Origin: a virus
Lineage: Duplodnaviria > Heunggongvirae > Uroviricota > Caudoviricetes
IMG/VR virus record: IMGVR_UViG_3300018477_000004
Coordinates: 1-5,159 of that record
Length of the DNA stretch: 5,159 nucleotides
Strand: one strand, 5' to 3'
Below the pieces are notes generated by a model. That model saw only the letters and a program-made list of their open reading frames with translations. It made no database searches and was not told the origin of the DNA. Below, one piece after another: positions 1 to 5,159 of this stretch. The translations under genes and the position numbers were made by a program. How positions within the stretch are numbered: position 1 is the first letter of the stretch; each line of letters begins with the position of its first letter.

Positions 1-1
1 A

Positions 2-1312
2 AACGGCGGATTGTTGGCTGGTATCGGCGGCGTCAACTCAAACGCTCCGAGCGTAAATGACATCGGCAATACGCTTCAGCTTATCAGGCAGAACAATGAT
101 ATTGAGCGTTCAGGCGCTAACAATGTTGGGCTTACTGCTTTGCAAGGCCTTTCAGGCATTGCAGGGGTGTTTCAGCAGGAAAAGCAGGCTCAGCGGCAGA
201 AAGAATTTCAGCAGGCGTACGCTAATGCTTATGCGTCTGGTGATCGCGGTGCTTTGCGTCAGTTGGCTACTCAATATCCAGACCAGATTGAATCCGTCCG
301 TAAAGGCATGGGGTTCATTGATGAAGACCAGCGTAATTCTATCGGCACCTTAGCGGCTGGCGCACGCCTTGCGTCATCGTCTCCAGAAGCAATGCAATCA
401 TGGCTGCAAAACAACGCCGGTGAGTTAGCTCGTGTTGGCGTTAATCCTCAGGACGTCGCTCAGATGTACCAACAGAACCCGCGGCAGTTCGGCGAATTTG
501 TCGATCACCTGGGGATGAACAGTCTCGGACCCGAAAAATACTTTGACCTACAGGATAAAATGCAGGGTCGCCAGGTTACCATGCGCGGTCAGGATCTGGA
601 TTCGCAAACCGCCGCTCGGAATCAGGCAATCACAATGCGCGGGCAAGATATCCAGGCGAATTTAGGTCAGCAGCGCATTAATCTGGACGCAGAAACAAAC
701 CGCATTAACAACGAAAATAAGCGCCTTGACCGGATGCTATCAGCAGAAACTAACGACCTGAAGCGCCAGGAAATACAGAGCCGCATAGCAGCCAACAACC
801 AGCAGTTGCAGCAGAAGCAGCAAGCGCTAAATGATGGCTACAAAGACGGCATCAACACCCTCACAACCAGCATGTTCACTCTGAACGATATCGTTAGTTC
901 TCCTTCACTTAAGAGCATTACAGGCTTACGTGGAGTAATCCCCAACGTTCCAGGCTCACAGGCTGCAGACACTCAGGCACGACTTGATACCTTTAAATCC
1001 CAAGCATACCTGACAGCGGTTCAGGCCATGCGAGGCATGGGCGCACTTTCTGATGCCGAGGGCAAAAAGCTCGACCAGGCTGTTGGTTCGCTGCAGAACT
1101 CGCAGAGCGAGGAGTCCTTTCGTCGCAACGCTGGCGTCATCCTGAACACGCTCAACCAGAAGCGTAATGAGGCGGTTGGTAAGTACGTTCAGCAAAACGG
1201 TATCAAGCGAGTGGAAGCGCCTCAGGCTTCTATAGATTACCTGAAGCAACACCCCGAGCTGTCAATCGACTTCATTAATCGCTACGGATATCTTCCATCT
1301 TTGGGGCAGTAA
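2..1312 (+). CDS. Internal virion / DNA-ejection protein, P22 gp20-like by position; 5'-partial because the frame is open to the window edge
   Basis: Long ORF in frame 2 with no in-frame stop between position 2 and the TAA at 1310-1312. The track start at 11 is a TTG with no convincing upstream RBS, so the gene most likely begins upstream of the window. The protein is Q/N-rich with a predicted coiled-coil stretch (approx. nt 650-840, '...QQRINLDAETNRINNENKRLDRM...QQLQQKQQALN...'). It sits immediately upstream of, and is translationally coupled to, the SLT-domain ejection protein, as for gp20 before gp16 in P22-like phages. The functional call rests on position and composition, not on recognised sequence identity. 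Confidence 0.8.
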   Translation, partial: NGGLLAGIGGVNSNAPSVNDIGNTLQLIRQNNDIERSGANNVGLTALQGLSGIAGVFQQEKQAQRQKEFQQAYANAYASGDRGALRQLATQYPDQIESVRKGMGFIDEDQRNSIGTLAAGARLASSSPEAMQSWLQNNAGELARVGVNPQDVAQMYQQNPRQFGEFVDHLGMNSLGPEKYFDLQDKMQGRQVTMRGQDLDSQTAARNQAITMRGQDIQANLGQQRINLDAETNRINNENKRLDRMLSAETNDLKRQEIQSRIAANNQQLQQKQQALNDGYKDGINTLTTSMFTLNDIVSSPSLKSITGLRGVIPNVPGSQAADTQARLDTFKSQAYLTAVQAMRGMGALSDAEGKKLDQAVGSLQNSQSEESFRRNAGVILNTLNQKRNEAVGKYVQQNGIKRVEAPQASIDYLKQHPELSIDFINRYGYLPSLGQ

Positions 1313-1640
1313 ATGGCTAATTACCGTGATTTGTTAGAGCAGGCTGGCGCACGTTACGGTGTGCCAGAAGGGTTGATGACTGCACTGGGTGCCAAGGAGT
1401 CTTCTTACAACCCTGCCGCAGTAAGCTCCGCCGGGGCTGTAGGATTGACTCAGGTCATGCCTGGGACATGGCGTGATATGGGTTATACCGATGAGCAAAT
1501 GCAAAACCCCGAATATCAGGCTGACGCTGGCGCGCGCTATCTGGCAAAGATGTACCAGCAGTTTGGTAACTGGCGTGACGCTCTTCAGGCTTATCACGAC
1601 GGTCCCGGCAACGTTATGAAGGCAAAGCGTGGTGAATATA
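1313..1640 (+). other. Lytic transglycosylase (SLT) catalytic domain within the ejection protein
   Basis: The ES, GLTQ and AYHDG motifs occur in the canonical order and spacing for goose-type-lysozyme-like SLT domains. Domain boundaries are approximate. Confidence 0.8.
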
Positions 1641-3706
1641 CGCCAGGACCTGAAGGCCGCGGTTACGTTGATGATCGCTTTGCTCAATGGGCGGGTGACC
1701 CGGTGACAGACTCAACAGTCGAACAGCGCGCCACCTCTGCAAAGGTACATCCTCAGCAAGACCCTAACAACCCGTTTGCACAACTGGAAGCACAGTCATC
1801 CGAACAAGTATCGGCATCAGGCGTGCAGTCAGACCCAAATAATCCATTTGCTCAGATTGAGCAGCAGGCAGCCAGTCAGCAGCCACCTCAACCCGTAAGT
1901 TCTGTCGCACCGAAACCTGTTCAGCAGCAAGGCGGAATAATGTCTGACCTTGGTAATGGACTTGCTGAAACCGGGCGCGGCTTACTACAGGCAGGAATCA
2001 ACGTAGCGAACATACCTGCTGAACTCACTGATGCTGTAACAAGCGCGGCGGCTTGGGCTGGCGGTAAACTCGGCATTGGCGATGGTACATATCAACCAGC
2101 ACCACGAGTAACAACGCAGGGATTAGAGCAGGACTTTGGCCTTCAGCAAGGCGCGCTGACTCCACAAACGACAGAGGGAAGGGTATTTGCTGAAGCATTG
2201 CCTTACCTCACTCCTGCTGGCGTTGAGAGAGCGGCGGTACAGGCACCAACACTTGCTGGTCGAATTGCTCATGGGGCAACTCGACTTCTAGCAGAAAACG
2301 CAGTTGGATCACTTGCTGCAAACAGTGCGAAAGATGATGCGGAAGCACTCGCCACCGATTTAGGCGTTGGTGTGCTGGCTGGCGGTGCTATTAACGCTGC
2401 CGGACGTGGATTAGGTGCTGCTTATCGTGGTGTTCGTGGTTCGATAGCACCAGAAGCGCAACAGGCTATCAGATTTGCAGAACGTGAAGGAGTTCCTCTG
2501 CACACCACAGACCTGTTACAACCCATTTCCCGCGTCGGAAAAATGGCGCAGACGACAGCGGAAAATATCCCCCTGGCTGGCACAAGCGGAATGAGAGCAA
2601 CGCAACAGGAAGCGAGAAGCCAGTTGGTGCAGAGATTTGCTGATAAATTCGGTGAGTATGATCCAGCTGTTGTTATTGACAGCCTTAAAGCGAAAACATC
2701 AGGAATTCGTCGCGCTGCAGGAAATCGACTGGAGCAGGTTCAGAATGCTATGGCGGGAATAAACATTCAGCCTGCAAGAGCAATTCAGCAGATTGATACA
2801 GAAATATCTAACCTGCAGAAGCTTGGTAAGGTTGCTGATAACGAGACTATTTCAAAACTTCAGTCCTATCGTGATGAGCTTGTTCGCAATGCTGGTCCTG
2901 ATGGTCCGGTAAATCTGGATTTGAAGCAATTAAGCGATCTGCGCAGCCAGTTCAGAATGGACGTGAAGGGGGAGCGACCAGTGTTACCAAACCGTTCCGA
3001 TGCTGCCATTCAGCGCGTTTACAAGGCAATGACCGACGATATCAATGGTGCCATTGGTCAGAATCTTGGCAACGATACTCTCCGTAAATATCAGCAGGCC
3101 AATGCCGTCTACGCTGACGAAGCGGCGAAACTAAAGAATACCAGGCTGAAGAATGTTCTCATGAAAGGCGACCTGACGCCGGAAGTTGTCAACAACATGC
3201 TATTCAGCAAGAACAAATCGGAAATTAAGACTCTGTATAACTCAGTTGGTCGTGTTGGCAGGGCGCAAATGCGCAATGGCATCATTGGAAAGGCGATGGA
3301 GAAATCAGGTGGTTCCCCTGACCAGTTCCTTCGGCAGCTTAACATCCTGCAAAACCAGACTGGCATCACATTTAAAGGTCAGGAAGCCGCTTATCTGAAA
3401 GGATTGAAAAACTACCTGCAATCCACGCAGCAGGCTGCAAAAGCGGCAGTAACAACACCAACAGGGCAGCAAACCATCCCGTTCATTATCGGGTATGGGA
3501 CGGCAATGAACCCGGCGACAACTGGCGCAGCGGTAAGCTACGGACTTCTTACTCGCGCCTATGAGAGCGAGCCATTCAGAAATGCAATGCTCCGAATGGC
3601 AAACACCCCACGCGGATCAACAGCGTTTGAGAAAGCCATGCAGCAGGCGCAAAAGGCCATTAACGCCCTGACTCAAGGTGCCAAGTCTGATGCGTTGTCA
3701 GAATAG
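1313..3706 (+). CDS. Large ejection / internal virion protein with N-terminal lytic transglycosylase (SLT) domain; occupies the P22 gp16 position
   Basis: 797-codon ORF from ATG 1313 to TAG 3704-3706, with GGGG 7 nt upstream of the ATG. The N-terminal ~110 residues carry the family-1 lytic transglycosylase motifs: catalytic Glu-Ser in 'GAKESSYNP' (Glu codon 1397-1399), 'GLTQVMPGTW', and 'AYHDGPGNV' (AYNAG-like). These are followed by a low-complexity linker with two DPNNPFAQ(L/I)E repeats, a Gly/Ala-rich segment ('GVGVLAGGAINAAGRGLGAAYRGVRGS', approx. nt 2360-2450) and a long C-terminal region. Confidence 0.93.
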   Translation: MANYRDLLEQAGARYGVPEGLMTALGAKESSYNPAAVSSAGAVGLTQVMPGTWRDMGYTDEQMQNPEYQADAGARYLAKMYQQFGNWRDALQAYHDGPGNVMKAKRGEYTPGPEGRGYVDDRFAQWAGDPVTDSTVEQRATSAKVHPQQDPNNPFAQLEAQSSEQVSASGVQSDPNNPFAQIEQQAASQQPPQPVSSVAPKPVQQQGGIMSDLGNGLAETGRGLLQAGINVANIPAELTDAVTSAAAWAGGKLGIGDGTYQPAPRVTTQGLEQDFGLQQGALTPQTTEGRVFAEALPYLTPAGVERAAVQAPTLAGRIAHGATRLLAENAVGSLAANSAKDDAEALATDLGVGVLAGGAINAAGRGLGAAYRGVRGSIAPEAQQAIRFAEREGVPLHTTDLLQPISRVGKMAQTTAENIPLAGTSGMRATQQEARSQLVQRFADKFGEYDPAVVIDSLKAKTSGIRRAAGNRLEQVQNAMAGINIQPARAIQQIDTEISNLQKLGKVADNETISKLQSYRDELVRNAGPDGPVNLDLKQLSDLRSQFRMDVKGERPVLPNRSDAAIQRVYKAMTDDINGAIGQNLGNDTLRKYQQANAVYADEAAKLKNTRLKNVLMKGDLTPEVVNNMLFSKNKSEIKTLYNSVGRVGRAQMRNGIIGKAMEKSGGSPDQFLRQLNILQNQTGITFKGQEAAYLKGLKNYLQSTQQAAKAAVTTPTGQQTIPFIIGYGTAMNPATTGAAVSYGLLTRAYESEPFRNAMLRMANTPRGSTAFEKAMQQAQKAINALTQGAKSDALSE
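1760..1861 (+). repeat. Two copies of an in-frame 30-nt unit encoding DPNNPFAQ(L/I)E, separated by 42 nt, inside the ejection protein linker
   Basis: Copy 1 is 1760-1789 (gac cct aac aac ccg ttt gca caa ctg gaa) and copy 2 is 1832-1861 (gac cca aat aat cca ttt gct cag att gag). The peptide is conserved but 7 of 10 codons differ at the nucleotide level. Confidence 0.7.
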
Positions 3707-3795
3707 CTTCGCAAACACCAGGAACGTGCAAAAACCAAATATGTAGAACGCAATATTCAGCATATCTCTTTGCATAAATCCTCCGTAACTGATAG

Positions 3796-4056
3796 TTAGC
3801 TGCTGTCTTTTTTATATAGCTCTTTGAGCGTATCAAAGACAATTTTCTTAACCATATCAGATTGTTGTTCTGCCATACGCTCTGCATCGTCAATGTAAAC
3901 TGATGCAGAGCTTTGTTTAGCCAATGATTCTTCAATCGCTGCAATTATCTCTGAGTTCAGAGACCTGTTATTCATCTTCGCACGCTGTTTAATTTTCGCG
4001 TGGAGTTCATGCGGAAGTCTCAAGTGAAACTGCGCCTCGTCGTATTTGCTGTACAT
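3796..4056 (-). CDS. mnt: Mnt-like ribbon-helix-helix (Arc/MetJ family) transcriptional repressor
   Basis: Minus-strand ORF ending at the TAA complement at 3796-3798. The product ('...FHLRLPHELHAKIKQRAKMNNRSLNSEIIAAIEESL...DAERMAEQQSDMVKKIVFDTLKELYKKDSS') closely resembles P22 Mnt as I recall it ('...FNFRMPMEVREKLKFRAEANGRSMNSELLQIV...DAERLADEQSELVKKMVFDTLKDLYKKTT'). The start is placed at the ATG complementary to 4054-4056, which gives a P22-like N-terminal length and has GAGG about 8 nt upstream. The longest ORF would instead start at 4089 (11 codons longer). Confidence 0.85.
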   Translation of the reverse strand: MYSKYDEAQFHLRLPHELHAKIKQRAKMNNRSLNSEIIAAIEESLAKQSSASVYIDDAERMAEQQSDMVKKIVFDTLKELYKKDSS

Positions 4057-4129
4057 CCTTGATGCCTCACCAGTTGGGTGGAATGGCATCGTAACCTACT
4101 GGATAAATACTCAATAGTACCATTTCGGT

Positions 4130-4152
4130 ATGCAATCACATCATGGTTGCAT
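4130..4152. promoter_or_regulatory. Inverted repeat ATGCAA-N11-TTGCAT in the divergent mnt/tailspike intergenic region; candidate operator
   Basis: Perfect 6-bp arms at 4130-4135 and 4147-4152, read directly from the sequence. It lies between the divergently transcribed repressor and tailspike genes and overlaps a possible leftward -10 (complement of 4151-4156 = TATGAT). Any function is inferred. Confidence 0.25.
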
Positions 4153-4166
4153 CATATCATTCGTCT

Positions 4167-4170
4167 GGAG
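4167..4170 (+). promoter_or_regulatory. Shine-Dalgarno (GGAG) for the tailspike gene
   Basis: GGAG sits 7 nt upstream of ATG 4178. Confidence 0.5.
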
Positions 4171-4177
4171 CAATGAA

Positions 4178-4519
4178 ATGTCAGATATCACCGCAAATGT
4201 TGTGGTAAGCATGCCTTCGCAACTCTTCACTATGGCTCGTTCTTTTAAAGCCGTAGCCAATGGCAAAATTTATATCGGTAAAATTGACACTGACCCGGTA
4301 AATCCTGAAAACCAGATTCAGGTTTATGTGGAGAACGAAGACGGTTCTCACGTCCCTGTTTCGCAACCAATCATCATTAACGCTGCTGGTTACCCTGTAT
4401 ATAACGGACAGATTGCCAAATTCGTTACCGTGCAAGGCCATTCTATGGCTGTTTATGATGCGTACGGTGTGCAGCAGTTCTATTTTCCGAATGTGCTTAA
4501 GTATGACCCTGATCAGTTC
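4178..4519 (+). other. Tailspike head-binding (particle-attachment) domain
   Basis: This is the block conserved with P22 gp9 residues ~1-113. Similarity is lost right after 'KYDPDQ(F)'. Confidence 0.8.
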
Positions 4520-5138
4520 AAGATTCTAATAGAAGGAGATGATGGCTATAAATACATACCAAGTCTTAATAAAATAAAATCAGAAATACCAGCAGAATAT
4601 TTTCGAACAATATCTAGCGATGACCAATCAACACTTCAGAATGCTATTGATTATGCAACATCTAAAGGATGGTCAGTATTTCTTGAAACGGATAAAGTAT
4701 ATAGAGTTAGATCTGTCAATGTTTCTTGCATGTTGCGTGGATTCTCTTTCATTGAAAGGATTGAAGGAACATCTGAAACATTGATAAATATGATGAGTGG
4801 AGGTGGATTAAAAGATCTAACTATAAATGGAATGATAACGTCAGGAAATGACACCGTTGGAAATATTGTTTGCCAAGGGTTAACTTCTGTTTTATTTAAG
4901 AATATAAAATCAATTAATGCCGGTGGCCATAACATAACAATTAGAGATACTCCTGAAAATGGAGGAAATACAATTAAAGATTGTTATATTTCAGGAACGC
5001 GTGTTGGATATGGGATTTATCTTAGGAATGTGCGTGGGGAATCAATTAAAAATACAAAGATAACAAAATGTGCTAGTGATGGTCTTGCGTTATCAAATTC
5101 ATCATTTACTGAATCCCCTGTTGAAATTGTTGGTGTAG
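4178..5138 (+). CDS. Tailspike protein, 3'-truncated: P22 gp9-like N-terminal head-binding domain fused to a divergent AT-rich beta-helix receptor-binding module
   Basis: ATG at 4178 with GGAG 7 nt upstream. The frame is open to the window end with no stop, which is probably why the ORF track omits it. The N-terminus '[46 protein letters not shown]...[13 protein letters not shown]...NVLKYDPDQ' is near-identical to the P22 tailspike head-binding domain as I remember it ('[46 protein letters not shown]...'). Downstream of ~4520 the sequence is AT-rich and encodes motifs typical of right-handed parallel beta-helix depolymerases ('[25 protein letters not shown]', repeated 'N-x-I/V-x-x-C...G-x-x-G-I-x-L' rungs). 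The final 21 nt of the window are adapter and are excluded from the CDS. Confidence 0.9.
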
Positions 5139-5159
5139 AGATCGGAAGAGCACACGTCT
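5139..5159. other. Illumina TruSeq adapter sequence (AGATCGGAAGAGCACACGTCT); a sequencing or assembly artefact, not biological sequence
   Basis: Exact 21-nt match to the start of the standard Illumina TruSeq adapter, located at the extreme 3' end of the window. Confidence 0.9.

Follow-up and report, generated by a model that had tools for sequence, protein, structure and literature searches.

A lytic transglycosylase head on an Sf6-type gp16 ejection-protein body in a P22-like phage genome

A P22 gp16-type gene of 797 codons lies in the window (the whole 5,159-nt stretch of viral DNA that was analysed) and raises the question of what a lytic transglycosylase domain is doing at the front of a P22-like ejection protein. 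The sequence-only reading had taken this protein to be unusually large, and had suggested that its transglycosylase head, repeat linker and Gly/Ala-rich segment together combine cell-wall breaching with a trans-envelope channel. Are these features peculiar to this gene, where did the head come from, and what would it contribute to infection?

Gene slot and catalytic head

As had been read from its position, the gene is confirmed as the gp16-type member of an ejection-protein cassette of P22-like (Lederbergvirus) kind (Table 1). It stands third in a gp7-gp20-gp16 cassette that is found whole in IME10, Sf101 and the E. coli S56 prophage, and that sits between the head-completion genes and the immI/tailspike region. 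The slot order gp7, gp20, gp16-type gene, mnt and tailspike is common to IME10, Sf101, Sf6, P22 and the S56 prophage. Both the gp20-type upstream gene and the homology of the body to Sf6 and P22 proteins agree with this placement; the upstream product corresponds to IME10 gp20 residues 8-443 at 99% identity. The start ATG comes immediately after the stop codon TAA of the gp20-type gene, and a GGGG lies 8-11 nt before the ATG; a scan for terminators and promoters 3' of the stop codon gave nothing above background. The 797-aa protein matches an unannotated ORF of IME10 (98.9% identity) and BEI45442.1 of phiKp_30 (94%), and it bears the RefSeq label 'lytic transglycosylase domain-containing protein'.

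Table 1. Features of the SLT-headed gp16-type gene and its upstream neighbour, in window coordinates
Feature	Position	Strand	Basis
gp20-type ejection protein gene, 5' end cut by the window edge	2..1312	+	PF16928 Inj_translocase E=3.5e-67
SLT-headed gp16-type ejection (DNA transfer) protein gene, 797 aa, whole	1313..3706	+	ORF list; phrog_770 'DNA transfer protein' E=5.5e-239
SLT / GH23 lytic transglycosylase catalytic domain, aa 1-128 (Pfam aa 7-110)	1313..1696	+	PF01464 E=2.8e-25, Slt70 alignment, model, Foldseek
Catalytic Glu29 codon GAG, E-S motif	1397..1399	+	alignment to Slt70 and T7 gp16
Q/P/S-rich linker, predicted disordered, aa 129-207	1697..1933	+	low pLDDT
Motif copy 1, DPNNPFAQLE, aa 150-159	1760..1789	+	sequence reading; conserved in homologues
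Motif copy 2, DPNNPFAQIE, aa 174-183	1832..1861	+	sequence reading
Recombination joint between head cassette and body, aa ~205-206 'QQQ/GG' (joint at the slash)	1925..1930	+	Sf6 similarity begins at 1925, Sf101 similarity ends at 1930
Sf6-gp13-type gp16 body, aa 208-797	1934..3703	+	97.1% identity to Sf6 gp13 aa 76-665
Gly/Ala-rich segment, predicted long helix, aa 341-370	2333..2422	+	53% G+A; small residues conserved at i/i+4 spacing
All-helical core of the body, aa 437-706	2621..3430	+	full-length model, blocks mostly pLDDT 64-87
C-terminal Gly-rich, moderately hydrophobic segment, aa 707-752	3431..3568	+	aligns to P22 gp16 aa 521-567

The head is confirmed as a complete SLT/GH23 domain with intact catalytic motifs. 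A complete SLT domain had been proposed for the N-terminus, and the profile search bears this out: the PF01464 match scores 88.6 bits against a cutoff of 21.3, with residues 7-110 covering profile positions 2-110 of 117. The codon previously singled out as catalytic is indeed that of Glu29. In the alignments, Glu29-Ser30, at the end of the first conserved helix, lies opposite Slt70 residues 478-479, and Glu29 opposite the Glu of the T7 gp16 WTES motif. Across 82 SLT homologues E29, S30, G44, Y76, Y94 and G97 are invariant, and Q47, A93 and P98 nearly so. Motif II reads GLTQ (residues 44-47; GLTG in two homologues) and motif III AYHDGPG (residues 93-99), the canonical family-1 motifs being G-L-M-Q and A-Y-N-x-G.

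The head-only model, with pLDDT of 88-98 across residues 1-115, predicts a goose-lysozyme-like alpha-helical fold, as expected of a family-1 lytic transglycosylase. Foldseek matched this model with probability 1.0 to Slt70 (E=1e-5), P. aeruginosa Slt and MltC/D/E/F, and also returned T7 gp16. Catalytic domain, motifs and predicted fold are common to the head and to Slt70 and the other family-1 enzymes (MltC, MltD, MltE/EmtA, MltF). Those, however, are cellular periplasmic or outer-membrane enzymes with accessory domains of their own, whereas the phage head has no signal peptide and is putatively delivered by the virion.

The parallel drawn earlier with T7 gp16 also holds for the head, which aligns to the T7 gp16 N-terminus at 28% identity (E=2e-11) and whose model superposes on the T7 core protein 9jyy_I. 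T7 gp16, an internal core/ejection protein of 1318 aa and the largest of the ejection proteins, likewise begins with an SLT domain whose catalytic Glu lies in the same motif, and behind this domain runs an extended segment of non-globular character (PMC8954989). It is, however, longer by 520 residues, and before ejection it forms a core stack of a kind that the ejection proteins of P22-like phages are reported not to form (PMC8954989). Full-length BLASTP gave no match to T7 gp16 at E ≤ 1e-3, and no similarity is detectable outside the head. Since only the head aligns, it may be T7-like in its working, while the protein falls outside the T7 gp16 family.

Mosaic origin, body and linker

By sequence comparison, the protein is a mosaic, in which a mobile head-plus-linker cassette stands in place of the 75-residue N-terminus of Sf6 gp13. 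The latter, the gp16 homologue of a Shigella phage, has the same gene slot and downstream context, and its residues 76-665 match the body here at 97% identity; its own N-terminus, however, has no SLT domain (no Pfam or NCBIfam match). The gp20 partner differs in its C-terminal two-thirds, such that nt 518-1312 of the gp20-type gene depart from Sf6 gp12 along with the SLT head. For Sf101 gp13 (deposited as 'transglycosylase') and Dewey CDS0014, it is the upstream gp20 and the N-terminal ~205 residues, with the SLT domain and both motif copies, that are essentially identical, at 98.5% DNA identity up to nt 1930. Their bodies differ, being P22-like at the start and then divergent, with BLAST similarity ending at ~aa 580 in Sf101 and ~aa 267 in Dewey. 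An identical head is thus found on at least three different bodies, those of the 797-aa protein, Sf101 and Dewey.

Viewed against the family, the size of the protein is ordinary. It does exceed P22 gp16, whose 609 aa had been correctly put at ~600, and Sf6 gp13 with its 665 aa, but it is not unusually large: Dewey CDS0014 has 875 aa and Sf101 gp13 911 aa, and family representatives reach 973-1386 aa. Nor does the extra length amount to a novel whole-protein architecture, as all of it comes from the swapped N-terminal cassette and the body is 97% identical to Sf6 gp13.

The body is also homologous to P22 gp16, aligning to its residues 138-601 with 35.6% identity (E=1.7e-77; 36% over ~470 residues), and its homologues carry the precomputed Pfam label PF26808.1. 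Both the Gly/Ala-rich helix and the C-terminal Gly-rich segment can be aligned between the two proteins. P22 gp16, however, has no SLT domain, and the muralytic activity of the P22 virion is attributed to gp4 (PMC5380687).

The Gly/Ala-rich stretch had been singled out as a possible membrane-inserting or channel-lining element and placed at 2360-2450. This range overlaps the actual maximum, but the stretch begins ~27 nt earlier, and it is a conserved body feature common to Sf6 gp13 and P22 gp16. The maximum (53% G+A against 24% overall) aligns to P22 gp16 residues 156-185, its small residues are conserved in 24 homologues, and a helix at residues 343-374 runs over it in the low-confidence full-length model. 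Its Kyte-Doolittle 19-residue maximum is 1.36, below the ~1.6 usually expected of a classical transmembrane helix, and in the Kyte-Doolittle scan no segment of the protein reached classical transmembrane hydrophobicity. We conclude that the stretch is part of all gp16 bodies and is not a classical transmembrane helix; a membrane role for it is plausible.

The full-length AlphaFold2 model, built from a 24-sequence alignment, has a mean pLDDT of 51. Its core at residues 437-706 consists entirely of helices, with three short pLDDT dips near 50. By alignment, the positions of P22 gp16 at which SieA-escape mutations occur fall in the C-terminal Gly-rich segment, G532 corresponding to G718 and P546 to A731 (PMC10883804). 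A PDB fold search with the full-length model gave GH23 matches for the head only and nothing credible for the body, and a PDB sequence search returned SLT enzymes only and no solved relative of the body. With a full-length model of such low quality and no PDB relative for the body, the envelope topology proposed below comes solely from homology to P22 gp16.

The linker has no counterpart in P22- or Sf6-type proteins, and its pLDDT is low, at ~50 when modelled with the head alone and below 40 when the whole protein is modelled. A short acidic-aromatic motif, DPNNPFAQ(L/I)E, occurs in it twice with a period of 24 aa. The two 24-aa units have 12 identical residues, 9 of which are encoded by different codons, and synonymous differences between the copies hid the peptide repeat from a DNA-level repeat search. 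Homologues in Cronobacter, Klebsiella and Kosakonia keep the motif as DPxNPFAQ(I/L/V)E, and a paired N-x-F-[AD]-[QE]-Φ motif, often followed by D/E, recurs across gp16 N-termini. Headless gp16 forms open with 'MAN-x-FDQFDE' and have a second copy 10-120 residues on, and distant SLT-headed forms carry one copy on either side of the SLT domain. These patterns tentatively suggest that the repeats, instead of being a passive spacer, are a version of a conserved, usually paired docking peptide, which would mark the N-terminal arm of many gp16-type ejection proteins and tether gp16 to a partner, with the SLT domain as cargo inserted into the arm. One possible partner is the gp20 tube, by comparison with the 'molecular tape' of T7 gp16; others are the portal or the scaffold, to which gp16 would bind as it enters the procapsid. 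The most novel point of this analysis is that the 'repeat' belongs, as one version, to a paired motif found across gp16 N-termini.

Proposed role in genome delivery and its alternatives

We consider it likely that the gene, from a temperate P22-like podovirus or a prophage, encodes a gp16-type ejection protein, and that its lytic transglycosylase head and disordered linker, gained by recombination, cut peptidoglycan at genome delivery. P22 gp16 is present in virions, is released at infection and is needed for DNA entry (PMC10883804, PMC8402733). Its association with membranes has been seen in vitro, and mutations that escape SieA lie in this protein (PMC10883804). Together with gp7* and gp20 it builds a ~50-nm channel, of which it forms the inner end (PMC13622523). 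On this model, the 797-aa protein would be packaged in the capsid beside gp7 and gp20 and, upon infection, be expelled via the tail, and its body would take the inner-membrane/cytoplasmic end of the gp7*/gp20/gp16 trans-envelope channel.

The tethered head would meanwhile cut glycan strands locally, with Glu29 as the acid catalyst, and this cutting would widen the peptidoglycan mesh and allow the channel to pass. By analogy, local cleavage of peptidoglycan during genome delivery, as by the T7 gp16 N-terminus, is the likely function. In T7 gp16 the catalytic Glu is E37 (PMC8954989), and when peptidoglycan cross-linking is high, genome internalisation depends on its lytic transglycosylase domain (PMC8954989, citing Moak & Molineux 2000). 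The head of the 797-aa protein probably has an accessory role and would speed entry where murein is dense or highly cross-linked. It is probably non-essential, because phages with a 97%-identical body go without it. It could even be redundant, since the S56 prophage still encodes a gp4-family protein and P22 gp4 is listed as the virion-associated lysin (PMC5380687).

An alternative that we regard as unlikely is that head and body work apart, either because the head is cut off at the linker after ejection and becomes a free periplasmic enzyme, or because the gene makes two products, the second being a headless body that starts at Met210. The predicted disorder of the linker suits both versions. 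Proteolysis has a precedent in P22 gp7, which by annotation is processed by a host protease (gp7* in PMC13622523), but no cleavage site is known here. For an internal start, Met210 is nearly invariant and is preceded by an SD-like AAGG 7 nt before the ATG (AAGG-N7-ATG); however, headless Sf6- and P22-type proteins conserve this residue just as strongly, and in them it cannot be a start codon.

It is distinctly improbable that the head lacks catalytic activity and does no more than anchor the protein to peptidoglycan or form a structural collar of the channel, comparable to the 'wings' of the T7 gp16 N-terminus on the gp15 tunnel. In its favour, the T7 domain doubles as a structural element of the periplasmic tunnel (PMC8954989), and motif II departs from the canonical GLMQ, as GLTQ here and as GLTG in the two homologues. 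Yet the 82 homologues, among them every SLT-headed gp16 examined, show no or almost no variation in the E-S pair and the other motif residues, and the Pfam score exceeds the family cutoff fourfold.

We see very little chance that the head acts at a stage other than genome entry, such as lysis from within, virion assembly or attack on competing cells. SLT domains do occur in endolysins and many other phage proteins (PHROG matches), but this one is fused in frame to an ejection protein within a late virion-structural cassette, related heads at 50-63% identity are found in ejection-protein genes of other podovirus genera, and P22-like phages carry a separate lysis cassette. Finally, true deletion fusions exist in databases (gp7-gp16 in P0236, gp20-gp16 in P0240, NinG-gp16 in P0238), but the notion that this long ORF is itself artefactual, the product of a sequencing error that merged two genes or of a prophage deletion, is refuted. 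The same ORF runs uninterrupted in isolated, plaque-forming phages (IME10, phiKp_30, Sf101, Huey and Dewey), in a cluster of 1,295 members and in at least 53 of the complete E. coli genomes, and it recurs in diverged form in several genera. A gp16-type ejection protein with a peptidoglycan-cutting head remains our preferred reading.

Distribution and significance

The SLT-headed arrangement is confirmed as real but common, and it is already auto-annotated. Among 5,426 complete E. coli genomes, at least 53 contain the head-body junction; one protein cluster holds 1,295 sequences, with the ORF uninterrupted, and the 797-aa form is very common. The same architecture is present at 72-86% identity in Cronobacter, Klebsiella aerogenes, Kosakonia and Enterobacter, and at 31% identity in the distant representatives P0442 and P0483. 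HK620 and CUS-3 were not among the 30 phage records listed, of 35 that carry the head at E ≤ 1e-15.

Other N-terminal heads were considered as signs of a general cargo slot, and this was rejected, the candidates being prophage-decay or assembly fusions. The P0236 head is the gp7 N-terminus (PF25688, E=3e-110), the P0240 head is the gp20 N-terminus, and P0238 is NinG fused to an Sf6-type start. A 200-residue coiled-coil head was also seen in P0231, from a single contig.

The sequence-only reading had held that well-characterised homologues of equal length and architecture would render the protein unremarkable. Such homologues are abundant and auto-annotated, but none was found to be characterised experimentally: the literature yielded no experimental study of the 797-aa protein or a close homologue, and a full-text search no paper discussing an SLT domain on a P22-like gp16. 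What stands of that reading is a gp16-type protein with a complete SLT domain and a T7 parallel; what does not is its unusual size and special Gly/Ala stretch.

In practice the analysis yields small gains: headless proteins have also acquired the RefSeq name 'lytic transglycosylase domain-containing protein' and should be renamed, and the IME10 record lacks the gene in its annotation.

For the biology of the group, a 2022 review described P22-like phages as having no SLT domain. This statement fails for a sizeable natural subgroup, comprising the isolated, plaque-forming phages IME10, Sf101, phiKp_30, Huey and Dewey, in which the SLT-headed ORF is found, as well as many E. coli, Cronobacter and Klebsiella prophages. 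How the P22-like channel passes through peptidoglycan is poorly defined, the sole reported activity being that assigned to the tail adaptor gp4. Nature has provided near-isogenic pairs, with 97%-identical bodies with and without the head and one head on three bodies, and therefore the contribution of a virion-borne transglycosylase is cleanly measurable.

The SLT head and its genomic setting

The ATG of the SLT-headed gene abuts the TAA of an upstream ORF encoding a gp20-type ejection protein (PF16928, E=3.5e-67). The window is 97% identical throughout to Lederbergvirus IME10 and to an E. coli S56 prophage at tRNA-Arg, and the order in both is gp4-gp10-gp26-gp14-gp7-gp20-X-mnt-tailspike, where X is the study gene. 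This canonical order bears out its assignment to the P22 gene-16 slot by the sequence-only reading. The IME10 record NC_019501.1 has no CDS over the intact 797-aa ORF at 31064-33457 (4313-6706 of our IME10 locus, L001), whose product shares 98.9% identity with that of the window gene.

On the 3' side, Pfam gives the convergent repressor an Arc domain and a Mnt C-terminal domain; its PHROG label, 'partition protein ATPase', looks wrong, and the S56 RefSeq start is shorter, equivalent to nt 4056. P22-like phages share a conserved head-binding N-terminus of the tailspike, which here reaches ~4520; beyond it GC is 33% versus ~52% in the ejection genes, which suggests that the receptor-binding part was recently acquired.

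Features of the window and their positions
Feature	Position (nt)	Strand	Remark
SLT-headed gp16-type gene	1313-3706	+	single long ORF, 797 aa
Motif copy 1, DPNNPFAQLE	1760-1789	+	
Motif copy 2, DPNNPFAQIE	1832-1861	+	24 residues after copy 1
Joint, head cassette/body	~1925-1930	+	aa ~205, "QQQ/GG" (slash marks the joint); Sf6 and Sf101 similarity borders
Gly/Ala-rich segment, maximum	2333-2422	+	aa 341-370; 53% G+A
Arc/Mnt-type repressor	3796-4089	−	convergent, 3' of study gene
Tailspike gene	from 4178, past window end (5159)		3' of repressor

The Pfam SLT profile (PF01464) matches residues 7-110 at profile positions 2-110 of 117 with 88.6 bits (cutoff 21.3), so that the complete N-terminal SLT domain proposed earlier was recovered nearly full-length. 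HMMER against PDB sequences aligns residues 4-102 to E. coli Slt70 residues 453-560, gapless before residue 53, placing Glu29-Ser30 opposite Slt70 residues 478-479, which we take to be its catalytic Glu-Ser. The Glu29 codon, GAG, lies at nt 1397-1399, exactly where the catalytic Glu had been placed, and E29 is unchanged in 82 of 82 aligned SLT homologues, as are S30, A42, G44, Y76, Y94 and G97. By BLASTP, the head is 28% identical to the T7 gp16 N-terminus (E=2e-11), and Glu29 faces the Glu of its WTES motif; the T7 gp16 catalytic residue is E37 (PMC8954989). For residues 1-207, AlphaFold2 run on the 82-homologue SLT alignment gave a model with pLDDT 88-98 across residues 1-115. With this model, Foldseek matches Slt70 (E=1e-5), P. 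aeruginosa Slt, MltC/D/E/F and T7 core protein gp16 (9jyy_I, rmsd 3.1 Å, 132 columns). At every sequence-level and predicted-fold criterion, the head agrees with a family-1 lytic transglycosylase.

Mosaic origin and distribution

Residues 208-797, the body, share 97.1% identity with Sf6 gp13 residues 76-665 and 35.6% with P22 gp16 residues 138-601 (BLASTP). Pfam searches gave no SLT match in Sf6 gp13, P22 gp16 or VSe13 gp13, nor did NCBIfam searches of Sf6 gp13 and P22 gp16. In DNA, the window is 93% similar to Sf6 across nt 1-517, shows little or no similarity across 518-1924 and is 95.6% similar across 1925-3776; to Sf101 it is 98.5% similar across nt 1-1930 and not after. Because similarity switches sharply at this joint, the 132 residues beyond the Sf6 length are, on sequence comparison, all from a swapped block. 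The joint lies just N-terminal of the conserved body start GG(I/F)MSDLG…ETGRGL(L/V)QAG(I/V)NVANIP. The head is identical over ~205 residues on at least three bodies: Sf6-type (window, IME10, phiKp_30), Sf101-type (911 aa) and Dewey-type (875 aa).

At window 1922-1942, the conserved internal Met210 codon at the body start is preceded by an SD-like AAGG 7 nt away; an internal start there might yield a headless product. Over the C-terminal two-thirds of gp20 (window 518-1312), divergence from Sf6 gp12 forms one block with that of the gp16 head (gp20 aa identity is 65% overall, and its last ~45 residues cannot be aligned), and identity to Sf6 is 93-96% in the gp20 N-terminus and the gp16 body. This joint divergence may be simple linkage, or the gp20 C-terminus may be co-adapted with the gp16 N-terminal arm, the part preceding the body.

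The architecture is not unusual: its spread across phages, genomes, clusters and distant representatives makes it recurrent and old. Among the phage-record matches listed (best 30 of 35 at E<=1e-15), identical heads occur in IME10, phiKp_30, APC_JM3.2, Sf101, Huey, Dewey and ECO26.1, and 50-63% identical heads, frequently labelled "transglycosylase", in ejection-protein genes of other podovirus genera (IME_EC2, Skarpretter, Lumpael, Kosakonia phages). At least 53 of 5,426 complete E. coli genomes carry at least 80% of a head-plus-junction probe; RefSeq names the E. coli gene "lytic transglycosylase domain-containing protein". Within a collection of 5.8 billion proteins, 1,295 sequences cluster as the 797-aa form, and 786-815 aa forms (72-86% identity) are present in Cronobacter, Klebsiella aerogenes, Kosakonia and Enterobacter; the same body without the head makes up two large clusters, of 1,304 and 2,252 sequences. 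Bodies are near-complete in 114 of the best 150 representatives (50% clustering), with arms of median ~55 residues, reaching at least 150 residues in 9. Pfam directly confirmed SLT in four long representatives (P0442, P0483, P0479, P0490), two of them at 31% identity over full length, and phmmer matches the head in P0148 (797-aa form) and P0502 (Sf101-length form).

Several relatives have further peculiarities. P0219 (886 aa) and P0227 (880 aa) carry the SLT domain, both motifs, a ~90-residue extra insert (…RPKGLIQEGNIDIHNRP…GKHLGIFDNP…) with no Pfam match, and then the body. The gp7, gp20 or NinG N-terminus is fused in frame to the gp16 body in P0236/P0239, P0240 and P0238, respectively; the gp7 and gp20 fusions look like within-cassette deletions in decaying prophages, or assembly chimeras. 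Two distant body homologues have other additions, which may be cargo domains that enter the cell along with the DNA: P0485 (1043 aa; C-terminal InPase domain, PF18823, E=5e-56) and P0370 (1386 aa; 785-residue N-terminal extension with no Pfam match). The label 'lytic transglycosylase domain-containing protein' is also attached in GenBank/RefSeq to headless Sf6-type proteins of 665 aa (VSe13 QOI68465.1, L007 3276-5273; clusters P0235 and P0237); since VSe13 gp13 and Sf6 gp13, two proteins of that length and type, lack a Pfam SLT match, the name appears to have spread from body-sharing SLT-headed relatives. In Kosakonia phage Kc237 (L008 6001-6480), an unannotated SLT-coding stretch, 56% identical to the window head, lies between gp20 and a 746-aa CDS labelled 'lytic transglycosylase', in which no SLT match occurs; a frameshift or mis-called start probably divides one long gene.

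A paired motif in the linker

The least expected element of the protein is its paired N-terminal motif. Disorder is predicted for residues 129-207, and the motif pair is kept in all close homologues. Codons differ at 9 of the 12 residues common to both units, which argues, from the sequence, that selection acts on DPNNPFAQ(L/I)E at the peptide level. Sequence comparison shows the repeat to be a variant of N-x-F-[AD]-[QE]-Φ, a motif that extends across the family in gp16 N-terminal arms and mostly comes in pairs. It also occurs in headless proteins, several of which start MAN[PFVI]FDQFDE with a second copy 10-120 residues on; distant SLT-headed forms have one copy on each side of the domain (NVFDQF twice in P0479, NMFAEF twice in P0490), and further examples are P0371, P0386, P0397, P0404, P0406, P0410, P0445 and P0459. 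F[ADNS][QE]Φ occurs 26 times in 7,996 arm residues of 111 representatives, ~9-fold above shuffled arms (2.8±1.7, maximum 9 in 200 shuffles) and at ~11 times the rate in bodies. We infer that N-x-F-[AD]-[QE]-Φ is a docking peptide of the arm. Its placement C-terminal of the SLT domain may recall, by analogy, the "molecular tape" segment of T7 gp16 (PMC8954989).

Candidate membrane segments and the proposed role of the head

The Gly/Ala-rich segment lies inside the body common to Sf6 and P22. Its small residues keep an i/i+4 spacing across 24 homologues, a pattern like the glycine zipper and typical of helices that pack tightly; its hydropathy is only 1.36, and the structure model is low-confidence there. 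It aligns to P22 gp16 residues 156-185, within residues 1-475, which reportedly suffice for membrane association in vitro (PMC10883804, citing Perez et al.). A second candidate membrane segment, residues 707-752, aligns to P22 gp16 residues 521-567, which contain the SieA-escape positions G532 and P546 (PMC10883804). Both segments could plausibly act in the membrane or the channel, and neither is, judging from the alignments, particular to the SLT-headed protein.

The study protein is predicted to be a lytic transglycosylase that is joined to an ejection protein and carried in the virion, a kind already known. Databases name the SLT-headed form (Sf101 "transglycosylase", PGAP, PHROG 21143). 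In the accessible literature we found no paper discussing SLT-headed P22-like gp16, and Casjens & Thuman-Commike 2011 may have catalogued the form. The statement that P22-like phages lack an SLT domain on gp16 (PMC8954989) is true of the model P22-like phages but not of the whole group.

In P22, gp7*, gp20 and gp16 assemble sequentially on gp10 into a ~50-nm channel to the cytoplasm (PMC13622523), and gp16 and gp20 cooperate at the inner membrane (PMC10883804). The T7 gp16 N-terminus cuts murein locally and is dispensable unless peptidoglycan is highly cross-linked (PMC8954989). By analogy, the likeliest division of labour would have the body doing the gp16 channel job at the inner membrane and the tethered SLT head cleaving murein locally, as in T7. 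An accessory role fits the head, because it is patchy on otherwise near-identical bodies. The reported P22 virion lysin is gp4 (PMC5380687), and the S56 prophage retains a gp4-family gene; the head would therefore supplement gp4 lysin function and not replace it.

Follow-up and report, generated by a model that had tools for sequence, protein, structure and literature searches.

Two copies of a ten-residue motif, DPNNPFAQLE and DPNNPFAQIE, lie in the tether behind the N-terminal lytic transglycosylase (LT) domain of a gp16-type phage ejection protein, which enters the bacterium before the viral DNA, and are under strong purifying selection with fixed copy number and spacing. The protein is encoded in the window, the whole stretch of 5,159 nucleotides analysed here (IMG/VR record IMGVR_UViG_3300018477_000004). 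At close to even chances, we read the pair as docking helices that bind the phage's own gp20 tube and hold the LT domain and the gp16 N-terminus on the channel.

A motif pair under purifying selection

Both copies (Table 1) are in the frame of a 797-residue open reading frame (ORF), 1313-3706, that matches phage IME10 along its entire length at 97% DNA identity. The first-pass annotation had placed them 72 nt apart in the linker after the SLT domain of an ejection protein, a description with which the coordinates and the profile matches agree: Pfam SLT (PF01464) covers residues 7-110 (E 2.8e-25, 88.6 bits against a cut-off of 21.3) and phrog_770, 'DNA transfer protein', covers residues 108-797 (E 5.5e-239). 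The domain has the SLT fold and the catalytic Glu-Ser of family 1, E29 and S30 being invariant in 49 aligned sequences, and its best Foldseek matches are Slt70-type enzymes, with Slt70, Slt and MltE at probability 1.00. The P22 gp16/Sf6 gp13 part resumes its DNA identity to Sf6 gene 13 at nt 1925. The gene order is gp7-gp20-gp16, upstream of the tailspike region, with a gp20-type Inj_translocase ORF adjoining upstream, an Mnt/Arc gene and the tailspike downstream, and the gp7 position outside the window.

Table 1. Features of the gp20-gp16 region, in nucleotide positions of the window
Feature	Position	Strand	Evidence or remark
gp20-type ejection protein, 5' end outside the window	11..1312	+	Pfam Inj_translocase, E 3.5e-67
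gp16/Sf6 gp13-type ejection protein, 797 aa, with added N-terminal module	1313..3706	+	phrog_770, E 5.5e-239
Family-1 lytic transglycosylase (SLT) domain, aa 1-126	1313..1690	+	Pfam SLT, catalytic Glu29-Ser30
Pre-motif tether, aa 127-149 (..VEQRATSAKVHPQQ)	1691..1759	+	Moderately conserved
Motif copy 1, DPNNPFAQLE, aa 150-159	1760..1789	+	Codons GAC CCT AAC AAC CCG TTT GCA CAA CTG GAA
Spacer of 14 aa between the copies, AQSSEQVSASGVQS	1790..1831	+	Sequence free, length fixed
Motif copy 2, DPNNPFAQIE, aa 174-183	1832..1861	+	Codons GAC CCA AAT AAT CCA TTT GCT CAG ATT GAG
Q/P-rich low-complexity linker, aa 184-206	1862..1930	+	End is the right-hand cassette junction
gp16/gp13 body, aa 207-797, starting GGIMSDLGNGLAETGRGLLQAG	1931..3706	+	95.6% DNA identity to Sf6 gene 13

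The peptides had been described as near-identical, with one L/I change and seven of ten codons synonymously different, and our codon reading gives the same: nine of the ten residues match, two codons are identical, seven carry synonymous changes and one the L/I change (CTG/ATT). The DNA of the two copies agrees at 21 of 30 nt, with a longest common run of 5 nt. The starts are 72 nt (24 residues) apart and the gap is 42 nt (14 residues). A non-overlapping self-match of 9/10 arose in none of 200 shuffles of the whole protein (maximum 8) and in none of 5000 shuffles of the linker only (maximum 7), and no DNA or protein repeat beyond the 10-mer was found. An explanation at the DNA level (a repeat, or an RNA or recombination signal) is rejected because the copies have no common run longer than 5 nt while the peptide is kept. 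Synonymous sites of the two copies have diverged to saturation, with pS about 0.9-1.1 in each of seven lineages; this fits an old duplication, although the divergence does not demonstrably exceed saturation.

Homologues were taken from 50 IMG/VR contigs, and because the same 50 are retrieved by the motif, by the SLT domain and by the gp20 tail, the two-copy architecture is no ascertainment effect. Counting copies in homologues, which the first-pass annotation had suggested as a check, gives two copies at a spacing of 24 residues in every intact homologue (72 nt in all two-copy loci), also when retrieval is independent of the motif; the exception is one gene (L112) truncated before the motifs. 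Apart from that gene, neither of the refuting outcomes named with the check, loss of the motif from homologues or freely varying copy number, was seen. The consensus over the intact homologues of this set is DP[NDS]NPFAQ[LIV]E, with DP[ND]NPFAQ[LIV]E at copy 1 and DP[NS]NPFAQIE at copy 2. Across seven divergent lineages pN/pS is 0.076 for copy 1 and 0.018 for copy 2, below the 0.14 of the catalytic LT domain, and reaches 0.26 in the pre-motif tether and 0.65 in the 14-residue spacer. The spacer evolves almost neutrally, yet its length is fixed while the flanks have indels, among them one of 2-3 residues in the pre-motif tether of L120. Orthologous copies show synonymous changes in every lineage, and the earlier proposal of purifying selection on a short linear motif, as opposed to recent slippage, is supported by the pN/pS contrast of the motifs with the spacer and the LT domain and by the constant copy number and spacing.

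AF2 models the LT domain with pLDDT >90 to about residue 110, the pre-motif tether at 50-70, the tether with the motifs at about 50 and residues 189-219 at <50; a single-sequence run on a fusion of the gp20 C-terminal and gp16 N-terminal parts has a mean pLDDT of 52. Within the low-confidence tether, helices are placed at residues 154-168 and 178-188 and begin at the Pro of each NPF (P154, P178). DPNN probably caps a short amphipathic helix starting at Pro-Phe (PFAQLE...) in each copy, and the tether around the pair is otherwise predicted to be disordered.

The helix starts at the motifs are also what speaks for passive caps that set the stiffness or length of the tether and engage no specific partner, together with the finding that the sole repeat protein outside the family returned by HMMER is LRV/HEAT-like, with NPNTP helix caps and units of about 30 residues (P0126). 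We regard this as improbable, in that generic capping would tolerate many sequences whereas here 9-10 residues are near-invariant, with pN/pS lower than in the catalytic domain, and unrelated proteins contain the same heptapeptide. The likeness to LRV/HEAT-like repeats consists of an Asn/Pro-rich cap, a following helix and a short unit (~30 residues against 24); those proteins, however, have many copies with the whole unit conserved, whereas the window's protein has two copies and a nearly neutral 14-residue remainder. Membership in a tandem structural repeat family of this type was rejected on the copy number (two only, at least three being needed) and the spacer pN/pS.

An exhaustive HMMER search with tether residues 141-186 over 1.84 billion representatives returned only the protein's own family, the LRV-type repeat protein and a junk repeat ORF, and the motif pair is therefore private to the cassette described below. 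A word-indexed protein search with the linker only gave eight candidates, none of them new, and an SLT-profile scan of genome contigs gave just two close relatives, the remainder being generic SLT enzymes. In a metagenome scan for DPNNPFAQ followed by [LIVMF], the matches outside the family were unrelated, comprising assorted ORFs and a conserved hydrophobic protein family with ADPNNPFAQFLY, probably a membrane protein; the octapeptide DPNNPFAQ alone is not diagnostic. The match EDPDNPFAQIT at residue 530 of a 647-residue ORF (L125) was treated as chance.

A mosaic cassette that includes the C-terminal part of gp20

Going beyond the first-pass annotation, sequence comparison places the motifs in a mosaic cassette of ~1.4 kb that spans the last 60% of gp20, the LT domain and the tether. 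Against Sf6, DNA homology ends at nt 517 and resumes at nt 1925; from about nt 518 on, over its C-terminal ~60%, gp20 is part of the mosaic module that contains the motifs. On the other side, homology to Sf101 stops at nt 1930 and that to Sf6 and VSe13 starts at nt 1925; by these alignments, the right-hand recombination junction lies at the end of the Q/P-rich linker. Sf6, BTP1 and the present window have three different N-terminal modules ahead of the same body start. The window's protein is like P22 gp16 and Sf6 gp13 in its body and in the gene order, and differs from them at the N-terminus, where the Sf6 and P22 modules (MAKAWKDVIASPQYQ... and MKVTANGKTFTFPEGT...) have neither an LT domain nor DPNNPF.

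Seventy of 5426 complete E. coli genomes contain the cassette. It sits on at least two different gp16 bodies, with a further variant in which an extra domain is inserted in the tether. Identical or near-identical cassettes with both motifs are found in database SLT-gp16 fusions from phages IME10, Sf101, Huey, Dewey, APC_JM3.2 and phiKp_30 and from E. coli and Shigella prophages. The only annotations that these fusions carry are 'lytic transglycosylase domain-containing', 'DNA transfer protein' and 'lytic tail fiber protein'. Our literature search found no description of the motif, and the string DPNNPF in no paper.

In all 50 contigs the cassette comes with the C-terminal half of gp20, while the N-terminal half of gp20 and the gp16 body vary. 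The gp20 tail ...IDYLKQHPELSIDFINRYGYLPSLGQ is found in 50/50 cassette contigs and in no others, and other types of gp16 N-terminus likewise go with gp20 tails of their own, most clearly in g341c versus BTP1.

Module exchange bears, too, on the idea that the motifs act before ejection, as an incorporation or positioning signal that binds the portal, the scaffold or another internal protein and orients gp16 in the procapsid. In several lineages the motif does stand at or close to the N-terminus of internal virion proteins, as a packaging or ordering tag would. Sf6- and P22-type gp16, however, are packaged with wholly different N-terminal modules on a similar body, phages with and without the cassette have flanking virion genes that are closely related at the DNA level, and the T7 counterpart is at an interface formed after ejection, which together make a signal of this kind improbable.

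Counterparts in T7 gp16 and other ejected proteins

The N-terminal region of T7 gp16 (PDB 7K5C, 6YT5) consists of an LT domain (Y4-V145) and, as the 'molecular tape' that clamps gp15, a loop (A146-P205) and tip helices (F206-R224), the loop ending at P205 and the helices starting at F206 in the gp15-gp16 cryo-EM structure (10.1101/2021.01.04.424714). Both loop and tip attach to HBD3 and to the base of the neighbouring gp15 subunit, and one gp16 touches two gp15 subunits (10.1101/2021.01.04.424714; PMC8954989). A similar element at this solved interface is a further addition to the first-pass annotation: eight diverse T7-like gp16 proteins, two of them without an SLT domain, keep [AP]PNxP[FY][AGS] at T7 residues 202-208, with PNxPF[AG] at the transition from the post-LT loop to the gp15-clamping helices.

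The two proteins are alike in that each is the largest ejection protein, with an LT domain at the extreme N-terminus and behind it, by the low-confidence model in the window's protein, a non-globular tether with short helices that would start at the Pro of a PNxPF[AG]-like sequence, and in that the upstream gene encodes a periplasmic tube protein. They differ in the number of elements (one in T7, two set 24 residues apart in the window's protein) and in the tether after the LT domain (about 60 residues in T7, about 25-50 here), and whereas the T7 interface is solved, gp20 binding is what we infer for the window's protein. In local profile-profile alignment the two tethers match best at QQDPNNPFA and QEAPNxPFA, but there is no sequence similarity outside P-N-x-P-F-A and the match is statistically weak: hhalign of tether against T7-like tape gives P = 0.042 and a probability of 1.2% over 9 columns, and in hmmsearch the co-linear domain has a score of -2 bits. 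Judged by sequence, these values fall short of significant homology between the tether and the T7-like tape.

For the LT domain itself, residues 11-126 of T7 gp16 align with residues 3-112 (E 1.1e-3) and phrog_342 matches residues 3-189 (E 1.9e-23). The domain is nearer to Slt70 than to T7 gp16 both by sequence (E 9.6e-11 vs 1.1e-3) and by fold, and is not specifically T7-like. The top 50 Foldseek matches of the N-terminal model are generic family-1 LTs, with T7 gp16 absent from them, and a specifically T7-derived origin of the whole module was dropped on this result.

Related motifs in ejection proteins of unrelated podoviruses also extend the earlier description. In distant P22-like podoviruses without an LT domain, DPxNPFA stands near the N-terminus of the protein in the gp16 position; the gene order there is gp10-like, small ORF, gp7-like, 715-725 aa and 800-818 aa, with the motif in the last protein (VNPNTDPNNPFAQIK in P0128, DPNLDPTNPFALGK in P0129). 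These two proteins are 42% identical overall, and their motif flanks are unrelated. The 920-residue protein of L184 starts with the motif and is the last in a gene run of 381, 267, 463 and 920 aa, the first gene of which is weakly gp10-like; the protein of L275 also starts with the motif, its gene lying between two 'DNA ejection protein' PHROG matches. Searches of both against cultured phages by tblastn gave no informative relatives. Across 43 distinct large viral ORFs, seven have DP[NT]NPFA <=15 residues from the ORF start where 1.0 is expected (P about 5e-5), and one protein with an N-terminal motif is tape-measure-like. The motif occurs in enterobacterial prophages, on a contig with 35% GC and on others with 54-59% GC.

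It is possible, if doubtful, that DPxNPF(A) is an undescribed short linear motif of ejected phage proteins across lineages, which would nucleate assembly of the trans-envelope DNA channel and might pair with the aromatic-x-x-x-aromatic-Gly C-terminal tail of the upstream tube protein. The lineages under a shared-motif reading would be P22-like enterobacterial prophages (duplicated, after the LT domain), P22-like phages known only from environmental metagenome contigs, other uncultured podoviruses (extreme N-terminus) and T7-like phages (PNxPF at the start of the gp16 tip helices).

Proposed docking on gp20 and its alternatives

In the mechanism we propose, gp16 would first be ejected into the periplasm, and the two motif helices would then dock on the gp20 tube, probably on two neighbouring gp20 subunits because the spacing is fixed at 24 residues. 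Once docked, they would hold the LT domain and the gp16 N-terminus on the channel. The model is T7 gp16, whose post-LT loop and two small 'tip' helices ('molecular tape') bind gp15; gp20 as the partner and the bivalent geometry are the parts that we infer. We count in favour of gp20 docking the selection, the fixed architecture, the predicted helix starts, the motif in positional homologues, the N-terminal enrichment, the T7 parallel and the co-inheritance. Against it we count that the similarity to the T7 tape is statistically weak (P = 0.042; -2 bits), that an LT domain nearer to Slt70 leaves common descent of the whole module with the T7 gp16 N-terminus unsupported, that co-inheritance with the gp20 C-terminus can be explained by physical linkage within 1.4 kb, and that Sf6- and P22-type gp16 work without the motif. 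Furthermore, the partner may not be gp20-specific, because one protein with the N-terminal motif is tape-measure-like.

DPxNPFA is enriched at the N-termini of several kinds of ejected or extruded phage proteins, that one included, which suggests a partner common to many phages. The motifs could attach to part of the host envelope, for instance a protein of the periplasm or inner membrane or the peptidoglycan machinery, and so bring the LT domain or the channel into the correct position. Short disordered epitopes serve colicin translocation domains in a comparable way, and the motifs sit in a disordered tether beside an enzyme that acts in the periplasm, as two copies with fixed spacing. However, a single host partner would have to be nearly universal because phages with the motif differ greatly in base composition, and no known bacterial module that binds the motif was identified; we think a host partner unlikely.

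Of the two functions suggested in the first-pass annotation, comparison with other ejection proteins favours docking over processing, in which the Asn-Pro or Asp-Pro bond would be broken spontaneously or by a protease and the LT domain freed from the membrane-bound body. Asp-Pro and Asn-Pro bonds are chemically labile, each motif contains one of each, and the pair falls exactly between enzyme domain and body. A labile bond nevertheless leaves the conservation of F-A-Q-[LIV]-E and the fixed spacing unexplained, cleavage of a motif at the extreme N-terminus, where it stands elsewhere, would free few residues, and the sequence is unlike the NPTH autocleavage consensus, all of which makes processing highly improbable. 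Asn-Pro autocleavage of the NPTH (FlhB/YscU) type was rejected on the same reading, the sequence being N-P-F-A and not N-P-T-H.

How the three ejection proteins of short-tailed phages meet in the periplasm and form a DNA channel has only begun to be worked out, chiefly in T7 and P22. The motif is a mutable 10-residue element that is more tightly constrained than the adjacent enzyme domain, is present in the cultured phages IME10 and Sf101 and has look-alikes in unrelated podoviruses, and it therefore offers a precise handle on whether the ejectosomes of P22-like and T7-like phages share a docking device. If the partner is a host component, it would be a new periplasmic dependency factor. Docking on gp20, if true, would account for the joint exchange of the gp20 C-terminus and the gp16 N-terminus as one mosaic unit.

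A duplicated motif under selection

The window derives from a P22-like (Lederbergvirus-type) phage or prophage. Its 797-aa gene shares 97% DNA identity with that of phage IME10 over the full length, and the product combines a Pfam SLT domain (the lytic transglycosylase, LT, domain; aa 7-110) with a region (aa 108-797) that matches phrog_770, the P22 gp16/Sf6 gp13 'DNA transfer protein' family (E 5.5e-239). The Mnt/Arc repressor gene sits between gene 16 and the tailspike gene, the usual position of the immI region in P22-like phages. Up to about nt 4520, the head-binding part of the tailspike gene is 88-95% identical in DNA to IME10, Sf101 and Sf6; beyond lies the receptor-binding part, of low GC (33-40%), for which no near match turned up in the phage collection. 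Within the gp20-type protein, a short repeat (aa ~205-235; window ~620-720) has its two copies, TMRGQDL and TMRGQDI, 16 residues apart, at a position where Sf6-type gp20 proteins carry VRGQDIQIRGQNIS.

Features of the window and of the 797-aa protein
Feature	Position (nt)	Strand	Residues (aa)	Basis
gp20-type ejection protein, most of gene	11-1312			Pfam Inj_translocase, E 3.5e-67
gp16/Sf6 gp13-type protein, 797 aa	1313-3706			ORF
Motif copy 1, DPNNPFAQLE	1760-1789		150-159	
Motif copy 2, DPNNPFAQIE	1832-1861		174-183	
Mnt/Arc repressor	3796-4089	minus		Pfam Arc, E 9.9e-15; Repressor_Mnt, E 3.2e-14
Tailspike gene, runs past window end	4178-5159	plus		P22-type head-binding N-terminus

The first-pass annotation described two near-identical 10-residue copies with seven synonymously different codons, and direct reading of the sequence bears this out: besides those seven, one codon carries an L/I change and two are identical. 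The DNA of the copies matches at 21 of 30 nt, with a longest common run of 5 nt, and neither 200 shuffles of the protein nor 5000 of the linker ever produced a 9/10 self-match.

A back-translated DPNNPFAQ pattern retrieved 48 IMG/VR loci, 45 of them with two matches exactly 72 nt apart; in two single-match loci the first copy reads DPDNPFAQIE. Motif-independent retrieval, by SLT-domain profile and by the gp20 tail FINRYGYLP, led to the same 50 contigs, the most divergent of which (L120 and L121; SLT domain 80% identical) carry DPDNPFAQIE...DPSNPFAQIE. The family consensus is DP[NDS]NPFAQ[LIV]E, and the spacing between copies is constant at 24 aa despite indels in the flanks. The search for copy number among homologues that had been proposed earlier found two copies at this spacing throughout, save in contig L112, where the gene is truncated before the motifs. 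That gene, among the 50 contigs, stops at aa 147, just ahead of motif 1 (...SAKVPLLIVI-stop), and in L164 an out-of-frame piece of gene 20 is joined to the inter-motif spacer; L112/L173 and L164 are damaged cassette copies, either defective prophages or assembly artefacts.

Nei-Gojobori counts across seven divergent lineages gave a pN/pS of 0.076 for copy 1 and 0.018 for copy 2, with 0.14 for the LT domain, 0.26 for the 12 residues upstream and 0.65 for the 14-aa spacer. Synonymous divergence between the copies is saturated in all seven lineages, consistent with an old duplication. Together with the motif pN/pS and the fixed copies and spacing, this supports the earlier inference of purifying selection at the protein level, as opposed to recent slippage.

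The cassette and its gp20 partner

DNA homology to Sf6 runs over window nt 1-517 and again over 1925-3776, the intervening 1.4 kb being a different module, and Sf101 is 98.5% identical to the window up to nt 1930, then unrelated as far as nt 3788; from these breakpoints, the motifs belong to a mosaic cassette. As judged from sequence comparison, it starts within gp20, of which it takes in the C-terminal ~60%, and continues through the LT domain (aa 1-126) and a short tether to both motifs and a Q/P-rich linker, which ends at aa 206. The body attached to it is of either Sf6 type (window, IME10) or Sf101 type. Of 5426 complete E. coli genomes, 70 carry the cassette, in single copy and always on the chromosome. 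In Sf6-type and P22/BTP1-type gp16, different N-terminal modules, which lack the motif, precede the shared, conserved body start GG[FI][MIL]SDLG..AETGRGLLQAG. In L029 (IMGVR_UViG_3300013354_000001), an extra domain of ~95 aa (gp16 aa 184-280, with ...HLGIFDNPDDATAYAERLH), which gave no Pfam match, is inserted immediately behind motif 2, ahead of the Q-rich linker; an Sf6-type body start follows downstream. The precomputed annotation of the Sf101-type proteins P0002 and P0122 places PF26808.1 over the Q/P-rich linker and the first part of the Sf101-type body; our Pfam scan of the Sf101 protein did not report this entry.

In all cassette contigs gp20 has one and the same C-terminal half and tail (...IDYLKQHPELSIDFINRYGYLPSLGQ), while its N-terminal half varies from Sf6-like to highly divergent and the gp16 body is exchanged. 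Three types of gp16 N-terminal module were seen (L169, L170 and L003 versus window 1-1930), namely LT plus two DPNNPF, MAKAWKDVIASPQYQ... and MKVTANGKTFTFPEGT..., and each goes with a gp20 C-terminal tail of its own. In phage g341c, gp20 is BTP1-like (90% identical) yet ends in an Sf6-type tail, NFSSLWGD, and gp16 has an Sf6-type N-terminus; the junction falls within the final ~20 codons of gene 20, not at the gene boundary. By analogy with T7 gp15/gp16, the pairing fits co-adaptation between gp20 C-terminus and gp16 N-terminus; tight linkage would give an identical pattern.

Proteins in the gp20 position (window 1190-1309; L184, L161, L172, L003) have in common a C-terminal aromatic-x-x-x-aromatic-Gly: FINRYGYLPS (window), FKQAFGFVPS (L184), YDKTFGAG (L161), FEQTYGIG (L172) and FSSLWGD (Sf6); T7 gp15 ends ...KFIYGRKE. 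The gp16 N-terminal modules could have their counterpart in this tail, which is, however, present also alongside the motif-less Sf6 type.

Recurrence at other N-termini

An exhaustive HMMER search with aa 141-186 against 1.84 billion representative proteins found the motif pair in the family itself only, and the duplicated arrangement is confined to the cassette. The octapeptide alone also occurs in unrelated metagenomic proteins, one family of which is conserved, hydrophobic and probably membrane-located (ADPNNPFAQFLY).

Scans for DPNNPFA and DPTNPFA, counting large ORFs with a complete 5' end, yielded 43 distinct contexts; in seven the motif lies at most 15 residues from the ORF start, where 1.0 would be expected (P about 5e-5). 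One of the seven is a tape-measure-like protein; also among them are L184 (920 aa, downstream of a weakly gp10-like gene and two others, of 267 and 463 aa) and L275 (401 aa, between two 'DNA ejection protein' PHROG matches). L041/L161, a distant P22-like podovirus outside the family (41.7-kb contig, 35% GC), encodes a gp10-like protein (Phage_stabilise), a small ORF, a gp7-like protein (phrog_598 'DNA ejection') and proteins of 715 and 800 aa, the last with VNPNTDPNNPFAQIK at aa 38-52. Its sole homologue, P0129 (42% identical), has the same gene order, adjoins a P22-type coat gene and carries DPNLDPTNPFALGK at the equivalent position, the remaining N-terminal sequence being unrelated. In L281 (IMGVR_UViG_3300043763_000002), an unrelated 469-aa ORF of a 57%-GC phage starts MADPTNPFAGGF..., with DPTNPFAGGF and then a degenerate DPHDPFKGGF 22 residues apart, an independent duplicated DPxNPF-type motif at an N-terminus.

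Resemblance to T7 gp16 and putative function

T7 gp16 begins with an LT domain (Y4-V145), from which a long loop (A146-P205) leads to a pair of small 'tip' helices (F206-R224); in the gp15-gp16 cryo-EM structure, loop and tip bind HBD3 and the base of the neighbouring gp15 subunit, so that one gp16 touches two gp15 subunits (10.1101/2021.01.04.424714). A review names residues 157-228 a 'molecular tape' (PMC8954989). Across eight aligned, diverse T7-like gp16 N-termini, [AP]PNxP[FY][AGS][KE][DQ][FY]W is conserved exactly at the loop/tip boundary, an element kept even in K1F and Providencia phage PSTRCR_128, both without an SLT domain. The best local profile-profile alignment of the tethers pairs QQDPNNPFA with QEAPNxPFA (P 0.042), a co-linear match that a T7-like HMM reproduces without reaching significance; as this match is statistically weak, the resemblance to the T7 tape is a lead, short of proof of homology. 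The LT domain resembles Slt70 more closely than T7 gp16.

AlphaFold2, given aa 1-260 and a 49-sequence alignment, predicted the LT domain at pLDDT >90 to about aa 110 and the tether at about 50, with low-confidence helices at 154-168 and 178-188, each beginning at the Pro of NPF. Low in confidence as it is, the prediction has the look of a disordered tether bearing two putative helix-forming recognition elements, DPNN acting as N-cap. A gp20-C/gp16-N fusion modelled without alignment reached a mean pLDDT of 52. That the motifs are a passive helix cap or stiffener seems improbable to us, and a processing site more so.

We found no description of the motif in the literature. Databases already list the cassette under generic names, and the T7 tape is known as well; what is new is a strongly selected, duplicated motif of fixed spacing in P22-like phages, along with its recurrence at the N-termini of other ejection proteins and its similarity to the T7 loop/tip boundary. 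A host periplasmic partner for the motifs is unlikely, and a packaging or positioning signal before ejection distinctly less likely still. The best-supported reading, at a little under an even chance, is that the motifs are docking helices by which the LT domain and gp16 N-terminus are fastened to the gp20 tube, perhaps at two equivalent sites simultaneously, as the fixed 24-residue spacing suggests.

Follow-up and report, generated by a model that had tools for sequence, protein, structure and literature searches.

The 471-bp interval between gene 16 and the tailspike gene of this P22-like virus is best explained as a minimal "ant moron", i.e., what is left on the mnt side of a P22-type immI region after the apparent deletion of arc and ant. 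The DNA analysed (hereafter the window) is 5,159 nucleotides long and comes from a P22-like (Lederbergvirus) phage or prophage, of whose late operon it forms the right end. Purifying selection acts on the mnt gene, which is intact and not a decaying relic. We consider it probable, judging from sequence comparison, that the moron carries an autoregulated Mnt of a distinct specificity class that acts on the operator predicted here.

Gene content of the window

The features of the window are listed in Table 1. The gene-16-like protein starts with an SLT lytic transglycosylase domain (Pfam SLT 2.8e-25, residues 7-110). The N-terminus of the tailspike protein matches the P22 head-binding domain (Pfam Head_binding 2.9e-67), and a Pfam Beta_helix match (1.1e-05) lies slightly under the curated cut-off. 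The initial annotation had described a Mnt-like gene alone in an interval of less than 0.5 kb, convergent with the ejection gene and divergent from the tailspike gene, and this arrangement was confirmed: the interval (3707-4177) contains the mnt homologue as its sole ORF, in that orientation. No convincing intrinsic terminator was found on either strand of the spacer between gene 16 and mnt by a terminator scan, and RNA folding of this spacer was not significant (z about -1 on both strands). The 89-bp distance recurs in at least 49 related loci. On the gene-16 side, homology of Sf101 to the window begins only at 3788, and homology with the mnt-less phages Sf6, HK620 and CUS-3 resumes at about 4162-4164.

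Table 1. Features of the window, with positions counted from its first nucleotide
Feature	Position	Strand	Basis
Gene-20-like injection protein	11-1312		Pfam Inj_translocase 3.5e-67
Gene-16-like DNA ejection protein, 797 aa	1313-3706	+	ORF list; tblastn to P22 gp16
Spacer between the convergent stop codons of gene 16 and mnt, 89 bp	3707-3795		
mnt homologue, 86 aa plus stop, MYSKYDEAQFHLRLPHEL...	3796-4056	-	Pfam, PDB, PGAP
Shine-Dalgarno sequence GGTGAGG, 8 nt upstream of ATG 4056	4065-4071	-	Read from sequence
Decayed Pant counterpart ATGGCA-17-AATACT, facing the tailspike gene	4083-4111	+	P22 alignment
Predicted Pmnt counterpart TTGAGT-15-TACGAT	4088-4114	-	Alignment to annotated P22 promoter
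Predicted Mnt operator AGTACCATTTCGGTATG	4116-4132	.	Alignment with P22 Omnt
9-5-9 inverted repeat AUGCAAUCA-CAUCA-UGGUUGCAU	4130-4152	+	Sequence, allele comparison
Tailspike ribosome-binding site GGAG	4167-4170	+	Read from sequence
Tailspike gene, running off the window	4178-5159	+	Start ATG 4178; head-binding domain and beta-helix start

The initial annotation also held that arc, ant, sieA and hkcC are missing. P22 Ant, Arc, SieA and orf59a had no tblastn match in the window, nor in about 88 near-identical loci from IMG/VR and GTDB with flanks of up to 6 kb where the contig allowed, and hkcC was taken as absent since mnt is the sole ORF of the interval. The closest cultured relatives are IME10 (96.9% identity over 901 nt) and Sf101 (96.2%). 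An ant or arc gene rearranged to a place just outside the window, as had been considered, found no support: P22 Ant, Arc and SieA, the Rha/KilA proteins of JEP4 and the "antirepressor" of VSe13 had no tblastn match in the complete genomes of Sf101 and IME10. ST64T was likewise without homologues of P22 Ant, JEP4 Rha or KilA and the VSe13 antirepressor (tblastn). The only Rha-family gene of Sf101, a possible antirepressor type, lies in the late region between the lysis and terminase genes. We discounted it as a relocated ant, since its position matches that which we take to be the position of rha in P22. The window does not hold a functional P22-type immI with arc, ant, sar and an active Pant.

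The mnt gene and its protein

The protein combines an Arc-type ribbon-helix-helix domain at the N-terminus with the tetramerisation helix of Mnt at the C-terminus. Its Pfam matches are Arc (PF03869, 1e-14; residues 18-60, numbered on the 97-aa reading) and Repressor_Mnt (PF11423, 3.3e-14), the C-terminal coiled-coil domain that separates Mnt from Arc, and it also matches PDB entries 1MNT (3.4e-19, residues 6-79) and 1QEY (1.7e-08, residues 56-84). The longest ORF spans 3796-4089 on the minus strand and would give 97 aa from an upstream ATG at 4089. This reading was not adopted, since ATG 4089 lies out of frame in Gally and its frame is closed by a stop in P22. Because GAGGCATCAAG-N-ATG is conserved and the frame of ATG 4089 is not, ATG 4056 is most likely the true start, giving 86 aa. 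The NCBI pipeline PGAP annotates the identical 86-aa protein in E. coli genomes as WP_000287053.1. The label "partition protein ATPase" that RefSeq attaches to the mnt gene of Sf101 is a misannotation; it needs correction there and in other P22-like Mnt genes. The IME10 locus is unannotated, and orf14 goes undiscussed in the Sf101 paper.

At the Shine-Dalgarno sequence, GAGGCATCA is conserved throughout all aligned Mnt lineages. The recognition strand reads QFHLR in the window protein versus HFNFR in P22 Mnt. In the mutational work of Knight and Sauer, the DNA-contact residues of P22 Mnt are reportedly Arg2, His6, Asn8 and Arg10. In the alignment to 1MNT, Arg10 corresponds to Arg13, His6 to Gln9 and Asn8 to His11; by extension, Arg2 corresponds to Tyr5, with Lys4 adjacent. 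Inactivating changes at the DNA-binding residues had been considered in the initial annotation; the strand is indeed changed, but we infer a separate specificity class and not an inactivated protein, as the change is matched by a different conserved operator with altered outer bases. As a separate observation, the Citrobacter copy (L016) is apparently disrupted early in the gene.

Predicted operator and specificity classes

A Mnt operator had been expected at 4057-4177, and a conserved dyad fits this expectation. The core TACC-N5-GGTA (4118-4130, centre 4124) is the predicted Mnt operator: in the alignment it occupies the place of P22 Omnt, and its centre precedes the tailspike ATG by 54 bp. 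In the mnt sense, AGGTCCAC-C-GTGGACCT of P22 aligns with CATACCGAAATGGTACT of the window. Of the first 96 loci, 89 contain TACCNAAAYGGTA, each as a single copy, and Sf101 has one copy in its entire genome. In the loci found by protein similarity, rTACC-NAAAY-GGTAC is conserved and the sequence beyond the motif diverges completely; the motif is kept in Escherichia, Salmonella, Buttiauxella (as a perfect GTACCA-AAA-TGGTAC) and Serratia, with one mismatch in Citrobacter. Only this protein-based set provides independent evidence for conservation of the operator, a second set having been found by the operator pattern itself. In the window allele, only 4 of the 8 positions in each half of the dyad are symmetric. 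No second Mnt operator was identified: Sf101 has none, and the one relaxed site elsewhere in IME10 is in line with chance expectation. Additional relaxed sites in other loci are more than 1 kb distant, in the gene-16-side flanks or elsewhere, and none of them stands beside an antirepressor promoter.

The operator and the DNA-reading residues change together across three classes. Proteins with HFNFR (P22, epsilon34) go with the operator GGTCCAC-C-GTGGACC, those with QFNLR (ST64T, SE1, Gally) with AAGACCAC-N-GTGGTCTT, which is degenerate in Brookers, and those with QFHLR, as in the window, with rTACC-NAAAY-GGTAC. Perfect palindromes are likewise retained beside orphan Mnt genes of the QFNLR class, so that retention of the operator is general among antirepressor-less Mnt genes.

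Promoter counterparts

P22 Pmnt is TTGAGA-17-TATCAT. The lineage of the window has a 2-bp deletion in the spacer of the counterpart, and sister lineages have a 17-nt spacer. Nucleotide diversity in the Pmnt counterpart is 0.013, compared with 0.056 at third codon positions. If transcription does begin at this counterpart, the inferred start lies about 43 bp downstream of the operator centre. Because the 15-nt spacer is poor and there are other minus-strand candidates, neither the operator-promoter distance nor the sign of autoregulation is certain. A promoter scan of 3600-4300 gave two minus-strand promoter-like sites, which is about the chance number. An extended -10 candidate from a relaxed scan (TGaTATGAT, 4159-4151, minus strand) was dropped because other lineages do not conserve it, and the single terminator-like site in 3600-4300 was set aside because it lies inside the mnt coding region.

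A divergent promoter feeding the tailspike gene under Mnt control had also been proposed. The Pant counterpart has decayed, agreeing with the consensus at 8 of 12 positions compared with 11 of 12 for P22 Pant (TTGACA-17-TATATT). At the strictly homologous place, the -10 reads TAAATA (spacer of 15 nt), and the Pant-homologous -10 is also degenerate in VSe13, JEP4, ST64T and two further loci, L014 and L015. The scan found no plus-strand promoter in 3600-4300 at a threshold of 9/12, which leaves the proposal without a promoter to act on.

Selection on the gene and its upstream region

Among 59 distinct mnt coding alleles, 58 were used to compare substitution rates. The mean pairwise pN was 0.018 and pS 0.095, giving a pN/pS of 0.19, and a premature stop was present in 1 of 88 mnt copies. 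The 121-bp upstream region has a nucleotide diversity of 0.019, versus 0.056 at third codon positions and 0.017 at first and second codon positions, and is thus constrained about as strongly as non-synonymous sites. Within this region, the operator, promoter and leader blocks show values of 0.013-0.014. The N-terminal domain is nearly invariant in the orthologues of Salmonella, Buttiauxella, Citrobacter and Serratia. The view of the gene as a functional relic is not supported by these values.

Prevalence and origin of the module

The module (3788-4161, 374 bp) is present in 277 of 5426 complete E. coli genomes (about 5%), and in 142 complete E. coli genomes gene 16, mnt and the tailspike gene are contiguous as in the window. 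A P22-type tailspike N-terminus is found in about 1144 complete E. coli genomes. In some E. coli prophages, gene 16 is joined directly to the tailspike gene, with flanks that are 94-95% identical and the module absent; the module therefore behaves as a presence/absence polymorphism. It is also absent from Sf6, HK620 and CUS-3. The exact geometry of the window, with 89 bp to gene 16 and 121 bp to the tailspike gene, prevails among the IMG/VR relatives. The mnt gene adjoins the tailspike gene divergently in ST64T, SE1, Gally, VSe13, JEP4 and the Proteus phage Brookers. The only exceptions among the phages examined are P22 and epsilon34, in which arc-ant lies between the two genes.

The insert that separates gene 16 from the tailspike gene was named the "ant moron" by Villafane et al. 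(2008, PMC2629481), who described the region as being in rapid flux. The module is an ant moron in this sense, as it is a variable non-structural insert in the interval between the gene 16 homologue and the tailspike gene that is missing in some relatives. The ant morons of ST64T, ST104 and Para1 have been reported to contain only mnt and one unknown gene (PMC2629481), and the genome paper of phage L asked whether the mnt-like gene is a remnant or has another function (doi 10.1101/2020.10.05.325894). Whether mnt-only loci are common had been asked in the initial annotation; comparison with the genomes of relatives shows that the locus is ordinary, and that the mnt-only layout is common and already known in outline.

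The origin from a P22-type immI is illustrated by one locus, L181, in which Ant residues 191-300 and the ant terminator are all that separates a QFHLR-class mnt with its operator from the tailspike gene. In other lineages, an arc-like 5' remnant, CCGCAG...CTGCGG, occupies the position after the operator.

Possible functions of the orphan Mnt

In the preferred reading, Mnt would be made from the prophage as a tetramer and bind the single operator at 4118-4130, from where it would control its own promoter about 43 bp away, the only target identified by sequence. Since a repressor acting only on itself brings no obvious benefit, this explanation is incomplete as to why selection keeps mnt. The benefit could come from the bound repressor and leftward mnt transcription acting on rightward transcription into the tailspike gene or, alternatively, from action in trans on other phages. 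We rank plain autoregulation first, followed by an effect in cis on tailspike transcription, immunity in trans and, last, a functionless relic.

An effect in cis would mean that the Mnt-operator complex, opposing transcription from Pmnt and a stem-loop together set the level of rightward transcription into the tailspike gene. They would block transcription that is unmodified for late read-through, e.g., in the lysogen, and would trim late read-through, and most P22-like Mnt proteins would then serve the control of the tailspike and not that of an antirepressor. We regard this as doubtful. An IMG/VR scan with a pattern of the operator plus the Pmnt -35 returned at least 117 loci, at least 110 of which have an adjacent mnt. 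To the right of the operator, the tailspike gene came next in every readable case among the matches listed (110 loci), whatever lies to the left. Among the same matches listed, the left neighbour of mnt was gene 16 directly in at least 38 loci, a lipoprotein gene in at least 25, a C2-like repressor with a Rha/KilA operon in at least 8, and a second Mnt/Arc pair with a Rha/KilA/Ant operon in at least 10. The adjacency is constant even where Rha, KilA and Ant operons carry C2-like or second Mnt/Arc regulators of their own, and the divergent arrangement in ST64T, SE1, Gally, VSe13, JEP4 and Brookers agrees with it. However, history explains the adjacency equally well, through deletion of arc-ant and a conserved tailspike N-terminus serving as a recombination anchor. 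Among the matches listed (110 loci), 9 tolerate the insertion of a 0.5-0.6 kb HNH endonuclease gene between the operator and the tailspike gene, and L181 is the single case with an ant fragment before the tailspike gene. In addition, there is no credible tailspike-facing promoter for Mnt to repress, the module is missing altogether in Sf6, HK620, CUS-3 and some E. coli prophages whose flanks are near-identical, and relatives without it are viable.

The stem-loop provides a second argument for control in cis. The inverted repeat at 4130-4152 precedes the tailspike ribosome-binding site by 15 nt and probably forms a stem-loop in the RNA transcribed in the tailspike (late) sense. In a comparison of 23 distinct alleles, the share of paired cells is 98.1% for the sense strand and 87% for the antisense strand; the seventh pair is U.G, U-A or C-G depending on the allele, and an Escherichia sp. 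relative carries a double change from G-C to U-A. Where the sequence of other lineages differs, another hairpin takes this place (96% paired in sense versus 81% in antisense, 4 compensatory cells), which may descend from the palindromic PQ...LR codons of arc. A stem-loop between operator and ribosome-binding site is therefore found in several lineages, with pairing preserved only in the tailspike sense. Against this, the hairpin has no U tract and its covariation is modest, 22 of 500 shuffles reaching the score, so that the support from pairing and covariation is suggestive only. The folding energy was not significant alone (z = -1.26), nor was RNA folding of the operator region (z near -1), and a comparison with Rfam gave chance-level matches only and no family. 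To our knowledge, the 23-bp inverted repeat has no convincing match to the LexA, CRP, Fur or P22 C2 consensus. A role of the ant moron in setting the level of tailspike has already been suggested in print (PMC2629481). The broader proposal, that the Mnt-operator-hairpin cassette is a dedicated tailspike control point in most P22-like phages and the antirepressor control of P22 a special case, seems improbable to us.

Action in trans on the ant of a superinfecting relative, also put forward in the initial annotation, would consist of prophage Mnt silencing the ant promoter of incoming relatives with the same operator and preventing induction by their antirepressor. P22 prophage Mnt is established to repress Pant of superinfecting genomes, the protein is under purifying selection, and mnt is kept even in decayed prophages such as ET670. 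L181 indicates that this class of Mnt formerly stood before a P22-type ant, and ant-bearing relatives still circulate, e.g., L113, which has a P22-like Ant. However, no intact ant or arc was found behind a QFHLR-class operator among the matches listed (110 loci, IMG/VR), and the antirepressor operons present in relatives are under other regulators and have no full operator of this class. Strict conservation of the gene's own operator would also not be needed for a role purely in trans. We therefore give immunity in trans only a slim chance. A functionless remnant of immI decay still awaiting loss would suit a region in rapid flux (PMC2629481), the existence of decay intermediates (L181), the decayed Pant counterpart and the many relatives without the module, but it is very improbable in view of the pN/pS of 0.19, disruption of only 1 in 88 copies, the conservation of the N-terminal domain and operator from Escherichia to Serratia and Buttiauxella, and an intergenic region constrained like non-synonymous sites.

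Returning to autoregulation by a Mnt of its own specificity class, the predicted operator and the accompanying residue changes would extend the classic work on Mnt and Arc specificity, and antirepressor-less Mnt genes are seen to be kept by selection in about 5% of E. coli genomes. Should control of the tailspike or protection from foreign antirepressors prove true, it would explain how the cassette persists amid rapid gene flux; in the case of tailspike control, the orphan Mnt would actively regulate the tailspike rather than being left over from immunity. In practical terms, the gain is modest.

Comparison with known systems

Like P22 Arc, the window protein has a ribbon-helix-helix domain, and its QFHLR is nearer to the QFNLR of Arc than to the HFNFR of Mnt. 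However, Arc has 53 aa and lacks the C-terminal tetramerisation helix, and the PF11423 and 1QEY matches therefore identify the window protein as Mnt-type and not Arc. With P22 Mnt it shares both domains at 49% identity, the C-terminal tetramerisation helix being nearly identical. The locus resembles P22 immI in its position between gene 16 and the tailspike gene, in its orientation and in a homologous upstream region with a dyad at Omnt and a Pmnt counterpart. Unlike P22 immI (mnt-Omnt/Pant/Pmnt-arc-sar-ant), the window is devoid of arc, sar, ant, sieA and orf59a, and its intergenic region, in which the Pant counterpart is decayed, leads straight to the tailspike ribosome-binding site.

The mnt-only morons of ST64T, ST104, L and SE1 also have mnt divergent from the tailspike gene (at a distance of 135 bp in ST64T), retain the operator palindrome and have no arc or ant. 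These morons differ in having 1-2 extra small genes between gene 16 and mnt, whereas mnt stands alone in the window. They also fall in a different specificity class (QFNLR with AAGACCAC-G-GTGGTCTT), and the window protein is only 49% identical to ST64T Mnt. Sf101 orf14, the IME10 locus and the gene for WP_000287053.1 carry the module with a nucleotide identity of 96-100% and an unchanged spacing of 121 bp to the tailspike gene, and Sf101 differs from the window in carrying another gene-16 type.

Composition and decay of the ant moron

The "ant moron", the variable insert between the gene 16 homologue and the tailspike gene, contains three Mnt-like genes in some relatives, such as the IMG/VR locus L113, where their DNA recognition strands read SVRMP, QVNLR and QFHLR. 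Inserts of the L113 type also hold Arc-like and KilA-like genes together with a P22-type Ant (85% identical). Among the matches listed, the QFHLR-class Mnt of a multi-Mnt moron is always the last and adjoins the tailspike gene. A predicted lipoprotein gene on the mnt strand (~160 aa, MKKSLLIIPLLLAGCAKV...) is a frequent companion of mnt in these morons and is a candidate for a prophage-expressed surface or exclusion function.

The fragment L181 is a decay intermediate, in which a QFHLR-class mnt and its operator are followed by an Ant reduced to its last 110 residues. L009, a remnant of a P22-like prophage in E. coli ET670, is heavily decayed, with IS3 and IS1 elements in its tailspike gene and with truncated ejection genes. 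Despite this decay, its mnt gene and upstream region are still intact.

In RefSeq, the Mnt homologues of many P22-like phages carry the name "partition protein ATPase"; this is a misannotation, since these 83-86-aa proteins are ribbon-helix-helix repressors. In the IME10 record, both the mnt and tailspike genes lack annotation.

Features of the window and related loci
Locus	Coordinates	Strand	Feature
Window	1313-3706	+	Gene-16-like ejection protein, 797 aa; N-terminal SLT domain, Pfam 2.8e-25
Window	4130-4152	+	9-5-9 inverted repeat, between predicted Mnt operator and tailspike ribosome-binding site
L113 (IMG/VR 2648501336_000006)	~3 kb to 0.3 kb upstream of L113 operator		"Ant moron" with three Mnt-like genes
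L181 (IMG/VR)	1040-bp fragment		QFHLR-class mnt + operator, Ant C-terminal 110 residues, ant terminator, tailspike gene
L010	3908-4393	mnt strand	Predicted lipoprotein gene
L003	4158-4643	mnt strand	Predicted lipoprotein gene
L005	4284-4799	mnt strand	Predicted lipoprotein gene
L218	1761-2237	mnt strand	Predicted lipoprotein gene
L010	4862-5371	mnt strand	HNH endonuclease gene, between mnt upstream region and tailspike gene
Sf101 (L002/L007)	14284-14577		Mnt homologue, RefSeq "partition protein ATPase"
ST64T (L214)	38250-38498		Mnt homologue, same RefSeq label
P22 NC_002371 and others			Mnt homologues, same RefSeq label

The tailspike leader and the ejection gene

The inverted repeat upstream of the tailspike gene may fold into a stem-loop in the leader of the tailspike mRNA. 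When alleles were compared, pairing was kept in the tailspike-sense RNA only, one pair being U.G, U-A or C-G by allele, along with one double change. In other lineages, the equivalent position is occupied by a different hairpin, and the repeat matched no Rfam family.

In L010 and, among the matches listed, in about nine IMG/VR loci (e.g., L127, L135 and L143), an inserted HNH endonuclease gene (0.5-0.6 kb, mnt strand) separates the mnt upstream region from the tailspike gene. The ribosome-binding site of the tailspike gene and its first five codons recur on the mnt side of the insertion, consistent with a duplication of this segment, and the gene looks like a homing-endonuclease insertion.

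The N-terminal SLT lytic transglycosylase domain of the gene-16-like protein makes a peptidoglycan-cutting activity probable in this ejected protein, which is longer than the 609-aa gp16 of P22.

Follow-up and report, generated by a model that had tools for sequence, protein, structure and literature searches.

The tailspike gene and its surroundings

The window, by which we mean the whole 5,159-nt stretch of DNA that was analysed, derives, to judge by gene content and homology, from the late region of an E. coli phage, a temperate P22-like podovirus (Lederbergvirus). Coliphage IME10 matches bases 1-4518 at 97.4% identity, and Sf101, Sf6 and related phages of E. coli and Shigella match block-wise, with synteny of the late genes. 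The features, with strand in brackets, are as follows:

1..1312 (+): gene-20-type ejection protein (Pfam Inj_translocase, 7.6e-68)
1313..3706 (+): gene-16-type protein for ejection (DNA transfer), its N-terminal domain an SLT lytic transglycosylase (Pfam SLT, 2.8e-25)
3796..4089 (-): Mnt/Arc-type ribbon-helix-helix repressor gene (Pfam Arc, 1e-14; Repressor_Mnt, 3.3e-14)
4178..5138 (+): tailspike gene, 5' half, codons 1-320 of 634; ATG at 4178, reading frame running off at 5138
4178..4519 (+): particle (head/tail-hub) binding domain of the tailspike, codons 1-114, last residues KYDPDQF (Pfam PF09008)
4516..4522 (no strand): putative recombination junction, where the conserved adaptor domain meets the exchanged receptor-binding module; placed by the break in homology and the drop in GC3
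4520..4576 (+): linker or neck, residues 115-133, with the motif GYK-x-(I/V)PS; low pLDDT in the monomer model
4577..5138 (+): predicted N-terminal cap helix, then the first rungs of the right-handed parallel beta-helix; residues 134-320 of the receptor-binding and putative depolymerase module
4826..4828 (+): codon 217, AAT (Asn), a residue of the receptor-binding module
5139..5159 (no strand): adapter read-through, AGATCGGAAGAGCACACGTCT; non-biological, similarity to prophage genes ending at 5139

About 20 nt of the gene-20-type gene are absent at its 5' end, gene 20 of IME10 starting 20 nt before the aligned start of the window, and the gene-16-type gene is syntenic with gp13 of Sf6 and of Sf101. 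The repressor gene is divergent from the tailspike gene and belongs to a reduced immI region, an arrangement also seen in the prophages of E. coli ET665 and of a Logan contig. The tailspike gene follows the ejection genes (7/20/16) and the immI region, as in the late operon of Lederbergvirus. It is cut after codon 320 because the native sequence is ended by AGATCGGAAGAGCACACGTCT, which we take to be the Illumina TruSeq adapter; an earlier reading of this DNA from its letters alone (the sequence-only reading) had correctly ended the gene at 5138, with the adapter unmentioned.

The full gene, of 634 codons, is present in three complete E. coli genomes (STEC384 and STEC379, both isolated from pork, and the frog isolate ET665) and in the Logan contig, at 97.6-99.5% nucleotide identity. 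Over 4178-5138 the identity is 97.6-98.3% with the genes of STEC384, ET665 and the Logan contig, and the part of the window from 4519 to 5138 is 99.2-99.5% identical to the genes in the three strains. In all three prophages the gene is annotated "phage tailspike protein", which is also the RefSeq label of the full-length protein; its cluster at 90% identity has 69 members. The sequence-only reading had described the part beyond the head-binding domain as unrecognised; this is true in that it matches no characterised tailspike, but the protein does have a RefSeq name and a cluster of its own. One residue sets the window copy apart. Position 217 is Asp in all 13 family clusters, where it forms an invariant column of the alignment, and in the three prophage copies, and the Asn encoded in the window may reflect either a sequencing error near the poorly supported end of the contig or a real, possibly disabling change.

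Where homology and base composition change

The N-terminal domain is strongly conserved. The Pfam Head_binding model PF09008 covers residues 1-113 over its full length (E = 2.8e-67), and the PDB sequences matched by this domain are the N-domains of Sf6 gp14 (E = 2.5e-65) and P22 gp9, which bears out the proposal of a conserved P22-type head-binding domain. Over codons 1-114, identity is 100% with the ET665 prophage, 97% with IME10, 95% with Sf101, 92% with Sf6 and 75% with P22 gp9; on these identities the domain is of the P22 type, nearest to the Sf6/IME10 group rather than to P22. The description of this region as matching P22 gp9 almost residue for residue is thus accurate for spikes of the Sf6/IME10 type but overstated for P22 (75%).

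Homology is lost abruptly at the end of this domain, as had been proposed. Megablast matches to 40 phage records all end at 4516-4522, directly after KYDPDQF, and a protein alignment of six spikes diverges immediately past KYDPDQ(F/L). Base composition changes at the same place: GC content is 0.506 over bases 1-4177, 0.439 over 4178-4519 and 0.330 over 4520-5138, and GC3 falls from 0.447 in the head-binding part to 0.175 downstream (4520-5138). The lowest GC content of any upstream 619-nt window is 0.407, and the binomial probability of the low GC of 4520-5138 is 1.7e-8 under the composition of the head-binding part and 6e-19 under that of the upstream sequence. A fall from about half to about one-third GC had been estimated by eye; one-third is right for the module, and about half is right for the ejection genes, but the head-binding part next to the junction stands at 0.44. 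In IME10, Sf6 and Sf101 the receptor-binding module has a GC content of 0.41-0.45 and a GC3 of 0.35-0.40, as against a GC3 of 0.20 for the module of this tailspike, and low GC is therefore peculiar to this module rather than a general trait of spikes.

Predicted fold and candidate active site

Sequence and profile searches with the module found no match among PDB sequences, even at E = 10, and those with the whole fragment (phmmer and profile) gave PDB matches confined to residues 1-131; together with the divergence of the alignments after KYDPDQF, this upholds the statement that the protein bears no resemblance to the P22 endorhamnosidase domain downstream of the junction, and places it outside the P22/Sf6 endorhamnosidase domain family. 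The only Pfam match of the module is the generic Beta_helix model, which gives the fragment in the window 25.6 bits, just short of the 25.9 cut-off, and the full protein 30.4 bits; it matches five of nine family members, at best with E = 9.9e-22. For the module, it was the comparison of folds that proved informative.

An AlphaFold monomer model based on the alignment of 13 family members has high confidence over residues 134-634 (pLDDT mostly 85-97). In it a cap helix leads into many successive short strands, typical of a right-handed parallel beta-helix, and these are followed by a C-terminal beta domain. Foldseek comparison agrees with a right-handed parallel beta-helix. On the strength of this model the module is a member of the pectin-lyase-like right-handed parallel beta-helix superfamily, and the earlier suggestion of a right-handed beta-helix is, as regards the fold, well founded. 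The linker preceding it has the consensus DxGYKxIPS in the family alignment, a motif common to the members regardless of their N-terminal adaptor.

The central rungs of the helix carry a block of polar residues that are invariant in the family (H384-Q385-G386, D410, D413, C414, R415, W429, E433, N435, E438, Q460, H466-K467 and Y472), all of them beyond the end of the window at codon 320. This block is likely to be the active site, and D410, D413, R415, E433, E438, H466 and K467 are the putative acidic and basic candidates for catalysis. The nearest folds to the core of the module are the A-module of the mannuronan C-5-epimerase AlgE4 (2PYG) and the Klebsiella phage K1 capsule lyase (7W1C); these are fold neighbours rather than family members, with no significant sequence or profile similarity to the module. 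The catalytic residues of AlgE4 are Tyr149, Asp152, His154 and Asp178 (PMC7385640). An hhalign comparison of the module family with AlgE4, the sequence of which was confirmed against 2PYG, was weak (9.9% probability, with an ambiguous register of the repeats); its aligned part starts at AlgE4 residue 159, leaving Tyr149, Asp152 and His154 outside, and Asp178 is not paired with any family-invariant residue. A proposed equivalence of the GFDFGDCR motif of the module with YGFDPHE of AlgE4 was accordingly dropped, being unsupported by an alignment of this probability and register.

One could envision a beta-helix adhesin that binds its glycan and leaves it uncleaved, or a module that alters the glycan but does not depolymerise it, as an epimerase like AlgE4 would. 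We consider this very improbable. Dense invariant polar residues in the central rungs are typical of an active site. In the one profile alignment with AlgE4 that was obtained (9.9% probability), the AlgE4 catalytic residues fall outside the aligned part or off the invariant positions of the family. The beta-helix spikes of P22-like phages known to us are depolymerases.

Distribution of the module

The module is rare. When the 206 module residues of the window were compared exhaustively with 1.84 billion representative proteins by HMMER, 12 proteins scored E < 0.001, three of them below 1e-30. A word-indexed search of 5.8 billion proteins returned 13 clusters when the full-length prophage module was used, and no match with the 206 residues of the window alone. 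IMG/VR holds 13 relatives, all at 63% identity or less; among 185,579 species-representative genomes a single one encodes a relative, at 40%; and in 50,697 GenBank phage records and BFVD the sole matching phage isolate is pSb-1. At any detectable DNA similarity, the module is present in just 3 of 5426 complete E. coli genomes.

Rare as it is, the module occurs behind several adaptors, being joined to N-terminal domains of the P22 head-binding (PF09008), TSP1/gp66-type (PF18668) and T7 tail-fibre (PF03906) families and to further N-termini that have no Pfam match; the shared sequence starts at GYK-x-(I/V)PS. One module on several adaptors is, as far as homology can tell, a classic case of exchange of receptor modules at a domain boundary, which substantiates the horizontal swapping proposed for this gene. 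A tailspike of known specificity among the matches, or a uniform base composition, would have spoken against that proposal; the composition breaks sharply, as described above, and the only phage match, gp19 and gp18 of pSb-1, is annotated as hypothetical.

Phage pSb-1 is an N4-like Gamaleyavirus, a virulent phage of another family, and its gp19 and gp18 carry the homologous module and are the best viral structure match. Amino acid identity is 64.3% over 96% of the module, which is split between the two reading frames in the deposited genome. In contrast to the spike studied here, that of pSb-1 is without the P22-type head-binding domain, the reading frame beginning at the module.

A probable O-antigen receptor

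The three complete E. coli genomes that carry the module share an O-antigen cluster. Between galF and gnd, STEC384 and ET665 have the same genes, namely rmlBDAC, an ISAs1 remnant, wzx, a WbsX/GH99-like gene, wzy and two glycosyltransferase genes, and the rmlBDAC-wzx-wbsX-wzy-GT-GT4 cluster is found in all three. Wzx of ET665 is identical in sequence to B2TYE5_SHIB3 of Shigella boydii serotype 18 (SB18) strain CDC 3083-94. DNA of wzx-wbsX-wzy was found in five of the 5426 complete genomes, and the three genomes with the module are all among these five; the hypergeometric probability of such an overlap is 3.8e-10 and, with the pair of pork strains taken as one, 4.1e-7. Within the complete genomes, therefore, the module was confined to lysogens with the SB18 cluster, and outside them it was found in a phage that infects type 18 and in groups of Citrobacter.

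That phage is pSb-1, for which the isolation host was S. boydii ATCC 35966, of type 18, so that the O-antigen type of its host is the type linked to the prophage hosts here. Both type 18 and type 2 of S. boydii are hosts of pSb-1 (PMC6853846). Because pSb-1, which is G7C-like, infects both types and probably carries two spikes, its homologous module could instead serve type 2.

A third line of evidence comes from Citrobacter. The 69-member tailspike cluster includes proteins of Citrobacter portucalensis and Citrobacter sp. S40-1-2, and these members at first seemed to count against a link with the O-antigen. The SB18 Wzy, when searched against 5.8 billion proteins, reversed this: it matched eight clusters only, and the nearest source-named ones outside E. 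coli and Shigella are those of "unclassified Citrobacter" and C. portucalensis, at 60-63% identity. By homology, the Citrobacter taxa that have the tailspike are also those with the nearest homologues of the SB18 Wzy, and their presence in the cluster now supports the link; at only 60-63% identity, the O-antigen of Citrobacter need not be the same as that of SB18.

The co-occurrence in E. coli could in principle be due to shared ancestry or ecology of the hosts, the true receptor being another O-antigen, such as O8, or another glycan. Only three complete genomes are concerned, STEC379 and STEC384 (both from pork in Beijing) probably represent one lineage, and both have an O8 wzm/wzt cluster in addition to the SB18 one; the infection of S. 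boydii type 2 by pSb-1 also leaves room for another receptor. However, ET665 does not have the O8 cluster, and O8, which had been considered as the receptor on account of its cluster in STEC384, was rejected for this reason. The prophage lies beside torT in ET665 and beside argW in the STEC strains, and the backbones differ. With prophage site, backbone and O8 cluster all different, the ET665 case is independent of that of the STEC strains. The overlap has a chance of 4e-7 even with the STEC pair counted once, and the host of pSb-1 and the Wzy homologues of Citrobacter lend independent support. We therefore think it unlikely that ancestry or a different receptor accounts for the pattern.

The module might also be a depolymerase that acts on exopolysaccharide or capsule, such as colanic acid or a K antigen, rather than on an O-antigen. 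The best phage-family profile match, PHROG 8280, is labelled "tail spike protein with colonic acid degradation activity", and the match extends past the head-binding domain into the beta-helix, over residues 1-309 of the protein in the window and 1-397 of the full-length protein. The match ends at about position 404 of the 632 in the profile, however, the label is an annotation only, and colanic acid as a substrate is at odds with the distribution of the module among genomes. An exopolysaccharide or capsular substrate is, in our estimation, improbable.

The three independent lines, that is, the co-occurrence in E. coli, the host of pSb-1 and the Wzy of Citrobacter, point to an O-antigen of the SB18 type as receptor and substrate. 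This O-antigen is the likely receptor of the module on the basis of co-occurrence and of a single phage, which has two hosts. The idea that the module confers a distinct specificity is strengthened by this link to a particular O-antigen cluster. It had also been suggested that low GC is typical of O-antigen loci and of the phage enzymes that co-evolve with them. With a GC content of 0.35 for the module and 0.27-0.29 for wzx and wzy, the suggested co-evolution amounts to a resemblance in composition only.

Discussion

We propose, with a probability of about 0.75, that the gene encodes the mosaic spike of a P22-like E. coli phage, in which a swapped beta-helix module binds and cleaves an O-antigen of the S. 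boydii type 18 type. Under such circumstances, residues 1-114 would dock the spike, presumably a trimer, onto the tail hub of the virion, and a short linker would lead to residues ~134-634, in which a right-handed parallel beta-helix precedes a C-terminal beta-sandwich. The analogy of all characterised P22-like spikes suggests that the module binds the long O-antigen chains of the host LPS and cleaves them, allowing the virion to work its way down to the outer membrane. It would have been gained by recombination at the domain boundary (4516-4522) from a pool of low-GC spike modules common to N4-like, T7-like and other phages, and its most likely substrate would be the O-antigen specified by the S. 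boydii type 18 cluster, which a few E. coli also carry, with a related one in some Citrobacter.

In architecture, position and mode of evolution this spike is like the tailspikes of P22, Sf6 and HK620. As with Sf6 gp14 and P22 gp9, its gene follows the ejection genes and an immI remnant; it has the same particle-binding domain (92% identity with Sf6, 75% with P22); and its order of adaptor domain, linker, right-handed beta-helix and C-terminal domain, here predicted, is theirs as well. It differs from these endorhamnosidases in that similarity ends at residue 114 and in its probable substrate, an O-antigen of the S. boydii type 18 type as compared to the S. flexneri Y and Salmonella O:4/O:9 antigens.

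Cleavage may proceed by hydrolysis or by beta-elimination. Because the nearest folds to the core of the module are those of the AlgE4 epimerase/lyase family and of the Klebsiella K1 capsule lyase, one could suppose that the module is an O-antigen lyase or other non-hydrolytic enzyme, acting by beta-elimination on a uronic-acid-containing SB18-type O-antigen. We regard this as possible but doubtful; the characterised P22-like tailspikes known to us are hydrolases. No chemical structure was found for the O-antigen of S. boydii type 18 in the literature searched, which also gave nothing useful on STEC384 and wbsX, and NCBIfam typing of an epimerase gene beside ugd, from which we had aimed to infer galacturonic acid, gave no decisive type. 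A lyase would, to our knowledge, be the first lyase-type spike among P22-like tailspikes and a ready reagent for typing "untypeable" E. coli and Citrobacter of the SB18 genotype.

The serotypes open to a phage are set by the receptor-binding modules of tailspikes, which also serve as reagents for typing, as depolymerases and as parts for engineering. The gene described here is of a well-known mosaic kind, which will not surprise the specialist and leaves the view of tailspikes and of their mosaic evolution unchanged; what is new is a likely receptor for a rare, AT-rich module. Genome comparisons give this module a concrete candidate substrate, shared with a few E. coli and perhaps Citrobacter, and the same module is seen moving between P22-like, N4-like and T7-like phages. 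Such information is useful for the prediction of phage host range and for serotype reagents, and an assignment to the SB18 type, if true, would add one more entry to the short list of spikes assigned to an O-antigen.

Lysogens often modify their own O-antigen. In ET665 and in the Logan contig, gtr genes adjoin the spike gene, so the exact epitope recognised by the spike may differ from the unmodified SB18 repeat. Exchange appears to have involved the whole spike gene as well as its module: the ET665 prophage matches window positions 1922-5139 without a gap, at 97.6%, whereas the match of the STEC384 prophage begins at 4164, only 14 nt upstream of the start codon, which indicates that the entire gene has also moved between prophage backbones.

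Boundaries of the tailspike gene

The STEC384 prophage of E. coli resembles the window from only 14 nt 5' of the tailspike start codon (window 4164–4177). Besides the recombination boundary at the domain junction, there is thus another one immediately 5' of the gene. At the other end, similarity between the prophage genes and the window stops at 5139, and the contig terminus (5139–5159) is occupied by AGATCGGAAGAGCACACGTCT, the Illumina TruSeq adapter; untrimmed adapter read-through at these positions broke off the assembly within the tailspike gene.

Codon 217 of the window tailspike (4826–4828) is AAT, encoding Asn, where 13 of 13 family clusters of module homologues and three prophage copies have Asp, an invariant residue forming part of a T-I-D-G motif. 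Asn217 is either a sequencing error close to the contig end or a genuine substitution at a conserved site. The window tailspike has a second private difference, A304, all prophage copies having Val.

In Shigella phage pSb-1, the module homologue (L003 2998–4508) is divided over gp19 and gp18 (345 and 154 aa), both annotated "hypothetical", and the combined alignment covers 96% of the module. This arrangement implies that the genome as deposited contains a frameshift or sequencing error, and that gp19/gp18 represent a putative tailspike that has escaped annotation.

O-antigen loci of the lysogens

Two prophages, those of ET665 and the Logan contig, have a gtr-type cassette for O-antigen glucosylation immediately 3' of the tailspike gene and encoded on the other strand; it comprises gtrA/gtrB and a serotype-specific transferase (DUF6056 / GT_STM0557_N); in the STEC384 prophage an integrase takes its place downstream of the gene. 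The STEC384 chromosome holds two adjoining O-polysaccharide loci (L004 14904–43863).

Cassette and O-polysaccharide loci
L002 (ET665) 7569–10116, opposite to tailspike gene: gtr-type cassette
L007 (Logan contig) 3911–6099, opposite to tailspike gene: gtr-type cassette
Within L004 (STEC384) 14904–43863, between galF and gnd: Wzx/Wzy S. boydii 18-type cluster
Within L004 14904–43863, between wzzB and hisI: complete O8-family wzm/wzt mannan cluster

Lysogens that carry the cassette may therefore modify the very O-antigen that their spike recognises. ET665 has the S. boydii 18-type cluster alone, without the O8-family wzm/wzt cluster. In both E. coli backgrounds an ISAs1-family transposase remnant sits between rmlC and wzx of the S. 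boydii 18-type cluster (L006 8117–10034; L004 18666–19562), and the ET665 cluster contains an additional IS1; these IS elements are possibly a trace of the cluster's assembly or transfer.

Ejection protein

A short protein-level tandem duplication (window 1740–1880; DPNNPFAQLEAQSSEQ ... DPNNPFAQIEQQ) falls in a Gln/Pro-rich linker of the SLT-domain ejection protein. The gene-16-type ORF is 797 aa long in the window; its counterparts in Sf6 and ET665 have 665 aa.

Follow-up and report, generated by a model that had tools for sequence, protein, structure and literature searches.

The stretch of DNA analysed here (the window, 5159 nucleotides) most probably comes from a P22-like (Lederbergvirus) prophage of E. 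coli and covers the end of its late operon, with a tailspike that consists of two fused modules of separate history; we put the probability of this reading at roughly 90%. Codons 1–113 would encode the anchor by which the spike is inserted in the tail, and from codon 114/115 onwards the gene would encode an unrelated β-helix module. The point of fusion would fall at 4517–4525, in the flexible linker between the core of the anchor and the body of the spike. Three boundaries, namely the end of the similarity to other tailspikes, the start of the homology among modules of this kind and the change point in GC content at third codon positions (GC3), lie within about 9 nt of one another inside this linker. 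Such a coincidence marks a fusion of two modules, each with a history of its own.

Gene order and limits of the window

The genes and limits of the window are as follows.

11–1312, plus strand: gp20-like ejection protein of 433 amino acids with a P22 injectosome translocase domain (Pfam Inj_translocase)
1313–3706, plus strand: ejection protein of 797 amino acids with an N-terminal SLT lytic transglycosylase domain (Pfam SLT)
3796–4089, minus strand: Arc/Mnt-type repressor (Pfam Arc/Mnt; 3796–4056 in the annotation of relatives)
4164–4177, plus strand: ribosome-binding region and left limit of the tailspike cassette held in common with STEC384 (blastn against L002)
4178 to beyond the end of the window, plus strand: tailspike open reading frame, starting with ATG (open reading frame and Pfam)
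5139–5159, plus strand: Illumina TruSeq adapter, 21 bases, non-biological (exact match to AGATCGGAAGAGCACACGTCT)

Pfam assignments and synteny place the tailspike gene last in the late operon, after gp20/gp16-type ejection proteins and an mnt/ant moron, which is where the genes of P22-like tailspikes are found. At least 80% of the window is matched in 42 complete E. coli genomes, with 96.6–98.3% identity among the matches listed, and the matching genomes carry the annotations phage DNA ejection protein, lytic transglycosylase domain protein, Arc family protein and head-binding-domain/tailspike protein. Matches to E. coli genomes end at 5139, where the adapter begins; zero occurrences of AGATCGGAAGAGCACACGTCT are expected by chance. 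The tailspike gene is incomplete in the window, being cut off by a contig end that bears this adapter.

A scan of the window against Rfam gave zero matches. Within 3650–4600 there are three promoter-like sites, set against 2.7 expected, which is chance level, and three terminator-like sites, set against 0.5 expected; all of the latter lie within coding regions, none of them at the junction.

The head-binding anchor

Two features describe the first part of the tailspike gene.

4178–4516, plus strand: head-binding (virion-anchor) domain, tailspike codons 1–113 (Pfam PF09008; GC 44%, GC3 0.45)
4490–4519, plus strand: conserved end of the anchor, NVLKYDPDQ (protein and codon alignments)

Residues 1–113 match the 113-position Head_binding model (PF09008) over its full length with an E value of 6.5e-67, and structures matched over the same residues are PDB entries 7sg7 (Sf6 gp14), 1lkt (P22) and 2xc1. 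The anchor is 92–99% identical in protein sequence to those of the Sf6, HK620, CUS-3 and IME10 tailspikes, and 72–100% identical to those of 16 relatives. The sequence-only reading had described this part of the gene as similar to P22 gp9. The anchor is indeed shared with P22, but only distantly: that of BTP1, a P22-type tailspike, is 76% identical to the window in protein and 68% in DNA. To judge from these alignments, the anchor of the window is of the E. coli/Shigella type, with the P22 type as a distant variant.

The end of the anchor is identical in 15 of 17 aligned tailspikes and is kept in Proteus phage Brookers; phiSG1 alone departs from it (NVLKYEPKK). In divergent relatives, the DNA of the last 30 nt of the anchor is no better conserved than that of the rest of the domain, and the conservation there does not go beyond what the protein requires. 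About 20% of complete E. coli genomes, about 1130 among 5426, carry the 5′ part of the tailspike gene.

Where similarity ends

In the frame set by the ATG at 4178, Gln113 is encoded by 4514–4516, Phe114 by 4517–4519 and Lys115 by 4520–4522. The sequence on either side of these codons can be described by three further features.

4517–4525, plus strand: junction, codons F114/K115/I116, where similarity ends, module homology begins and GC3 has its change point
4520–4579, plus strand: linker or neck of the receptor-binding module (alignment; pattern [FL][KR]xxLxxxDGYKxxPS)
4520–5138, plus strand: first 206 codons of a right-handed β-helix receptor-binding module of 520 residues (GC 33%, GC3 0.17)

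A megablast search of 50 697 phage records gave 26 matches, 25 of which stop at 4516–4523, among them those to IME10, Sf101, HK620, CUS-3 and Sf6; the lone exception, phiv205-1, stops early at 4392. In blastn mode most of 68 matches stop at 4509–4523, with P22-type Salmonella phages extending to 4535 and SEN22 to 4557. Matches to E. coli genomes stop at 4511–4525 in nearly all of a spread sample of 60 rows drawn from the roughly 1130 genomes. By comparison, 4520–5138 is present in only three of the 5426 complete E. coli genomes, those of STEC384, STEC379 and ET665, at 99.2–99.5% identity.

The gene was also aligned pairwise, with penalised end gaps, with 16 tailspike genes, and the change point in match frequency was located by maximum likelihood. 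The segment of low identity begins at 4519–4526 in nine relatives (CUS-3, IME10, Sf101, HK620, epsilon34, g341c and three E. coli prophages), and for close relatives the 2-lnL support intervals span 5–11 bases, mostly 5–9. The change point for Sf6 is at 4535. Among 12 P22-like tailspikes, the close relatives drop from 82–95% identity to 51–57% across the junction; shuffled sequences under the same scoring give 55.5 ± 1.2%. Ec573 and SEN22 keep 60–73% DNA identity up to about 4557–4610. A BLASTP comparison of the receptor-binding domain of the window with 13 other P22-like ones returned nothing significant, the best E value being 0.018.

The claim that similarity to P22-like tailspikes ends within a few codons of 4517–4520 is thus upheld by both the change points (4519–4526) and the BLAST ends (4511–4525), and alignment with Sf6, HK620, CUS-3 and relatives shows an abrupt collapse to the shuffled baseline near 4520, not a gradual decay. 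The placement of the junction at a domain linker also agrees with structural work. In the cryo-EM study of Sf6 the core of the anchor comprises residues 17–106 and the linker to the spike body residues 107–123 (PMC9728967), and the junction falls within the linker so defined.

Base composition

The GC content is 51.9% up to 3706, 41% in 3707–4177, 43.9% in 4178–4519 and 33.0% in 4520–5138. The sequence-only reading had taken a composition of about 50% GC to run up to the junction. This is not the situation in the window, where 51.9% applies only up to 3706 and the DNA just before the junction has 43.9%; the largest GC step of the window lies near 3710–3730, where the second ejection gene ends. 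The claim of a compositional break at the junction itself holds for GC3 but not, at that resolution, for total GC. Within the tailspike gene the change point in GC over all positions is weak, with a log-likelihood ratio (LLR) of 5.7 that is reached by 15 of 500 shuffles, and localises only to 4438–4574. The change point in GC3 is sharply placed, with codon 116 (4523) as the first low one, support over 4517–4556 and an LLR of 14.4 that is reached by none of 2000 shuffles.

Across the junction GC3 falls from 0.447 to 0.175, GC1 falls from 0.553 to 0.398 and GC2 rises from 0.316 to 0.413. First and second positions taken together go only from 0.43 to 0.41, so that the drop is almost wholly in the third position. 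In a 60-nt profile the linker at 4520–4579 reaches down to 25–28% GC.

The full-length module has 34.8% GC and a GC3 of 0.20, the lowest among the 16 tailspikes compared. In 13 other P22-like genes the receptor-binding part has a GC content of 0.37–0.53 and a GC3 of 0.29–0.57, usually a few points from that of the anchor, and in most P22-like tailspikes there is no GC step at the seam. That this gene shows a step when most relatives do not is due to its module having the lowest GC and GC3. Homologous modules, which encode similar proteins, have GC contents of 0.42–0.475 and GC3 values of 0.33–0.45; the low GC3 of the module in the window is therefore not forced by the protein.

The receptor-binding module

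Downstream of the junction the gene matches the Pfam Beta_helix family, and the window holds the first 206 of about 520 residues of a β-helix body. This part is 99.2–99.5% identical to the 634-residue tailspikes of STEC384, STEC379 and ET665. An AlphaFold model of the full-length protein P0001, which is 99% identical, shows an all-β, right-handed β-helix over residues 134–634 with a pLDDT of about 90. The model is uninformative for residues 1–133, since only two of the aligned sequences carry that domain, and for this reason the structure of the linker was taken from the Sf6 cryo-EM paper. Foldseek matched the tailspikes of Sf6, P22, HK620 and CBA120 together with alginate epimerases; these are generic β-helices with TM-scores of 0.2–0.6, none of them close, and no catalytic residues could be assigned from such generic fold matches. 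The fold suggests that the module is probably a receptor-binding depolymerase.

A search of a large protein collection with residues 115–634 gave 11 homologue clusters. P0001 (69 member sequences) and P0010 (39% identical) have the Head_binding anchor. P0005, P0007, P0009 and P0011 have a Tail_spike_N anchor (PF18668, of the TSP1/gp66 type); P0003 has a weak match to Tail_spike_N under the Pfam cut-off, and P0004 is a close relative of P0003. P0006 combines the T7 tail fibre's N-terminal domain (Phage_T7_tail) with Tail_spike_N and lies on a T7-like contig on which genes for gp15, gp16, holin and terminase are also found. The N-termini of P0002 (68% identical) and P0008 are without a Pfam match. 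Homologues of the module, 34–68% identical and 514–526 amino acids long, thus stand behind four kinds of anchor. In every one of them the homology starts at the residue aligned with F114/K115 and extends to the C-terminus, and the [FL][KR]xxLxxxDGYKxxPS start is common to most anchor contexts, including Tail_spike_N. Judged by these protein relationships, the module family is mobile between phage families. The proposal that P22-like tailspikes exchange receptor-binding domains at the end of the head-binding domain fits these results well: the anchor is conserved, the downstream parts are unrelated and the module occurs behind four kinds of anchor.

The same homologues bear on the idea that the downstream part diverged in place, under diversifying selection and a mutational AT bias and without recombination. 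Receptor-binding domains are under arms-race selection, and the faint resemblance of the linker or neck in Ec573 and SEN22 is what such a history might leave. However, identity reaches the shuffled baseline within about 6 nt and the synonymous composition switches at the same codon, and relatives that are 55–68% identical stand behind unrelated anchors in phages that are T7-like or of other kinds. Such homologues, together with the switch in synonymous composition, exclude divergence in place for practical purposes, and we consider it very improbable.

The module is previously uncharacterised, rare and unusually AT-rich at synonymous sites. When GTDB representative genomes and IMG/VR were scanned for close relatives of it, nothing turned up, and no donor was found. 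The closest homologue outside the P22 type is about 70% identical in DNA and 68% in protein. Microhomology at the seam was sought against the nearest non-P22 homologue (L018), where DNA similarity starts only about 100 nt into the module, so that the comparison is uninformative. The GC3 of the module (0.20) is far under that of the E. coli prophage context and of every homologue found. One could suppose that the module is a recent import from an unsampled low-GC phage or host lineage and that it encodes a depolymerase acting on some E. coli O-antigen or capsule type not yet characterised, but we hold this to be unlikely. If it were so, [FL][KR]xxLxxxDGYKxxPS would mark a cross-family, protein-level 'splice site' that operates also in Lederbergviruses, a group with no reported recombination motif.

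Crossovers in the carrier genomes

Comparison of the window with the genomes that carry the same junction shows where recombination can be detected. One interval within the anchor is of note.

4246–4462, plus strand: interval holding a homologous crossover in head-binding DNA (window against STEC384)

Against STEC384, the window has 11 mismatches in nucleotides 1–69 of the gene, the last of them at 4246, then a single mismatch (at 4462) in 273 nt, and 99.6% identity further on. There is no similarity upstream of 4164, the sequences differing beyond TCTGGAGCAA, and the upstream flank in STEC384 is of the ant type of CUS-3/epsilon34. Against ET665, the window has one mismatch in 2401–4825, a segment that spans the junction. 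Divergence sets in at about 2000–2300 (40 mismatches in 2001–2200), and no DNA similarity is detectable upstream of 1922. SB0258h1 is near-identical to the window over 1–2000 and loses all similarity at 4519. From ET665 and SB0258h1 an upstream crossover is placed at about 2000–2300, in an ejection-protein gene.

The contig ends in Illumina adapter and hence comes from a short-read assembly, and the head-binding domain, being found in some 20% of E. coli genomes, is repeat-like. An assembler might in principle have joined it to the wrong downstream sequence. The junction is, however, identical in the window and in three complete genomes and so is not an assembly artefact: the complete genome of ET665 runs across it with the single mismatch noted above, STEC384 and STEC379 carry the same junction, and cluster P0001 comprises 69 sequences. 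A chimera is therefore scarcely credible, and we take the junction to be genuine.

None of the crossovers that can be mapped lies at 4520. That position is an inherited homology boundary, an old fusion common to all carriers of the module, and not a site of recent crossover. The description of 4520 as a recombination junction, given by the sequence-only reading, is accordingly right in that two unrelated modules are fused there; it does not hold for the recent crossovers that can be detected, which fall at 4246–4462 and at about 2000–2300.

The lack of a recent crossover at 4520 would also be expected if the whole tailspike gene moved as a cassette without intragenic exchange, 4520 then being a domain boundary in an old, co-inherited gene. 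STEC384 and ET665, whose prophages are otherwise unlike, share the tailspike cassette alone, at 99% identity; it extends from 15 nt before the start to 23 nt beyond the stop. The window and the three genomes that carry the module also have one and the same junction. Against this, over 1000 E. coli prophages have an anchor half with 90–95% DNA identity to this one and an unrelated other half, and the downstream half has homologues behind unrelated anchors. Halves with different relatives have separate histories, and at least one intragenic fusion is needed. In addition, the boundary with STEC384 is a crossover inside the anchor and not at the edge of the gene. As a replacement for fusion, cassette movement is improbable. 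It is better read as a complement, describing the spread of the module after the fusion had taken place.

Proposed history of the fusion

We suggest that an AT-rich module was joined once, in frame, to a head-binding domain within the linker. The original event was probably illegitimate or microhomology-mediated recombination, since no sequence common to both partners is seen at the seam; this mechanism is inferred rather than observed. Selection would then have retained only products in which the spike could still fold and assemble. From then on the module may have spread among P22-like prophages by homologous recombination, the left arm of the later exchanges being supplied by the conserved DNA of the head-binding domain or by genes lying further upstream. 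The compositional step would remain visible as the module keeps the synonymous-site composition of a source of lower GC content and has not drifted toward that of its new context.

Comparison with known systems

The gene has the features of a P22-like tailspike and those of an exchanged receptor-binding module: an abrupt end of similarity, homologues behind other anchors and a compositional seam. Like P22 gp9, Sf6 gp14, HK620 gp9, the CUS-3 endosialidase and epsilon34 gp19, it has a PF09008 domain ending in NVLKYDPDQ, a linker and a right-handed β-helix. Unlike the tailspikes named, it carries a module that is rare, has the lowest GC and GC3 and is without detectable similarity to theirs (E ≥ 0.018). 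This agrees with the description of P22-like tailspikes in the epsilon34 genome paper, where residues 1–115, the head-binding part, are said to be similar throughout, and no relationship to be recognisable among the C-terminal parts (PMC2629481).

In a survey of E. coli phages that included Lederbergviruses, anchors were found to be conserved within a genus and receptor-binding domains to be exchanged across genera (Pas et al., 2023; PMC10408124). The present module family resembles such a case, with members among Tail_spike_N-anchored, Lederbergvirus-type and T7-like proteins as well as in the Gamaleyavirus pSb-1. Conserved DNA motifs on either side of the receptor-binding domain (motifs 1–3), which could serve as hotspots of recombination, are present in lytic genera and absent from Lederbergviruses (PMC10408124). 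In the window, likewise, no shared DNA is seen at the seam beyond what the protein sequence requires.

Shigella phage pSb-1 (Gamaleyavirus) gave the only tblastn match to the module in the phage collection. Its gp19/gp18 are 48% identical over module residues 21–207 and have a NosD/β-helix signature. In contrast to the window, the pSb-1 module lacks an anchor, is annotated as two short hypothetical proteins and has a GC content of 43%. The DNA similarity passes the stop codon of gp19 into gp18, which indicates that the gene is split or frameshifted in pSb-1.

Implications

The architecture of anchor and receptor-binding domain, with a boundary at about residue 115, was described in 2008 at the latest. 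The phenomenon at the seam is ordinary and of the textbook kind, and the understanding of phage mosaicism is unchanged by it; it is the particular receptor-binding module that was previously uncharacterised. The seam nevertheless provides a clean worked example of how host specificity changes in P22-like prophages. For this module, residue 114/115 is an exact cut-and-graft point, useful in tailspike engineering and in the prediction of serotype tropism. The rarity of the module and its AT-richness are mildly interesting leads to its origin and to its target polysaccharide.

Mosaic structure of the tailspike gene and its upstream region

The tailspike of the E. coli STEC384 locus (L002), which carries a 99%-identical receptor-binding module, is of the CUS-3/epsilon34 ant type over its first 69 nt and upstream flank (L002 5659-6000); beyond those 69 nt it matches the window at 99.6% identity. 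Such a pattern marks a homologous crossover within the DNA that encodes the head-binding domain, at window positions 4246-4462. The window's largest GC step lies at 3707-3730, where the second ejection-protein gene ends and GC drops from 52% to about 41%, and not at 4520, the seam between anchor and receptor-binding module where the sequence-only reading had placed a compositional break. Relative to the ejection genes, GC is already approximately 8-10 points lower in the mnt moron and in the tailspike anchor.

A single gene separates the ejection genes from the tailspike in the window, with neither arc nor ant present:

3796-4089, minus strand, Mnt-like repressor with Arc and Repressor_Mnt domains

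Its reading frame could start at 4089, or at 4056 as its relatives are annotated. In STEC384 the same tailspike is preceded by a full mnt-arc-ant region and a ClpP-like gene, whereas the window has the mnt-like gene alone.

There is a further mosaic breakpoint in the gene for the SLT-domain ejection protein (1313-3706), at approximately 1922-2300. Window positions 1-2000 track an SB0258h1-type E. coli prophage and approximately 2400-5138 track the E. coli ET665 prophage, from which the window differs by 40 mismatches within 2001-2200. Upstream of 1922 there is no DNA similarity between ET665 and the window. The protein comprises 797 amino acids in the window versus 665 in its ET665 homologue. 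We also observed a tandem peptide repeat (DPNNPFAQLEAQ… / DPNNPFAQIEQQ…) encoded at 1766-1870 of this gene, within a low-complexity stretch that leads from the SLT domain to the remainder of the protein.

The 3' end of the tailspike gene

The tailspike gene is cut off at 5138 in the window, and the final seven codons of the apparent reading frame (…EIGRAHV) are an artefact:

5139-5159, 3' end, exact match to the Illumina TruSeq adapter (AGATCGGAAGAGCACACGTCT)

Distribution of the receptor-binding module

Within the phage collection the module has a single homologue, formed by gp19 and gp18 of Shigella phage pSb-1 (L014 3998-5508), which are annotated as two hypothetical proteins and in which the anchor domain is absent. 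The DNA similarity continues beyond the gp19 stop into gp18, and the pair has the look of a tailspike that is split or frameshifted, or else of a sequencing error.

Carriers of the same tailspike differ in their downstream sequence (L003 7568-10115 in ET665 versus L002 7645-8802 in STEC384). In ET665 a gtrA/gtrB/DUF6056 O-antigen glucosylation cluster follows, adjoining torT; in STEC384 intS follows directly, adjoining a tRNA-Arg gene and yfdC. The prophages that carry this one receptor-binding module therefore differ in integration site and in serotype-conversion cargo.

Follow-up and report, generated by a model that had tools for sequence, protein, structure and literature searches.

Untrimmed Illumina adapter sequence at the 3' end of a P22-like phage sequence and the artificial truncation of its tailspike gene

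The last 20 to 21 bases of the window (the whole stretch of viral DNA analyzed here, 5,159 nucleotides in length) are almost certainly untrimmed Illumina TruSeq-type adapter that derives from Read-1 read-through, and the tailspike open reading frame (ORF) in which they lie is incomplete as a result of this artifact rather than as a property of the gene. The 21-mer itself is a technical artifact that holds no biological novelty; it is textbook adapter contamination, and its significance is one of data hygiene only. The region that underlies it is an ordinary P22-like E. coli/Shigella prophage that encodes injection proteins, an Arc/Mnt repressor, and a tailspike.

Identity, orientation, and wider occurrence of the adapter

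Positions 5139 to 5159 of the window read AGATCGGAAGAGCACACGTCT and agree at 21 of 21 positions with the first bases of the Illumina TruSeq-type Read-1 read-through (3') adapter, AGATCGGAAGAGCACACGTCTGAACTCCAGTCA, such that the tail of the window is laid out as ...GTTGGTGTAG followed by A and then by GATCGGAAGAGCACACGTCT. An exact match of the last 21 nt to the TruSeq adapter prefix had been claimed in an earlier note on this DNA, and this claim holds: no other match to the adapter was found anywhere in the window, on either strand, even when up to 3 mismatches were permitted, and 200 dinucleotide-preserving shuffles likewise yielded no match at this tolerance. Chance alone would yield 2.3e-9 exact matches over both strands if bases are taken as uniform and 3.2e-9 if the composition of the window is used. 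Further adapters that were screened comprised TruSeq Read-2, TruSeq universal, Nextera, P7, and small-RNA sequences. Matches of 10-11 bases to these other adapters at positions 843, 1387, and 1577/1586 were set aside, as they lie inside conserved coding sequence and their number is about that expected by chance (calculated for roughly 130 ten-mers and two strands).

The nine bases past the common 12-13-mer, CACACGTCT, place the match on the Read-1/index-adapter side; the Read-2 continuation would be CGTCGTGTA. The adapter is in forward orientation, points outward, and occupies the last 21 bases of the window, which is the orientation expected at a 3' end. Moreover, the signature of an adapter artifact, which consists of the A of the A-tail, then GATCGGAAGAGC, and then a read-specific extension, is present from the first base on. 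A total of 21 nt of adapter is retained, and the index and P7 part is absent. During library preparation, A-tailing adds a non-templated dA that is the first base of the adapter. It should be noted that many TruSeq-compatible ligation kits, and not just those sold as Illumina-branded TruSeq, employ this adapter; the TruSeq label given earlier is therefore right as to the sequence but not exclusive. No adapter was found at the 5' end of the window, where the sequence matches E. coli prophages at 98% from its first base.

The same 21-mer recurs in IMG/VR, where a scan returned at least 120 contigs, with 125 occurrences among the matches listed. Among these listed matches, 112 of the 125 copies lie no more than 150 nt from an end of the stored stretch and face outward, and 103 of the 108 copies that are followed by further bases continue as GAACTCCAGTCAC.... 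In MGnify genome catalogues, forward adapters were found to be concentrated at contig ends and reverse complements at contig beginnings, adjoining CACACGTCTGAACTCCAGTCA, and it was argued that adapters break contigs (PMC11536531). Together, the listed IMG/VR matches and the MGnify report support read-through and the ending of contigs in adapter as a general behavior. The window resembles the contig-end contamination reported from MGnify (PMC11536531) in that AGATCGGAAGAG is followed by the Read-1-specific CACACGTCT at its 3' extremity, facing outward, and in that related genomes continue the gene that the adapter interrupts. The only difference from such known contamination is the short retained tail, 21 nt versus a median of ~41 nt among the IMG/VR matches listed (counting all bases of the stored stretch from the A of AGATC on).

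Internal adapters do exist, as both ends of the stored stretch are over 150 nt away for 12 of the 125 copies among the IMG/VR matches listed. The adapter in the window could in principle mark an internal chimeric joint, in which case the window would have been cut from a longer contig that glues the phage to unrelated DNA. We regard such a joint as improbable, given that ~90% of the copies among the matches listed are terminal and outward-facing and that the window, with a length of 5159 that is not round and an end that falls inside the adapter, has the look of a whole contig. Even if the joint were internal, the 21-mer would still be an artifact, and the conclusion that the sequence should be trimmed or split would be the same. 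With regard to the earlier statement that the contig ends on untrimmed adapter, the adapter stands (21 of 21 bases, with three homologues that differ from it), while we infer, rather than observe, that the contig itself, and not just the window, ends at 5159.

The junction within the tailspike gene

The gene that is cut by the adapter begins at an ATG at position 4178 on the plus strand and extends over 4178-5138, which corresponds to codons 1-320 and the start of codon 321 and leaves the gene artificially open-ended. Its identification as a tailspike in the earlier note is borne out by a head-binding (particle-attachment) domain at 4178-4516, in which residues 1-113 match PF09008 along the whole profile (positions 1-113 of 113) with E = 2.8e-67 and after which a partial match to Beta_helix occurs, and by homology to WP_370612952.1, the tailspike of E. 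coli ET665, which is 634 aa long and is identical at 317 of the first 321 residues. Judged by these matches, the truncated gene is a P22-type tailspike gene. The Beta_helix match in the window (PF13229, residues 226-309) scores 25.6 bits against a cut-off of 25.9, a shortfall that results from truncation of the domain; in the full-length homologue, the corresponding match reaches 31.1 bits over residues 223-331 and is accompanied by a second stretch. The break at residue 321 lies inside this beta-helix match. The window thus holds residues 1-321 of a protein of 634 aa and lacks residues 322-634 (313 codons), any C-terminal trimerization region, and a stop codon, in agreement with the earlier view that the 3' end of the gene is missing for a technical reason. 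At codon 321, the window has GAG and the homologues have GAA, both of which encode Glu. Beyond it, the window reads IGRAHV at residues 322-327, encoded by the adapter, where the homologue has SFDNGG; the tail that the earlier note had called not real protein thus consists of exactly six false residues.

Window positions 4100-5159 were compared by megablast with 5,426 complete E. coli genomes. Three chromosomes (ET665, STEC379, and STEC384) cover the query almost to its end at 98.2-99.4% identity, and all of the alignments end at query base 1044, which corresponds to window position 5143. A scan of JGI/ENA metagenomes with the 26-mer immediately upstream of the junction retrieved an additional relative, metagenome contig NODE_6992 of ERZ773241 (hereafter L123), with 99.4% identity to window 2818-5143. 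This genuine 26-mer had 0 matches in GTDB genomes and in IMG/VR, and a 35-nt pattern that spans the junction had 0 matches in each of IMG/VR, JGI metagenomes, and GTDB genomes. The junction was read across in ET665, STEC379, and L123; STEC384 matches the same span and was left out of this reading. Up to position 5139, these three homologues are 97.6-99.4% identical to the window. After 5139, all three continue as ATCTTTTGATAATGGTGGAAATGG... or ATCTTTTGATAATGG..., whereas the window has GATCGGAAGAGCACACGTCT. When placed side by side without gaps, the homologues read TCCCCTGTTGAAATTGTTGGTGTAGA before the junction and ATCTTTTGATAATGGTGGAAATGGC... after it, and the window reads ...GGTGTAGA and then GATCGGAAGAGCACACGTCT (in short, ...GGTGTAGA is followed by GATCGG in the window versus ATCTTT in the homologues). 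The native sequence at this site in L123 and ET665 is ...GTAGAATCTTTTG.... With three homologues read across the junction, the window is seen to depart from its relatives exactly where the adapter starts; it should be noted that these homologues come from other samples and so show the usual gene, not the DNA past 5138 in the source sample.

In the ungapped comparison, the first difference between the window and the homologues is at 5140. The A at 5139 is the first adapter base, and each of the three homologues also continues with A as its next genomic base; the first demonstrably foreign base is therefore 5140. Accordingly, the demonstrably foreign stretch is the 20 nt at 5140-5159 on the plus strand (GATCGGAAGAGCACACGTCT), an exact adapter match where the three homologues read ATCTTTTGATAATGG..., with one ambiguous base at 5139; of the 21 nt originally assigned to the adapter, 20 stand and one could belong to either sequence. 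Under ligation chemistry, the last templated base of the fragment would be 5138. Position 5143, where the BLAST alignments end, was considered as the junction and rejected in light of the ungapped first difference at 5140; the alignments probably reach 5143 by means of a 1-nt gap (A-ATC versus AGATC) that yields an extra ATC.

Upstream of the adapter, the sequence appears sound. Window positions 1-5139 are colinear with real E. coli prophages, with no chimerism ahead of the adapter, and the sole substitution unique to the window in the last 160 nt is at 5099 (C versus T in ET665 and STEC379; Ala304 versus Val). Errors do not accumulate beside the adapter, and the bases that lead up to the junction thus seem trustworthy. 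A tailspike gene that is also biologically disrupted just past 5138, by an insertion sequence (IS), a deletion, or a module polymorphism, with the adapter merely capping the break, has precedents nearby: L123 carries an IS1 end in its injection gene, STEC379 has a split DUF6056 gene, and the receptor-binding module of the tailspike is mosaic and rare. Nevertheless, positions 5100-5139 show no sign of disruption, there being the one unique substitution in 160 nt and a reading frame that is intact to the junction, and adapter read-through by itself accounts for the break, such that we consider an additional disruption very unlikely. Finally, that the 21-mer is genuinely genomic, whether by chance identity or as a real insertion in the tailspike gene, has nothing in its favor except the presence of the 21-mer in the window and is next to impossible in view of a chance expectation of ~3e-9 (0 of 200 shuffles even with 3 mismatches), three near-identical homologues that lack the 21-mer and continue in frame with beta-helix, and its position at the extreme end in the orientation typical of an artifact.

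Proposed origin of the adapter tail and its consequences

The adapter tail probably arose from a library fragment that was shorter than the read length and that ended at genomic base 5138. Such a fragment would have been A-tailed and ligated to an indexed adapter, and the read would have run from the insert into A followed by GATCGGAAGAGCACACGTCT.... With reads that were trimmed of adapter incompletely or not at all, assembly may then have carried the phage contig into the adapter. Adapter k-mers would be common to every read-through read, leaving the graph unresolvable past them, and the contig would stop there. The read-through and graph-hub steps of this scheme draw on library chemistry and assembler behavior. 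Three points are directly observed: which sequence the 21-mer is, where exactly the window parts from the homologues, and that 313 codons are missing.

A comparable case of a de Bruijn graph terminating in a repeat is provided by L123, the name of which is of the SPAdes type. In this contig, exactly the first 55 nt belong to an IS1 terminus, after which unique prophage sequence follows; annotated IS1 copies match this terminus at 100% in 4,959 of the 5,426 E. coli genomes. The start of L123 implies either an insertion of IS1 in the injection gene with the lytic transglycosylase (SLT) domain or a contig that ends one k-mer into a repeat. In the latter case, L123 would stop a short, fixed distance into shared sequence, and the window is alike in this respect with its 21 nt; however, the IS1 of L123 is a real genomic repeat, whereas the adapter in the window is synthetic. 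One may speculate that 55 and 21 nt are the k-mer sizes of the respective assemblers. The tail lengths in IMG/VR are censored at 21 by the search itself and so provide no test of a k of 21.

If left in place, the adapter would add six false residues to a protein record, and a half-length tailspike could be mistaken for a distinct variant. Additionally, false homology could arise between unrelated contigs that have adapter tails, and the sequence would fail the NCBI adapter screen. The remedy is to trim the sequence from 5139 or 5140, with AGATCGGAAGAGC as the adapter string for trimming, and to mark the tailspike coding sequence as 3'-partial. Re-assembly after proper trimming may lengthen the contig, as for other contaminated assemblies (PMC11536531).

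The mosaic tailspike and the surrounding prophage

Apart from its artificial end, the underlying gene is an ordinary mosaic P22-family tailspike gene. Tailspikes of this family (P22 gp9, Sf6 gp14, HK620 gp9, and the CUS-3 endosialidase tailspike) have a conserved N-terminal head-binding domain, which they share with the window, followed by a right-handed beta-helix; the receptor-binding part in the window, by contrast, is a different, low-GC module. At the DNA level, IME10, Sf101, HK620, CUS-3, and Sf6 are 88-95% identical to the window over 4100-4523 (bases 1-424 of the query that spans window 4100-5159). Among PDB sequences, the matches to the N-terminal domains of Sf6 gp14 and the P22 tailspike cover only the first 115-131 residues, and those to 7sg7, 2xc1, and 1lkt are confined to residues 1-131 of the window tailspike. 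A total of 42 complete E. coli genomes have one match that covers at least 80% of the window, and among the best listed of these 42, the match, with 97-98% identity, begins at base 1 and ends at 4514-4557 (mostly 4522). It is just past the head-binding domain, at window 4500-4600, that GC content drops from ~52% to 33% at a sharp mosaic boundary within the tailspike gene. The low-GC (~33%) start of the receptor-binding beta-helix module accordingly occupies 4523-5138 on the plus strand, as delimited by the GC drop, the end of the E. coli match, and the Beta_helix span, and it is cut in the middle of the domain; only the first ~205 residues of the module lie in the window.

This downstream module is present in 3 of the 5,426 complete E. 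coli genomes and is absent from all P22-like records of the phage collection. For the receptor-binding part of the full-length homologue (aa 116-634; positions 6424-7980 of locus L001), no PDB entry is related by sequence, and the 50,697 phage records contain a single related region, which lies in the Shigella boydii phage pSb-1 (71.6 kb), has 64.5% amino acid identity, and is annotated there as two hypothetical proteins. Since pSb-1 is not among the P22-like matches to the head-binding domain, this similarity suggests, at the level of sequence, that the module has been exchanged between phage lineages. Whether the module may represent an uncharacterized glycan-degrading specificity that has been passed between different podophage lineages is a more tentative matter, and we offer it as a possibility that we hold to be rather less than even.

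The remainder of the window encodes genes that are typical of the prophage described above. The 3' part of a gene for a P22 gp20-type injection (DNA ejection) protein, open at the 5' end of the window, is encoded on the plus strand at 2-1312 (Inj_translocase, PF16928; E = 7.6e-68), and its sequence is genuine from base 1 onward. It is followed at 1313-3706, also on the plus strand, by a gene for a DNA-injection protein of 797 aa whose N terminus holds a lytic transglycosylase domain (SLT, residues 7-110; E = 2.8e-25); its counterpart is annotated in homologous prophages as a lytic transglycosylase domain-containing protein. A look-up of the exact 797-aa sequence returned no record. At 797 aa, this protein is longer in the window than in ET665 (665 aa) or STEC379 (612 aa). 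The alignment of ET665 to the window is confined to 1922-5143 (that of L123 to 2818-5143), and the 5' third of the SLT-domain injection gene is thus another mosaic segment.

Upstream of the tailspike gene, an Arc/Mnt-type repressor gene is encoded on the minus strand at 3796-4089 (Arc, E = 1e-14; Repressor_Mnt, E = 3.3e-14), and homologous prophages annotate this gene as encoding an Arc family DNA-binding protein. The repressor ORF is 97 aa when counted from its first ATG; RefSeq gives 86 aa for its homologue, and the true start is therefore probably an internal ATG. A second minus-strand ORF at 3660-3944 that overlaps the repressor gene has no Pfam match and is probably spurious. In complete prophages, the tailspike gene is followed on the opposite strand by genes for DUF6056, gtrB (yfdH), and gtrA (yfdG) (positions 7988-10535 of L001 and 7925-10473 of L002); in STEC379, it is the DUF6056 gene of this set that is split in two. 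DUF6056, gtrB, and gtrA together make up a module for O-antigen modification by glucosylation (serotype conversion).
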